Shown here piece after piece: positions 1-53,325 of a DNA stretch of 53,325 bases. The stretch covers positions 1 through 53,325 of the forward strand of contig CAXMOT010000099.1 in NCBI GenBank assembly GCA_964195105.1. Reading direction: 5' to 3'. The position numbers and the translations under genes were made by a program. Position 1 is the first letter of the stretch; each line of letters opens with the position of its first letter. This DNA comes from an uncultured Gemmatimonadales bacterium. Its GTDB lineage: Bacteria > Pseudomonadota > Gammaproteobacteria > Pseudomonadales > IMCC2047. Under the pieces are notes generated by a model, which saw only the letters and a program-made list of their open reading frames with translations, had not been told where the DNA came from and made no database searches.

Positions 1-887
1 ATGCATTGATCGCTGCCGGGGTGGCGAAAGTCGTCGTGGCAATGCAGGACCCCAATCCCTTGGTCGCTGGCCAGGGTTCGGCGCGCCTCGAAGCGGCGGG
101 CATCGAAGTTAGTGTCGGTGTACTGCAAGCCCAGGCCGAAGCGCTCAATCCCGGCTTTATCAAACGCATGACCTGCGGTTTACCCTATGTGCGACTCAAA
201 ATGGCGACCAGCCTCGATGGCCGCACCGCGATGGCGTCCGGCGAAAGCAAATGGATTACTGGTGCGGCGGCGCGCGCGGATGTACAGCGCTTGCGGGCGC
301 GCAGTTGTGCGGTGCTTACCGGCATTGGCACAGTTTTAGGCGATGATCCGTCGCTCACGGTGCGCGAGCAGCAACTAGGTTTGGAGAATGCGGCAGCGGT
401 GGCGCAACAACAGCCACTGAGGGTGGTACTGGATTCCGGGTTTCGCACGCCGCTAACCGCAAAGCTGCTCGAGCTTGATGGAGACACCCTGGTTATTGGT
501 GCGGCAGATGTGCCGGCAATGCATGCCCTGCAGCGTGGCGGCGCGCAAACCGCAGTGCTGCCTGCGCATACCCCTGGTACCGCCAAAAAAATTGATTTGG
601 CTGCCGCATTAAGATTGCTTGGCGAGCGCCAGTGCAATGAGGTGCTGGTAGAGGCTGGCGCAACGTTGGGCGGTGCGCTTCTGCAGGCAGGCCTGGTTGA
701 TGAGCTGGTTATTTACCAGGCGCCCATGATACTGGGGCATGATGCACGGCCACTGCTCGCCCTGCCAGGCGTGGAGCGGCTGTCGCAGCGCTTGCAACTG
801 GACATTAAAGAGGTGCGCAGCGTTGGAACAGACCTGCGGATTAATGCTATAGTCACGCCCCTTTCATCAGGCCAGCTCAAAAGTTAA
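1..887 (+). CDS. ribD: Riboflavin biosynthesis protein RibD (deaminase/reductase), 5'-truncated at the window edge
   Basis: The ORF is open to the window start (track 6..887). It carries the reductase signature PYVRLKMATSLDGRTA and is followed by ribE-ribH-nusB in the classical order. Confidence 0.9.
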   Translation, partial: ALIAAGVAKVVVAMQDPNPLVAGQGSARLEAAGIEVSVGVLQAQAEALNPGFIKRMTCGLPYVRLKMATSLDGRTAMASGESKWITGAAARADVQRLRARSCAVLTGIGTVLGDDPSLTVREQQLGLENAAAVAQQQPLRVVLDSGFRTPLTAKLLELDGDTLVIGAADVPAMHALQRGGAQTAVLPAHTPGTAKKIDLAAALRLLGERQCNEVLVEAGATLGGALLQAGLVDELVIYQAPMILGHDARPLLALPGVERLSQRLQLDIKEVRSVGTDLRINAIVTPLSSGQLKS

Positions 888-1547
888 ATGTTTACAGGAA
901 TTATCGAAGCAGTCGGGGAAATAGCGGCTTTGGTGCCCCAGGGTTCTGATACCCGGGTACGCGTCGTCACTGGCAGGCTTCCCCTGGATGACGTCAAATT
1001 AGGCGACAGTATTGCGGTCAACGGCGTGTGTTTAACTGCGGTTGAATTGCCTGGCGACGGTTTCTGGGCGGATGTTTCCGGTGAGACCATCAGTTGCACC
1101 AGCTTTAAATTCCTGGCTGTCGGTAATCGGGTCAACCTGGAGAAGGCGCTGCAGCCGACTTCACGGCTGGGCGGGCACATGGTGAGTGGTCATGTTGACG
1201 GATTGGGCGAGGTGCTCAGTCGCATGCCGGATGGGCGCTCGGAGCGTTGGGTATTGCGGGCGCCGGCGGAACAGGCGCGCTATATTGCCCAGAAGGGCTC
1301 CATTTGTATCGATGGCACCAGTCTCACCGTGAACGGGGTAAATGGCTGTGATTTTTATGTCAATATTGTCCCGCATACGCTCGCGGAGACCATTATTGGC
1401 GGATACCAGGTGGGTACGCAGGTCAATCTTGAGGTTGATCTGGTGGCGCGTTACCTGGAAAGATTATTATTGGGTGAGAAGGCGGCGCAGTCCGGTGCTG
1501 CGAGCGGCATTGATATGGCCGTGTTGCGGGACAACGGATTCGCCTGA
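888..1547 (+). CDS. ribE: Riboflavin synthase (alpha chain)
   Basis: N-terminus MFTGIIEAVGE is typical of the family, and the 219-aa length fits. The ATG directly abuts the ribD TAA. Confidence 0.93.
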   Translation: MFTGIIEAVGEIAALVPQGSDTRVRVVTGRLPLDDVKLGDSIAVNGVCLTAVELPGDGFWADVSGETISCTSFKFLAVGNRVNLEKALQPTSRLGGHMVSGHVDGLGEVLSRMPDGRSERWVLRAPAEQARYIAQKGSICIDGTSLTVNGVNGCDFYVNIVPHTLAETIIGGYQVGTQVNLEVDLVARYLERLLLGEKAAQSGAASGIDMAVLRDNGFA

Positions 1548-1613
1548 CGGGCGATTTTAGCAGGGTCGGCAGGATTTTCTGGCGATCGGAATTTTTGAAT
1601 AGTTGAGCGAATA

Positions 1614-2084
1614 ATGATTAAGACGATTGAGGGTGATTTTTCCGCCACTACGGCACGCTTTGCATTAGTGGTGGGACGTTTTAACAGTTTTGTGGTTGAG
1701 AGCCTGGTCGAGGGTGCCATCGACACGTTGAAGCGCCATGGCGTTGCGGAAGGCAACCTTACCCTGATTCGGGTGCCGGGTGCGTTTGAAATACCCCTGG
1801 CCGTGCACAAGGCGGCGAACTCCAAACAGTATGATGCGATTATCGCTCTGGGCGCGGTGATTCGTGGTGGTACGCCACACTTCGAGTATGTCGCCGGTGA
1901 GTGTGTGAAGGGGCTCGGGCAGGTGATGCTCAACACCGGGATTCCGGTCGCGTTTGGTGTGTTAACCGTAGACTCGATTGAGCAGGCCATTGAGCGTTCC
2001 GGAACCAAGGCCGGCAACAAGGGTGCAGAAGCAGCGCTTTCAGCACTGGAAATGGTCAGTCTGCTCCGCAATCTGGATAACTAG
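1614..2084 (+). CDS. ribH: 6,7-dimethyl-8-ribityllumazine synthase
   Basis: 156 aa, with [14 protein letters not shown] and GAFEIP motifs. It sits immediately upstream of nusB. Confidence 0.95.
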
Positions 2085-2161
2085 TACTTTGTCCGCAATT
2101 TTCATGTAGACAGAGTACCCACTCGTGGTATTCGCAATTCGCACAGGTAAGGTTTTAAACA

Positions 2162-2605
2162 ATGGCAAACGCTAAATTCTCCCCGGGTGCGCGCAGGCGT
2201 GCTCGGCAACTCGCGGTCCAGGCCCTGTATCAATGGCAATTGGCTGGCGCATCCCTGGCCACGATAGAGCTGGAATTCCGCCAGGATAACGATATGGCGA
2301 AGGTGGATGGCGAATATTTCAGCGAATTATTGCACCAGGTCCCCGCCAGCTTGAGCGAACTGGATGAACACATCACGGGGTTCCTGGATCGAGACATGAC
2401 CGAGTTGACCCCGATCGAACTGACGATTCTGCGCATTGGTGCCTATGAAATGATTCGCAGAACCGATGTGCCCTATCGCGTCGTAATCAATGAAGGCGTT
2501 GATTTAGCGAAAAAGTTCGGCGCCACCGATGGTCACAAGTACGTCAACGGGGTGCTGGACAAACTCGCCCATAGTCTCCGCAGGCAAGAGACCGCGCCGA
2601 ATTAA
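2162..2605 (+). CDS. nusB: Transcription antitermination factor NusB
   Basis: 147 aa, [16 protein letters not shown]-terminal motif, conserved ribH-nusB-thiL order. Confidence 0.95.
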
Positions 2606-2624
2606 GTGGTCCTGGATATCGCCC

Positions 2625-3614
2625 ATGAGCATATCTGAATTTGACCTGATCCAACGTTTTTTTGCCGACCAGGCGAGTTTTCCGGCCACGCGAGCCGACA
2701 TCAAGCTAGGTATCGGCGATGACGCGGCTATTATTGCGCCAACCCCAGGCATGGACCTGGTGGTCACGGTCGACACCCTGGTCTCGGGGGTACATTTTGA
2801 TCCGGCATTAGCGGCTGGCAAGATTGCACGCTTGAGCCTGGTGGCCAATCTTAGCGATTTGGCGGCAATGGGCGCGCAACCGGCGTGGTTTACCCTGGCG
2901 CTCACGTTGCCAACGTCCGAGTCCGCCTGGCTTGAGGCCTTTGCCAGGGGGCTGCGCGATACCGCCCGGCAATACCAAATCGCACTTATTGGTGGCGACA
3001 CCACAAAAGGTCCCCTCACTGTTACTATTCAGGCCCATGGTTACGTGCCAGCGGATACGGCGCTGCGTCGCGATGGCGCGCAGGTGGGAGATACTATTTG
3101 CGTGAGCGGTGATTTAGGCGGCCCTCGGGGTGGTCTGGAGTTGTGGCGATTGCAGCAGGCCGATGCCGATCACCCATTGCTCCGTAGCTGGCATAACCCG
3201 GAACCGCGACTGGCGCTGGGTCAGCGGTTGCTCGGCGTTGCCAGTGCCGCGCTGGATATTTCCGATGGCCTTGCGGCCGATTTAGGTCATATACTTAAGC
3301 GCAGTGGCAAGGGCGCCCTGGTGGAGCTTGCGTCACTGCCACTGCACCCGGCACTCAGCGAGTCGTTTCCGGTGGCCCGGGCGCGCGAGTATGCCCTGTG
3401 TGGAGGGGACGACTATGAACTGTGTTTTACTGTGCCCGCAGGGCAGGTCGCTGCTCTGGATTCAGTGGCGGCTAGCGCCGGCGTGACGATAACCGCGATT
3501 GGCGAGATCACGGCCGGGGGCGGGCTGCAGGTTCGCGATGAAACGGGTACCCCGGTCACATTTGCGGGCACCGGCTACCAACACTTTAGTGAGACTAGTA
3601 CTCCGTCAAGGTAG
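2625..3614 (+). CDS. thiL: Thiamine-monophosphate kinase
   Basis: The conserved ThiL N-terminus MSISEFDLIQRFF starts at ATG 2625. The track ORF start at 2529 would overlap nusB and is probably a spurious upstream extension. Confidence 0.9.
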   Translation: MSISEFDLIQRFFADQASFPATRADIKLGIGDDAAIIAPTPGMDLVVTVDTLVSGVHFDPALAAGKIARLSLVANLSDLAAMGAQPAWFTLALTLPTSESAWLEAFARGLRDTARQYQIALIGGDTTKGPLTVTIQAHGYVPADTALRRDGAQVGDTICVSGDLGGPRGGLELWRLQQADADHPLLRSWHNPEPRLALGQRLLGVASAALDISDGLAADLGHILKRSGKGALVELASLPLHPALSESFPVARAREYALCGGDDYELCFTVPAGQVAALDSVAASAGVTITAIGEITAGGGLQVRDETGTPVTFAGTGYQHFSETSTPSR

Positions 3615-3644
3615 TAGTGATGGAGTACTCCAATGACGGAGTAC
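3598..3644 (+). promoter_or_regulatory. Stem-loop spanning the thiL stop codon that pairs with the pgpA Shine-Dalgarno
   Basis: There is a perfect 11-bp inverted repeat, gtactccgtca (3598-3608) and tgacggagtac (3634-3644). The right arm contains GGAG (3638-3641), 7 nt before the pgpA ATG at 3649. An inner 10-bp palindrome ggagtactcc lies at 3622-3631. Confidence 0.5.
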
Positions 3645-3648
3645 CACA

Positions 3649-4140
3649 ATGAATAACGTACCCCCCAGCGTATGGCGCAATCCGACCCACTTCCTGGCGT
3701 TTGGTTTTGGTAGCGGCGCGGCACCCTTTGCGCCAGGCACCTTTGGCACCCTTGCGGCCATTCCCATCTACCTGTTGCTGCAGGACCTAAGCTGGTATAG
3801 CTATTTGCTGGTGGTCATTGTCGGGTTCGTCTGGGGCGTGTCCCTGTGTGGTCGCACCGCTGCCGATATCGGCGTACATGATCACTCCGGGATCGTTTGG
3901 GACGAATTCATTGGCTACCTGTTGACCATGTTTATGGCCCCGACGGGCTGGTTGTGGGTGGTGGTGGGCTTTTTGTTGTTTCGGGTGTTCGATATTTTAA
4001 AGCCCTGGCCGATTAATCGTCTCGATCGAGAGGTCCATGGTGGTCTGGGTATTATGCTGGACGATGTGCTGGCTGGCATCTTTGCCTGTGCGGGGTTGCA
4101 TGCGCTGGTATGGGCCGGACACAGGTTCGCACTGCTATAA
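3649..4140 (+). CDS. pgpA: Phosphatidylglycerophosphatase A
   Basis: 163-aa membrane protein with FGFGSG, PGTFGT and DILKPWP motifs. It occupies the thiL-pgpA position. Confidence 0.92.
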   Translation: MNNVPPSVWRNPTHFLAFGFGSGAAPFAPGTFGTLAAIPIYLLLQDLSWYSYLLVVIVGFVWGVSLCGRTAADIGVHDHSGIVWDEFIGYLLTMFMAPTGWLWVVVGFLLFRVFDILKPWPINRLDREVHGGLGIMLDDVLAGIFACAGLHALVWAGHRFALL

Positions 4141-4356
4141 TCCTGGAAACCTCAGTTGGATCACGAAAGTATGCACAACCTCTTGACGCACCTGGAAAAT
4201 TTGAAAAAGCTCCCATCACCAATAAGGTGGCTGAAAACCGCTCCTGCGTTTTCGGCATTTCCTACATCCCTACAGGTCACCATGAGTTTTCAAATTTCCC
4301 ATACACATCAATATGTTGCACATCTTATTCACGCCTAACTGAGGTTTCCAGGATAA
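4138..4356. mobile_element. MITE-like element, family A, long form (core 4141-4353, 213 bp) with TAA target duplication
   Basis: Perfect 16-bp terminal inverted repeats cctggaaacctcagtt (4142-4157) and aactgaggtttccagg (4337-4352). Direct TAA copies lie at 4138-4140 and 4354-4356. Three related copies occur elsewhere in the window. Confidence 0.8.
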
Positions 4357-4390
4357 TCAGGCACTAAGGGTATATAGGGGTACAAAAGGT

Positions 4391-5065
4391 ATGACAGGTA
4401 TGAAAGCGCGACTGCTTGGAGTTCCGCTGGCGATCGGCCTGCTACTGGCTATCCTGGCGGCGCCGTTGGTGGCCGCTTCGCTCGCGCCGGGGGATGTCCG
4501 GGTCGTCGGGCTGTTCAAGGGTAGCGCGGTAATCATGGTGCAGGGCAAGCAGCGTCTGCTTAAAGAGGGCCAGCGCTCGGCTGAGGGCGTGCTACTCGTC
4601 AGGGCGTCTGCGCACGCCGCAACCCTGGAGGTAGCGGGAGAAGAATATGAAGTCGCGCTCAGTCGTGCTCTTGGCAGTTATCAGAAACCCAGCCAAACAT
4701 CGACAATAATCGCGATCAACCCGGCGGGCCAGTACCTCACCCAGGGCAGTATTAATGGCCAGCCGGTCGAATTCCTGGTCGATACCGGTGCCACCGCAAT
4801 AGCAATGAACACCCGCAGTGCGCGGCGCCTGGGTATAGACTTTGCAGCAGGCAAGCTCGGGATGGTCAGCACTGCCGGCGGCATGGTGAAATCCTACGGC
4901 GTGATGCTCGATACGGTAAAAGTGGGCGATATTGAAGTGAAACATGTGCGTGCAGCAGTCCTGGAGGGGGTTTACCCTACCCACTTGCTGCTGGGGATGA
5001 CCTTCCTGGGTAAGGTGAAGATCGTTGAAAACGCCGGGATGATGGAGCTCACCAGGAAATATTGA
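4391..5065 (+). CDS. Retropepsin-like (clan AA, TIGR02281-type) aspartic protease with N-terminal membrane anchor
   Basis: The active-site motif FLVDTGATAIAMN is present, along with a hydrophobic N-terminal segment. 224 aa. Confidence 0.8.
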   Translation: MTGMKARLLGVPLAIGLLLAILAAPLVAASLAPGDVRVVGLFKGSAVIMVQGKQRLLKEGQRSAEGVLLVRASAHAATLEVAGEEYEVALSRALGSYQKPSQTSTIIAINPAGQYLTQGSINGQPVEFLVDTGATAIAMNTRSARRLGIDFAAGKLGMVSTAGGMVKSYGVMLDTVKVGDIEVKHVRAAVLEGVYPTHLLLGMTFLGKVKIVENAGMMELTRKY

Positions 5066-5174
5066 GATCGTGTGTCGCGGGGCCGGACTCGCTTTTCCGT
5101 GTCCACTGCTGTTAAAATCACCGCCCGTCCCCGCCGCTTGGCAATAATCAGGGCGGCAATAACCAGAGGTACCA

Positions 5175-5774
5175 GTGTCCACAGCTTATATTGCATCAGC
5201 GAAACTACCCACGCAGTGGGCAGCGTTTGATATCCACGGATTTGAAGATTCGGTAACCGGTAAAGAGCACGTCGCGTTGACGCTGGGTGATGTCAGCGAT
5301 GCTGCGCCGGTGCTGGCGCGGGTGCACTCGGAATGCTTGACCGGTGATGCGCTGTTCAGTTTGCGTTGTGACTGCGGTCACCAGTTGCATGCAGCGATGC
5401 AGCGCATTGCTACAGAGGGGCGTGGCGTGATTCTGTACCTTCGCCAGGAAGGGCGAGGCATCGGATTATCAAATAAGATCAAGGCCTACCAGCTGCAGGA
5501 CAAGGGTGCAGATACAGTGGAAGCCAACGAGCAGTTGGGCTTCGGTGCGGATATGCGCGATTACAGTATGTGCCAGGATATGTTGAAGCACCTCGGTGTC
5601 AGCCGCGTGCGTTTGATGACTAATAATCCGGTGAAGGTCGGCGCCCTGGAAAACTTCGGTATTGAAGTCGTTGAACGCATTCCCCTGAATACCGGTGAGA
5701 ATCCCCACAACGTTCATTACCTGCAGACCAAGGCAGGCAAGTTAGGGCACCTGTTTGAGCAGCCTGATAACTGA
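5175..5774 (+). CDS. ribA: GTP cyclohydrolase II
   Basis: [23 protein letters not shown] zinc/active-site motif. 199 aa, GTG start. Confidence 0.93.
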
Positions 5775-5791
5775 TTGAGAGCCTGGCGGGC

Positions 5792-7723
5792 TTAGGATTT
5801 TTCTGCAGCTTTGATATGATTTTTGGCGTCGGCGCGATCATCCAGGGCAGTGAGTCGCTGCTTGATGGATGCTTCAATTGCCGCGCTATCCAGCCCGGCC
5901 TCATGCAATTGTTCTTCGGGCTTGCCGTGTTCGATGAATTCATCGGGTAGGCCCAGGTTAAGCACCGGCGTATTATAGCCGGCTGCCAGCAGTACTTCAT
6001 TGACGGCTGATCCGGCACCGCCCATGATGCTATTTTCCTCAAGCGTTACCAGCAGTTCATGCTGATCAGCCATCTCCAGCACCAGTTCCTCATCAAGCGG
6101 CTTGATAAAGCGCATGTTTGCCACGGTTGCGCCGATATTTTCGGCGACTTCAAGCGCGGGTGTAACCATTGAGCCGAAGGCAAGGATAGCGACGCGCTTG
6201 CCGCTTGCTAATTGCTCGGCCTTGCCTATCGGGAGGGCCTTCATTTGCGTTTCAATAACGGCGCCGGGACCCTTGCCGCGGGGGTAGCGCACCGCCGCAG
6301 GGCCTTTATGTATAAAACCGGTATACAGCATCTGGCGGGCTTCGTTTTCATCGGCGGGCGCCATCACCACCATGTTGGGAATGCAGCGCAAAAAGGTGAA
6401 GTCGAAGCTGCCTGCGTGGGTGGGTCCGTCCTGGCCGACTAGCCCGGCCCGGTCTATCGCAAACAGGACATCCAGTTCCTGTATGGCAACATCGTGAATC
6501 AGCTGGTCGTAGGCGCGCTGTAAAAAGGTGGAGTAAATCGCAACCACCGGCTTCGATCCCTCACAGGCAAAACCTGCGGCGAGAGTGACGGCATGCTGTT
6601 CCGCAATCGCGACATCATGGTAACGCTCCGGAAACCGTTGGGCGAAGTCAATCAGGTCCGAGCCTTCTGCCATGGCGGGCGTAATACCGACCAGGCGTTC
6701 ATCCTGGTCGGCCATATCGCATAACCACTGGCCAAATACATTGGAATATTTTGGTTGTGCGGGCTTTGGCGACGCCAGTGTCACGGACGGCTTGGGTTCC
6801 AGCTTGTTAATCGCATGGTAGCCGACCGGGTCAGCTTCGGCAGGACTAAAGCCCTTGCCCTTGCGCGTTATAATATGCAGCATTTGGGGGCCAGGCAATT
6901 GCATCATATTGCCAATCGTGCCGAGCAGCGCTTCCATGTCGTGGCCATCGATCGGCCCGATATAGTTGAATCCCAATTCTTCGAACAGGGTGCCCGGCAC
7001 CACCATCCCCTTCATGTGCTCTTCGGTTTTACGCACCAGGTCGACCGCGCCGGGAAGGTTTTCGAGGACTTTTTTGCCGCCCTGGCGAACGTTCTGGTAC
7101 AGCTTGCTCGAGAGAATCTTCGCCAGGTAAGTAGACAGCCCGCCCACATTGTGTGAGATGGACATGTCGTTATCATTCAGGATCACCAGCAAATTCGCAC
7201 CGGTGTGGGCTGCGTGATTGAGTGCTTCGAAGGCCATGCCGGCGGTCAGTGCGCCATCACCGATGACCGCAACTACCTTGCGCGGGTTAGCCTGTTGCCT
7301 GGCTGCCAGGGCCATGCCCAGTGCGGCACTGATGGAAGTGCTGGAATGGCCGACACCAAAGGCGTCAAATTCGCTTTCGGCCCGATTCGGGAATGCTGCC
7401 AGGCCATCCTTCTGGCGGATGCTGGTCATCTGGTCGCGCCGGCCAGTCAGGATTTTGTGGGGGTATGCCTGGTGGCCGACGTCCCACAACAGTCGATCTT
7501 CCGGTGTATTGTAGAGGAAGTGCAGTGCCACGGTTAACTCAACGACGCCCAGGCCGGCACCAAAATGACCGCCGGATTGGCCCACGCAGTAGAGCAGGAA
7601 TTCCCTGAGTTCGGCTGCGAGCTGTGGTAACTGTTCTGCGTCTAATTTACGCAGGTCCTGCGGCACATGAATAGTGTCCAGCAGTTGGGTTTGCGGCCGG
7701 GCCCGCGGGATATCGTTTATCAT
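5792..7723 (-). CDS. dxs: 1-deoxy-D-xylulose-5-phosphate synthase
   Basis: 643 aa with [14 protein letters not shown] and the TPP-binding [15 protein letters not shown] motif. It follows ispA-xseB as in many gammaproteobacteria. Confidence 0.96.
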
Positions 7724-7761
7724 GGATTATTTAGTTTAATACCAAGCCATCGAGCGGCCAA

Positions 7762-7820
7762 TTATCCTGGAAACCTTAGTTGTGCAGACTTTCGTGATCC
7801 AATTGAGGATTCTAGGATTA
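7762..7820. mobile_element. MITE-like element, family A, short hairpin form (core 7765-7817, 53 bp) with TTA target duplication
   Basis: Arms cctggaaaccttagttg and caattgaggattctagg flank a 17-nt loop gtgcagactttcgtgat. That loop is the reverse complement of the subterminal sequence of the 4141 copy. Direct TTA copies lie at 7762-7764 and 7818-7820. Confidence 0.75.
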
Positions 7821-7845
7821 TACACAAGAGCACATCCAATGACCG

Positions 7846-8736
7846 CTAATTGTTGCGCTCCACAATATAGCTGGACAGGTCCCGCAACACATCTGCCTCC
7901 GGGCCGAACGGTAACAGCGCCTCGATGGCGCTGTGGTGCTGTGTGAGAGCCAGTTCGCGGGCCGCTTCGAGGCCCAGAATCGATGTATAGGTCGCCTTGT
8001 TCAGGGCCTGGTCAGACCCCTGTGGCTTGCCCAGCGTCTGTGTGTCACCCTCCACATCGAGTATGTCGTCCTTGATCTGGAATGCCAGCCCGACTGCCGC
8101 GGAATACGTCTTTAATGCGCTCAATTGCTCCGGGGTAGCTCGATCACTGGCCAGCGCGCCGAGCATAACGCTGGCGCTGATCAGGGCGCCGGTCTTCAGC
8201 CGATGCATGTGCTCGAGTTCCCGCAGTGACAGGATTTTGCCGGTGCTGGTGAGGTCGACGGCCTGGCCTGCCGCCATTCCGGCGGCGCCGCTTGCATGTG
8301 CCAGTTCGCGTACCATGGCCAGTTGGTTGGTAGTCGCTACGGGCGAGAGCGTCTCGGCAATCAGGACCTCGAAGGCCATGGCCTGCATCGCATCGCCGGC
8401 CAGGATCGCGGTAGCCTCGTCAAAGGCGATATGGCAGGTAGGCTTGCCGCGACGCAGGTCGTCATCATCCATGGAGGGCAGGTCATCGTGGATAAGCGAA
8501 TAGGCGTGAATGAGTTCGACTGCGCAGGCCGCGTTGTCGCACATCTGCAGCGGACAATTGAGGGTTTGGGCGGTTGCATACAGCAATATTGGTCGCACTC
8601 GTTTGCCGCCGTTGAACACGCCATACCTGATCGCCTCGCACAGGCGCGAGGCCGGGGAGTTTACTGCAGGAAGGCGTTGCTCCAGCGCAGCGTCAACACG
8701 CTGTTGGCATTGCAGGATAAAATCTTTGATCTGCAC
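7846..8736 (-). CDS. ispA: Farnesyl-diphosphate (geranyltranstransferase) synthase
   Basis: Both aspartate-rich motifs are present (LIHDDLPSMDDDDLRRGKPT and FQIKDDILD). 296 aa. Confidence 0.94.
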   Translation of the reverse strand: MQIKDFILQCQQRVDAALEQRLPAVNSPASRLCEAIRYGVFNGGKRVRPILLYATAQTLNCPLQMCDNAACAVELIHAYSLIHDDLPSMDDDDLRRGKPTCHIAFDEATAILAGDAMQAMAFEVLIAETLSPVATTNQLAMVRELAHASGAAGMAAGQAVDLTSTGKILSLRELEHMHRLKTGALISASVMLGALASDRATPEQLSALKTYSAAVGLAFQIKDDILDVEGDTQTLGKPQGSDQALNKATYTSILGLEAARELALTQHHSAIEALLPFGPEADVLRDLSSYIVERNN

Positions 8737-8973
8737 TCAGGATTCCGGCTCGAAGGGTACTAGCAGGGTTTCGTCCTGCTCCGCTATCAGCTTGTTGACT
8801 TTTTGCTCCGCCTTGGCCAGCTTCACCTGGCATTCGCGGGTTAGCTTTATGCCTTGTTCAAAGGCCTGTAGAGATTCTTCCAGGGACAGCTTGCCGCTCT
8901 CCATGCGCTCGACCAGCTGCTCCAGGTCCCGAAGCGACTGCTCGAAATTATAGTTGTCGCTATTGTTTGTCAT
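8737..8973 (-). CDS. xseB: Exodeoxyribonuclease VII small subunit
   Basis: 78 aa with the [26 protein letters not shown] motif. It directly abuts the ispA start. Confidence 0.93.
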
Positions 8974-9237
8974 GTCAGGAACCCCGGCTGCGAATAAACT
9001 GCAAGTTTACGGCATAAATTGATTGGGTCAATTGCCAATGTGGAGCGAAATTCTGTTATCGTTCACGCGCGCTGAGCGTAAACATTGCCCGAGTCGGTTC
9101 ACAAATGTACCGCCTCGGCTCGGCTTGAAAAGGGGCCGGCAGAAAATCGGTCGACTAGCTCCCCTTCAGGTTAACCGTGACCGACCGATATAGTAAAAGC
9201 AATTCGTAAAAGTAATTTGTGAAAGCAGGAGTATAAA

Positions 9238-9999
9238 GTGGATCTGGCAACCTTAATTGGGCTAGTTGGCTCATTCGGTATCGTAGTGGCGGCAATGGTG
9301 CTGGGCGGCTCCGCACTGATATTTCTCAATGTGCCGTCCTTGTTAATTGTCGTCGGTGGGAGCCTGATGGTCGTGCTGATGAAGTTCAGCCTGGGCCAGT
9401 TTTTGGGTGCTCTTAAGGTGGCGATGAAGGCTTTTATCTTCAAGCTGGATAAATTGGAAGAAATGATCCCCAGTATCGTAGAGCTCGCAGACACGGCGCG
9501 CAAGGGCGGCCTGCTGGCTTTGGAAGGAAAGGAAGTCGGTAACGAATTTCTGCAGGATGGCATCAAATTGCTCGTGGATGGACACGATGGTGCGGTTGTC
9601 CAGGAGGTCATGAGTAAAGACATGAAGCAGGCGGTAGAAAGACACTCCTGGGGCGCCAAGGTGTTCACGGCGCTCGGTGATGTTGCTCCCGCAATGGGTA
9701 TGATCGGAACTCTGGTGGGCCTGGTGCAGATGCTCTCTAATATGGATGATCCCAAATCTATTGGACCGGCGATGGCGGTGGCGCTGCTCACGACGCTCTA
9801 CGGTGCGATGCTGGCTAATATGATTGCCCTGCCGATCGCGGATAAGCTCGATCTGCGTAAAACCGAAGAGGGCCGTCTAAAGAGTATGTGTATCGATGCA
9901 CTCATGGCGATTCAGGCGGGACAGAATCCACGGGTTATCGAGTCCATGTTGAAGGCTTACCTGGCGCCCTCAAAGCGGGCCACCGCACAAGATTCGTAA
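9238..9999 (+). CDS. pomA: Flagellar stator protein, PomA/MotA family (PomA-like)
   Basis: 253 aa, recalled as matching Vibrio PomA along its length (MDLATL.GL.G, GDVAPAMGMIGTLVGLV.MLSNMDDPK.IGPAMAVALLTTLYGA). GTG start. Confidence 0.9.
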   Translation: MDLATLIGLVGSFGIVVAAMVLGGSALIFLNVPSLLIVVGGSLMVVLMKFSLGQFLGALKVAMKAFIFKLDKLEEMIPSIVELADTARKGGLLALEGKEVGNEFLQDGIKLLVDGHDGAVVQEVMSKDMKQAVERHSWGAKVFTALGDVAPAMGMIGTLVGLVQMLSNMDDPKSIGPAMAVALLTTLYGAMLANMIALPIADKLDLRKTEEGRLKSMCIDALMAIQAGQNPRVIESMLKAYLAPSKRATAQDS

Positions 10000-10023
10000 G
10001 CGTCCCGGATTGGTATAGGCGAT

Positions 10024-11031
10024 ATGGCAGAAATAGTAGAAGAGTGCCCGGAATGCGTGCCAGGACTGCCGGCATGGATGGCGACATTCGCAGATTTGAT
10101 GTCGCTATTGATGTGTTTCTTCGTGCTGCTGTTGTCCTTTTCCGAGATGGATGTGCTGAAATACAAGCAGCTCGCAGGTTCCATGCGCAACGCCTTTGGC
10201 GTGCAGAACGAGATCAACGTCAGGGACGTTCCCAAGGGCACCAGCGTCATAGCCCAGGAATTTAGCCCCGGGCGACCGGAGCCCACCCCAATCAACGAAG
10301 TCCGCCAGACCACCACCTCCGTCACTAAAAACACCCTCGACATCCGTATCGATGATACTGGTAGCAGCGACCAGGGAGAGGGTGTTGCCCGGGAAGATCG
10401 CCCGGAAGTAACGACCCCTGATATTGATGCGGCTAAAGCGGAACTGGTGCAAAGGCTCCAGGCCCTGATCAAGGAAACCCAAGCAGATGCGCAGGCGTTG
10501 GCGAGTTCGCTCAAGAAGGAAATCAGTACCGGCAAGATAGATATTGAAACGCGGGGCAGGAAGATAATCCTGCGGGTGCGCGAGCAAGGCTCCTTTCCAT
10601 CGGGATCGGCCCAGCTACGCCGCCAGTTTATTCCTGTTATGGCCCAGGTGCAGGGGGTATTAAAGGATATCCCCGGCAAGATTTCGGTCGAGGGTCACAG
10701 TGATAGCGTGCCCATTGCAACAGCGACCTTTCGTTCCAACTGGGATTTGTCTTCCTCGCGCGCCTTGTCAGTTGCCCATGAGCTATTCAAAGGCAATAAG
10801 CTGGATCACAATCGATTTGTGGTCGCAGGATTTGCCGATACCAAGCCCCTGGTGGCCAATGATACCGAGGATAGCCGGGCGCGCAATCGTCGCGTAGAGA
10901 TTGTGATTCAGCAGGGCCTGGATTCGGAAGCGAGCGACGACCTGAAGAAACTACAGGAAATTGATGCGGGCCTGGTCAGGGATTTAAACCTGAATACCCC
11001 CTTCACCCTGTCACCCGATGAAGTGTTTTAG
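10024..11031 (+). CDS. pomB: Flagellar stator protein, PomB/MotB family with OmpA-like C-terminal domain
   Basis: The plug/TM region FADLMSLLMCFFVLLLSFSEMDVLKYKQLAGSM is PomB-like. The C-terminus carries SNWDLSSSRA and NRRVEIV peptidoglycan-binding motifs. Confidence 0.9.
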   Translation: MAEIVEECPECVPGLPAWMATFADLMSLLMCFFVLLLSFSEMDVLKYKQLAGSMRNAFGVQNEINVRDVPKGTSVIAQEFSPGRPEPTPINEVRQTTTSVTKNTLDIRIDDTGSSDQGEGVAREDRPEVTTPDIDAAKAELVQRLQALIKETQADAQALASSLKKEISTGKIDIETRGRKIILRVREQGSFPSGSAQLRRQFIPVMAQVQGVLKDIPGKISVEGHSDSVPIATATFRSNWDLSSSRALSVAHELFKGNKLDHNRFVVAGFADTKPLVANDTEDSRARNRRVEIVIQQGLDSEASDDLKKLQEIDAGLVRDLNLNTPFTLSPDEVF

Positions 11032-11046
11032 AATGAGGTTGTTGCA

Positions 11047-11625
11047 ATGACGATGGCGGATCGCAGGCGCTACTTTCGCATTAACGATTGGGTGGGCCTG
11101 CACTACTGTGTGCTCGGGAGTAAGGATATTACGCCACGGGATGGAGAAGGTGAGAACCTGCAAATATCAGCAGCGCAAATACTCAGCTCCATCGATAAGG
11201 AGTTTAGCGTCAGCCTTAACTCGCTGTGGCAAAATAATCCTGCGGCGGCGAACACCATCAGTTTGCTAAACAGGAAGATAGAACTGCTTGCCGCTGAGCT
11301 TAATCTTGACGCCGCCCTGCCAACCAATAAAGAGCATCAGTCGGTCAGTGTGAGTATTAGCGCCTGTGGCATTGCCTTTGAGTGTGATGACCAGATCCGT
11401 GCCGGTGAGACGCTGGAATTATTCCTGACTTTGCGCCCTACCAACACCCAGATAAAGCTGATTGGCCAGGTCGTGGCGTGTGAACGTAGCGATGCCGCCA
11501 GCGATAATTTATTCATGTTGCGCGTGAACTTTCAGCGCATGCCAATGGATGTGGAGGAACAACTGATCCAGCATATTGTGAAGCGCCAGTCGGGGCAGTT
11601 GGCGCAACAGCGCAAGCAACCCTAG
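11047..11625 (+). CDS. PilZ-domain protein (putative c-di-GMP receptor) downstream of pomAB
   Basis: An N-terminal RRRYFR (RxxxR) motif is present, and SISACG (a relaxed D/NxSxxG) lies about 100 residues later. 192 aa. Confidence 0.65.
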   Translation: MTMADRRRYFRINDWVGLHYCVLGSKDITPRDGEGENLQISAAQILSSIDKEFSVSLNSLWQNNPAAANTISLLNRKIELLAAELNLDAALPTNKEHQSVSVSISACGIAFECDDQIRAGETLELFLTLRPTNTQIKLIGQVVACERSDAASDNLFMLRVNFQRMPMDVEEQLIQHIVKRQSGQLAQQRKQP

Positions 11626-11797
11626 GGAAGCTCTGCATCCTAAGTTATCAGGTGGCTAGAGTACTAGTCTCCACCAGCGTTCTCCATTATCATTGAGGCC
11701 GGTCAGGGGCCTTTCCTTTATCCCGCGCTTTGGCGGGGCCTCGCTATATCTGGTCGTAGGTTTTGCCCTGCGCGCAATCATAAAGAATTCGGGTTAG

Positions 11798-13609
11798 ATG
11801 GATAATAATAAGCAGTCCGGTTGGGGAGCATATAAACGTCTACTGTCCTATGTCCGGCAATTCTGGCCGGCGCTCCTGCTCAGTATTACTGGCTTCGTAC
11901 TTTATGCCCTGGGGCAGTCGGCATTTGCCGGGCTGATGCAGTTTCTGCCTGCGGCTTTCGATGCGACACCCGAAAAGGCCATCTCTTACCCACTCCTGGA
12001 TGATTATATTTCACTGCAGACCGCGGCGGACTACCGTATCTTTTTCCCGCTCGCGGTTGGGGTAATCATGCTGACACGGGGCGTCGGCTCCTACCTCGGT
12101 GGCTACTACATAGTCTATGTGGCACGTAACGTGGTCAATCGCCTGCGCCAGGACCTGTTCAAGCATATGCTGTCATTGCCCGGTTCATTCTATAACGCCA
12201 CTCGCTCGGGGGACCTGTTGTCCACGATCACCTTTAATGTCGAACAGGTGACGGGCGCGGCGACGGACGCCCTCAAGGTGCTGGTGCGTGAAGGCTTGAC
12301 CGTCGTTGCCCTGCTCAGTTATGTGTTTTACCTGAACTGGAAATTGTCGATGGTGTTTATCTTTATGAGCCCGTTTATCCTGGTGATTGTCGGCGTCGCT
12401 TCCCGGCTGTTCCGTAAATACAGTCGCCGGATCCAGGACTCTATGGGCGGGGTGACCCACGTGTCCTCGGAGGCAATCAAGGGCTTCCAGGTCGTCAAAG
12501 CCTTCGGTGGACGAGACTATGAGACCTCGCGATTCGGCAAGTCCAGTGAATACAACCTGCGGCAAAGCCTGAAATTGGCGCGCGTCGATGAAATCAGCAC
12601 CCCTATCATCCAGCTGCTAACCTTTATGGCTATCGCCCTGTTGTTCTGGTTCGGATTAAGTCCGTCGATAAAGGGAGAAATGGATACCGGCACGTTCCTG
12701 GCATACATTACTGCGGCCAGCCTGCTTGCCAAGCCGCTACGCCAGCTTACCCAGGTCAATTCCAAAATCCAGCGCGGGGTTGCGGCGGCGCAAAGTATCT
12801 TCGAGATCATGGAGACGGCCGCGGAGATCGACCAGGGTTCGGCGGAGATGATAAATCCGCGCGGTTTGATTGAGTTTCGTAACCTCAATTTCCGCTACCC
12901 CGGCGTCGAGGAATCGACCCTCAGCGATATAAATTTGCGCATAAACCCGGGTGAGACGGTCGCGCTGGTGGGGCGCTCGGGTGCGGGTAAATCTACCCTT
13001 GCGAACCTGTTGCCGCGTTTTGTCGATGCGCCCTTGCAACAAATCTTTGTGGATGGCGTTGCGCTGGAAGATTATCGCCTGGCTGACCTGCGCAAGAACA
13101 TCGCCGTCGTTAACCAGCATATTGTGCTGTTCCAGGATAGTGTCGCCGGCAATATTGCCTATGGCGATCTCGCGGATGCATCCGCGGAGGCGATAGAGAA
13201 AGCTGCGACGACGGCCCATGCTACCGAGTTTATCAACACGCTGGCCGAGGGAATGCAGACCCAGATCGGTGAGGATGGCGTCAATTTGTCGGGAGGCCAG
13301 CGCCAGCGTTTGGCCCTGGCCCGGGCAATACTGAAAGATGCGCCGATCCTGATCCTCGACGAGGCCACATCCGCGCTGGATACCGAGTCCGAACGCTACA
13401 TCCAGGACGCCCTTGAGACCGTGATGCAGGGGCGAACGACGCTGGTTATTGCGCATCGCTTGTCCACCATTGAAAAAGCCGACAAGATTGTGGTGATGGA
13501 TAAAGGGCAGATCGTAGAAACCGGCACCCACACCGAATTGTTGGCAAAGGGCGGCGCCTATTCACAGCTTTACCAGCTGCAATTCGGTGGTGCCCATTCG
13601 AGCGACTGA
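11798..13609 (+). CDS. msbA: Lipid A export ABC transporter permease/ATPase MsbA
   Basis: 603 aa with a six-TM N-terminal domain. It has Walker A GRSGAGKST, signature LSGGQRQR and Walker B ILILDEATSALD. Confidence 0.9.
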   Translation: MDNNKQSGWGAYKRLLSYVRQFWPALLLSITGFVLYALGQSAFAGLMQFLPAAFDATPEKAISYPLLDDYISLQTAADYRIFFPLAVGVIMLTRGVGSYLGGYYIVYVARNVVNRLRQDLFKHMLSLPGSFYNATRSGDLLSTITFNVEQVTGAATDALKVLVREGLTVVALLSYVFYLNWKLSMVFIFMSPFILVIVGVASRLFRKYSRRIQDSMGGVTHVSSEAIKGFQVVKAFGGRDYETSRFGKSSEYNLRQSLKLARVDEISTPIIQLLTFMAIALLFWFGLSPSIKGEMDTGTFLAYITAASLLAKPLRQLTQVNSKIQRGVAAAQSIFEIMETAAEIDQGSAEMINPRGLIEFRNLNFRYPGVEESTLSDINLRINPGETVALVGRSGAGKSTLANLLPRFVDAPLQQIFVDGVALEDYRLADLRKNIAVVNQHIVLFQDSVAGNIAYGDLADASAEAIEKAATTAHATEFINTLAEGMQTQIGEDGVNLSGGQRQRLALARAILKDAPILILDEATSALDTESERYIQDALETVMQGRTTLVIAHRLSTIEKADKIVVMDKGQIVETGTHTELLAKGGAYSQLYQLQFGGAHSSD

Positions 13610-13630
13610 AACCAGGTTAGAATACTAGCA

Positions 13631-14806
13631 GTGATTCTGGATTACACCTCGCAATTTCTACTGTCGCTCGGCTGCATCCTGCTGCTGGGTCTCGCGACCG
13701 ATGCGCTGGGTCGCCGCACCTTCCTGCCCCGGGTGACCCTGTTGGTGTTGTTCGGGCTGTTAGTTGGCCCGGAAATTCTTGATCTGGTCCCTTCCTTATT
13801 GACAGACCGCTTTGAATTGATCGCCGACATGGCGTTATTGATGGTGGGTTTCCTGCTCGGTGGCAAACTCACGGGGAGTGCATTGCGCTCTAGCGGTAAA
13901 TCTATGGTGAGCATTTCTGTGGTGGCTGCTTTGGGTGCGACGCTAATCGTCAGCCTGGGGCTTGTGCTACTGGGCTTCGATCTTGAGGTTGCCTTGCTGC
14001 TCGGCTGCATAGCGGCCGCCACTGATGCTGCTGCAACCGTTGATGTAATTACTGAAAGTAAATCACCGGGGCCATTTTCGGATCTTCTGGCCGCAGTTGT
14101 CGCTTTGGACGACGCGTGGGCGCTGATTATATTCAGCGTTGGCCTCGCGTTGGTGAATTATTACCTGAAGATGGATAGTGGCGGATCGGTCTTGCTGCTG
14201 GCGTTATGGGAGATACTCGGTGCGGTGGGGCTGGGCGTGGCACTTGGCCTGCCTGCGGCTTTCCTGACTGGCAGGGTCAAACCGGGGCAGCCGATGCTAA
14301 CCGAAGCATTGGGCGTGGTCTTCCTGTGCGGCGGTCTGGCGCTTTGGCTGGATGTGTCTTTCCTTATAGCGGCCATGGCCCTGGGTGCGACCATCGCCAA
14401 TCTGGCAAGACACCACGAGTATCCTTTTCACGAAGTCGAGAATATCGAGTGGCCGTTTATGGCGGCTTTTTTCCTGCTGGCCGGTGCATCGCTGCAATTT
14501 GAGGCGGTATTCAGTATCGGCGTCCTTGGGGTTGCTTATATTCTACTCAGGGCGCTGGGTAAATTCACTGGTGGATACCTGGGCGCTACGCTCGGCGGCA
14601 CTGCCAGACCCGTGCGGCAATGGGTCGGTGTGGCGTTATTGCCGCAGGCTGGCGTCGCGATCGGCATGGGTTTGGTGGCGGCAAATAAATTCCCTGAACT
14701 GGGCACAAAGTTATTAGCGGTTATTATCGGTACCACCGTATTCTTCGAACTGGTGGGTCCATTGTGCACGCGACTTGCGCTAAACAAGGTCGCCAAGGCA
14801 GACTGA
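13631..14806 (+). CDS. Cation:proton antiporter (Na+/H+ exchanger family, CPA-type, no regulatory domain)
   Basis: 391-aa polytopic membrane protein with sequence typical of the Na_H_exchanger family. GTG start. Confidence 0.75.
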   Translation: MILDYTSQFLLSLGCILLLGLATDALGRRTFLPRVTLLVLFGLLVGPEILDLVPSLLTDRFELIADMALLMVGFLLGGKLTGSALRSSGKSMVSISVVAALGATLIVSLGLVLLGFDLEVALLLGCIAAATDAAATVDVITESKSPGPFSDLLAAVVALDDAWALIIFSVGLALVNYYLKMDSGGSVLLLALWEILGAVGLGVALGLPAAFLTGRVKPGQPMLTEALGVVFLCGGLALWLDVSFLIAAMALGATIANLARHHEYPFHEVENIEWPFMAAFFLLAGASLQFEAVFSIGVLGVAYILLRALGKFTGGYLGATLGGTARPVRQWVGVALLPQAGVAIGMGLVAANKFPELGTKLLAVIIGTTVFFELVGPLCTRLALNKVAKAD

Positions 14807-14862
14807 AATGGTTATACGGCGGAGAAACGCGCATTGCCCATGATTATGATGGCTGGGAATAC

Positions 14863-14895
14863 GAACGCCGGTGATCTAGGCGATCAGCGGCGTTC
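14863..14895. terminator. Stem-loop between convergent genes (possible bidirectional terminator, no U-tract)
   Basis: gaacgccggtgatc / gatcagcggcgttc forms a 14-bp stem with one mismatch around a 5-nt loop. It lies between the antiporter (+) and tolC (-) 3' ends. Confidence 0.4.
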
Positions 14896-14926
14896 GAGAG
14901 TTCCAGTAGCCAGTTGAGAGAGAGGC

Positions 14927-16279
14927 CTAAGGTGCAGCTGGCGTTACAGGTGCTGCCCCAGTGGACTCACGCAGCCATTGATTCAGCTCGATCAAATCGG
15001 CATTGGTAAGCGTGCCGGCTGTTTGCTTGAGCAGTAATTCGTTGAGAATGTAGTCGTAGATGGAGTTTGCATAGTCACTCTCTGACCGGAATACCAGATT
15101 ACGCGCCTGCAACACATCGACGATGTTACGGGTGCCCACCTCATAACCACCCTCTGTTGCTTCCAGCGCGCTCTGGCTGGAGCGTAACGCCAGCTTCTGG
15201 GCGCCAACGCGCAACACGTCACTGCTTACGGTGCGATGCTGAGTCTGGATGTCCTGCTTGACCAGGCGATACTGGCTCTCATAGTTGTCCTTCGCTACAT
15301 TCAGGGAGTGATGCGCCTGGCGCACCCTCGCCCGGGTGCCGCCACCCTGGAACAGGGGAAGGTTGAATTCCAGGCTGTAGTTTTCGAACTCAGCGTCATT
15401 ACCCAAGGCGCTGGCACTGCCAGTCCTGTTGGAATAGGCGGCGACGGCATCTATGGTGGGCAAATGGCCTGACTTCTGGCGTCGGGCTTCCTGTTTCGCC
15501 TCGTCGACCGCAGCCTTTCTGATTTTTAATTCCAGGTTATTATCGAGCGCGCCCTGGATCCAGTCGGCTGACGCCACGGGATCAGGCCGTGTGATGGGCA
15601 TGGCTTTATCGAGTTTATCTACCTTTGCGTAAGATTGGTTGGTGAGGGTTTCGAGCGCGGCGAAGCTATTGTCGCGCTCCTCTTCCTGGGTGATGCGGGT
15701 GACCCTGGCAAGGTCATACGCAGCCTGCGCCTCGTGGACATCGGTAATAGCGATCAGGCCAACGTCAAAGCGTTCCTGGGTTTGCTCCAGCTGGCGTTTG
15801 AACGCGGTTTCCTGGGCGACTGCGGACTCAAGATTGTCCTCTGCCCTGAGGATATTAAAATAGGCGGTCGCCACGCGGATGACAAGTTCCTGCTTGGCTA
15901 TTTCAAAGTTTTTGCGGGCCTGCTCGCTAACCGCTTTTGAGCTTTGCAGTTGGAACCAGCGGTCCGCGCGCAGCAGAGGTTGGACTATGCGTGCGCTATA
16001 ACCATTAGAATTAAATTCTTGGGTAGGATCGTTGTCAAATTGACGTTCATTCCAGGTGGTGTTGGCACTGAGGCTGACATCGGGCAGCAACAACGAGCGT
16101 GACACGTTGTATCCTTCCAGTATTGATTTCATGCTCGATTCGGCGGCTCGAATCTGCGGATCGTCTTCGGCTGCAACCTGGAATATTTCGATCAGGTCGG
16201 CAGCGGGGGCAATGGGAGCAAGCAGGCTAAACATCAGTGGCAGGATTTTCTTCGTGTGATGAAAACTTGAAAGGGTCAT
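14927..16279 (-). CDS. tolC: Outer-membrane efflux channel TolC/OpmH family
   Basis: 450 aa with a signal peptide and two tandem OEP repeats. It occupies the conserved position next to nudF. Confidence 0.9.
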   Translation of the reverse strand: MTLSSFHHTKKILPLMFSLLAPIAPAADLIEIFQVAAEDDPQIRAAESSMKSILEGYNVSRSLLLPDVSLSANTTWNERQFDNDPTQEFNSNGYSARIVQPLLRADRWFQLQSSKAVSEQARKNFEIAKQELVIRVATAYFNILRAEDNLESAVAQETAFKRQLEQTQERFDVGLIAITDVHEAQAAYDLARVTRITQEEERDNSFAALETLTNQSYAKVDKLDKAMPITRPDPVASADWIQGALDNNLELKIRKAAVDEAKQEARRQKSGHLPTIDAVAAYSNRTGSASALGNDAEFENYSLEFNLPLFQGGGTRARVRQAHHSLNVAKDNYESQYRLVKQDIQTQHRTVSSDVLRVGAQKLALRSSQSALEATEGGYEVGTRNIVDVLQARNLVFRSESDYANSIYDYILNELLLKQTAGTLTNADLIELNQWLRESTGAAPVTPAAP

Positions 16280-16491
16280 ACTTCCTCGCTGTTATTGATT
16301 ATTTCCTTGGCGAGATTATAGGGTAGGGGCATAATTCCGCCAAGCGATTATTGCGGTCAGGTCAGGTATTTGGTCCCTGAATCGTTGCTTGGATCCTGCT
16401 AGATGATAAAGCAGGCAGGAAATCGTCTGCACAGGCGGCATCCAGGCAGTGCGGGGATAGTGGTTTAACGCAAATTATATGGATCAGTGAT

Positions 16492-17130
16492 ATGACAGAG
16501 CATGTTGACAAGGGGTTTGACAGCCCGGCATTTTCCGCAGTAGATGTGGAGGTTGTAGAGCGCCGGTCAATGTTCCGGGGTTTTTTTGAGGTAGAGGAAC
16601 TCAGCATCAGGCATCGCCTGTTTGCTGGTGGCTGGAGCGACACCTTTACCCGTGAATTGTTTATCCGGGGGCGTGCGGTGGTGGTATTGCCCTATGATCC
16701 CCGCCGCGATGAGGTGGTGATTATCGAGCAATTCAGGGTTGGCGCATTGACGGATGGTCGGAGTCCCTGGCTACTGGAATTGGTGGCCGGAATCGTCGAG
16801 GAAGGCGAGACAATGGAAGACGTTGCGCACCGGGAGGCACAGGAGGAGGCGGGCTTGGACATCAAGACGCTGGAGCCGGTCTGTGAGTACTGGGTAAGCC
16901 CGGGTGGCACCAATGAAACTATTGCGATTTATTGTGGCTGGGTTGATACTGAGGGTGTTGGCGGCATCCACGGGTTGCCCCATGAAAACGAAGATATTCG
17001 AGTGGAGGTAGTGAGCAGCGAGGTTGCCTTCGCCGCGCTGGAAGATGGCACGATCAATAATGCAGCCAGCATAATTGCGCTACAATGGTTGCAAATGAAC
17101 AGGTCCCGACTTCAACAATTGTGGAATTGA
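16492..17130 (+). CDS. nudF: ADP-ribose pyrophosphatase (Nudix)
   Basis: Nudix box GIVEEGETMEDVAHREAQEEAGL. 212 aa, in the tolC-nudF-DUF1249 order. Confidence 0.9.
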   Translation: MTEHVDKGFDSPAFSAVDVEVVERRSMFRGFFEVEELSIRHRLFAGGWSDTFTRELFIRGRAVVVLPYDPRRDEVVIIEQFRVGALTDGRSPWLLELVAGIVEEGETMEDVAHREAQEEAGLDIKTLEPVCEYWVSPGGTNETIAIYCGWVDTEGVGGIHGLPHENEDIRVEVVSSEVAFAALEDGTINNAASIIALQWLQMNRSRLQQLWN

Positions 17131-17133
17131 ACT

Positions 17134-17589
17134 ATGGGTAAGGCGCGTTACATACCGGACATCAATCGCCTGATGGCGGATTATGAGTCTAACTATGCGC
17201 GCCTGCTGCAGCTGTTGCCAGACAACGATGAAACCTGTGAGCACATCTTTGCCGTCACCTATAGTAATGGCGCCACAGTGCGGGTTTGCCTGGAGGTGGT
17301 GGAGGTCTTCAAGTACACGACCACTGTCAAGTTGTCGCAAGATGACGGCCTGGGGCATTGGCTGGCGAAACCTGCGATGACCGTGCGTTTGTATCATGAC
17401 GCGACGGTGGCCGAGGTTATCCATTATCAAAACATGCGCCAGTTGCGAGCCAGTTATGGCTATCCTAATAGTAAAATGTACCAGAGCGATGAAAAGCAGC
17501 AGCTCAATGCGTATTTGGGCGAGTGGCTAATTCACTGCCTCACCCATGGGCATGTCATTGACGAGACTATATTTGCCGAGACTGTCTAG
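17134..17589 (+). CDS. DUF1249 (YqiB-like) protein
   Basis: 151 aa with N-terminal YIPDINRLMADYESNYARLLQLLP, typical of DUF1249. It is syntenic with nudF and parE. Confidence 0.8.
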   Translation: MGKARYIPDINRLMADYESNYARLLQLLPDNDETCEHIFAVTYSNGATVRVCLEVVEVFKYTTTVKLSQDDGLGHWLAKPAMTVRLYHDATVAEVIHYQNMRQLRASYGYPNSKMYQSDEKQQLNAYLGEWLIHCLTHGHVIDETIFAETV

Positions 17590-17603
17590 AGCCTGGTCAA
17601 GCT

Positions 17604-18245
17604 ATGCCCCCGTCGCAACCTCCCCTGTTGATATACCTGCACGGCTTTAACAGCTCTCCCGCATCGCATAAGGCGCAGGTGCTGCGGAATTATTTTTCAG
17701 CTCGTGACCAATTACAACACTACGAGGTACCGGAGCTCGATCCTGTTCCCGAACGAGCGATGCAGGATCTGGTCCGCCTGTTGGATGCCAGGGTCAATGA
17801 TGCCAGAGTCAATAAAGCCAATATAACGTTGCTCGGAAGCTCGCTTGGGGGATACTATGCTTCCTTTTTGGTGGAACGATTCGGGGTCAGGGTAGTGCTG
17901 GTCAATCCAGCTGTAAATCCCGCCAGCACGCTGGCGTCATGCGTTGGTTATAACGAGAATTATTATACTCGCGAAAAATACGAGTTTACGCAGGAACACC
18001 TGCGGCAATTGGCTCACTATGAGATTGCCGGGATAGCGTATCCGGAAGGTTACCTGGTTTTTTTGCAGACCGGGGATGACACCCTGGATTATCGCGAGGC
18101 AGCAGACAAGTACCGGCATTGTGACCTGCACATAGAGGCGGGCGGCTCGCATGGCTATAGTGGCTTTGAGCGGATAATTCCCCGCATCCTGGCCTTTGCC
18201 GGTATACCGCATTTGCAACCTGAGAGGAGCGCATCGGTTAGTTAA
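17604..18245 (+). CDS. yqiA: YqiA-family esterase (alpha/beta hydrolase)
   Basis: LIYLHGFNSSPASHKA N-terminus and the GSSLGG nucleophile elbow. It lies immediately upstream of parE. Confidence 0.8.
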   Translation: MPPSQPPLLIYLHGFNSSPASHKAQVLRNYFSARDQLQHYEVPELDPVPERAMQDLVRLLDARVNDARVNKANITLLGSSLGGYYASFLVERFGVRVVLVNPAVNPASTLASCVGYNENYYTREKYEFTQEHLRQLAHYEIAGIAYPEGYLVFLQTGDDTLDYREAADKYRHCDLHIEAGGSHGYSGFERIIPRILAFAGIPHLQPERSASVS

Positions 18246-18247
18246 TT

Positions 18248-20143
18248 ATGGCGAATACAGAATACAACGCTGAATCGATAGAAGTCTTGAGTGGGCTGGA
18301 CCCTGTTAAACGTCGACCGGGAATGTACACCGACACCAGTCGCCCTAATCACCTTGCGCAGGAAGTGGTCGATAATAGCGTGGACGAGGCCATTGCCGGC
18401 TACGCCAAGCGTATCGACGTCGAATTGCACCGGGACAATTCATTATCAGTATCCGACGACGGGCGCGGCATGCCGGTCGATATGCATCCGGAAGAGGGCG
18501 TCAGTGGCGTCGAACTGATCCTCACCCGGCTCCACGCTGGAGGCAAGTTTTCCAACAAGAATTACCAGTTTTCCGGTGGCCTGCACGGAGTTGGCGTCTC
18601 GGTGGTCAATGCGCTCTCCAATAAGGTGGAGATCTTCATCAAGCGTGACGGGCAGCGCTATCGGATTGCCTTTGCACACGGTGACAAGACTGACGACCTG
18701 GCCGTGATCGACACCGTAGGCCAGCGCAATACGGGTACCGAGCTGCGCTTCTGGCCCGATGTCAGCTATTTTGATTCGCCCAAGTTTTCGGTGCCGCGCC
18801 TGAAACACACCCTGCGGGCCAAGGCGGTGCTGTGTCCGGGGCTGCAGGTAAACTTTGTCGATCACAATACCGCTGAAACAGAAACCTGGTATTACGAGGA
18901 TGGTTTGAAGGATTACCTGGTCGGCACCACCCGTGATTACGAGACGGTGCCTCTGGAGCCCTTCACCGGCACCTTCGCCAGTGCCGGCGAGGCGGCTGAC
19001 TGGGCCGTGCAGTGGTTGCCGGAGGGTGGTGAGCTAACCACCGAAAGTTACGTCAACCTGATCCCAACCTCGCAGGGCGGCACCCACGTTAATGGCTTTC
19101 GCACCGGGCTGCTTGAGGCGATCAGGGAGTTTTGCGAGTTCCGCAGTTTGCTGCCCAGGGGAATAAAGCTGGCGCCGGAGGATATCTGGGATCGCTGCGC
19201 CTATATCCTGTCAATCAAAATACTCGATCCCCAGTTTTCAGGGCAGACGAAGGAGCGGCTGTCATCACGGCAGTGTGCGTCGTTTGTATCCGGCGTGGTA
19301 AAAGATGCCTTCAGCCTGTGGCTTAATAGCAATACCGAGGCTGCGGAGCTACTCGCCGACCTGGTGATTAACAATGCCCAAACCCGGTTGCGTGCCAGCA
19401 AAAAAGTGGTGCGCAAGAAGGTGACCAGCGGGCCTGCATTGCCGGGCAAGCTGTCCGATTGTAGCAGCCAGGACGGTTCCCAGACAGAGTTGTTCCTGGT
19501 GGAGGGCGACTCCGCGGGCGGCTCGGCCAAACAGGCCCGTGACCGTGAGTTCCAGGCGATATTGCCGTTGCGTGGCAAGATCCTCAATACCTGGGAAATC
19601 GACTCCAACCAGATTTTGGCATCCCAGGAAGTTCATAATATTGCCGTTGCGTTGGGGGTGGATCCCGCCTCTGATGATCTCTCCGGGTTACGCTATGGCA
19701 AGGTCTGCATCCTCGCGGATGCAGATTCCGACGGCTTGCATATTGCGACGCTGTTGTGTGCCTTGTTCGTGCGTCACTTCAAACCCTTAGTGACCGAAGG
19801 CCATGTCTATGTCGCGATGCCGCCGTTGTATCGCATTGACATAGGTAAGGAAGTTTTCTATGCGCTGAGCGATTACGAGAAGCAGGGCGTGTTGGATCGT
19901 ATTACAGCCGAAAAGAAGAAGGGCAAGGTCAATGTCCAGCGCTTTAAGGGGTTGGGCGAGATGAACCCGATGCAATTGCGCGAGACCACCATGGCCAGGG
20001 ATACCCGGCGCCTGGTGCAACTGACGATTAGCCCGGGTGACGGAACCCTGGAAGTTCTGGATAAGTTGCTGGCAAAGAAACGCGCGGCGGATCGCAAAAC
20101 CTGGCTCGAGCAGAGCGGCAACCTTGCGGCGCTCGCAACCTGA
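18248..20143 (+). CDS. parE: DNA topoisomerase IV subunit B
   Basis: 631 aa with the GHKL ATPase N-terminus (LEVLSGLDPVKRRPGMYT), EGDSAGG Toprim and PLRGKILN motifs. It is followed by parC. Confidence 0.96.
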   Translation: MANTEYNAESIEVLSGLDPVKRRPGMYTDTSRPNHLAQEVVDNSVDEAIAGYAKRIDVELHRDNSLSVSDDGRGMPVDMHPEEGVSGVELILTRLHAGGKFSNKNYQFSGGLHGVGVSVVNALSNKVEIFIKRDGQRYRIAFAHGDKTDDLAVIDTVGQRNTGTELRFWPDVSYFDSPKFSVPRLKHTLRAKAVLCPGLQVNFVDHNTAETETWYYEDGLKDYLVGTTRDYETVPLEPFTGTFASAGEAADWAVQWLPEGGELTTESYVNLIPTSQGGTHVNGFRTGLLEAIREFCEFRSLLPRGIKLAPEDIWDRCAYILSIKILDPQFSGQTKERLSSRQCASFVSGVVKDAFSLWLNSNTEAAELLADLVINNAQTRLRASKKVVRKKVTSGPALPGKLSDCSSQDGSQTELFLVEGDSAGGSAKQARDREFQAILPLRGKILNTWEIDSNQILASQEVHNIAVALGVDPASDDLSGLRYGKVCILADADSDGLHIATLLCALFVRHFKPLVTEGHVYVAMPPLYRIDIGKEVFYALSDYEKQGVLDRITAEKKKGKVNVQRFKGLGEMNPMQLRETTMARDTRRLVQLTISPGDGTLEVLDKLLAKKRAADRKTWLEQSGNLAALAT

Positions 20144-20206
20144 TTGCGGCGCCAGGTAACACACTCATCTTACTAACCGACACAATGGCAATCGAGAGTA
20201 AACCAA

Positions 20207-22489
20207 ATGAATGATGTGGTCGATTTCTCCGGCGATGAAATAGAGAAGATTGCGCTCAAGAAATACACCGAGGAAGCCTACCTCAACTATTCAATGTATG
20301 TGATCCTGGATCGTGCCTTGCCGCATATAGGTGATGGCCTGAAGCCGGTGCAGCGGCGCATCATATATGCCATGTCCGAGTTGGGTCTCAAGGCAACTGC
20401 CAAGTACAAGAAATCGGCGCGCACGGTCGGTGATGTTCTCGGTAAGTTCCACCCCCATGGTGACAGTGCCTGTTACGAAGCGATGGTGTTGATGGCGCAA
20501 TCCTTTTCCTATCGCTATCCATTGATAGACGGACAGGGCAACTGGGGTGCGCCGGATGATCCCAAGTCCTTTGCCGCGATGCGCTATACCGAATCTCGCC
20601 TGGCTCCCTATGCGGATACGCTGTTGTCCGAACTTGGGCAGGGTACGGTGGACTGGACCCTGAATTTCGATGGCACGCTGCGCGAGCCGCTGGTGCTGCC
20701 CGCCCGATTGCCGAACGTGTTGCTCAACGGCAGTACCGGTATCGCCGTAGGAATGGCGACCGATATCCCGCCGCATAACCTCAAAGAAGTGGTCAGCGCC
20801 TGCATCCAGTTGCTCGATAACCCGCAGGCTACTGTCAGCCAGCTATGTGAGAATATCCAGGGTCCGGACTTTCCGACCCACGCGGAGATTATTACGCCAC
20901 GCCGCGAGATTCTCGCGCTTTATGAAACCGGTCGTGGCGGCGTAAGGATGCGCGCGGTGTACTTGCAGGAGGGCAGCGATATTATCGTCACCGCACTTCC
21001 TCACCAGGTATCCGGGGCGAAGATACTGGAGCAGATTGCGGCACAAATGCAGGCCAAGAAGTTGCCCATGGTAGCGGACCTGCGCGATGAGTCGGATCAT
21101 GAAAACCCCACCCGCCTGGTTATTACGCCCCGCTCAAACCGTGTTGATACTGACGCGTTGATGGTGCATCTATTTGCTACCACCGATCTGGAACGTACCT
21201 ATCGTGTCAATATGAACATGATCGGCCTTGATGGCCGCCCCAGGGTTCGCAACCTGTCTGAAATACTGGGGGAATGGCTCAAGTACCGCACCGAGGTCGT
21301 GCGCCGCCGCCTGCAGCATCGCCTGGACCTGGTGCTGGATCGATTGCACATCCTGGATGGTTTGCTGATCGCGTTTCTTAATATCGACGAGGTCATAGCG
21401 ATTATTCGCCATGAAGATGAGCCCAAGGGCGTGTTGATGGAGCGCTTTAGCTTATCATCGGTGCAAGCGGAGTCTATCCTTGACCTGAAGTTGCGGCACC
21501 TCGCCAAGCTTGAGGAAATGAAAATCCGGGGTGAGCAGAATGATCTCGACGAGGAGCGTGCCAACCTGGAGATAATCCTGGGCTCGAAAACCCGCATGAA
21601 AACTATGATCAAAAAAGAACTAATCGCGGATGCCGAGACCTTTGGTGACGAGCGTCGTTCCCCCATCGTCGCGCGCGGTGAGGCGCATGCATTCAGTGAA
21701 ACCGAGCTGTTGACCTCTGAGCCGGTTACAGTGGTGCTGTCGGAGCAGGGCTGGGCGCGGGCGGCGAAAGGGCATGATATCGATGCGGCCGGCTTGGCCT
21801 ACAAGTCCGGAGATTCTTTCCTGAAGGCGGTAAAGGGTCGCAGCAGCCAGAATGTGGTGTTCCTTGATTCGACCGGCCGTGCTTACACAGCTTCGGCCCA
21901 TACCTTGCCTTCCGCCCGAGGCCAGGGAGAGCCACTGACCGGTCGCTTCGGGGTTCCCGCGGGCGCTCGTATCGAAGCTATGTGTATCGGCGATCCGCGC
22001 CAGTCGATTCTGCTGGCATCGGATGCCGGTTATGGCTTTATTACCCGGCTGGAAGAACTGGTGACGAAAAACAAGGCTGGCAAGTCGGCGCTGAGCCTGC
22101 CCAAAAACGCGCATGTTGTGGCGCCCGTCAATATCAGGGAAGGCGTTGATGAGTGGGTTGCCGCAGTCAGTAATGAAGGCCGCATGCTGGTGTTTGATAT
22201 CAAGGAGTTACCGTCCCTGGCGCGGGGCAAAGGCAACAAGATTATCCAGATTCCCCCCAAACGCCTGACGGCGCGTGAGGAGTATGTCGTATCGGTAGCG
22301 GCCTTATCCGAGCGCGATACGCTGGTGGTCCATGCTGGCAAGCGCTATATAAAAATCAAATTTGCGGATCTGGCCCATTACCATGGCGAACGGGGCAGGC
22401 GGGGTAATAAATTACCGCGCGGTTTCCAGAAGGTTGATCGCGTCGAGGTTGAACGCACCAGCGCGCTAGACAAGGAGCCGGAAGCTTGA
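20207..22489 (+). CDS. parC: DNA topoisomerase IV subunit A
   Basis: 760 aa with [19 protein letters not shown] and the active-site AAMRYTE (Tyr) motif. Confidence 0.96.
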
Positions 22490-23712
22490 GCGGTCTAGTA
22501 CTCATCAATGTATCAGGCCAGGATCGAGCCGGTTTTACAGCGTCCCTGTGTGACTTGCTGCGGCGCTTTGATGCGAGGATCCTGGATATCGGCCAGGCGG
22601 TCATTCACGACAGTCTGTCCCTGGGTGTGCTGGTGGCTCTGACGCATGATCGGGACGAGATTGGGTTGCGTGCGGACATTGATGAGTTGGCAAAGCTGGC
22701 GGCCGTTGATATCGGCGTTGAGCGTATCGCTGCAGAAGATTATGAGCGTTGGGTTAGTGCCCAGGAAAAGCCGCGCCATATCGTGACGTTGCTGGCGCGC
22801 AGTATCAGTGCGCAGCAGATTGCCCGGATCAGCGAGATTGTTGCCACCTTTGGATTGAATATCGACAAGATTAATCGTTTGTCGGGCCGGGTAGCCCTGG
22901 ATGCTGATTTGAATACTGCCAAGGCCTGTGTGGAGTTTTCGCTGCGTGGCGATAATACGGATTTGCAGCAGTTAAGGGTGGCGCTGCTCGGTGCAGCCAA
23001 CGAGTTGAATGTGGATATCGCCTACCAGGAGGACGATATCTACCGGCGTTACCGTCGCTTGGTGGTGTTCGATATGGACTCGACCCTGATCGAAGCGGAA
23101 GTCATCGACGAGTTGGCGAAAGAAGCCGGTGTCGGTGAGCGCGTGAGTGCGATTACCGAAAGCGCGATGCGCGGCGAGATTGATTTCAAGGAGAGCTTCA
23201 GCAGCCGGGTTGCGTTGCTTAAGGGCCTGGATGAAGCTGTGTTGGCGCGGGTGGCGGATCGCATCAATATCACCGAAGGCGCCGAGCTGTTAATCGGGAC
23301 GCTCAAGTCACTGGGTTACAAAACTGCTATCTTGTCGGGAGGCTTCAGCTATTTCGGCAGGCTGCTGCAGGATCGCCTGGGTATCGATCATGTGTATGCC
23401 AATGAGCTGGAAATAGAGAACGGCAGGGTTACCGGCAGGGTTACGGGCGATGTTATTGATGGCGCCCGCAAGGCCGAGTTGCTGCGCCAGATCGCGAGCC
23501 AGGAAGGCGTTAGCCTCGAACAGGTGATCGCTGTTGGGGATGGTGCCAATGATCTACCCATGTTGAGTGTCGCCGGTTTGGGGATTGCGTTCAGGGCGAA
23601 GCCGCTCGTCAAGCAAACCGCCAAGCAGGCGCTCTCGAATATCGGTCTCGATGGCATACTTTACCTGATCGGGTTTCGTGATCGGGACTGGTTCCCTGAT
23701 CCGGGTGAGTGA
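22486..23712 (+). CDS. serB: Phosphoserine phosphatase with N-terminal ACT-like regulatory domains
   Basis: HAD motifs [10 protein letters not shown] and GDGANDLPM are present. 408 aa, Pseudomonas-type long SerB. The TTG start overlaps the parC stop (cTTGAg). Confidence 0.9.
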
Positions 23713-23790
23713 GACTGTTAATTTTTGTAAAATACTACAGCTCACGCTTGCATGAGGGCGGCATTTCTATAAGAATTCTCCGGCTGTGAG

Positions 23791-23825
23791 CAATTAAACA
23801 ATTAAACAATTAAACAATTAAACAA
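23791..23825. repeat. Octanucleotide microsatellite (CAATTAAA)x4 plus partial unit
   Basis: Four perfect tandem caattaaa units lie at 23791-23822, followed by caa. The tract ends 3 nt before the SD-like taggtgg of the mscS-family gene. Confidence 0.95.
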
Positions 23826-23835
23826 GTTAGGTGGT

Positions 23836-24666
23836 GTGAATATGGATATGTTGGAAAGTAATTCAGATAAGGCAGTCGAGCTGTTGATGCTCTACGGCCC
23901 CAAGTTTGTGCTGGCGTTGGTGGTTCTGTTTGTTGGTTTTTGGATTATCAAGAGGGTCGTGGGTCTGCTTGGTAGTGTGATGCAAAAAAATGAGGTTGAG
24001 CTTACCCTCAAGCGTTTCCTTGAAAGCCTGGTAGGTATCATACTGAAGGCGTTGTTGCTGATCAGTGTCGCTTCGATGATCGGTATAGAGACGACTTCAT
24101 TCATTGCGATAATAGGTGCCGCCGGCCTCGCTATTGGCCTGGCCCTGCAGGGCAGCCTGGCCAACTTTGCGGGCGGAGTGCTGTTGCTGTTATTCAAGCC
24201 ATACAAGGTCGGTGAATTTATTGAAACCTGTGGACACATGGGAACGGTTCATTCCATCCAGATTTTCACCACGGTATTAAAGACCCCGGATAACAAGACA
24301 ATCATTATCCCTAACGGCCCCATTGCCAATGGCAGCATCACAAACTTTTCTACTGAAGCGACTCGCCGTGTCGATATGGAGTTCGGGATTGGTTATGGCG
24401 ACGATATCGATCACACGAAAAGTGTGCTGAATCGTCTTGTCGATGCCGATAGCCGGATCCTGCGCGATCCTGAGCCGGCGGTCTTGTTAGGCGCGCTGGC
24501 CGACAGTTCGGTAAATTTCAAAATGCGGGTGTGGGTCAATGCTGCGGATTATTGGGGTGTTTACTTCGATATGCATGAAAGCGTGAAGAAAACCTTCGAT
24601 GCGGAAGGCATTTCCATACCGTTCCCGCAACAGGATGTGCATATGCACCAGGTTGCCGCCGGTTAA
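23836..24666 (+). CDS. Small-conductance mechanosensitive channel (MscS family)
   Basis: 276 aa with three TM helices and a conserved beta-domain (PFKVGEFIE..G.V..I.IFTT.L.T.DN..I.IPN). ATG 23842 has better SD spacing than the track GTG at 23836. Confidence 0.9.
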   Translation: MNMDMLESNSDKAVELLMLYGPKFVLALVVLFVGFWIIKRVVGLLGSVMQKNEVELTLKRFLESLVGIILKALLLISVASMIGIETTSFIAIIGAAGLAIGLALQGSLANFAGGVLLLLFKPYKVGEFIETCGHMGTVHSIQIFTTVLKTPDNKTIIIPNGPIANGSITNFSTEATRRVDMEFGIGYGDDIDHTKSVLNRLVDADSRILRDPEPAVLLGALADSSVNFKMRVWVNAADYWGVYFDMHESVKKTFDAEGISIPFPQQDVHMHQVAAG

Positions 24667-24691
24667 CTATTCGGGCAGTGCTTGAACGAAT

Positions 24692-24721
24692 AAAAAAAGG
24701 GCCCGTGAGGGCCTTTTTTTG
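24692..24721. terminator. Bidirectional rho-independent terminator
   Basis: aaaaaaagggcccgtgagggccttttttt is a GC stem flanked by an A-run and a T-run. It lies between convergent mscS (+) and the fimX-like gene (-). Confidence 0.8.
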
Positions 24722-24748
24722 TGGGGACGTGTTTTTTGTGCTGCCGGC

Positions 24749-26830
24749 CTAGTCCTCATCATCCTCTGTGGAGAAGTCATAATCCATCGATTTGCTGGGC
24801 TGCTGGATATAGTAGCCTTGAATATAATTGATGCCGGCCTGCCACAGGACCGGTAGCAAGCCGGCGCTGTCGACCATAGGTGCAATCGTCAGCTTGCCTT
24901 GAATGTGCAGTGCGCTAACCAGGTTCTTAATGTCATCCTTGCTGTCCGCATTCTTGTTCACCTCGGTGATAAAGCTGCTGTCGATCTTCACATAGCTGAC
25001 GGGCAAATGCTTGAGGTTATTAAACGGGTTTAATGCGCGCCCAAAATGCGTTAATGCAGCCTTGCATTGCAACTGGTTGATACCTTTCACGAACTCCTTG
25101 GCCTCAGTCAGGTGCGCCGTGGCATCGGTTTCGCTAACCTGGAAGATAATGCTGTCACCCGGCAAGCGGGTTTCGTTTAACAATTCGCTGATCCAGGGCA
25201 GCAGGGAGCTATCCAGAATTGAGTCTCCCGACACGTTGATAAATGTGTGGGTCTTATGCCCTTCGTCGAGGTGCTTCTTCAGCTTGTAAATCGAGTTTTC
25301 GATCACCCAACGTTCGATCCTGGCAAGCAATCCCCTGTCCGTCGCGGTGTGGATGAATTCAGAGGGCGAGACATCGTTACCCTCTGCGTCAGGCATGCGC
25401 AGGAGGACCTCGTAATGCTCCCCTGAGTCTCCGCGCAGACTGACTACCGGCTGGAACACCAGCTTGAATAGTTCATTATCCAGGGCATTCTGCAGCTGGT
25501 CGGCGATCTGCGCTTCATGCGCCGCCTCCTGTTCGTCCGAGCTATGAATGTGAACGCCATCACCGCTACCGGTATTGGTCTTAACGAAGGAGGCGGCTTC
25601 CCGCGCTTTGTTTATGACGTTACTGGCGCTGGTGGTGTTTTCATTGAGAATGGCGATTCCCGTGCTGGCGGTTACTTTTATGTTCTCACCCGACACCTGA
25701 GAGGTATTGGCGGCGATCGCCGCACACAGCTTTTCACCTGCCTGCCCGGCCGAATCCGGATCACAACCGGGGAGCAATGCCGCGAAACCAAAATCATCAT
25801 ACCTGGCCAGTATATTTCCTCCGGTCACCATCTTGGCCAGGGTTCGCGCAACATCACCCAGAATCAGATTAGTCGATGCCGGACCGAGGCGACTCTTTAG
25901 GGACATGATGTCATCGAGCTGGATAAACAATACGGCACTGTTGTCGCTATTTTCCAGCGCTTGCTCAATCGCCTTGTCGACCTGATGGATAAACGCAGCC
26001 TGGTTCTTCAGGCCGGTCAGGACGTCCTGTTTAGACGTTCCTTCGGATGGCGCGTCGCCACCATCGGTGCGAATAAATATCTGGGTGCAGGATTCGCCGT
26101 CATACTTGGCAGAAGAAAATTCCATGTTAATTTCAAATAACGAACTGTCGTCGCGGATACCGTTGCAAACGAAATTATCTGCGTCGTTTTTGCCTTCCCT
26201 GTAGGCACGCAGGAAGCTCTTCAGGCCGTCCTGGTCGTTGCCGGACACCATGTCCATCAGCGGCATACCTTCGAGTTCATCAAAATCCGGATAGCCGAAC
26301 AGTTTCACATAAGCTTCGTTTGCATAGATATGCATGCCGTCATGGGCATAGGCAATCGCGTCCTTGGAGTTGTCGAGCAGCAGGCGACAGCGTTTTTCAG
26401 CATCACGCAAGCCAATCTGGGCCTTGCGCTTGGCGCGCCGTTCATACAGGTTGGCGAGCTCGCGCAGCGCAACCAGCAGCAGCCTGGGGTGCTGTCCCAT
26501 AGGCACGGCATCCTTGATGCCTGCCTCCAGCGCTGTCATCAAGATGTCACTGTCATCCTCTTCGGTTAGCAGGATTACGGGAATGTCCTGCTCCAGTTTC
26601 TTGATCTCGGACTGCAGTTGGAAGGGCGTAAAGCCAACTGATCGGTTGCTGGCAAAGCACAGATCCCAATTCTTTTGCTTAAACAGATCGGCTAATTGTT
26701 GCGGGGATTCGACCATCTGTGCCTGCGTGGCATGGCCAGAGTTACGAAGCAGGTTGATGAGGTCCTCAGCATCGTTTTGCGACGGATCCAGAATGAGTAG
26801 TCGTATGGTGTCCTGTTGCATTTGCATCAA
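24749..26830 (-). CDS. FimX-like REC-PAS-GGDEF-EAL protein with degenerate catalytic motifs
   Basis: 693 aa. The GGDEF position reads RYDDFGF and the EAL position reads EVL (HYEVLLRM), as in P. aeruginosa FimX. It is syntenic with serB/parC as fimX is in Pseudomonas. Confidence 0.75.
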   Translation of the reverse strand: MMQMQQDTIRLLILDPSQNDAEDLINLLRNSGHATQAQMVESPQQLADLFKQKNWDLCFASNRSVGFTPFQLQSEIKKLEQDIPVILLTEEDDSDILMTALEAGIKDAVPMGQHPRLLLVALRELANLYERRAKRKAQIGLRDAEKRCRLLLDNSKDAIAYAHDGMHIYANEAYVKLFGYPDFDELEGMPLMDMVSGNDQDGLKSFLRAYREGKNDADNFVCNGIRDDSSLFEINMEFSSAKYDGESCTQIFIRTDGGDAPSEGTSKQDVLTGLKNQAAFIHQVDKAIEQALENSDNSAVLFIQLDDIMSLKSRLGPASTNLILGDVARTLAKMVTGGNILARYDDFGFAALLPGCDPDSAGQAGEKLCAAIAANTSQVSGENIKVTASTGIAILNENTTSASNVINKAREAASFVKTNTGSGDGVHIHSSDEQEAAHEAQIADQLQNALDNELFKLVFQPVVSLRGDSGEHYEVLLRMPDAEGNDVSPSEFIHTATDRGLLARIERWVIENSIYKLKKHLDEGHKTHTFINVSGDSILDSSLLPWISELLNETRLPGDSIIFQVSETDATAHLTEAKEFVKGINQLQCKAALTHFGRALNPFNNLKHLPVSYVKIDSSFITEVNKNADSKDDIKNLVSALHIQGKLTIAPMVDSAGLLPVLWQAGINYIQGYYIQQPSKSMDYDFSTEDDED

Positions 26831-26971
26831 AATTACGCTGCCCCTAGTCCCTTAATCGATCGTTATTGGTGTTGCGCGTCTCAACCGCAGCGGGTCGAAT
26901 TCGCACGCTTCGCGATAGTAACGAGACTACGCAAACTCTGTTTGCCGGTGTGTTGGTTGCAGATTCGATGC

Positions 26972-28783
26972 TCAGATGTCCGGCCATATATCTTCACCCA
27001 GGTCATCGTCATCCTGGATCATGGCAGTCATTTCACTTTCAAAGACAAAGCGGCTGAACCGTGAGGTCAGGGTTTCCCGACCGGCCAACAACCCCTGGCT
27101 GATTTCGCCGTACTGATTGACCATTACTTTTAATCCATCCCGAAACGGCAAATTTGGCGTTATCAGGTTGGGGTAAGGGTTATTGTGATCCAGTGAGGGC
27201 ATAATCAGGGCGCGAATGTAGTCTGACTTTCGTTTACCTCGCATCAAAACCTTGGCGCCGCAGGGGATTGCATTGGGCGCAACGATTTCCACTCCCATCA
27301 GGGTTTCTTCCGATGCCAATTGGTTTAGCCAGCGGACAACGCCGATACTCCAGGTATGCTGCACGCCCTCATTCACGCCGATAATTTCGCCGGTTTTAAT
27401 TTCTGCGGGGATATCGTTGAGCCATTTCACGCAATAGCCGAACGGGCTGGAATCCAGGATATGGGCCTTGTAAGTTTCATACTCGACTCCGGCCCCGTGT
27501 TTGGTAGCGGCCTCGGCTTCCGGTGCTTGCTCTGCCCTGTAGCCGACGCCCGATGTGTTCGAGGCCTGGCGCATTGCGAGGTCATTAGTTACATCAAAAC
27601 CGCCTGCCCAGCGATCCTGGACATCGTTGATCGATTTCACGTTGGCCGATTCAAACACTTCATTCGGGTCATCCTCGCCGGATTCTCCCTTATGCAACTG
27701 GGTCTCAAAATCAACCCCGCCCGCCACGAAGTAATGGGTAGCGCTGAAGCCGACACAAAGCTTGACCGGTTTGTCATTGGCAACACGGTTTGACTCGCGA
27801 TCGGCAATCGATCCCCAGGTCTTGACCAGGTAGCGCGCCAAATCTGTTGTAACCGTTTGCGGTACCGTAATGCCTTTGACATAGGCGCCATCGGTAGCGT
27901 CCGCCTGGCGTAAATACTGCTGCAGCAGTTGCAGGAGGTCGGTGAAGTTAATTCCCCGCAGCATGGCAGTTATTTTCTGGTCCACCAAATCGCGATAAAT
28001 CGGGGGTTTGTGGTTGCCGAGATCTACGACGAACTTTGTGTTATTGGTCGTCGGGCCAACACTGATATGTTGACACCAATATTCGCAGGCATTGAATAAC
28101 GTCTTAATATCTTGCTGCTGCATCTGGTTCGGCTTGCAGCAACCCAACATCAACACTTTCTTATACACATCTGCGATGGTCGAATTGGTCAGGAACTCTG
28201 TGGTTGTGTCTTGTACAGCAATATCCAGCAACTTGTTGGATTCGCCAATCAGGTAAAACTGGTGCAGTTCCTGCCAAATGGCATCCGGCACCTTGTTGTA
28301 AAGCTGGGAGAATCTCAGGACGTTTTGGTTCAGCGCGCTCATCGCCCGATGCACCGCTAGCGCAGCGGTCTTTTTGGTTTTCCTGGCAGCAAACAGGTTC
28401 TTGGTTTTGGAGTACTCGTTGATAGCAATCTTGTAGCCAATCGCCAGGTTATTATCCAGTGCCATTGCCAGTCGCGCTATCTTGCGGGCTTTGTTAGGCA
28501 GCAGTAATGGCTGGTTGAGGTAATACTTGCTCAGCGCGCCGCACACGCTCACGATGGGCTCCCTCAGGATTTCAAGCAGGCTGATGCGAGTGTCGAAATC
28601 ACAATTTAACTGATTGAGCTCAATAACCGCATGGTACAGCTGGCGCGACGATTCTCCGAGATTAACCATGGGCAGCTGGTTAATCCACTCGCTCATATGT
28701 TTCGGAATAGGTTCACAAAAGGATAGCGTTCCCAGCGTCCGGGTCGGGATTGCAAGTTGTTCTGCGGTTTTATCAAACGACAT
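26972..28783 (-). CDS. Conserved hypothetical protein, PA4958/FimW-like, with C-terminal PilZ-like beta-barrel
   Basis: 603 aa, immediately upstream of the fimX-like gene, as PA4958 is in P. aeruginosa. The C-terminal region has LDSSPFG (DxSxxG-like), but no clear RxxxR was seen. Confidence 0.5.
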   Translation of the reverse strand: MSFDKTAEQLAIPTRTLGTLSFCEPIPKHMSEWINQLPMVNLGESSRQLYHAVIELNQLNCDFDTRISLLEILREPIVSVCGALSKYYLNQPLLLPNKARKIARLAMALDNNLAIGYKIAINEYSKTKNLFAARKTKKTAALAVHRAMSALNQNVLRFSQLYNKVPDAIWQELHQFYLIGESNKLLDIAVQDTTTEFLTNSTIADVYKKVLMLGCCKPNQMQQQDIKTLFNACEYWCQHISVGPTTNNTKFVVDLGNHKPPIYRDLVDQKITAMLRGINFTDLLQLLQQYLRQADATDGAYVKGITVPQTVTTDLARYLVKTWGSIADRESNRVANDKPVKLCVGFSATHYFVAGGVDFETQLHKGESGEDDPNEVFESANVKSINDVQDRWAGGFDVTNDLAMRQASNTSGVGYRAEQAPEAEAATKHGAGVEYETYKAHILDSSPFGYCVKWLNDIPAEIKTGEIIGVNEGVQHTWSIGVVRWLNQLASEETLMGVEIVAPNAIPCGAKVLMRGKRKSDYIRALIMPSLDHNNPYPNLITPNLPFRDGLKVMVNQYGEISQGLLAGRETLTSRFSRFVFESEMTAMIQDDDDLGEDIWPDI

Positions 28784-28958
28784 TAACAGCGTCCATTAGA
28801 TCGTGCACCTCTCTAGTCGGGCGCGAAGACTCAATAATATGCTTTGGTAGCCTGTGCCAAAAAAGGCTGCAGGCTAGGGAAAACAAACCATAGTCCATTA
28901 AAAATATAGGTGACACAAGCGAATTTAGCCAGTCCCACTGTAAAATTTACTGGGCTGG

Positions 28959-29999
28959 TCAAAGCAGCGGTGCGATGATTGTTTTGGCTGGTTTTCCGGG
29001 TTCTTCAACCGCTAGCCTGGGTACGAGGTAACCGGGCAGCCGGGAGGCGACTTCACCCACTAGTCGCTGTGCTGCGGTTCGCTCCAGATCAAAGTGCGCA
29101 GCGCCATGCACTTTGTCCAGCAAATGCAGATAATAGGGCATTATCCCGAAGCCAAACAGCTTGTCACTCAATGCACACAATGTATCGACATTATCGTTCA
29201 CACCTTTAAGCAATACACTCTGGTTGAGCAGCGTAACGTTGGCCCGGCGCAGATCGGCCAGGCCGGGCTCAAGCGCCGGGTCCAGTTCATTCTGGTGGTT
29301 AATGTGTAGCACCATAACGCTTTTCAGGCGGGTTTCGCCCAGCAACCTGGCAAGCTCGGGCGTAATGCGTTGCGGAATGACGACCGGCGTTCGGGTATGC
29401 AGCCTGATTCGCTGGATGTGGGGGATATCGGCGATAGCGCCCAGCAGTTCAGCGAGTTTGTCGTCGCTCAGCAGCAGCGGGTCGCCGCCACTGAGAATGA
29501 TTTCGTTGATGCCGGGTCTGCTGCGAACGTAGTCCAGGGCCGCTAGCAGGTGGCTATGGTCAAGACGGTTTTCCTGGTACGGGAAGTGACGGCGAAAGCA
29601 ATAACGGCAGTTAATGGCGCAGGCGCCAGTGAGGATCAGTAGGACACGACTGCTGTACTTGTGGACCAGCCCGGGCAGTACTGCGGCATCGGATTCGTGT
29701 AATGGATCATCGCTATAGAATTCGCTACGCAGGTGTTCCCGGGTGGTGGGCAATACCTGGCGTAGCAGCGGGTCATTCGGGTTTCCGTATTCGATGCGCC
29801 TGGCAAAACCGCGCGGGACGCGCAGCGGGAAATCAAGGTCGGTGGTGTCGAGATCCGGAATGTCAGCGCTTTGCATGCCGGTGAATGCCAGCAATTCCGC
29901 TACCGAAGAAAGTGCGGAGCTTAATTCAGACTGCCAATTATTGGGCTGCACAGAGGGCACGGTTCGATGTATCATTACGCCGTTTGATTTGATCGCCAT
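28959..29999 (-). CDS. epmB: EF-P beta-lysylation protein EpmB (lysine 2,3-aminomutase-like radical SAM)
   Basis: CAINCRYCFRR radical-SAM cluster motif. 346 aa, divergent from efp. Confidence 0.92.
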   Translation of the reverse strand: MAIKSNGVMIHRTVPSVQPNNWQSELSSALSSVAELLAFTGMQSADIPDLDTTDLDFPLRVPRGFARRIEYGNPNDPLLRQVLPTTREHLRSEFYSDDPLHESDAAVLPGLVHKYSSRVLLILTGACAINCRYCFRRHFPYQENRLDHSHLLAALDYVRSRPGINEIILSGGDPLLLSDDKLAELLGAIADIPHIQRIRLHTRTPVVIPQRITPELARLLGETRLKSVMVLHINHQNELDPALEPGLADLRRANVTLLNQSVLLKGVNDNVDTLCALSDKLFGFGIMPYYLHLLDKVHGAAHFDLERTAAQRLVGEVASRLPGYLVPRLAVEEPGKPAKTIIAPLL

Positions 30000-30022
30000 A
30001 AGGTTTATATAAGAGAGGAAAG

Positions 30023-30595
30023 ATGGCCAACTATTCTACCAATGAATTTCGTTCGGGTCTTAAGGTTCTGCTGGAGGGTGACCCCTGTAGTATCCTGGAA
30101 AATGAATTTGTTAAGCCCGGCAAAGGCCAGGCCTTCAGCCGGGTTAAGTTTCGTAACCTGAAAACCGGCAGGGTATGGGAGCGGACCTTTAAGTCCGGGG
30201 AGTCGCTAGAGGGCGCCGATGTCATGGAACTGACTATGGAGTATCTCTATAACGACGGCGAATTTTGGCATTTCATGAGGACTGACGGCTCTTACGAGCA
30301 GTTGCCGGCCGATAAGAATGCAGTGTCGGCAGCGCTGGACTGGCTCAAGGAGCAGGAAGAGTTTACGGTCACTCTCTGGAATGGTGCCGTGCTGTCGGTT
30401 GAGGCCCCTAATTTTGTCGAACTGGAAGTGGTCGAAACCGATCCCGGGTTGAAGGGCGACACGGCTCAGGGCGGAAGCAAGCCTGCGACCTTGACGACCG
30501 GCGCAGTCGTGCGGGTCCCATTGTTCGTGAATACCGGTGATGTCCTGCGCATCGATACCCGCACCGGCGAATACCAGAACCGGTCGAGCAAATAG
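30023..30595 (+). CDS. efp: Elongation factor P
   Basis: 190 aa. The [16 protein letters not shown] loop has the modifiable Lys34. Confidence 0.96.
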
Positions 30596-30642
30596 CTTCG
30601 GCGGCCAGTCGATCCCGTCGCGCTTGCTGTGGTTAATCTCCA

Positions 30643-31593
30643 ATGCTGAGTAACGGCGACTGGCAGCCAACTGCCTCAGCTGAATCGCTCAGGCTGCGGG
30701 CTGGAATGTACCAGCGCATCAGGGAATTCTTTGCACAGCGCAAGGTGCTGGAGGTGGATACCCCGCTGCTGGGCTCGGCGACCGCAAATGAACCTCATTT
30801 GGCGAGTTACCAGGTTGCCGGGCAATCACTATTCCTGCAAACATCTCCCGAATTTGCTATGAAGCGCTTGCTCGCCAGTGGCAGCGGCCCGATCTACCAG
30901 ATATGCAAAGCGTTTCGCCATGGCGAAAGTGGTGTGCGGCATAATCCCGAATTTACGCTGTTGGAGTGGTACCAGCCTGGCTTCGAGCTTACCCGCTTGA
31001 TGGACGAGGTGGTGGCGGTTACAGCGATGTTCCTGGGTGATATGGCGGTCGAGCAACTCTCCTACCGGCAAGCTTTTCTGCAGTTTCTTGATATTGATCC
31101 GCACCGCGCCGATATCCACCAGCTCAGGGCGCTGGCAATCCGCTGCGCCAATTATGATGGCGCAGCGGATGATACTGACACCTTGCTGGAACTGCTTATG
31201 AGTCATGCCATCGAGCCCCACCTGGGGCGCGGCGGACTCACCTTTATCTACGACTACCCGGCTAGCCAGGCGGCACTTGCCCGGGTTGAGGCGGATGCCG
31301 AAGGTGTCCGGGTGGCGCGACGTTTTGAGCTTTATCGCGATGGTATGGAGTTGGCAAACGGCTACCAGGAACTCACCGACCCGGTTGAACAGCAACGCCG
31401 CTTTACCGACAACCGGGCGCGGCGTAGCGCTGCGGGGCTGGTGGATTACCCTGGAGATGGTCGGCTGCTGGCGGCGCTGGAGGAATTGCCGGAATGTTGT
31501 GGCGTCGCATTGGGTCTGGATCGTCTGCTGATGTTGCAGGTCGGTGCCGCCTCGATCGATGAGGTGCTGGCGTTCCCGATTGCCAGGGCTTAG
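30643..31593 (+). CDS. epmA: EF-P--(R)-beta-lysine ligase EpmA (GenX/PoxA)
   Basis: Class II aaRS-like core (FRHGESGVRHNPEFTLLEWY and GVALGLDRLLML). 316 aa, downstream of efp. Confidence 0.92.
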   Translation: MLSNGDWQPTASAESLRLRAGMYQRIREFFAQRKVLEVDTPLLGSATANEPHLASYQVAGQSLFLQTSPEFAMKRLLASGSGPIYQICKAFRHGESGVRHNPEFTLLEWYQPGFELTRLMDEVVAVTAMFLGDMAVEQLSYRQAFLQFLDIDPHRADIHQLRALAIRCANYDGAADDTDTLLELLMSHAIEPHLGRGGLTFIYDYPASQAALARVEADAEGVRVARRFELYRDGMELANGYQELTDPVEQQRRFTDNRARRSAAGLVDYPGDGRLLAALEELPECCGVALGLDRLLMLQVGAASIDEVLAFPIARA

Positions 31594-31634
31594 GAGTCTG
31601 TCGGACTTAGGCTGAATCTACTCGGCTTTGGCAT

Positions 31635-31662
31635 CCTCGACAACTGCTCCTCGACAACTGCT
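31635..31662. repeat. Tandem direct repeat, 14 bp x2 (cctcgacaactgct)
   Basis: Two identical adjacent units lie at 31635-31648 and 31649-31662, inside the family-B element. Confidence 0.95.
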
Positions 31663-31665
31663 CCT

Positions 31666-31766
31666 GCGTTGTTCTACTACCTTGCATCCATGCACATATG
31701 CGTTGTTCTACTACCGTGCGTCCATGCACATATGCGTCGCTCTACCTCCTGCATCCATGCAGTCGT
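31666..31766. repeat. Tandem direct repeat, about 34 bp x3
   Basis: Units at 31666-31699 and 31700-31733 are 32/34 identical (gcgttgttctactaccKtgcRtccatgcacatat). A third, more diverged 33-bp unit lies at 31734-31766. Confidence 0.9.
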
Positions 31767-31958
31767 GCGGAAAAGCCGCTCACGTAATAGAGGCAGCTCA
31801 TGATTTGCGCTCTTCCTCGTTAAATGGGCGCACCATTCGCCTCGAAAGAGCCCAAAATCTGCCTCAAATCGGACTTTCCCTCGCGACGAACACCGAAACC
31901 CGACAGGCTCCTTAAGAGCCTGTAAAACTATCAGCATGGCTTAGGCGGCCTGAAAAAT

Positions 31959-31983
31959 ACCCGCAAAAATGACGGGTTTTTTT
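31959..31983 (+). terminator. Weak rho-independent terminator candidate downstream of epmA and the element
   Basis: acccg-caaaaatga-cgggt stem followed by a T7 run. Confidence 0.45.
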
Positions 31984-32027
31984 ACAGTTTGCTGATGCAG
32001 GTTTTGTAACCTGTTGATTTATATGGG

Positions 32028-32043
32028 TGGCATGGTTATTGCT
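32028..32043 (+). promoter_or_regulatory. Sigma-54 (RpoN) -24/-12 promoter candidate
   Basis: TGGCAT-ggtta-TTGCT matches the TGGCAC-N5-TTGCW consensus with exact GG-N10-GC spacing. It lies about 105 nt upstream of the ORF at 32147. Confidence 0.55.
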
Positions 32044-32146
32044 TTATCGTTTTGGATGGATTTACAATAGAATCAGGAGCAACAAGGGCGATCAGCGTAA
32101 AAGTGAAATATTTCACTATAATTATAAAAGAGAAATGCACTAAAAA

Positions 32147-32392
32147 ATGACTGCACTGGCAAGATCTGGGGAAGCTAACCAGCCACCTTCAAGATCGAAC
32201 AGGATATTTAACAGGGACAGTAGTTGGTATTTTAGTACCCGTGAGGGTAAAAACGCGGGACCTTATGATAGTCGCGGTGAAGCCGAACAGGCGGTCGTTG
32301 ACTTCGTTGATTTCCTGCGCGTCGCTGATTGGGATACCCGAATCAAATATCTGGCCGCAATTACGGCCACGACACATACCAGGCTTACCTGA
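32147..32392 (+). CDS. Small conserved hypothetical protein (DUF6316-like)
   Basis: 81 aa. The central SWYFSTREGKNAGPYDSRGEAEQAV resembles, from memory, a small conserved gammaproteobacterial family. The SD is weak. Confidence 0.45.
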   Translation: MTALARSGEANQPPSRSNRIFNRDSSWYFSTREGKNAGPYDSRGEAEQAVVDFVDFLRVADWDTRIKYLAAITATTHTRLT

Positions 32393-32400
32393 CTAATCGG

Positions 32401-32697
32401 TTAAGGCTCGCCTTTAACCTGCGCGACGCTGCTTTGCGAACATTGCTGGCAAATGCATGACTGACGGTTTTTTGTGCGGCCGAGCTCAAGCGCCGTGTCG
32501 GGGAGCTTTACGCTGCTACACCAGCAGTTAAAAGGCTTCCCGTTGTCACTCGTTGCTACACCACACTGATTGGGTTGCTCGCAGAGCGGGCAGAGTTGGG
32601 CCGCTGTGGCCGATCTCCGGGATAGGTTATCTGTACCGGTCATCGTATCCGGCTGCGCTATGGCATCCTGAGTGGCGACTGTTTGTTTGGCGGCCAT
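32401..32697 (-). CDS. Cysteine-rich CWC-family small protein
   Basis: The Cys pattern CPLC..x..NQC....CWC...C.C..C is typical of the Cys_rich_CWC family. The start codon is uncertain. Confidence 0.55.
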   Translation of the reverse strand: MAAKQTVATQDAIAQPDTMTGTDNLSRRSATAAQLCPLCEQPNQCGVATSDNGKPFNCWCSSVKLPDTALELGRTKNRQSCICQQCSQSSVAQVKGEP

Positions 32698-32702
32698 GCT
32701 GG

Positions 32703-33551
32703 TTAACCGGTTGCGTCAGCGCGCTCTTCGGCGCTGGCGAGTAACTGTCCCATTGTTACCGTATCGTCGGCTTGCAGTTGCTCGTGCCAGGCGATGCTGT
32801 CCCGACCAAACAAAAGGATTACGGTAGAACCCAATTTAAATCGACCCATCTCATCGCCCTTGTTCAGTTGAATGGGGGTGTGGTGATCCAGCTCCCTGAG
32901 TTGCCGCTTCGGAGGCGCCACCAGGCCTGCCCAGACGGTCTCGATGCTGGCTACGATCATTGCTCCGACCAGGATCATCGCCATCGGTCCGTGCGCGGTC
33001 TCAAACAGGCACACCAGACGCTCGTTTCGGGCAAATAAACCGGGCACGTGGCTGGTGGTCAGGGGGCTGACCGAAAATAGTCGACCGGGCACATACACGC
33101 TGTGCTTGAGTACCCCGTCGACCGGCATATGAATGCGGTGATAGTCCTTGGGCGACAGGTAAATCGTGGTGAAGCTCCCGCCATCAAATTGCTCCGCCAG
33201 CGTTTGCGAGCCACCGATGAGTTCGCGGGTGCTAAAGCTATGCCCCTTGGCCTGGAAAATGCGGCCATCTGTGATGTTTCCCAATTGGCTGATTGCGCCA
33301 TCCACCGGGCAAGCGACGCTCCCCGGGTCCTGTACAAAGCTGCGGGCATCGGCTTTGAGCGCGCGGGTAAAAAAGTCATTAAAGTGCGCGTAGGAGGTGG
33401 GATCCGGGTTCTCGGCCTCGTCCATGTTGACGCCGTAGCTGTTGATGAAATAGCCGATCAGGTGATTCTTGAACCACGGCCAGCGACATTCTGCGACCAG
33501 ACCCGCCAGGCGCGATAAACTGTGATGGGGCAGGACATATTGTCCCAGCAT
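32703..33551 (-). CDS. psd: Phosphatidylserine decarboxylase proenzyme
   Basis: 282 aa with the self-cleavage FKLGSTV (LGST) motif. Confidence 0.94.
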   Translation of the reverse strand: MLGQYVLPHHSLSRLAGLVAECRWPWFKNHLIGYFINSYGVNMDEAENPDPTSYAHFNDFFTRALKADARSFVQDPGSVACPVDGAISQLGNITDGRIFQAKGHSFSTRELIGGSQTLAEQFDGGSFTTIYLSPKDYHRIHMPVDGVLKHSVYVPGRLFSVSPLTTSHVPGLFARNERLVCLFETAHGPMAMILVGAMIVASIETVWAGLVAPPKRQLRELDHHTPIQLNKGDEMGRFKLGSTVILLFGRDSIAWHEQLQADDTVTMGQLLASAEERADATG

Positions 33552-33584
33552 AAACAGGAAGTTTTTGATAATAGTCTCGCTCTG

Positions 33585-34415
33585 TCAGGTGGATGTGGCG
33601 ATGGGTGTGTCTGGGTCGTTGCCCCATTCACCCCAGGAGCCGTCGTAGGCGCGGATATTCTGGAACCCCAGCAGCTTGCCCAGCAGGTAGGTGAATCCTG
33701 AGCGGTGGTGGGTCTGGCAGTGGGTTACGATCTCTTTATCGCTGGTAATACCCAGCTCAGCGAGTTCCTGGCGAATATCCTCCAGGTCGCGAATACGTAA
33801 CTGGCGGTCCTGCGCCATGCCGCGGGTCCATTCGTAATTCACGGCGCCGGGAATATGCCCTGCGCGTGCCGCGTTCTTTTTTACGCCGCTGTATTCGCCC
33901 GGTGAGCGCGCGTCCCATATTACCAGTTCCGGGGAATCCAGGTTATCCAGCAGGTATTGCTTGGTTACCCGGGGTTGTTCGTCGATGTCCAACCTTACCG
34001 GTTTGGAGAACGGCATGCGGGGCGTGGTTTCCGTTTCCAGCCCGGCATCTACCCAGGCATGAATGCCGCCGTTCAGGTAGGAGTATTGTTTATGGCCGAT
34101 GATATCCAGGGTCCAGATCATACGCCCTGCCCAGCCGCCGCCTTCATCGTCGTAGACCACCACGTGGTTGTCTTCAGTGATGCCCAGGTAATTGATGAGT
34201 CTGTCCAACTGTTGCGGTTCCGGTAACATGCCGACGCCCGGCGGTTTGCCGGATATCAGTGCGCTGCTGGGGACATAGACCGCGCCCGGCACATGGCCGA
34301 CCAGGTAGGTTTGCTCCTTGCACGCCAAGTCGATGACTGTCAGCTGCGGGTCGTCCAGCACCGCGACCAGTTGCTCAGGCTCGATCAATAAGGGTAAGTT
34401 CTTAGCTGTTGTCAT
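33585..34415 (-). CDS. Thiosulfate sulfurtransferase (tandem rhodanese domains, RhdA-type)
   Basis: 276 aa. The active-site loop HCQTHHRSG is of the Azotobacter/Pseudomonas RhdA type. It is adjacent to psd, as in Pseudomonas. Confidence 0.88.
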   Translation of the reverse strand: MTTAKNLPLLIEPEQLVAVLDDPQLTVIDLACKEQTYLVGHVPGAVYVPSSALISGKPPGVGMLPEPQQLDRLINYLGITEDNHVVVYDDEGGGWAGRMIWTLDIIGHKQYSYLNGGIHAWVDAGLETETTPRMPFSKPVRLDIDEQPRVTKQYLLDNLDSPELVIWDARSPGEYSGVKKNAARAGHIPGAVNYEWTRGMAQDRQLRIRDLEDIRQELAELGITSDKEIVTHCQTHHRSGFTYLLGKLLGFQNIRAYDGSWGEWGNDPDTPIATST

Positions 34416-34510
34416 GGGCTGTTCGGATCGGGATTTAAAATCAACTCGGTGAGTATGGAATTCTATCGCAATGGTGATAACCTGTCAGTTCCCCACTTGA
34501 TTTTGATTTT

Positions 34511-35665
34511 ATGCGCCTCGCCAAACGTATCCGCCAGATTCAACCCTTTCATGTGATGGAACTTGCCCGTCGTGCCGGTGAACTCCAGGCCGAGGGGCGG
34601 GATATTGTGCGGATGGATTTGGGTGAGCCGGATTTCGCGACACCGCAGCCGATCGTCGATGCTGGCATCGCCGCGCTGGAGCAGGGCCGGACTCGATATA
34701 CCCCTGCCACCGGGCTGTCAGTGCTGCGCGAGGCGATAGCCGCATTCTATGGCAACCGGTACGGGATTGAGGTGGCGCCGGAGCAGGTGATTGTGACACC
34801 CGGCTCCTCTGGCGCACTGCAACTAGCACTGGCATTGTTGGTCAATCCGGGAGAGGGCGTACTGATGGCTGCCCCCGGCTATCCCTGCAATCCGAATATT
34901 TTGCGCCTGGTCGGCGGTGAGCCGCAGTTTGTGGAAGTCACTGCGAATACGCATTATCAATTGGATGCGCAATTGCTGGAACAGCATTGGCAAGCCAATA
35001 GCGCGGCGGTGCTGGTGGCGTCCCCCTCCAATCCCACCGGTACCCTGATGCCAGTCGCGGTACTGGAGGAGATTCTGGGGGTTATTGACGCGCGCGAGGG
35101 TACCCTGATCTCAGATGAGATATACCACGGCCTGACTTTCGGTTGTGAGGCGGCGACGGCGCTGGCGTTTTCAGATCAAGCCTTTGTGGTGAACAGTTTC
35201 TCCAAGTATTTCGGCATGACCGGATGGCGCCTGGGATGGTTGGTCGCCCCCGCAGCGATGGCCTCCAGCCTGGAGAAGATGGCGCAGAATCTGTTTATTG
35301 CAGCGTCGACCATAGCCCAGCATGCGGCGATGGCGGCCTTTGATTCCGCGACGCTGGAGATTCTTGAGCAACGCCGGGAGGTATTCCGGCAACGGCGGGA
35401 TTTCCTGTGCCAGGCATTGCCAGAATTGGGTTTCACCATCGACGTCAAACCCGAAGGAGCATTTTACATCTATGCGGGCTGTGAAAAATTCACCGACGAT
35501 TCGATGCGGTTCTGTCATGACCTGCTCGAGAAGCACGGTGTTTCGATTACCCCCGGCATTGATTTCGGCTCGAATTATTCGGCCACACACGTGCGCTTTT
35601 CCTACACCACCAGTATGGAGCGCCTGGAAGAGGGGGTGAATCGACTGGCCAGGGCGTTGCCATGA
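34511..35665 (+). CDS. PLP-dependent aminotransferase, class I/II
   Basis: 384 aa with the NPTG motif and the PLP-lysine motif SFSKYFGMTGWRLGW. Confidence 0.9.
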   Translation: MRLAKRIRQIQPFHVMELARRAGELQAEGRDIVRMDLGEPDFATPQPIVDAGIAALEQGRTRYTPATGLSVLREAIAAFYGNRYGIEVAPEQVIVTPGSSGALQLALALLVNPGEGVLMAAPGYPCNPNILRLVGGEPQFVEVTANTHYQLDAQLLEQHWQANSAAVLVASPSNPTGTLMPVAVLEEILGVIDAREGTLISDEIYHGLTFGCEAATALAFSDQAFVVNSFSKYFGMTGWRLGWLVAPAAMASSLEKMAQNLFIAASTIAQHAAMAAFDSATLEILEQRREVFRQRRDFLCQALPELGFTIDVKPEGAFYIYAGCEKFTDDSMRFCHDLLEKHGVSITPGIDFGSNYSATHVRFSYTTSMERLEEGVNRLARALP

Positions 35666-35675
35666 GTGCGGTGAA

Positions 35676-36383
35676 ATGAAGTTTCCGAATTCACTTATCG
35701 AAGCCACGCTGATGCGTCGTTATAAGCGCTTCCTGGCGGATGTCGAGCTGCCCGGGGGTGAGAAAATCACCGTCCATTGTCCCAATACCGGCAGTATGCT
35801 CGGGTGCGCGGAGCCGGGCTCCCGGGTCTGGCTGGCCCATTCCGATAACCCGAAACGAAAGTATGCCTACACCTGGCAATTAGTGGAAACCGAACCCGGC
35901 CAGCTCACCTGTATTTACTCGGCCCAGGCCAACACCCTGGTGAAGGAAGCCCTGGGCGAGCATCGATTGGCTGGACTGGATAATTACCCGCAGGTCGACA
36001 GCGAAGTGCGTTACGGCGTCGAAAACAGCCGCATCGACTTCCTGCTGTCGCGAGACGAGCAGCGCTGTTATGTCGAGGTCAAGTCGGTGACGCTGCATGT
36101 GGGAGATGGCCTGGGATTATTTCCGGACGCGGTGAGTAGCCGGGGTGCGCGGCACCTACGGGAATTGCAGGCGATGGTTGGCAAGGGCCAACGAGCGGTG
36201 TTGCTTTATGTGGTACAAAACACCGCGATCAACCGGGTCGCGCCAGCCTGGGAAATTGACCCGGCCTATGCGCAGGCGCTGCACGATGCCGTGGGCGCCG
36301 GAGTTGAAGTGATCTGCTATGGCTGTGACATATCTGCGGCGGAAATCAGGCTTGGCGCGCAGTTGTCCTTTAGCCCCGAGTAG
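35676..36383 (+). CDS. sfsA: Sugar fermentation stimulation protein homolog SfsA
   Basis: 235 aa. The N-terminus L..RYKRFLADV....G....HCPNTGSM is typical of SfsA. Confidence 0.9.
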   Translation: MKFPNSLIEATLMRRYKRFLADVELPGGEKITVHCPNTGSMLGCAEPGSRVWLAHSDNPKRKYAYTWQLVETEPGQLTCIYSAQANTLVKEALGEHRLAGLDNYPQVDSEVRYGVENSRIDFLLSRDEQRCYVEVKSVTLHVGDGLGLFPDAVSSRGARHLRELQAMVGKGQRAVLLYVVQNTAINRVAPAWEIDPAYAQALHDAVGAGVEVICYGCDISAAEIRLGAQLSFSPE

Positions 36384-36750
36384 TATCCGGTTTCGTAGTG
36401 AGTTTGCGAGTCGTCGCAACCGGTACGAAGTCCTGGTCCAATAGTACCTGTTCATCTACCAGTTCGAAGGCCACCCGGGTGAGGGGCTGGCCGCGGCAAG
36501 GGCCAGCAATACAGGCGCCGGTCTCCACCTCGAACAGCGCGCCGTGCATGGCACATTGCAGGTAGGTTTCGTCATAGCTAAAAAACTTGTCTTGCTGGAA
36601 ATCCAGGTTTACGCCGAAGTGCGGGCAGCGATTCTCATAGACGAATATCCGGGCATTGCGGCGTACCACCACGACCTGGCCACCCCGATAGGGAAACCCT
36701 TTGGCTTGTCCTTCAGCAATAGCGGACAGTTGGCAAAGCGGTGTGGTCAA
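36370..36750 (-). CDS. Rieske [2Fe-2S] domain protein
   Basis: CPHFG and CAMHG (CxH...CxxH) ligand motifs. 126 aa. The TTG start at 36750 is built from the MITE terminal base plus the target duplication. Confidence 0.85.
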   Translation of the reverse strand: MTTPLCQLSAIAEGQAKGFPYRGGQVVVVRRNARIFVYENRCPHFGVNLDFQQDKFFSYDETYLQCAMHGALFEVETGACIAGPCRGQPLTRVAFELVDEQVLLDQDFVPVATTRKLTTKPDTTRG

Positions 36751-36993
36751 CCTGGAACCCTCAGTTGGACAGGGAATTTACGGGAAATCTCGGCGTGCCA
36801 GGCAAGGCATCGCTCGCAGGTAATGGCCATTTCCTGGGCAAGAGCGATAACACGGCCTGCTGGGCTGAGAATTTCTGTAAAACCCTGTAGCAGACATCAG
36901 TTCACCCAATGAGTGACTGGAATAATTTAACTATTAAGGACTATATCAATAAGTTACACAAATACGAGCGGTCAACTGCGGAATCCAGGTTCA
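36747..36993. mobile_element. MITE-like element, family A, long form (core 36750-36990, 241 bp) with TCA target duplication
   Basis: Terminal inverted repeats acctggaaccctcagttg (36750-36767) and caactgcggaatccaggt (36973-36990) match at 15/18. Direct TCA copies lie at 36747-36749 and 36991-36993. The right subterminal region is homologous to the 4141 copy (atcaataWgttRcaca). Confidence 0.7.
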
Positions 36994-38292
36994 ACCTGTC
37001 GCCTCTTGTTTGGCGTTATTCTCAGCGTATTCATCCAGATCGGACAGGTCGTTAAATTGCTCCTTGTCCATCATGCCTTCGCTGTTGGCAATCACGGCGG
37101 TCACCATGGAATCGCCTGCTACATTCACGGCCGTACGCATCATGTCCAGCAGTCGGTCCACGCCGATAACGATCGCAATGCCCTCTACGGGCAACCCGAC
37201 TTGCTGCAATACCATGGCCAGGGTGATCAGGCCAACACCGGGCACACCGGCTGTTCCGATGGACGCGAGGGTTGCAGTGGTAATGACCATCAGGTAGCCG
37301 CTGAGGCCGATATCGACGTTAAATGCCTGGGCGATAAAGACGGTAGCAACCCCCTGCATGATCGCGGTGCCGTCCATATTGATGGTGGCGCCGAGGGGCA
37401 GGGTAAAGGCTGCGACGGAATTATCGATACCGACCCGTTTTTCCGCAACATTCAGGGTGACGGGCAGGGTTGCGCTACTGGAGGACGTGCTAAAGGCAAA
37501 CAGCAAGGCAGGGCGAATGTTTTTGAATAAGGTGAGCGGATTGAGCTTGGTGAACCCGTAGAAGAGCAGGGAGTAGACCCCCAGGCCATGCAGCAATAGC
37601 GCCAGGACGACGCAGAAGAAGTAAGCAGCCAGGTCCATGATCGCACCGTATCCCAGGTTGGCAAACAGTTTGGCTAGCATGCAGAACACGCCGTAGGGTG
37701 CCAGGTGCATCAGGATAACGACCATCTTCATGATCACTTCATTGAATTCGTTAAAGATCTCCTGGACCTTGCGGCCCTTGTCGCCGCAACGGGATACCGC
37801 AACGCCCATCAGCAGTGAAAAGACAATGATCTGCAGCATGTTGCCCTCGGCCATCGCCTGGATTGGATTGGAGGGGAAAATGTTGATCAGCACTTCCTTG
37901 AGTGACGGGGACTCTGTGGCAACAAAGCTGACTTCGTCGGCCATATTCATTCCCACACCCGGCTGGATCAGCGCCGCTACTGTCAGGGCCAGGGTGATCG
38001 CAACGGCGGTGGTGAAAACGTAAAGCAACAGGGTTTTGAGCGCCATATTCCCCATCCGTGCATTGTCACCCAGCGCCGAGCAACCACATACCAGGGAGAC
38101 GAATACCAGAGGCACAACCAGCAGTTTAAGCGATGCAACAAAGATGGTCCCAACCACATCGAAGGCGCCGTCCACCAGCGCCCATCGCACCCATTCGCCC
38201 AATCCCTCGGTGCTGCCGATGATCAGGTTCAGCACGATGCCCAGGCCCAGGCCTGCTACCATGCCGATTAATATGCGTGTGGTGAGATTCAT
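36991..38292 (-). CDS. Dicarboxylate/amino acid:cation symporter (DAACS family)
   Basis: 433-aa polytopic protein with family motifs ATINMDGTA and SIGTAGVPG. Confidence 0.9.
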   Translation of the reverse strand: MNLTTRILIGMVAGLGLGIVLNLIIGSTEGLGEWVRWALVDGAFDVVGTIFVASLKLLVVPLVFVSLVCGCSALGDNARMGNMALKTLLLYVFTTAVAITLALTVAALIQPGVGMNMADEVSFVATESPSLKEVLINIFPSNPIQAMAEGNMLQIIVFSLLMGVAVSRCGDKGRKVQEIFNEFNEVIMKMVVILMHLAPYGVFCMLAKLFANLGYGAIMDLAAYFFCVVLALLLHGLGVYSLLFYGFTKLNPLTLFKNIRPALLFAFSTSSSSATLPVTLNVAEKRVGIDNSVAAFTLPLGATINMDGTAIMQGVATVFIAQAFNVDIGLSGYLMVITTATLASIGTAGVPGVGLITLAMVLQQVGLPVEGIAIVIGVDRLLDMMRTAVNVAGDSMVTAVIANSEGMMDKEQFNDLSDLDEYAENNAKQEATG

Positions 38293-38407
38293 AGTTTCAT
38301 ACCCCTATTTAGTTCCAACGACCTGATAATTAAGGATTCAGTGAGCTGCGTCTTGTCTAGAATCATCTGGCAAACGCTGCATCTTAAATGATCAGGTGGT
38401 TGGAGTG

Positions 38408-39427
38408 CTAGTCCAATGATGGAGCGACATGCAGGCCGCCATCACTGGCGTGTGCATTCAGGCCCCTTGGCATCTTATAAGGTGAGTCGGCGCCGAGAAA
38501 ACGCTGGAATACTTCGTCATAATTGCCCACCTGGCTGATAACCTTATCATGCCAGCGTGGATCGAGGCCAATGCTGATGCCCTTGATGCCCGCCATATCC
38601 CACAGCCCCTTAATGTCCCGGGGGATGCTCTCCAGCGACTCGGCGCTGATGCCTAATTGCTCGGCACTCAGCATCAGCGCAAGCGTCCAGCGGATGATCT
38701 TGTACCACTCCACATCGTCGCTGCGCACCAGCGGCCCGGTGGCGCGTATGGCAATTTTATCGGGCAGCATACGGGTGTTGAGTTCGGCCGGTAACAGGGT
38801 CGCCAGGTAATGTAGCTGGGCCAGGTCGGCCGTTATCGCGTCGCAGCGCTGCTGTTCAAATGCCTTGGCTGCGGCTTCAATCGAGTTCATGGATACCAGC
38901 TTCAGTTCCAGGCCTGCGGCCGCCATAAACAGTTCCAGGTTTTGGTTGTGGTCCTGGTCATCATCGATGCATACCGATTTGTCCTGTAAATCCGTTGCCG
39001 TGTAGGCGTCCGCTTCATCACGGACCAATAGCGTCTGGCTGGCGAAATACAGTGGTTCAACAAACATCAGTCCCTGTGTGGTATCGGTCCCAAGTGCCAT
39101 CCCGGAGTGGCGCACGACGATATCCAGGTCGCCGGATTGCAGGGCTGCATGGCCTTTCTCAAGCGCCAATGGCACGAAGCGAACCCGGGTGGCATCGCCG
39201 AGGGTTGCGGCCGCGACCGCATGACAGAAGCTGACTTCAAGCCCTTGCCAGTTGCCAGCGTCTTTTACCGAGAATCCGGGTAAGCTGCTGTGCACGCCGC
39301 AGTTGAGAAAGCGCTTTTCCTTGATCCTGTCCAGTGTTGACGCGGCGCTCAGGTTGCTCGCATGCGCCATCGCGATGATAAGCAATAGGGTGAAAAGCGT
39401 TTGTAGGGGTGCGGCGGAGACCTTCAA
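38408..39427 (-). CDS. Amino-acid ABC-type periplasmic substrate-binding protein (AapJ/BztA-like), orphan
   Basis: 339 aa with a signal peptide ending AMAHA. The NCGV....PGF......GNW.G.....FC.AVAAA..GD motif resembles general L-amino-acid binding proteins. No adjacent permease or ATPase genes. TTG start. Confidence 0.82.
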   Translation of the reverse strand: MKVSAAPLQTLFTLLLIIAMAHASNLSAASTLDRIKEKRFLNCGVHSSLPGFSVKDAGNWQGLEVSFCHAVAAATLGDATRVRFVPLALEKGHAALQSGDLDIVVRHSGMALGTDTTQGLMFVEPLYFASQTLLVRDEADAYTATDLQDKSVCIDDDQDHNQNLELFMAAAGLELKLVSMNSIEAAAKAFEQQRCDAITADLAQLHYLATLLPAELNTRMLPDKIAIRATGPLVRSDDVEWYKIIRWTLALMLSAEQLGISAESLESIPRDIKGLWDMAGIKGISIGLDPRWHDKVISQVGNYDEVFQRFLGADSPYKMPRGLNAHASDGGLHVAPSLD

Positions 39428-39482
39428 CCTAGAAACCTCGGTTGTGCATACTTTCGTGATCCAACTGAGGTTTCTAGGTTCA
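39424..39482. mobile_element. MITE-like element, family A, short hairpin form (core 39427-39479, 53 bp) with TCA target duplication
   Basis: Arms cctagaaacctcggttg and caactgaggtttctagg (16/17 plus one G-T) surround the loop tgcatactttcgtgatc. Direct TCA copies lie at 39424-39426 and 39480-39482. Confidence 0.8.
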
Positions 39483-39599
39483 TAGTTCAGTGGCTACAAA
39501 TCTGGGCGGATGGGGAGAGTAGAATGCCGTTACTCTATGCGGGCGCGTTGCCAAGTGCAAGTGGCCGCGGCGTTCAACTGCGTGGAAGCCGGGCAGCGG

Positions 39600-40286
39600 T
39601 CAGTCGCGCAGGCTGATGCAGGGCCAGCCTTGCTCCAGCGCGTGTGCCTGAAGCATTTGATCGCCATCAACCACGACGGGATTCGCTACTGCTTCGAGTA
39701 ACGGCAGGTCATTGATCGAATCGCTATAGGCATAGCTGCCGGTCAAGGTGACCTGGTGGTTGTCGAGCCACTGTGACAGTCGCGTAATCTTGCCTTCGCG
39801 AAATGAGGGCGTACCCGCCACGCGGCCTGTATATGCACCATCGACTATTTCAGGTTCGCTGGCAATGAATTCATCGATGCCGAGCCGTTTGCAGATGGGC
39901 GCCGCTACAAAGCTGTTGGTGGAGGTGATGACCAGGCATTGATCACCCCGTGCCTGGTGTTCCAGCACCAGTTCGTGGGCCTTGGGCAGCAGCATATGCT
40001 GGATTTTCTGCGTCATGAACTGTGTATGCATTTCGTTTAGCGCTGCCATTGAGTGCTCTGCCAGTGGTGCCAGCGCAAAAGCCAGGTACTCCTGGATATC
40101 CAATTCCCCTTGCTGGTACTGCTGGTAAAAGTGGGCGTTTCTCTGTTGATAGAACTCGCCGTCGACGACTCCCTCCTCGACCAGGAATTCCCCCCAGGCA
40201 TAATCGCTGTCTCCCGCGATCAGGGTATTGTCCAAATCAAAAATGCTTAATGCCATATTATTCCTCAATGGTTTCTGGTGTAGCAC
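39600..40286 (-). CDS. HAD-IB family hydrolase (SerB-like subfamily)
   Basis: IFDLDNTLI (DxDxT) motif. 228 aa, divergent from rppH-ptsP as in Pseudomonas. Confidence 0.82.
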   Translation of the reverse strand: MLHQKPLRNNMALSIFDLDNTLIAGDSDYAWGEFLVEEGVVDGEFYQQRNAHFYQQYQQGELDIQEYLAFALAPLAEHSMAALNEMHTQFMTQKIQHMLLPKAHELVLEHQARGDQCLVITSTNSFVAAPICKRLGIDEFIASEPEIVDGAYTGRVAGTPSFREGKITRLSQWLDNHQVTLTGSYAYSDSINDLPLLEAVANPVVVDGDQMLQAHALEQGWPCISLRD

Positions 40287-40475
40287 GGGTCACATTATAA
40301 CGACTTTATGATAGGGTTAGTCGATCAACATCAATCCATATTCGCGCAAGCGCATTTGTCGTCTCGGGTTAAGCTGGGTAAATGGTGAGGTAAATAGTCA
40401 ATTATTTCTAACGGATTATCGATACCTGCCGGTTTTCAGGGGCAGCGATAGAGCGAGTATCCAAGGTGCTAAATT

Positions 40476-40952
40476 GTGATAGATTCAGACGGGTTTCGTC
40501 CCAACGTTGGTATCGTGTTGACCAACAACTGGGGACAAGTGCTATGGGCACGCCGTATAGGCCAGAACGCCTGGCAATTTCCCCAGGGTGGTATCAAGGA
40601 AAACGAACTGCCGGAAGAAGCATTATATAGGGAGCTGCAGGAAGAAGTCGGGCTCGTCGAAAGTGATGTCCGGATTCTTGCGCGTACCCAGGGTTGGCTG
40701 CGTTATCGCCTGCCGAAACGGTTGCAAAGAACCGCCTCGAAGCCTGTCTGTGTCGGTCAGAAGCAAAAATGGTACTTGTTGCAGATGACCGCTCCTGATG
40801 AAAGGGTCAATTTCAATGGCTCTGAAACCCCGGAATTTGAAGATTGGCGATGGGTTAGCTATTGGTACCCGATCAGCCAGGTGGTGTTATTCAAGCGTGA
40901 TGTTTATAGACGGGCGTTAAAGGAATTATCACCATGGCTGTTACTGCCATGA
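40476..40952 (+). CDS. rppH: RNA pyrophosphohydrolase (Nudix)
   Basis: [16 protein letters not shown]-terminus and Nudix box [26 protein letters not shown] start, upstream of ptsP. Confidence 0.93.
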
Positions 40953-40981
40953 CAGGGAATTAACCAGTAAATGGAAGATAG

Positions 40982-43249
40982 ATGCTAGATACGCTGCGAA
41001 GTATAGTCCAGGCGGTGAACGCCGCTCAGGATCTTAAGACGGCGCTCGGGATTGTGGTTGCCAAGGTATTGGTCGCGCTCGATACCAATGCGTCGGGTAT
41101 TTATCTGCTTGATTCGGAAACTGATGAGTTTGTCCTGCGTGCAGCGCGAGGCCTGAAGCAGGACGCGGTTAGCAAGGTCCGGATGAAGCGCTCGCAAGGC
41201 CTGGTCGGGCTGGTGGGAACGCGGGCCGAGCCGCTCAATCTTGAGGATGCCGCCGCGCATCCAAACTTCCAGTATTTTTCCGAAACTGGCGAGGAAATGT
41301 TCAGCTCTTTTCTCGGCGTGCCAATCATTCATCACAGGAATGTACTCGGCGTACTCATCGTACAAAGTCATGACCAACGCAAATTCGATGAAGAGGCGGA
41401 GGCGTTCCTTATTACCCTGGCGTCCCAGCTGGCAGTCGTGCTGGTGCACGCCGAGGCAACCGGCGCGATCAAGGAAATCACTGAAACCGGCGCCAGCAGC
41501 CTGGTTAAATTCGAAGGGGTTCCGGGCGCTCCGGGTGTCGGTCGAGGTACCGCCGTGGTGGTATACCCCGCCGCCGACCTGGATGCCATACCGGATCAGG
41601 ATGCCGCCGACATTGACGCAGAGCTGCAGAAATTTGCAGATGCCCTGGGCAGCGTCAGGCGGGATATTACGGAGTTTAATGATGCCCTGTCAGGCGACCT
41701 GGGCGTTGAAGAAAGGCTCCTGTTTGATGTGTACCTGAAGATGCTCGACGATAACGCGCTCGGCGGCGAAATTGCGGCGGTAATCAAGCAGGGTCAATGG
41801 GCGCAGGGCTCGGTGCGCACGGTCATTCAGGAGCACGTCAAGGTGTTTGACCTGATGGAGGACCCGTACCTGCGCGAGCGTGCTTCGGATATTCGGGACC
41901 TGGGGCGCAGGATCCTGTTTTATCTCGACGAAAAACAGCGGCCTGAAACGGACTATCCGGACCACATTGTTCTTATCGGTGAAGAACTAAACCCGACCGA
42001 CCTCGCTGAAGTCCCTCGAGAGCGGCTCGCCGGGCTGGTTACCCATCGCGGCTCCCCGAATTCACACATCGCCATCCTCGCGAGAGCGATGGAAGTGCCG
42101 ATGGTGGTCGCCGCTAGCGACATGCCCGTGCGGGAGATGAACGGGCTGGAAGTGATTGTCGATGGTTACCAGGGCAAATTGTTCCCTAATCCTTCGGCCG
42201 AACTCGGGCAGCATTTCGCCAGCGTCATCGCGGAAGAAAAGGCCATGGAGCGCGGGCTCGAGGCGCTGTCCGGATTGCCAGCAGAAACCACCGACCAATA
42301 CCGAATCCCACTGCGGGTGAATACCGGGTTGTTGTCGGATGTGGCGCGTTCCCTGAATCGGGGTGCGGAGGGTGTCGGCTTGTATCGCACCGAAGTGCCG
42401 TTCATGATGACCGACCGGTTTCCCAGTGAAACGCAGCAGACAGAGTTTTATCGCCAGCATCTGCAAGCGTTCGCACCTCATCCTGTGACCATGCGTACGC
42501 TCGATGTGGGGGGGGATAAAGCGCTGCCTTACTTCCCGATTGACGATGCAAACCCTTTCCTTGGTTGGCGCGGCATCCGCATCACCCTCGATCACCCGGA
42601 AATCTTCCTGGTGCAACTGCGTGCCATGCTCAAGGCCAGTGAGAACCTGGATAACCTGCGCATCATGTTCCCTATGATCTCCAACGTCACCGAAGTGGAA
42701 GAGGCCCTGCACCATCTTCACCAGGCCTATCATGAGGTTCGCGAAGAAGGCTTTGATATCGTTATGCCGCCGGTCGGCGTGATGATTGAGGTGCCGGCGG
42801 CGGTCTACCAGGCCCGGGAGCTGGCACAGCGGGTGGATTTCCTGTCGGTGGGCAGTAACGACCTCACCCAGTACCTGCTGGCAGTCGATCGTAATAACAG
42901 TTACGTGGCCGATCTGTATCACCCGTTCCACCCCGCGGTGCTCAAGGCGCTTAAGTCGATTGTTAACAAGGCGCACCTCGAGAATAAGTCGGTTAGCCTG
43001 TGTGGTGAGTTGGCTGGTGATCCTCGCGGTGCGATCCTGCTATTCGCGATGGGGTATGACGAATTGTCGATGAATGCGGCCAGCCTGCTCAAGGTCAAGG
43101 CGGGAGTACGTAGCGTCAGTATGAAGGAAGCTCGCAAGATTCTCGATCGCGTCATGCAACTGGATACCGCCGATGCGGTGGAAAGCCAGTTGAACATGGC
43201 GCTTGCCGAATTGGGTATCGTGCAGATCGATAGCCGAATAGAGAAATAA
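40982..43249 (+). CDS. ptsP: Phosphoenolpyruvate-protein phosphotransferase PtsP (EI-Ntr, N-terminal GAF domain)
   Basis: 755 aa with a GAF N-terminus, the phosphohistidine region GSPNSHIAILARA and the PEP-utilizing motif SVGSNDLTQY. Confidence 0.95.
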   Translation: MLDTLRSIVQAVNAAQDLKTALGIVVAKVLVALDTNASGIYLLDSETDEFVLRAARGLKQDAVSKVRMKRSQGLVGLVGTRAEPLNLEDAAAHPNFQYFSETGEEMFSSFLGVPIIHHRNVLGVLIVQSHDQRKFDEEAEAFLITLASQLAVVLVHAEATGAIKEITETGASSLVKFEGVPGAPGVGRGTAVVVYPAADLDAIPDQDAADIDAELQKFADALGSVRRDITEFNDALSGDLGVEERLLFDVYLKMLDDNALGGEIAAVIKQGQWAQGSVRTVIQEHVKVFDLMEDPYLRERASDIRDLGRRILFYLDEKQRPETDYPDHIVLIGEELNPTDLAEVPRERLAGLVTHRGSPNSHIAILARAMEVPMVVAASDMPVREMNGLEVIVDGYQGKLFPNPSAELGQHFASVIAEEKAMERGLEALSGLPAETTDQYRIPLRVNTGLLSDVARSLNRGAEGVGLYRTEVPFMMTDRFPSETQQTEFYRQHLQAFAPHPVTMRTLDVGGDKALPYFPIDDANPFLGWRGIRITLDHPEIFLVQLRAMLKASENLDNLRIMFPMISNVTEVEEALHHLHQAYHEVREEGFDIVMPPVGVMIEVPAAVYQARELAQRVDFLSVGSNDLTQYLLAVDRNNSYVADLYHPFHPAVLKALKSIVNKAHLENKSVSLCGELAGDPRGAILLFAMGYDELSMNAASLLKVKAGVRSVSMKEARKILDRVMQLDTADAVESQLNMALAELGIVQIDSRIEK

Positions 43250-43250
43250 C

Positions 43251-43270
43251 CTGGGACAGATACGTCCCGG
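43251..43270. terminator. Short stem-loop between convergent ptsP and the NRDE gene
   Basis: ctgggac-agatac-gtcccgg forms a 7-bp stem including one G-U. There is no U-tract. Confidence 0.3.
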
Positions 43271-43275
43271 CCCGG

Positions 43276-44043
43276 TTATTGAGTTTTGATGTTAAAGCGA
43301 TACTCCTGTACATCATCCGGACTGCCGCTGGCGAGGAAACCCTGTTCATAGAAATGCACCGAACCGTGGCGGGTAATGCTCAGCACGGTCGTGGCCCTTG
43401 TGCCATAGTCGGACGTATTTATAAACCGGCTGGACAGAATGCGCTCCCACTCCAGCCCTACCCCCGTATTTGGTAGCTGCTGGTCTGTGGCGCGGCGTCG
43501 GTCGCCGAGCATCGCTACGATGCCGGGTACGTCGGGCGCGGGTTGTAACAGGTGTTGAAGCGCCTGCTTCGCTTCCTGGACTTTCGGCCACGGCGTATCC
43601 AGTCCGGCATTGCTTAATCCGTATAGCCCCGCTTCAAGGCGCACCAGTTCGCCATCGTCGCTGGATAAATAATACAGGTTCGCGGCATCGCCAAAGATAA
43701 GGTTGAAGCCGTTGTATAGATCCAGCCCTGGCTGGATTTTTTTGTAGTATTGCGGGGGCGTCTCTTCACCTGTGAGGAAATCTCGTGTAAGTTTGCCCCT
43801 TGATTTTGCGGATGTGTTGTTGCTGGAGGGCGCGCGAATATTGGTCACTGCTGCGATGCGACCGTGCCGGGAAATGCCCAGCCAGGTGCCGCCTTGTTCA
43901 AGGTCCCGTCCACCAAGAACCTGCGGAGATTCATCCCAGAAGTGTGCGGTTTGCGACGGTCGTCGATAAAATTCGTCCCTGTTTGCTGCCAGGACCAGCG
44001 GGTGTTCGGCATGTTGTTGCAGTGATAATAGAATAAGGCACAT
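43276..44043 (-). CDS. NRDE-family (DUF833/TANGO2-like) protein
   Basis: N-terminal MCLILL and the AANRDEF motif. 255 aa. Confidence 0.88.
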   Translation of the reverse strand: MCLILLSLQQHAEHPLVLAANRDEFYRRPSQTAHFWDESPQVLGGRDLEQGGTWLGISRHGRIAAVTNIRAPSSNNTSAKSRGKLTRDFLTGEETPPQYYKKIQPGLDLYNGFNLIFGDAANLYYLSSDDGELVRLEAGLYGLSNAGLDTPWPKVQEAKQALQHLLQPAPDVPGIVAMLGDRRRATDQQLPNTGVGLEWERILSSRFINTSDYGTRATTVLSITRHGSVHFYEQGFLASGSPDDVQEYRFNIKTQ

Positions 44044-44155
44044 CGCAGCGAACCCCGGGTTGCTTGATTATCGGAACCACTTCATTGCAGGATGCCATCA
44101 ACCATTTTCAGGTGGCGCCTCGCCTCGCACCAGCGCATGGTGTTAAGGAATAGTT

Positions 44156-44962
44156 ATGCTGACTTACCCTAACATAGATCCGATTGCAGTCGCTATCGGA
44201 CCGCTCAAGATCCACTGGTATGGATTAATGTACCTAGTGGGTTTTATCGCCGCCTGGTGGCTGGGGAGTCGGCGCGCCGGCACAGCGGGTGCGGCATTAA
44301 CCAAGGACGCGCAGGTCTCGGACCTTATCTTTTATGGCGCGATGGGGGTCATCCTCGGCGGCCGGTTTGGCTATGTGTTGTTCTATCATTTCGATTATTT
44401 CCTGCACAAGCCATGGTGGTTGTTCTACGTGTGGGAAGGGGGCATGTCGTTCCATGGTGGTTTAATCGGGGTGATCCTGGCGCTCTACCTGTATGGGCGC
44501 AAGCTCGGTAAATCGTTCTTTGAAATGTCGGACTTTACCGCGCCGCTGGTGCCGATCGGCCTGGGTGCCGGACGCCTCGGCAACTTTATCGGTGGCGAGT
44601 TATGGGGAAGAGTCACGGACGTACCCTGGGGTATGGTATTTCCCGGTGCAGGTGATGCAGCTCGGCATCCGTCCCAGCTCTACCAGTTCTTTCTCGAAGG
44701 TGTGGTGCTGTTTGGGATCCTGTGGTGGTTTTCATCCAAACCGCGGCCGCGTATGTCGATATCCGGTTTGTTCCTGCTGGGTTACGGCGTGGCAAGGTTC
44801 GTGGTGGAATTTTTTCGGCAACCGGATGCGCACCTGGGCTATATCGCTTTTGGTTGGCTCACCATGGGGCAATTGCTCTCGTTGCCTATGATTATCATCG
44901 GCGTGCTATTCATCCTGTGGGGTTACAAAAATTTCCCCGTCGCAAAGGGAACCAGACCGTGA
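44156..44962 (+). CDS. lgt: Prolipoprotein diacylglyceryl transferase
   Basis: 268 aa with the HWYGLMY, GGRFGYV and GRLGNFINGELWGR-like motifs. Confidence 0.95.
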
Positions 44963-45759
44963 AGCAATACCTGGATTTAATGCGTGATGTGCTTGATAGC
45001 GGCGCGCATAAGGATGATCGCACTGGCACCGGTACCCGCTCGGTATTCGGCCGCCAGCTACGGTTTGATCTGGCCGACGGCTTCCCGCTGGTAACAACCA
45101 AGAAGTGTCACCTTCGCTCTATTATCTATGAGCTGCTCTGGTTTCTGCGCGGCGATACCAATATTGGTTACTTAAAGGACAACGGCGTTTCTATCTGGGA
45201 TGAGTGGGCCGACGAACAGGGCAACCTGGGGCCTGTGTACGGAGAACAGTGGCGAGCCTGGCGCACGCCTGACGGCGGCAGCATCGATCAAATCAGTAAT
45301 GTGATTGCTCAGCTACGAAACAATCCGGACAGTCGTCGTATGATGGTGGTGGCCTACAATCCGGCGGTTGTGGATGAAATGGCGTTGCCGCCTTGCCATT
45401 CGCTGTTCCAGTTCTATGTCGCCGGTGGCCGGTTGTCTTGCCAGCTCTACCAGCGCTCCGCGGATTTGTTTCTCGGGGTGCCGTTCAATATAGCGTCCTA
45501 TGCGCTGTTGACCCATATGCTTGCCCAGCAGGTTGGCCTGGAGCCCGGAGACTTTGTGCATACCTTTGGTGATTGTCACCTGTACAACAATCACATCACC
45601 GATGATATCGTTTACGCGCAGTTGCAGCGTGATCCCCGGCCGCTGCCGCAGCTGAATATCAAGCGTAAACCGGAAACCCTGTTCGATTACGAGTTCGAGG
45701 ACTTCGAGGTGCTGGGCTATGATCCTCACCCCGCGATCAAGGCACCTGTGGCAGTTTGA
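44959..45759 (+). CDS. thyA: Thymidylate synthase (ThyA)
   Basis: A GTG at 44959 overlaps the lgt stop (GTGA) and gives the canonical 266-aa protein starting (M)[11 protein letters not shown]. The active site [11 protein letters not shown] is present. The track start at 44722 is an in-frame upstream extension inside lgt. Confidence 0.93.
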
Positions 45760-45801
45760 AGAATACGCTATACTCACTGCAGCGACGCAACGGGGGAGCA
45801 C

Positions 45802-46185
45802 ATGACGAATACTCTAACGACGCAAGAGCGCAGAGCCAGTAAACGAATTAGAGCCGTACACCTTAGCGCAAACCTGTGCCACAGGAACTTCCTGCGGCGC
45901 CAGTTACGCCGCCGTGATGCCGCGGTCGTGGATTTCAGCAGGAAAGGCATCGCGCTTTGCACCGACAACCGTTTCCGGGTGGGTGACAAGATCGAACTCC
46001 AGCTAAAGTCCAGTTCAGAGCAGATTACCGGCATAAATGGAATTGTGCGCTATGTGGCTCGGGAGCACGGTGAATACAGCCTGGGGATCGAGTTTGAGGC
46101 GGGCCGCCGCAAGGAGGGAGGCGATAGCGAGAATTCCAGTATCCTGCGTTGCATGGAAAAGGTCGTAGAGCACCAGTTAGCCTAG
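45802..46185 (+). CDS. Single-domain PilZ protein (c-di-GMP receptor)
   Basis: Canonical RRASKR (RxxxR) and DFSRKG (DxSxxG) motifs are about 30 residues apart. 127 aa, with a GGGGAG SD upstream. Confidence 0.8.
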   Translation: MTNTLTTQERRASKRIRAVHLSANLCHRNFLRRQLRRRDAAVVDFSRKGIALCTDNRFRVGDKIELQLKSSSEQITGINGIVRYVAREHGEYSLGIEFEAGRRKEGGDSENSSILRCMEKVVEHQLA

Positions 46186-46213
46186 TACTACCTTAACGGA
46201 GTGCCAGACAACC

Positions 46214-46825
46214 ATGATTTCACACCTCGAGCGTAACGCGCTGCTGTGCGGGCTTATCCTGGCCCTGGGGGTGTCGCTAGTCCGGCCCTTTGATATGCTC
46301 ACCTGGTTTCTGGAAACAGCGCCGGTGATTGCCGGCCTGCCAATTCTGGTGTTTACCTTCAAACGTTTCCCGCTCACTCCCCTGGCCTATCGACTGTTAT
46401 TCCTGCACGCGCTGATCCTTATCCTGGGGGCCCATTATTCCTATGCTCGGGTGCCGCTGGGTTTCTGGTTGCAGGACGTCTTTGAATTTTCACGCAATAA
46501 CTACGATCGATTGGGACACATTGCCCAGGGATTTGTGCCGGCAATCGTGGCTCGCGAATTGTTGCTGCGGTTGCATGTAGTGGCGCGTCGCGGCTGGCTG
46601 TTCGTGATTGTTGTGTGCATTTGCCTGGCCATCAGCGCATTCTATGAACTCATCGAATGGTGGGTGGCGCTGGCTGCGGGGCAAGCGTCAACGGAGTTTT
46701 TGGGCACCCAGGGTGATCCCTGGGATACCCAGTGGGACATGTTCCTGGCGTTGGGCGGAGCCCTGGTCGCATTGCTGACACTGGCCAAACCCCACGACAA
46801 GTCACTGGCGCGGCTGGCGCAGTAG
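46214..46825 (+). CDS. DUF2238 (YjdF-like) inner-membrane protein
   Basis: 203 aa with the FSRNNYDRLGHIAQGFVPA motif characteristic of the family. Confidence 0.82.
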   Translation: MISHLERNALLCGLILALGVSLVRPFDMLTWFLETAPVIAGLPILVFTFKRFPLTPLAYRLLFLHALILILGAHYSYARVPLGFWLQDVFEFSRNNYDRLGHIAQGFVPAIVARELLLRLHVVARRGWLFVIVVCICLAISAFYELIEWWVALAAGQASTEFLGTQGDPWDTQWDMFLALGGALVALLTLAKPHDKSLARLAQ

Positions 46826-46831
46826 GCCCCC

Positions 46832-48094
46832 ATGCCCAACGCTAACCACACCCGGAATTCCAGCAACAACCCCAACCAACTCAAGCGGGCCCTGGGATTA
46901 CCCCTGATCACCCTGTATGGCATCGGCTCGATCATCGGTGCCGGTATTTACGTGTTGATCGGCAAGGTCGCCGCCCAGAGCGGACTCTATACTCCCTTTG
47001 CTTTTATGATGGCTGCCGTTGTGGTGACCTTTACCGCCCTGTCCTACGCCGAGTTATCCAGCCATTTCCCGCAAAGTGCCGGTGAATCGGTCTACGTCGA
47101 CCAGGCGTTTTCCCGCACTTGGCTGACCCTCGGCATGGGCATTGCGGTGGTGGTGATCGGCGCGGTGTCTGCCGCGACTATAAGCCGTGGCTCTGTGGGC
47201 TATGTGCAGGTGCTGCTGGATTGGCCTGGCTGGGTCCTGGTCGTCCTGTTCGTCGGCCTGATTACTTTCATCGCCTGCCGGGGGGTGCTGGAGTCGGTCG
47301 GGGTGGCGGCGGTCATCACGGTTATCGAGGTGCTAGGGATTATCGCCGTATTGTTTGTGACCCGGGATGCATGGCTGCGCAGTGACGTGGAGTGGGTGCG
47401 TTATACACCCGGGTTGTCGATCGAGCATTGGCTGGCGGTCTCGGCCGGCGCATTCCTCGCCTTCTATGCCTATATCGGGTTTGAGGACATGGTAAACATG
47501 GCAGAGGAGGTCAAACGCCCGGAATCCAATTTGCCGCGGTCGATCGTGCTGGCGCTTATAGTCACCACGCTGCTTTATGCCCTGGTCGCCTGGGCTGCGA
47601 TCAATACGCTGCCGTTGGCTGAGCTGGCCGTATCGGAGGCACCCTTCGCCAGCCTGGTCGCAGGGTCGGATCTATTGCCGGTATGGCTAATCACCCTGGT
47701 TAGCCTGGTCGCGGTTACCAACGGCGCGCTTATCCAGATCATTATGGGTGCGCGAGTGCTTTACGGACTGGCAGGTAAGGGATTGCTGCCAGACTGGTTT
47801 CATCAGGTTCATCCGTTGCGGCGAATTCCCGTGAATGCGACCGTCGTTATCGGTGCGGGGGTGCTGGCTTTGGCGCTGCTGTTGCCGCTGGAAATGCTGG
47901 CAAGGATCACCAGTGCGATTACGTTATTGGTGTTTGCGTTGGTTAACCTGTCGCTGATCGTTATCAAACGACGTCGGCGGAAATCGCCGGTCGCATATCC
48001 CGCCGCAAGCCAAAGCAGGGTCGACTTCCCGCAGGCGGTTCCGGTTCTGGGGCTGGTGCTCAGTTGCCTGTTCCTGGTGGCGCAATTATTTTAA
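46832..48094 (+). CDS. APC-superfamily amino-acid permease
   Basis: 420-aa protein with about 12 TM segments. The N-terminal L.L..G.IIGAGI motif is present. Confidence 0.85.
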   Translation: MPNANHTRNSSNNPNQLKRALGLPLITLYGIGSIIGAGIYVLIGKVAAQSGLYTPFAFMMAAVVVTFTALSYAELSSHFPQSAGESVYVDQAFSRTWLTLGMGIAVVVIGAVSAATISRGSVGYVQVLLDWPGWVLVVLFVGLITFIACRGVLESVGVAAVITVIEVLGIIAVLFVTRDAWLRSDVEWVRYTPGLSIEHWLAVSAGAFLAFYAYIGFEDMVNMAEEVKRPESNLPRSIVLALIVTTLLYALVAWAAINTLPLAELAVSEAPFASLVAGSDLLPVWLITLVSLVAVTNGALIQIIMGARVLYGLAGKGLLPDWFHQVHPLRRIPVNATVVIGAGVLALALLLPLEMLARITSAITLLVFALVNLSLIVIKRRRRKSPVAYPAASQSRVDFPQAVPVLGLVLSCLFLVAQLF

Positions 48095-48162
48095 GGTTCG
48101 CGCAGCCGCAATCTCCCGTTTCAGGTAGCATGGGGTTTACCAACCATTCGGGGAATAAATGA

Positions 48163-48678
48163 GTGAAGTTGTCACTGATCGTGGCGTTGGCGGAGAATCG
48201 GGCTATTGGGATTAACAACGCGTTGCCCTGGCACCTGCCAAACGACCTGAAATACTTTAAGGCGGTCACGATGGGCAAGCCGATCATCATGGGCCGCAAG
48301 ACCTACGAATCCATCGGCAAGGCGCTGCCGGGCAGAACCAATATCGTGATTAGCCGGGATTCGGAGTTCAGTGCCGAGGGCTGTAAAAGCGTGATCTCGC
48401 TTGAGGCCGCGATCGAACTGGCCGAGAGTATCACGTTGATCGATGGCCAGGATGAGGCCGTAGTAATCGGCGGCGAGCAGATCTACCGACTGGCGCTGCC
48501 GTTGGCGGACCGCCTGTACCTGACCCGGGTCGCCGCCGAGGTCGCGGGCGATGCCCATTTCCCGGAGTTCGACGAGACCGGGTGGCGGGAAGTGGTGCGG
48601 GAAGACTATGCGGCACAGGACCCGAATCCCTATGCCTACAGCTTTGTGGTGCTGGAGCCTGCCGAACTGACGGCGTAA
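48163..48678 (+). CDS. folA: Dihydrofolate reductase
   Basis: LIVALAENRAIGINNALPWHLPNDLKYFKAVTMGKPIIMGRKTYESIG. 171 aa, GTG start. Confidence 0.95.
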   Translation: MKLSLIVALAENRAIGINNALPWHLPNDLKYFKAVTMGKPIIMGRKTYESIGKALPGRTNIVISRDSEFSAEGCKSVISLEAAIELAESITLIDGQDEAVVIGGEQIYRLALPLADRLYLTRVAAEVAGDAHFPEFDETGWREVVREDYAAQDPNPYAYSFVVLEPAELTA

Positions 48679-48873
48679 CCACCTGTTTTGGGCGTTGCAG
48701 TTGCATATTCCCCTTCTTCTTTTGGTTTCATGGCCTATGGGCATTAGGGCGGGCTCGATTTATACTAATCAATGCAGGGTTTGTCGCTATGGCCGAAAAA
48801 ACGCCGGAGATGGCGCAAACCGGCCATGCAGCCCGTCACCAGAGGAATCATTTGGTGGCGCTAAAACGAGCGG

Positions 48874-50949
48874 ATGATGCAGCGCATACAATTAAATATT
48901 AAGCAGCGACTGGTCCTTATATGCCTCACGGTGGCGACCGTGACGCTGCTACTGGCCTCGGTTGTGTTCATCAGTAACCAGATCATGAGTTACCGGGAGT
49001 CGCTGATAAACCAGTTGGTTTCGGCGGGCCAGGCTATTGAAGTCAATGTACGTGCCGCGCTGGTGTTCCGGGATAAGGAAGCAGCCGCGCAGAATCTGGC
49101 CAACCTCAGCGTCCTGGATCACCTCAGGCACGCCATCATTCTCGATAGCAACGGCAACCTGATGGCCGAGTACAATGCTGGCCACCCCCTGACTGCGCAA
49201 GAGCGCGAGACGCTGACCTCCCAGGAGTTACGGGTTGGTGAAGCCGACCAGGGTTTGATTGCCGATGCCGGCTATTCGTTCTGGTCGGGGTACCTGAAAG
49301 TTCGTCTGCCGATTCGCCTGGATGACAGACTGATCGGTTCTCTGGAGCTCTATTCCGACACATCACCGGTCCGACAGCAAATTCAATGGACGATTATGGT
49401 GTCCGGCCTGGTGCTGCTGGGTGCATTGTTATTTGCCTATTTCCTGTCGGCACGATTGCAGCGCATGGTATCTGCACCGCTGGCGCACCTGCTTGGCTCG
49501 ATGAAGTCCGTGTCCAGGGATCACCACTATGAGACCACGGTTACCAACGATCGTACCGATGAGATCGGCGACCTTATCGATGCATTTAACGAAATGTTGC
49601 GGGAGGTGGATAAGCGGGATAAGGCATTGGCGCGCAGCAATGTCGAACTGGAGCAGAAGGTTAAAAAGCGTACGGCCGAGATTCGCGCAACCAACAGGGC
49701 CCTGGAGGAGACTGCCAAACGCCAGAAGATGGCCAAGGAAGAGGCCGAGCGCGCCAGTCAGGCCAAGGGCGACTTCCTCGCCACCATGACCCACGAATTG
49801 CGTACCCCGATGAACGGCGTGTTGGGCATGCTGCGCCTGGTGCGGGACACCGAGCTCGACGGCAAGCAGGCCGGATATATTGAGATGGCCGAAAACTCCG
49901 GCAAGATCCTGTTGGACCTGATCAATAACGTACTGGATTATTCCAAAATTGAGGCGGGGATGCTCGAACTCGAGGCAGTGTCCTTTGACCTGGAGGTAGT
50001 GCTGCGTGAGACGATGAGCCTGTTTCGGGAGCGTGCGACAGAAAAGCGCCTGGAATTAAGCTGCATCGTGCCCGAGAGTATGCATACCCAGGTGATTGGT
50101 GATCCGTTGCGGCTGCAGCAGGTATTGATAAACCTGGTGGGCAATGCAATCAAGTTTACCGACCAGGGGCGGATTACACTGGAGACTAGCGTTTCCAGCC
50201 AGGCCGGCGATATGGCTGCCATTGAGTTCAAGGTGAGTGATACGGGCGTTGGCATCAGTCCTGAGCAACAGGGCAAGATATTCGACGAATTTGCCCAGGC
50301 CGACAGTTCAATCAATCGTCGTTTTGGCGGCACCGGGCTCGGCTTGGCGATTTCAAAACGTATTATCGAGGCAATGGGCGGTGAGCTCGCATTGCAAAGC
50401 GAGCGGGGTATGGGCGCGAGTTTCTCGTTCCTGGTGGACTTCAAGTGTAGCGAGGAGCGCGAATCCAGGGTCAGTGCCGACGCTGCGAGTGAAAGCACCG
50501 CGCAGGGCGAGGATTTGGCGGGCGCAGGGCTTAAGGTGTTGCTGGTGGAAGATGACAAGATCAACCAGATGGTCGCCCACGCCTTGCTGGAAGGTCTCTC
50601 CTGTAACGTCACGGTCGCCGAAAACGGCAGTAAGGCACTGGATACCTTTGCCAAGACGAAATTCGACGTGGTGTTTATGGATTGTTATATGCCGGGTGTG
50701 GATGGTTTGCAGGCGACCCGCGATATCCGCCAGCTGGAGCGCCGGCGCACTGCGGCGCGTACTCCGGTGATTGCATTAACTGCGAATATCGGCGCGGAGA
50801 TACGCGACCAGTGTCTTGCGGCGGGCATGGACGATTTTCTGAGCAAGCCCATCATGCAAGAGCAACTGGAAAAGGTGCTGAAGGATCTTGCCGAATCTAA
50901 ATCTACCGAGCCCGATCCGGGCGGACTCGGTAGCGCAAAAACGGGTTAG
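48874..50949 (+). CDS. Hybrid sensor histidine kinase/response regulator (N-terminal CHASE8-like sensor, HAMP, HisKA, HATPase, REC)
   Basis: H-box [11 protein letters not shown]-box [11 protein letters not shown]-boxes DTGVGI and GGTGLGL, and a C-terminal receiver domain ([10 protein letters not shown]...[10 protein letters not shown]). Confidence 0.9.
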
Positions 50950-50998
50950 CGGCGTGTCAGGAATCGCCGCCGCAGATCACTGACAACTGGATAATAAT

Positions 50999-51166
50999 CC
51001 TGGGAGCCTGTCCGAGAATAGACTGATCTACTGCGGCAACCTCATTTTGGCCCTTTTTTCCGCTTATTTTCGGCAAATAGAATAACTATTCTTCTCAAAT
51101 AACCAAAAAAAACAACTCAAAATGATGTTCCCTCGCTACGATCGCTATCCTCGGACAGGCTCCTAG
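50999..51166. mobile_element. MITE-like element, family B, short form (core about 51003-51163)
   Basis: Inverted repeats cctgggagcctgtccgag (50999-51016) and ctcggacaggctcctag (51150-51166). Both subterminal regions are homologous to the 31593-31911 copy (gactgatctactgcggc vs ggctgaatctactcggc; ttccctcgctacga vs ttccctcgcgacga). Confidence 0.65.
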
Positions 51167-52836
51167 TCTTTGTCGGTCACCGCGCCCTCGGATGCGGACG
51201 TTACCAATTTCGCATACTTGGCCAGAACGCCACGCGTGGGTCCCTGTGGCGCTGACCAGCCGGCCATGCGCTGCTCGATAACTTGCTCCGACAGGTGCAG
51301 GGAGAGCTCACAGCTTTCTGCATCAATGGTGATCTGGTCGCCATCTTCGATGATAGCGATCGGGCCGCCCACTGCCGCCTCGGGGGTGACGTGGCCAACC
51401 ACGAAGCCATGGCTGCCACCGGAGAAGCGTCCATCGGTGATCAGTGCTACGTCATCGCCAAGTCCCTTGCCCATGATGGCCGATGTGGGGCTGAGCATTT
51501 CCCGCATTCCCGGGCCACCCTTGGGTCCTTCGTAGCGAATCACAACGACATCCCCGGCAACCACGTCGCCGTCGAGAATCGCATTCATTGCCGCTTCCTC
51601 ACTGGCATAGACCTTGGCGGACCCGGTAAATCGCAGACCCTCCTTGCCGGTGATTTTGGCAACTGCGCCGGTGGGTGCCAGGTTGCCATATAATATCACC
51701 AGGTGGCTGTCTTTCTTGATCGGGTTGTCGAGGGGCCTGATGACGTCCTGCTGCTCCGGATAGGGCGCAACGTTAGCGAGGTTCTCCGCCATTGTCTGGC
51801 CGGTTACGGTGAGGCAATCGCCATGCAGCAAACCTGCGTCGAGCAGCATTTTCATCAGTGGCTGGATGCCGCCAATTTCGATCAGCTCCGACATCAGGTA
51901 CTTGCCGCTTGGTTTCAGGTCCGCTAATAATGGCACCCGTTTACCGATGCGAGTGAAGTCTTCCAGGGCCAGTTCAACATCCGCCGCATGGGCCATTGCC
52001 AGCAAATGCAGCACCGCATTGGTAGAACCGCCCAGGGTGATCACGACCGTAATCGCATTCTCGAAGGCTTCTTTGGTCAGGATGTCCGAGGGCTTAATGT
52101 CCTGTTCGATAAGCGCGAGCACCGCTTCGCCGGCACGCCGTGCGTCTTCGTCCTTGGTATCGGAGATCGCATTCTGTGCTGAACTGTTCGGCAGGCTGAG
52201 TCCCAGCGCCTCGATCGCGGAGGCCATGGTGTTGGCCGTATACATGCCGCCGCAGGATCCGGGGCCAGGAATGGCCGTCTTTTCGACATCCAGCAGTTCG
52301 ATATCCGACACGGTGCCCTTGGCATGGCCGCCCACGGCCTCGAATACCGAAACGATGTCACGGCGCTGCTCGCCCGGCAGTATGGTGCCGCCATAGACGA
52401 AGATTGAGGGACGGTTCAGGCGTGCCATTGCGATCACGCAGCCTGGCATGTTCTTGTCACAACCGCCGATGGTTACGAGTCCGTCGAAGCCTTCTGCTCC
52501 GGTGACGGTTTCGATTGAATCCGCAATGACTTCCCGGGATACCAGTGAATAGCGCATGCCGGGGGTTCCCATGGAGATACCATCGGATACCGTGATGGTA
52601 TTAAAAATCACACCCTTGCCGCCCGCACTGTCGACTCCCGCCGCCGTGTCGTCGGCCAGCCGGTTAATGTGCATATTGCATGGCGTGACCATGCTCCAGG
52701 TCGACGCTACGCCTACCTGCGGCTTGTGGAAATCCTCTTCGGTAAAACCCGTCGCCCGCAACATGGCGCGGCTCGGCGCTTGCCTGACACCATCGACTAC
52801 CGGGGAGGAGTATTTCCGTGTGTTGTTATCGCTCAT
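51163..52836 (-). CDS. ilvD: Dihydroxy-acid dehydratase
   Basis: 557 aa with IlvD/Edd family motifs CDKNMPG and GGSTN, and the [15 protein letters not shown] Fe-S region. Confidence 0.95.
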
Positions 52837-53002
52837 ATTGTTACCTGTACACCTGGTCGTTTACTTCGTATTTGCGCTACGCGCATGGCTATCTGGTTAA
52901 CCGCCGCGCAAGGGGGCGACAATATTAACATTAAATCGAAGCCAGCAAAGTGCAGCGCTAAATTTTTCACGCTTATTGGCTTTTTTTCGCTAGAATGAGG
53001 AT

Positions 53003-53268
53003 AGGGAACCTCTGGATAATACCTTGATGCCTCTGGCTTACAGAGACTTGCCGGATTGCGGCGGCTTTGCGCAGCAATGTCCAGACCTTGGAAGCGAAGC
53101 CAACAAGGAGCCGGCCAGTCTCTGAAAGCCCCGTGGGGCGAGGCCTGACAGCCTCATCTGCTGTGTTGGAAGCTTTGCCAATGCAATAAGCATTGGCGGC
53201 AACTCCCGCCTTGCAGCTAAAACCTTCAGGTCACGCAGAGGTATTAAGGTATTATTCAGAGGTTCCCT
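53003..53268 (+). other. 266-bp highly structured element closed by a 33-bp helix (candidate structured ncRNA or third MITE family)
   Basis: Arms 53003-53035 and 53236-53268 pair at 30 Watson-Crick plus 3 G-U positions on the plus strand. Internally there is a 14-bp helix (53041-53054 / 53111-53124) and several perfect hairpins. A TAGAAT box lies at 52991-52996. No target duplication was seen. Confidence 0.45.
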
Positions 53269-53325
53269 GGCTAAACCGTAATAAACCCTGCTCAATCGGG
53301 AGCCTTGCTTAGCAAATGAAAAACG

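What the first reader, a model, noticed from the sequence alone, without database searches (positions are those of the whole stretch)
36747..36993. Family-A MITE inserted into a TTGA stop/start overlap; the duplication regenerates both the stop and the start
On the minus strand the symporter ends ...GGT TGA at 36993-36991. The 241-bp core follows, and then TGA again at 36749-36747. The Rieske gene starts at TTG 36750-36748, which is the terminal T of the element plus TG of the duplicated target. Removing the core and one TCA copy reconstructs ...acaggTTGAccacaccg. That is a classic 4-nt TTGA stop/start overlap of two translationally coupled genes. The insertion separated the genes by 244 bp while preserving both codons. 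It also places a GAGGG from the element arm 7 nt upstream of the Rieske TTG, so the element now supplies the ribosome-binding site.
Basis: partly seen in the sequence, partly recalled or inferred. Interest (0 to 1): 0.65.

Follow-up and report, generated by a model that had tools for sequence, protein, structure and literature searches.

The report
MITE splits overlapping stop/start codons
A small non-coding mobile element landed exactly in the four-base TTGA where a transporter gene's stop overlaps the next gene's start, its target duplication rebuilt both codons, and related elements sit in the same kind of junction in other bacteria.

Summary
On the minus strand the symporter ends GGT TGA (36993-36991). 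A 239-241 bp inverted-repeat element follows, and the Rieske gene starts at TTG 36750-36748.

Five distinct relatives without the element carry a 4-nt stop/start overlap at this junction (TTGA, TTGA, GTGA, ATGA). One reads ggTTGACCACACCG, exactly the predicted empty site. A 94%-identical relative shares the insertion. Rieske dN/dS between the two carriers is 0.15, so the gene stayed functional afterwards.

One correction. The ends (CCTGG...CCAGG) match a full-length IS1380-family element, and across 72 independent copies the duplication is 5 bp (W-T-N-A-W). The whole TTGA, including the T of the start codon, is therefore probably duplicated target (TTGAC; left copy now TTGAA).

The case is not a one-off. 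Eight of the 72 copies lie in NTGA overlaps of real gene pairs, about 20-fold more than available sites predict. 85% of arms carry an outward GAGG 8 nt from the end.

Still inferred: the RNA fold pairs the two arms, hiding the new ribosome-binding site opposite the symporter stop, so upstream translation may still unmask it.

Verdict: a real IS1380-derived MITE with a previously undescribed junction niche.

The parts
36991..38292 (-). Sodium:dicarboxylate-family (DAACS) symporter gene, 433 aa, stop TGA 36993-36991
   Evidence: ORF list. Pfam SDF 422 bits. The C-terminus ...QEATG* has the same length as in relatives without the element.
37002..37005 (-). Ancestral Shine-Dalgarno GAGG inside the symporter 3' end, 7 nt before the left-junction TTG
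   Evidence: Sequence. The same position holds GGAGG or GAGG in the empty-site relatives L083, L084 and L085.
36990..36994 (-). Left copy of the duplicated target (TTGAA; ancestral TTGAC). It holds the symporter stop TGA and an orphaned TTG start.
   Evidence: The 5-bp duplication is inferred from 72 family copies.
36751..36989 (-).
   Evidence: Terminal motifs CCTGGATTCCGCAGTTG (36989-36973) and CCTGGAACCCTCAGTTG (36751-36767). No terminator-like site was found; the single weak promoter-like site (36949-36922, minus strand) is within chance (1 found, 0.9 expected). No transposase homology in the window.
36973..36989 (-). 5' (symporter-side) terminal inverted repeat
   Evidence: There are no differences from L081 across this arm.
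36751..36767 (-). 3' (Rieske-side) terminal inverted repeat
   Evidence: It matches the right end of the full-length IS1380-family element in L176, CAACTGAGGTTTCCAGG.
36758..36762 (-). GAGGG Shine-Dalgarno-like motif inside the right arm, 7 nt before TTG
   Evidence: Sequence. GAGG sits at this fixed position in 123 of 144 arms of the family. L081 has GAGGA here.
36746..36750 (-). Right copy of the duplicated target (TTGAC), holding the Rieske start TTG 36750-36748
   Evidence: Identical to the empty site TTGACCACACCG in L083.
36370..36750 (-). Small Rieske [2Fe-2S] protein gene, 126 aa
   Evidence: Pfam Rieske 52 bits, profile position 3 aligned to residue 3. Homologues P0001-P0005. dN/dS 0.15 against L081.
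36941..36994 (-). Orphan 17-codon ORF opened by the old SD and the left-junction TTG. It runs over the whole left arm and stops at TAG 36943-36941.
   Evidence: Its length is not conserved: TAG is TAT in L081.
36778..36780 (-). In-frame TAA upstream of the Rieske start, inside the element
   Evidence: Read directly from the sequence. It excludes any start further upstream.

Best explanation
**Shown**
- A 239-bp non-autonomous element with IS1380-family ends (CCTGG...CCAGG) inserted into the ancestral TTGA(C) junction. At that junction the stop of a DAACS symporter gene overlapped the TTG start of a small Rieske-protein gene.
- The staggered-cut duplication copied the junction to both sides. 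The symporter keeps its stop at the left junction and an unchanged C-terminus. The Rieske gene keeps TTG ACC ACA CCG at the right junction.
- The event happened in the common ancestor of the window and its 94% relative.
- The Rieske gene has remained under purifying selection since then.
- The element's right arm places GAGGG 7 nt before the TTG. This outward-facing GAGG is a constant feature of both ends of this MITE family.
- The family is strongly over-represented at stop codons and at NTGA stop/start overlaps.

**Inferred**
- The two genes are still co-transcribed. No terminator-like site lies in the element, and contigs from an RNA run cross both junctions.
- The Rieske gene is now translated from the element-borne SD.
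- In the mRNA the two arms pair, so the element loops out and the symporter stop lies opposite the Rieske SD and start. A ribosome finishing the symporter, or re-initiating on the 17-codon orphan ORF left at the old start, would melt the 5' arm and unmask the Rieske site. Some translational coupling would then survive across 244 nt.
For: **Anatomy.**

**Empty sites.** Five distinct relatives have 4-nt overlaps, two of them TTGA, with flanks identical to the window on either side.

**Shared insertion.** L081/L082 carry the same orientation and the same TTGAA/TTGAC junction pair.

**Start codon.** Pfam profile position 3 aligns with residue 3. Homologues start at the same codon, ATG in L086-88. 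An in-frame TAA lies upstream.

**Selection since the insertion.** Rieske dS 0.21, dN 0.032, ratio 0.15, or 0.08 without codons 1-10.

**IS1380 origin.** L176 holds a 1537-bp element with the same ends and a 453-aa transposase scoring 248.8 bits against NCBIfam IS1380 (cut-off 180). IS1247 of that family makes 5-bp repeats (PMC3281130).

**Duplication length.** 40 of 72 copies have perfect 5-bp repeats, consensus W-T-N-A-W.

**Recurrence.**
- 8 of 72 independent copies lie in NTGA overlaps, against 0.9% of all W-TNA-W sites and 0.54% of non-interior sites.
- With like-for-like gene calls the count is 5 of 54 (p 1e-5).
- Partner genes are confirmed by Pfam: kinase-regulator, PCMT-NlpD, aminotransferase-AcpS, CoaX-SPOR and NifW-NifZ.
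- Flanks of the 72 copies are unrelated to one another.

**SD in the arms.** GAGG in 123 of 144 arms.

**RNA structure.**
- MFE -95.4 kcal/mol, z -4.3, with the arms closing the element. L081 folds the same way.
- The one arm difference (G to A at 36758) turns a U.G pair into U-A.
- Opening the RBS costs 21.6 kcal/mol in free RNA and 13.1 with a ribosome footprint on the symporter stop.

**Transcription.** There is no terminator-like site. Contigs of an RNA-seq run cover both junctions in a roughly 90% variant.
Against: - Nothing here measures translation. The SD role and the stem-mediated coupling are predictions from sequence and folding.
- The predicted stem buries the SD and start. Even with the upstream footprint, opening costs 13 kcal/mol, so Rieske expression may simply have dropped.
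- The RNA evidence is weak. It consists of assembled contigs from an oligo-dT library of a sediment community, at low depth, from a variant strain, and DNA carry-over is possible.
- Arm pairing is a by-product of transposase-binding symmetry. It is not evidence of selection for RNA structure.
- The duplication is imperfect at this locus (TTGAA against TTGAC). A 3-bp duplication plus a terminal A/T pair fits this single copy equally well.
- The enrichment at overlaps rests on crude ORF-based gene calls. It could reflect selective retention rather than any property of the element.
Confidence: 0.85

Rival explanations
1. Tolerated but uncoupled. The insertion is as described, but translational coupling was lost. 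The Rieske gene is now translated independently and probably weakly from the element-borne SD, and the arm stem is simply an obstacle.
For: The RBS is predicted to be deeply buried: 21.6 kcal/mol to open, and still 13.1 with a ribosome on the upstream stop. The orphan ORF ends 190 nt before the real start.
Against: dN/dS of 0.15 shows the gene is still needed. The stem places the stop directly opposite the start. Repeated survival of the family in overlaps of pairs that need balanced expression, such as kinase-regulator and NifW-NifZ, suggests expression is not badly hurt.
Confidence: 0.3
2. The element-bearing state is ancestral, and the relatives lost the element by precise excision that restored the overlap.
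For: IS1380 transposases are the prokaryotic relatives of piggyBac (used as its outgroup in PMC10813416). From general knowledge, piggyBac excises precisely.
Against: The element is present only in the two closest sequences (94% Rieske identity). It is absent from four successively more distant lineages at 80, 76, 68 and 58%. Loss would therefore need four or more independent precise excisions. The overlap is also the common state in operons generally.
Confidence: 0.04
3. The Rieske gene was silenced by the insertion and is decaying, or it now starts at a downstream GTG.
For: A TTG start and a buried RBS. Four consecutive amino-acid changes at codons 7-10 between the window and L081.
Against: The ORF is intact in both carriers. 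There are 17 synonymous against 9 non-synonymous differences, and the ratio is 0.08 downstream of codon 10. The Cys/His ligand motifs CPH and CAMH are kept. A GTG start near codon 26 would delete the first strands of the Rieske fold, which the Pfam profile covers from residue 3. Codons 7-10 also vary among the empty-site relatives.
Confidence: 0.04
4. The duplication is 3 bp (TGA) and the element is 241 bp with terminal A...T. The start codon's T would then come from the element.
For: This copy fits perfectly with no substitution. Among family copies with imperfect 5-mers, the element-adjacent bases are complementary in 14 of 19. The full-length IS in L176 has CTCAG/CTCAA with complementary adjacent G...C.
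Against: 40 of 72 copies have perfect 5-bp repeats and none has 6 bp or more. Seven copies have non-complementary outer bases that are nevertheless duplicated, such as ATGAA, ATTAA and ATAAC. The outer positions match in 58 and 56 of 72, where about 36 are expected from W preference alone. A 5-bp repeat is reported for IS1247 of the IS1380 family.
Confidence: 0.25

Closest known systems
IS1380-family insertion sequences (e.g. IS1247; the full-length copy in locus L176)
   Same: Ends begin CCTGG/CCTAG and continue ...AAACC.CAGTTG. The target duplication is 5 bp. L176 carries the same ends around a transposase that passes the NCBIfam IS1380 cut-off. IS1247 has a 5-bp direct repeat (PMC3281130).
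   Different: There is no transposase. The element is 239 bp instead of about 1.5-1.7 kb. Its internal sequence is unrelated to L176 and to most other copies. No autonomous partner lies in the 53-kb window.
Chunjie MITE of Geobacter uraniireducens (Chen et al. 2008, Genetics 179:2291; cited in PMC3184786 and PMC10969869)
   Same: A roughly 235-bp MITE that sits inside an operon, reportedly without breaking the operon structure. It also folds into a very stable RNA hairpin.
   Different: It has 9-bp direct repeats and 21-bp arms of another sequence (PMC3184786). It is not reported to lie in a stop/start overlap, to rebuild both codons or to carry an outward SD.
Neisseria REP2 and Borrelia inverted-repeat sequences (reviewed in PMC3184786)
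   Same: These are dispersed repeats that bring a ribosome-binding site, and in those cases also a promoter and an ATG, to the gene downstream.
   Different: They are not transposon-end derived with a target duplication. The start codon is inside the repeat rather than regenerated from the target. They are not placed between coupled genes.
Correia elements / NEMIS of Neisseria (own knowledge)
   Same: MITEs that are co-transcribed with flanking genes. Their paired arms form a long RNA hairpin that affects expression of neighbours.
   Different: They make a TA duplication and have different ends. They are known for promoters, IHF sites and RNase III cleavage, not for preserving overlapping stop/start codons.
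piggyBac transposons (own knowledge; IS1380 used as their outgroup in PMC10813416)
   Same: CC(C)TAG-type ends flanked by a short A/T-rich palindromic target (TTAA there, W-TNA-W here).
   Different: They are eukaryotic, make a 4-bp TTAA duplication and are autonomous. No relation to gene junctions is known.
Translational coupling by unmasking of a structured RBS (e.g. RNA-phage coat/replicase, rpmI-rplT; own knowledge)
   Same: The proposed mechanism is the same: the downstream RBS is sequestered by pairing with a region that the upstream ribosome traverses.
   Different: Here the sequestering helix would be supplied by a transposon's inverted repeats. This is only predicted, not measured.

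Membership tests
MITE (miniature inverted-repeat transposable element) | Terminal inverted repeats | tested here: met
   19-nt arms, 84% complementary. The terminal 17-mer is shared by 8 arms in the window, against 0.1 expected by chance.
MITE (miniature inverted-repeat transposable element) | Target-site duplication, with an empty site in relatives | tested here: met
   TTGAA/TTGAC flank the element. The single copy TTGAC is found in L083, and NTGA in L084-L088.
MITE (miniature inverted-repeat transposable element) | Small size and no transposase | tested here: met
   239 bp. The only ORF on the sense strand is a 17-codon orphan. No transposase similarity in the window.
MITE (miniature inverted-repeat transposable element) | Multiple dispersed copies | tested here: met
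   Four copies in the window. At least 120 metagenome contigs carry the end motif. 72 independent paired copies have unrelated flanks.
IS1380-family derivative | Ends shared with an autonomous element that encodes an IS1380-family transposase | tested here: met
   L176 26-1562 has ends CCTGGAAACCACAGTTTG...CAACTGAGGTTTCCAGG. Its 453-aa ORF scores 248.8 bits against NF033539 (cut-off 180) and Pfam DDE_Tnp_1_4 1e-46. It comes from a different, GC-rich organism.
IS1380-family derivative | 4-5 bp direct repeats | tested here: met
   40 of 72 copies have perfect 5-bp repeats, and no other length from 3 to 9 bp gives any exact match; only the last 2 bases also repeat (32 of 72, expected from the shared A-W ending). 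At this locus 4 of 5 positions match. IS1247 has a 5-bp repeat (PMC3281130).
IS1380-family derivative | Mobilised by a cognate transposase in the same host | not testable with these tools
   No transposase lies in the 53-kb window. The rest of the genome is not available.
Translationally coupled gene pair (4-nt NTGA overlap) | Stop of the upstream gene overlaps the start of the downstream gene in the uninterrupted state | tested here: met
   TTGA, TTGA, GTGA and ATGA in L083, L085, L084 and L086-88.
Translationally coupled gene pair (4-nt NTGA overlap) | SD for the downstream gene lies inside the upstream coding sequence | tested here: met
   GGAGG or GAGG lies 7 nt before the overlap in L083, L084, L085 and at the window's left junction.
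Translationally coupled gene pair (4-nt NTGA overlap) | Downstream translation depends on upstream translation | not testable with these tools
   Only folding predictions are available.

The most novel reading that the evidence does not exclude
MITEs with these IS1380-type ends are pre-adapted to live inside NTGA stop/start overlaps of translationally coupled genes. Three features would let them split an operon junction without breaking it:
- The W-TGA-W duplication rebuilds both the stop and the start.
- Each end carries an outward GAGG at SD distance.
- The paired arms loop the element out of the mRNA, so the stop and the start stay side by side.

In some copies the element is itself an open frame that relays coupling through two ATGA overlaps. 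Overlap junctions would then be a preferred safe harbour, and possibly a tunable spacer, for this family rather than an accident at one locus.
Probability: 0.35. Interest if true: 0.75.

Novelty: new variant of a known kind. Interest (0 to 1): 0.6.

Why it matters
Four-base stop/start overlaps are usually treated as fragile, tightly constrained operon junctions. This is a clean natural case, backed by empty sites, of a transposon splitting such a junction by 244 nt. Both codons survive, the downstream gene gets a new ribosome-binding site, and the gene persists under purifying selection over a synonymous divergence of 0.13-0.21.

The same family occupies other overlaps, including nifW-nifZ, a kinase-regulator pair and pcm-nlpD. 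That gives a testable rule for where these elements can live. It also offers a natural system for asking how much coupling needs physical overlap and how much needs only RNA proximity.

There is a practical consequence for annotation. Gene callers may misplace starts and stops at such junctions, or may call the orphan or relay ORFs as genes.

Tried and rejected
- **Rfam.** A scan of the whole window at gathering thresholds gave no matches, so the element is not a described RNA family.
- **Promoter and terminator scan.** Over 36300-37300 there was one weak -35/-10-like site inside the element, no more than chance, and no terminator. I therefore dropped the idea that the element carries its own promoter for the Rieske gene.
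- **Genome collection.** The 80 best symporter loci (at most 71% identity, mostly Porticoccaceae/Cellvibrionales MAGs) have no Rieske gene downstream. That scan gave no empty sites. The empty sites came from Rieske homologues in assemblies.
- **Population polymorphism.** I looked for empty-site alleles in the source runs and found no joints.
- **RNA runs.** A search for better RNA runs returned only one, an oligo-dT library.
- **Internal similarity.** Comparing the window element with the other 71 copies showed that only the roughly 24-nt ends are shared, plus 79 nt with one copy. The 'family' is therefore defined by its ends, not by its body.
- **3-bp TNA duplication.** I first considered this with IS5/IS1031- or Harbinger-like ends. 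I rejected it after the 72-copy tabulation and the IS1380 transposase match.
- **IMU as a known IS1380-derived MITE.** The literature that cites integron mobilization units together with ISSod9 deals with Tn3-derived elements (TIMEs), so I did not use it.
- **Prior description.** Searches for earlier reports of MITEs in stop/start overlaps or supplying an SD found nothing specific.

Full report
**1. What is in the sequence**

On the minus strand the 433-aa sodium:dicarboxylate-family symporter (38292-36991; Pfam SDF 422 bits) ends ...GCG ACA GGT TGA, with the stop at 36993-36991. Next comes ACCTGGATTCCGCAGTTGACC ... GTCCAACTGAGGGTTCCAGGT (36990-36750). After that comes TGA (36749-36747), and the text continues CCACACCG.

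The 126-aa ORF from TTG 36750 to 36370 is a Rieske [2Fe-2S] protein. The Pfam profile aligns from profile position 3 at residue 3. An in-frame TAA at 36780-36778 inside the element excludes any start further upstream. GAGGG (36762-36758) lies 7 nt before the TTG.

The two ends form a 19-nt inverted repeat that is 84% complementary. The terminal 17-mer occurs eight times in the window, as four elements: 4142-4352, 7766-7816, 36751-36989 and 39428-39478. About 0.1 occurrences are expected by chance.

**2. The predicted empty site exists**

The Rieske protein has few relatives. I fetched the contigs that encode the five closest.

| Locus | Rieske identity | Junction |
|---|---|---|
| L081/L082 | 94% | same element, same place, same orientation |
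| L084 | 80% | GTGA, 4-nt overlap |
| L083 | 76% | TTGA, 4-nt overlap |
| L085 | 68% | TTGA, 4-nt overlap |
| L086-L088 | 58% | ATGA, 4-nt overlap |

L083 reads ctgggTTGACCACACCGctg, which is identical to the window's right flank. L085 reads caagaggcgacaggTTGAgcg, which is identical to the window's left flank.

Every homologue starts at the same codon, which is ATG in L086-88. All have GGAGG or GAGG inside the symporter's 3' end, 7 nt before the overlap.

Only the two closest sequences carry the element. The simplest history is a single insertion in their common ancestor. Loss by precise excision would have to occur at least four times.

**3. The gene survived the insertion**

The window and L081 share the insertion, including the odd TTGAA/TTGAC pair of junctions. 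Their differences therefore arose after it. In the Rieske gene there are 17 synonymous and 9 non-synonymous differences (dS 0.21, dN 0.032, ratio 0.15). Leaving out a variable patch at codons 7-10 gives 0.08. The neighbouring sfsA gene gives dS 0.125 and a ratio of 0.19.

The Rieske gene has therefore stayed under purifying selection through considerable divergence, and it must still be expressed.

The element itself differs at only 9 of 241 positions (3.7%). That is significantly less than the pooled synonymous rate of 13.5% (binomial p 3e-7). This could reflect constraint, homogenisation with other copies, or a local recombination tract. I could not separate these.

**4. What the element is**

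Pairing plus and minus arms gave 72 copies of 51-681 bp, with main size classes near 163 and 235 bp. Their flanks are unrelated to one another, and they come from DNA of 43-66% GC.

One locus, L176, holds a 1537-bp element with the same ends. It encodes a 453-aa protein that scores 248.8 bits against NCBIfam 'IS1380 family transposase' (cut-off 180) and 1e-46 against Pfam DDE_Tnp_1_4. The window element is therefore a MITE with IS1380-family ends.

Its interior is unrelated to L176 and to nearly all other copies. No transposase lies in the window.

**5. Length of the duplication: a correction**

Across the 72 copies:
- the five bases outside CCTGG...CCAGG are an exact direct repeat in 40;
- no other length from 3 to 9 bp gives any exact match, and only the trivially shared last 2 bases repeat (32 of 72);
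- the consensus is W-T-N-A-W;
- the outer positions match in 58 and 56 copies, where about 36 are expected if they were merely A or T;
- seven copies duplicate non-complementary outer bases (ATGAA, ATTAA, ATAAC).

This agrees with the 5-bp repeats reported for IS1247 of the IS1380 family (PMC3281130).

At this locus the target was therefore most likely TTGAC. The right copy is intact, and the left copy now reads TTGAA. The whole TTGA, including the T of the start codon, is then duplicated target rather than 'terminal T of the element plus TG'.

The outcome is the same under either reading. For this single copy the 3-bp reading cannot be excluded, and I give it about 25%. The outermost bases of the family do behave oddly (see 'noticed in passing').

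**6. The case is one of a series**

I asked how often the duplicated 5-mer coincides with gene ends.

Using open frames of at least 80 codons:
- 24 of 72 copies have their TNA as the stop codon of the neighbouring gene, against 5.7% of all W-TNA-W sites in the same contigs;
- 8 of 72 have the stop of one gene in one copy and the start of the next co-directional gene in the other copy. That is an NTGA overlap split by the element. The baseline is 0.93% (Fisher p 6e-7).

Against only those sites that are not inside genes, overlaps make up 0.54% and stops 3.9%.

Repeating the classification on reconstructed empty sites with the same crude gene caller gave 5 of 54 overlaps (p 1e-5) and 15 of 54 stops (p 2e-9).

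Pfam confirms that the split pairs are real. They are a histidine kinase and its LuxR-type regulator, PCMT and an NlpD-like LysM/M23 protein, an aminotransferase and AcpS, CoaX and a SPOR protein, and NifW and NifZ.

In every case the right arm ends ...CAACTGAGGTTTCYAGG|ATGAW. GAGG sits at that fixed place in 123 of 144 arms.

Inside the window, two other copies follow the same rule. The TAA stop of ORF 3649-4140 is the core of the ATAAT duplication of the 4142-4352 copy. The TTG start of the solute-binding-protein gene (39427) lies in the TTCAA duplication of the 51-bp copy at 39428-39478, with the arm's GAGG 8 nt upstream.

**7. How it probably works (inferred)**

The element has no terminator-like site, and the single weak promoter-like site is within chance. 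Contigs assembled from a sediment RNA-seq run cover both junctions in a roughly 90% variant. This is weak evidence: an oligo-dT library, low depth and possible DNA carry-over. Co-transcription is nevertheless the simplest reading.

Folded as RNA, the 271-nt region has an MFE of -95.4 kcal/mol (z -4.3). The two arms close the element, and the left junction (GGUUGAA) pairs with the right one (UUGACC). The symporter stop therefore lies directly opposite the Rieske SD and start. L081 folds the same way. Its single arm difference (G to A at 36758) changes a U.G pair to U-A.

With ViennaRNA constraints:

| State | Cost of opening the 30-nt Rieske RBS (kcal/mol) |
|---|---|
| Free RNA | 21.6 |
| Ribosome footprint on the symporter stop | 13.1 |
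| Orphan ORF region occupied | 14.0 |
| Reconstructed empty junction | 15.2 |

The old SD and TTG remain at the left junction. They open a 17-codon orphan ORF (36994-36941) that runs across the whole left arm.

My best model is that ribosomes finishing the symporter, or re-initiating on the orphan ORF, melt the 5' arm and expose the element-borne SD and the regenerated TTG. Part of the original coupling would then be kept. The rival is that coupling was simply lost and the gene is translated independently, perhaps weakly. I put that at about 0.3. None of this is measured.

**8. Comparison with what is known**

MITEs inside operons are known. Chunjie is an example, with 9-bp repeats and other ends. 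Repeats that carry an RBS are also known, for example Neisseria REP2 and Borrelia IR (PMC3184786). The arms of Correia elements form RNA hairpins in co-transcripts (own knowledge).

I found no description of a MITE family whose duplication rebuilds overlapping stop and start codons and whose ends carry an SD. That applies to two reviews and a 2024 survey and to targeted full-text searches. The library is incomplete, so this is absence of evidence only.

I rate the locus as a new variant of a known kind. It is an IS1380-derived MITE, which is ordinary as an element. Its junction niche is unusual, recurrent and apparently undescribed.

**9. Verdict**

Interest is 0.6. The single locus is a neat, well-supported case. 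The family-level enrichment at overlaps is what would interest specialists, and it is directly testable.

Noticed in passing
window 4137-4357: A 211-bp element with the same ends (4142-4352) is flanked by a perfect ATAAT duplication. The TAA in the left copy (4138-4140) is the stop codon of the 163-aa ORF 3649-4140, so this copy sits exactly on a stop codon.
   Followed up: partly
window 39423-39483: A 51-bp mini-element (39428-39478) consists of little more than two arms, with duplication TTCAA/TTCAT. The TTG start (39427-39425, minus strand) of the solute-binding-protein gene 38408-39427 lies in the duplication, and the arm's GAGG is 8 nt upstream. That gene heads the SBP-symporter-Rieske gene row.
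   Followed up: partly
window 7761-7821: A second 51-bp mini-element (7766-7816) is 86% identical to the one at 39428 and has a perfect ATTAT duplication. It lies between the start of the minus-strand ORF 5792-7723 and the end (stop codon) of the minus-strand ORF 7846-8736. No codon coincidence was detected.
   Followed up: no
72 family copies in loci L089-L208 and the window: The outermost bases of the 5-bp duplication behave partly as if they travel with the element. 33 of 40 perfect duplications are A-TNA-T or T-TNA-A, where about 21 are expected if the two half-sites were independent. In 14 of 19 imperfect ones the two element-adjacent bases are complementary. This might reflect donor-flank carry-over, as in piggyBac-type excision. 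It remains unexplained.
   Followed up: partly
L097 1755-1998 and L208 1519-1765: In the nifW-nifZ and kinase-regulator junctions the element length is a multiple of three (234 and 237 bp). The duplicated ATG opens an 80- or 81-codon frame that runs through the whole element and stops at the duplicated TGA overlapping the real start. This makes a relay of two ATGA overlaps. The orphan peptides of all copies begin M-I/N-L-E/D-T/S-S/A-V-D-R because they read through the arm.
   Followed up: partly
window 36750-36990 compared with L081 92-332: The element differs from its orthologue at 9 of 241 positions (3.7%). Synonymous sites of the flanking Rieske and sfsA genes differ by 12-21% (p 3e-7). The cause could be constraint, homogenisation with other copies or a recombination tract, and it is not resolved.
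   Followed up: partly
window 36370-39427; loci L001-L080: The symporter-Rieske pairing is confined to a narrow group. None of the 80 closest symporter loci in the genome collection (at most 71% identity, mostly Porticoccaceae/Cellvibrionales MAGs) has a Rieske gene downstream. What a small Rieske protein does next to a DAACS transporter is unknown.
   Followed up: no
window 36721-36732 (Rieske codons 7-10): Four consecutive codons differ between the window (QLSA) and L081 (HPGD). The same patch also varies in L083 (RLDD) and L084 (RLAD). It is a hypervariable patch just before the conserved I-x-E-G.
   Followed up: no
runs X1 and X3 laid on window 36802-36937: The source metagenomes contain at least one further copy of this element's interior elsewhere. 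Contigs match 136 nt with 20 differences and then run on into unlike sequence. The 239-bp subfamily is therefore multi-copy in that community.
   Followed up: no

Follow-up and report, generated by a model that had tools for sequence, protein, structure and literature searches.

Correia elements (CREE/NEMIS) are MITEs of Neisseria, about 100-155 bp in length and with long terminal repeats, which are co-transcribed with neighbouring genes and form mRNA hairpins that alter expression. Other short repeats are known as well: in 36 CDSs the stop codon is part of a BOX repeat, and the Neisseria REP2 and Borrelia IR repeats carry a promoter, an RBS and an ATG (PMC3049150, PMC3184786). For translational coupling, the unfolding and the reinitiation models are both established, and in phage f1 a -4 nt overlap of genes VII and IX is preceded by a long hairpin (PMC12548453).

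In the window analyzed here (the whole 53,325-nt stretch of contig CAXMOT010000099.1), comparison with orthologues confirmed that a gene for a periplasmic binding protein has a 53-bp mobile element inserted within its ATG start codon. Unlike this MITE, Correia elements generate a TA duplication, have unrelated repeats and are found in Neisseria only. The pneumococcal BOX, RUP and SPRITE repeats, REP2 and the Borrelia IR repeats are, like it, short sequences at the edges of genes from which the neighbouring ORF obtains a stop codon, an RBS or a start codon (PMC3049150, PMC3184786). They are unrelated to it in sequence; moreover, the start found here combines one base of the element with two of the duplicated target, and the old start now opens a uORF that ends on the new one. 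As in f1 genes VII/IX and in engineered bicistronic designs, a short upstream ORF contains the downstream Shine-Dalgarno motif and ends on the downstream start; in coupling of the f1 type the hairpin keeps that start silent for as long as ribosomes do not translate the upstream ORF, whereas the hairpin described here is a predicted one (PMC12548453). In contrast to f1, the present arrangement was made in one transposon insertion and with a UUG start, and its coupling is what we infer.

Insertion into the start codon of the binding-protein gene

The affected gene (38408-39427, minus strand) encodes an amino-acid-type periplasmic substrate-binding protein (PF00497, 339 aa) with a signal-peptide-like N-terminus (MKVSAAPLQTLFTLLLIIAMAHA). 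The reading frame is intact, and NCBI has a record of a 339-aa protein of exactly this sequence, read from the TTG, which agrees with the coupling model considered below. The present TTG start (39425-39427, minus strand) is the first canonical start codon after an in-frame TAG at 39496-39494, and the N-terminus MKVSAAPLQ is kept when it is read from this codon. On the minus strand the junction reads ...ctgaactATGAACCTAGAAACCTCAGTTGGATCACGAAAGTATGCACAACCGAGGTTTCTAGGTTGAAGGTCTCC, with the 53-bp mini-MITE core (39427-39479, minus strand) between two copies of the duplicated target, which is TCA on the plus strand (39424-26 and 39480-82). On the coding strand both copies read TGA; the gene-distal one (39480-39482, minus strand) is the TGA of the ancestral ATGA, and the gene-proximal one (39424-39426, minus strand) is the uORF stop codon and overlaps the TTG start as TTGA.

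Alignment with three orthologues (L001, L002 and L062) revealed that the window has exactly 56 bp extra, namely the 53-bp MITE, whose core is missing from all three, and the 3-bp TGA duplication. After removal of the 56 bp in silico the sequence becomes ...aactATGAAGGTCTCCGCC, which is matched letter for letter by L002 and with 1-3 substitutions by L001 and L062. Among the orthologues compared, the insertion is missing at 96.8%, 95.6% and 90.9% nucleotide identity and is confined to the window lineage. The initial annotation had proposed a transposon-type insertion into ATGA and, as a test set beforehand, had predicted an ATG in orthologous empty sites. The ATG was found in all three metagenomic orthologues (89-96% identical, ...ACT/ACC-ATGAAG(G/A)...), where it is the start codon, so that the proposal is borne out by three independent empty sites. 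On re-reading of the sequence, the coordinates and sequence statements of that annotation were all correct, and its structural and evolutionary reading is fully supported. Its further suggestion, that termination-reinitiation coupling might keep the rewired gene active, gains credibility from the Rieske junction of the same operon (below). By transposition, a 53-bp non-autonomous element entered the TGA of the gene-initial ATGA, and this TGA was duplicated.

It is scarcely conceivable that the 56 bp are instead a mis-assembly of a repeat. The window is a contig of a metagenome-assembled genome (MAG), a second assembly (99.83% identical) ends within the gene and leaves the site uncovered, and in the further sequence data from this population that were inspected (GCA_964196395.1 and two Logan runs) the contigs stop short of the start of the binding-protein gene. 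However, the site displays the exact hallmarks of transposition, with a complete mini-element between duplicated TNA copies and a single-copy flank that stays aligned with three orthologues; such precise duplications are not produced by assemblers, which break at repeats. A search of JGI metagenome contigs with the conserved leader of the gene returned 0 matches to further filled or empty alleles.

The TTG consists of the T at the end of the element and the TG of the duplicated target. The terminal T (A...T) is assigned to the element because only then do two empty sites, ATGAA at the start of the binding-protein gene and TTGAC at the Rieske junction described below (in the relative L070), need no extra mutation. 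Both sites are non-palindromic, and the composite TTG proposed in the initial annotation fits them as they stand. The origin that it gave for the Shine-Dalgarno-like GAGG was likewise upheld: the motif (39436-39439, minus strand) belongs to the terminal repeat in the element arm, precedes the TTG by 8 nt and is paired in the hairpin.

A TNA-targeting MITE family

The window contains seven occurrences of the terminal repeat (chance expectation 0.05), and these make up four elements. In addition to the copy in the binding-protein gene and a 241-bp copy treated in the next section, there is a third, 213-bp copy (4141-4353, plus strand) between duplicated TAA copies, one at 4138-4140, where it serves as the stop codon of pgpA (3649-4140), and one at 4354-4356. 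The fourth is a second 53-bp mini-MITE (7765-7817, minus strand) in the ispA-dxs spacer, with TTA duplications at 7762-7764 and 7818-7820. Because the 53-bp core contains only the left 39 nt and the right 14 nt of the family consensus, it represents an internally deleted copy. Its GGATCACGAAAGTNTGCACAAC and terminal repeat were also recognized in other genomes, at 59 loci. Typical family copies are 164-165 bp without a long ORF, and the family is abundant in marine Nitrospirales MAGs and also occurs in a few Proteobacteria (Gammaproteobacteria and Deltaproteobacteria MAGs), a distribution that makes it a marker of cross-phylum exchange of mobile DNA.

These elements are short and non-coding, have terminal inverted repeats, target duplications and empty sites, and are present in dispersed copies, as is characteristic of MITEs. 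The target duplication was TNA in all 28 complete copies (TAA 20, TGA 3, TCA 3 and TTA 2; the 241-bp copy is left out of this tally). In four of the 28 the insertion coincides with the stop codon of an ORF 80 or more codons long, and only the copy of the window has hit the start codon of a long frame. Rfam, against which the whole window was scanned, yielded no match at gathering thresholds, therefore the element does not belong to an RNA or repeat family described there. No plasmid match was obtained when a plasmid collection was searched with the 213-bp copy, and the window-type subfamily had 0 matches in JGI metagenome contigs. The TNA-targeting family is new and apparently undescribed, while its effect on a gene start is of an already known kind.

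The IS1031 group of the IS5 family and the eukaryotic PIF/Harbinger elements generate 3-bp TNA/TWA duplications, to which the 3-bp TNA duplication of this family is similar; the GA/GG... ends typical of the IS5 family appear to be lacking here. As in ISEcp1 and the IS1380 family, the ends begin with CC, and CCTAGA / CCTAAA are the first six bases of IRL/IRR, these 6 nt being all that is shared with the compared ISEcp1 ends (CCTAGATTCTACGT / CCTAAATTCCACGT). AT-rich insertion targets of 4-5 nt may be a further similarity. Unlike in ISEcp1, no autonomous, transposase-encoding partner with the same ends was found in a limited search among the 59 loci. Long-looking loci lacking a nearby right end were considered as such partners and rejected, all of them being diverged, truncated or short MITEs.

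The likeness to ISEcp1, which belongs to the IS1380 family and duplicates 5 bp on insertion, bears on the origin of the TTG. If the family duplicated 5 bp (WTNAW), ATGAA would have been duplicated with the ATG intact, and the TTG would be attributable to a later A-to-T point mutation. The flanking 5-mers are indeed identical on both sides in 24/28 complete copies, and the right TNA is in every case followed by the same base with which the element begins, as a 5-bp duplication would have it. Yet the two non-palindromic empty sites fit a duplication of 3 or 4 nt, not 5 nt, each requiring an independent mutation that happened to yield the canonical terminal base under the 5-bp scheme. Moreover, all four mismatching copies, and the uncounted 241-bp copy as well, retain the canonical base beside the element. 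We consider a point-mutated start very improbable.

The Rieske junction of the same operon

The second family copy in the window (241 bp, 36750-36990, plus strand) is inserted in the TGA of a native symporter/Rieske TTGA stop/start overlap, with target duplications at 36747-36749 and 36991-36993. The TTG start of the Rieske gene (gene 36370-36750, start 36748-36750, minus strand) joins the last T of this element to the TG of the duplicated target, and a repeat-borne GAGG (36759-36762) lies 8 nt upstream of it. The GAGG-N8-TTG arrangement is common to both junctions, and two genes of one operon now begin at MITE junctions. In L070 the site is empty (GGTTGACCACACC) and shows the native TTGA stop/start overlap of the same operon, with a Shine-Dalgarno motif 7-8 nt upstream; with a native overlap of this kind, coupling becomes plausible for the lineage.

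L069, a 95% relative, has the site filled, and the insertion at the Rieske junction is older than that in the binding-protein gene. Between these two lineages, both of which carry the element, the Rieske gene has 17 synonymous and 9 non-synonymous changes (dN/dS 0.15), and judged by these substitutions it has remained under purifying selection since the insertion. The repeats of the 241-bp copy are predicted to pair and thereby to bury the Rieske start, and no ORF or uORF ends on this start. Because the gene stayed under purifying selection, a working start at a GAGG-N8-TTGA junction is credible; since no uORF ends on it, this precedent supports a working junction start and not termination-reinitiation specifically. 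Filled and empty alleles of one start, accompanied by an older insertion of the same family in the same operon, constitute a clean natural experiment.

Hairpin, uORF and expression

The ancestral ATG (39483-39481) is now 56 nt upstream of the binding-protein gene and out of frame with it. As the initial annotation had claimed, translation of the sequence from this ATG gives a 19-codon uORF (39424-39483, minus strand; MNLETSVGSRKYAQPRFLG followed by the stop) with the TTGA overlap at its end. It passes through the whole hairpin of the terminal inverted repeats (39426-39480, minus strand; arms 39426-39444 and 39462-39480), and its stop overlaps the downstream start (UUGA) as in coupled gene pairs. 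The arms are 19 nt long and 95% complementary, and the terminal repeat is perfectly paired (14/14). The 60-nt RNA has a predicted fold of -28 kcal/mol (z = -6.4), and 0/200 shuffled sequences were as stable, whereas the start regions of the orthologues are predicted to be unstructured (z about 0). GAGG and TTG are fully paired in the predicted minimum-energy and centroid structures, and the predicted hairpin, which holds the Shine-Dalgarno motif and the UUG, is wholly inside the uORF, the structure expected for coupling.

The conserved leader from the histidinol-phosphatase gene to the ancestral ATG (116 nt, 39484-39599, minus strand, delimited by alignment with orthologues) contains no Shine-Dalgarno motif near this ATG, and neither a sigma-70 consensus promoter nor a terminator was found around the insertion site. 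The hairpin was also considered as an intrinsic terminator, which is ruled out by the missing U tract and an empty terminator scan.

We propose that insertion, composite TTG, hairpin and uORF-dependent coupling together leave the gene expressed, and give this model about an even chance. The repeats in the mRNA would pair and hide the GAGG and the TTG in the stem, and therefore free ribosomes should initiate poorly at the TTG. Ribosomes starting at the old ATG would translate the 19 codons of the uORF and melt the hairpin on their way to the TGA that overlaps the TTG. There the terminating ribosome might restart at the UUG, or a new ribosome might bind the freed GAGG/UUG. Expression would persist, coupled to the former upstream initiation signal and probably at a changed level. 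However, the hairpin begins at +4 of the uORF and should impede ribosomes at the old ATG as well, which has no Shine-Dalgarno motif, so that coupling could deliver only what the weakened start provides.

Taken further, this weakness leads to a recent knock-down or null allele, which we hold to be somewhat unlikely, in which the hairpin blocks both the old ATG and, within its stem, the TTG and GAGG. Little or no binding protein would then be made, and the ORF would be intact only because the time for decay was too short. In line with this, the insertion is confined to the window lineage, with three relatives empty, and may therefore be so recent that decay is not yet visible; the 53-bp copy is also near-identical to the corresponding stretch of the 213-bp element, which suggests youth. 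A stable stem has replaced an unstructured start without a Shine-Dalgarno motif. The dN/dS of the gene against its orthologues is 0.21-0.37, while the changes on the window branch (5 synonymous, 6 non-synonymous) are too few to be clearly constrained or clearly neutral and are not distinguishable from relaxed constraint. What such silencing fits poorly is the Rieske junction, which is likewise buried by repeat pairing, yet whose gene is under purifying selection. Nor does it account for an uninterrupted uORF whose end coincides precisely with the start, in an arrangement that mirrors the native TTGA coupling signal of the same operon.

A further rival is ordinary initiation at the TTG of the binding-protein gene via the repeat-borne GAGG, whose spacing of 8 nt is near-optimal; the Rieske gene is conserved though no ORF ends on its start. 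The uORF would then be an irrelevant by-product, and the hairpin would have to breathe or to be removed, for example by RNase III-type cleavage as for other MITE hairpins. But the Shine-Dalgarno motif and the start are fully paired in both predicted structures, and a stem of no more than 19 bp that includes a mismatch is probably a marginal RNase III substrate; initiation independent of the uORF is improbable. uORF-dependent coupling appears to be the best mechanistic reading, and we infer continued expression of the binding-protein gene.

If coupling is true, a mobile element can enter a start codon, the three positions at which a gene is most sensitive, or a stop/start overlap without polar damage, since it brings an RBS, completes the start from the target duplication and turns the old start into that of a hairpin-opening leader ORF. 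This would help to explain why TNA-targeting MITEs accumulate on codon boundaries, and the junction would be a natural counterpart of engineered bicistronic leaders.

A wider and more doubtful reading is that, in the gammaproteobacterial branch of the family, the element end is a portable translation-start cassette, closed by repeat pairing unless it is translated into. The terminal repeat reads outward as GAGG-N8-T, so a TGA target would always give GAGG-N8-UUGA, and the pairing would shut this start unless ribosomes entered the other arm from a displaced start or an upstream gene. Insertion into a stop codon, an ATGA start or a TTGA/ATGA overlap within an operon would then leave frames and coupling preserved. 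At the most similar foreign copy (L043), looked at for a third start-junction case, no gene begins. In the window, three of the four copies are located exactly on start or stop codons, which a cassette of this kind would explain together with the two operon genes that start at junctions.

Insertion at the start codon of the binding-protein gene

The minus-strand sequence at the start of the binding-protein gene (38408..39427, PF00497, 339 aa) reads ...ctgaactATGAACCTAGAAACCTCAGTTGGATCACGAAAGTATGCACAACCGAGGTTTCTAGGTTGAAGGTCTCC..., where a 53-bp MITE core (39427-39479) is flanked by direct TCA copies (39424-26 and 39480-82, plus strand). The displaced ATG is located at 39483-39481, the present TTG start at 39427-39425, and a GAGG at 39439-39436, 8 nt 5' of the TTG (all minus strand). 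From the displaced ATG runs a 19-codon uORF with the product MNLETSVGSRKYAQPRFLG, whose TGA stop (39426-39424, minus strand) overlaps the TTG. The initial annotation had placed all of these features correctly, as re-reading of the sequence revealed.

The inverted-repeat arms at this site are 19 nt each and 95% complementary, and the 60-nt stretch folds as RNA at -28 kcal/mol (z = -6.4; 0 of 200 shuffles equally stable). The predicted strong hairpin begins at +4 of the old ATG, the 5' context of which is unchanged, while the new TTG and the GAGG are both predicted to be paired within its 3' arm. The uORF spans the whole hairpin and terminates on the TTG. Because a U tract is absent, a role of the hairpin as terminator was ruled out.

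A protein search with the 339-aa product returned only two close clusters (95% and 89% identity, the rest at most 42%). The contigs encoding both clusters (L001 and L002), together with a third, partial contig from the same 90% cluster (L062), were used as the empty-site set. Their start regions are uninterrupted (...ctgaaccATGAAGACC in L001, ...ctaaactATGAAGGTCTCCGCC in L002 and ...ctgaactATGAAGGCCTCC in L062), and alignment with them shows one clean 56-bp gap with otherwise highly conserved flanks. The ATG of the orthologues is the first start past an in-frame stop, there is no Shine-Dalgarno motif near it, and the RNA there is unstructured. The initial annotation had predicted the ancestral start ATGAAGGTCTCCGCC, and would have given way to empty sites lacking the ATG; all three contigs carry it at the predicted position, so that this objection falls, and L002 is identical to the prediction letter for letter. 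This exact match confirms the insertion of a MITE that splits the ATG.

The MITE family and its target duplication

Seven occurrences of the terminal repeat in the window (0.05 expected) define four elements, namely two internally deleted mini-MITEs of 53 bp (39427-39479 and 7765-7817), a 213-bp copy (4141-4353) and a 241-bp copy (36750-36990). The internal motif GGATCACGAAAGTNTGCACAAC was found at 59 loci in the species-representative genome collection, mostly in marine Nitrospirales MAGs with many copies per genome; in one unclassified MAG, many of the loci lie where contigs end. A Pseudomonadales MAG (L043, whose copy most resembles those of the window), a Deltaproteobacteria MAG and a Desulfuromonadales MAG have one copy each. 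The presence of the family in all these MAGs suggests one mobile-element family spread across phyla. The usual element is non-coding, measures 164-165 bp and has terminal repeats that are long but imperfect. The GAGG (CCTC in the repeat) is specific to the gammaproteobacterial subfamily, the Nitrospirales copies having CAGC or CGGC there. Rfam gave no match, and literature searches turned up no report of a family like this one, whether from Nitrospira or from other organisms; the family is apparently undescribed. No autonomous or transposase partner was found among the 59 loci or, with the 213-bp copy as query, in the plasmid collection. The first six end bases (CCTAGA or CCTAAA) are the same as those of ISEcp1 (IS1380 family). 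ISEcp1 makes 5-bp duplications, and the six shared bases are taken as a lead only.

All 28 complete copies whose flanks match have TNA as the duplicated target (TAA 20, TGA 3, TCA 3, TTA 2). In five copies of the family, the left and right TNA differ only at N. Members of the IS1031 group (IS5 family) likewise typically duplicate 3 bp of the form TNA. The first base of the element recurs directly after the right TNA in 28/28 copies, and its last base directly before the left TNA in 24/28; copies with A..T ends sit in T-TNA-A and those with T..A ends in A-TAA-T. This agreement resembles a WTNAW pattern, as would result from a 5-nt duplication in which ATGAA was duplicated, the ATG was kept and the TTG arose by later mutation. 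Two empty targets are non-palindromic, ATGAA at the binding-protein start and TTGAC at the symporter/Rieske junction, and a 5-nt duplication needs one mutation at each of them, each having to give the canonical base, which makes it improbable. Both observed junctions are reproduced without extra change only if the terminal A...T moves with the element (3- or 4-nt duplication). On these two sites we accept, as first proposed from the sequence, that the present TTG consists of the terminal T of the element and the TG of the duplicated target. The flank correlation may stem from donor flanks carried over with the element.

The 213-bp copy (4138-4356 including duplications) contains 49 nt of internal sequence that the 164-bp copy of L043 lacks. 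The mini-MITE in the ispA-dxs spacer (7762-7820) lies 27 nt past the ispA stop, with about 38 nt left to the dxs ATG, and gives the transcript of this essential isoprenoid operon a strong internal hairpin.

A second junction start in the same operon

Behind the binding-protein gene come a gene for a GltP-like symporter and then a small one for a Rieske protein. L070, a more distant relative, has a native TTGA overlap of symporter stop and Rieske start, GGTTGACCACACC (L070 2250-2270); AGGAGG precedes it by 7 nt, and translation of the Rieske gene from the TTG gives MTTPLC as the first residues. The 241-bp copy occupies that TGA in the window (36747-36993) and in a 95% relative (L069, 85-335), the genes being on the minus strand. 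Its left junction retains the symporter stop and its right junction reads ...ctGAGGgttccaggTTGACCACACC, the Rieske start in both being the terminal T plus the target TG, with the GAGG of the repeat 8 nt upstream. A 17-codon frame that crosses the 5' arm starts at the displaced TTG of the left junction, and the 241-nt RNA is predicted to form a rod (-95 kcal/mol, z = -4.3) in which the repeats pair and bury the GAGG and UUG.

The element is common to both lineages and 96.6% identical between them, which indicates that this insertion predates their split. The Rieske genes of the window and L069 differ by 17 synonymous and 9 non-synonymous changes (dN/dS 0.15), and a gene starting at a MITE junction has thus been kept by selection since the insertion. 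Additionally, one sample yielded both L062, with its empty binding-protein site, and L069, with its filled Rieske site; each is about 95% identical to the window, and the binding-protein insertion is thus younger than that at the Rieske gene.

Translation from the new start and operon surroundings

While the stem is closed, free 30S subunits would be barred from the GAGG and UUG. Ribosomes on the uORF would open the stem and terminate at UUGA; the Shine-Dalgarno sequence would then be placed where the terminating ribosome can use it, so that the same or a new ribosome could start the binding protein. Unfolding and reinitiation are both established for coupled genes, such as phage f1 VII/IX, which are coupled at a -4 overlap behind a long hairpin (PMC12548453). 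Engineered bicistronic leaders have the same layout as the MITE-bearing leader. The coupling and continued expression proposed in the initial annotation are plausible and are strengthened by the Rieske precedent. The hairpin also adjoins the uORF start, which probably reduces expression below the ancestral level. The main alternative, that the insertion is a young hypomorphic or null allele, is less likely in our judgment but still a real possibility. The ORF is intact with a clade-wide dN/dS of 0.2-0.37, and the window branch carries only 5 synonymous and 6 non-synonymous changes, versus 7 and 7 on the L001 branch.

Correia elements are MITEs whose hairpins in mRNAs alter expression. There is precedent for small repeats that provide a neighbouring gene with its stop codon, ribosome-binding site or start codon: 36 stop codons and some starts are encoded by BOX, and Neisseria REP2 and Borrelia repeats carry a promoter, ribosome-binding site and ATG (PMC3049150, PMC3184786). 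The binding-protein case is a clean new instance of this kind of effect rather than a new kind of system. Particular to it are a composite start codon, made of one element base and two target bases, and an ancestral start that persists as a uORF ending on the new one; particular to the operon are two independent MITE-junction starts. Three of the four window copies lie exactly on codon boundaries, as the TAA stop (4138-4140) of pgpA (3649-4140) is the left TAA duplication of the 213-bp copy, the 241-bp copy lies at the symporter TGA/Rieske TTG junction and a 53-bp mini-MITE at the binding-protein ATGA. Of the 28 copies in the wider sample, 4 coincide with the stop codon of an ORF that is 80 codons or longer, and the copy of the window alone coincides with a start.

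A second MAG (GCA_964196395.1) shares 99.83% identity with window 26991-38669. Contigs of this MAG and of two Logan assemblies end at 38669 and near 40200, possibly from allele heterogeneity in the population, so that no other assembly covers the 1.5 kb around the MITE-bearing start. Synteny of the PF00497 ABC-type binding protein, DAACS-family GltP-like symporter and Rieske genes is conserved between window 36370-39427 and L070 3-2626. ABC permease and ATPase genes are absent next to the binding-protein gene, and its pairing with a secondary transporter is unusual. The spacer between these two genes is 15 nt in L001 (1261-1275) and L070, 63 nt in L002 (1578-1640) and 115 nt in the window (38293-38407). 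The L002 spacer has a 48-nt hairpin-forming insert, which in the window is split by a further 54-nt piece (about 38341-38394) with TGA/TGA flanks that is single-copy in the window; small insertions are present at every junction of this small operon. A scan around the binding-protein start found no sigma-70 consensus. The leader at 39538-39553 (minus strand), conserved in L001, L002 and L062, reads by eye TGGCAA-N5-CCGCA. Its GG and GC have the spacing of a sigma-54 promoter (TGGCAC-N5-TTGCA), and this candidate site would fit nitrogen-regulated amino-acid uptake.
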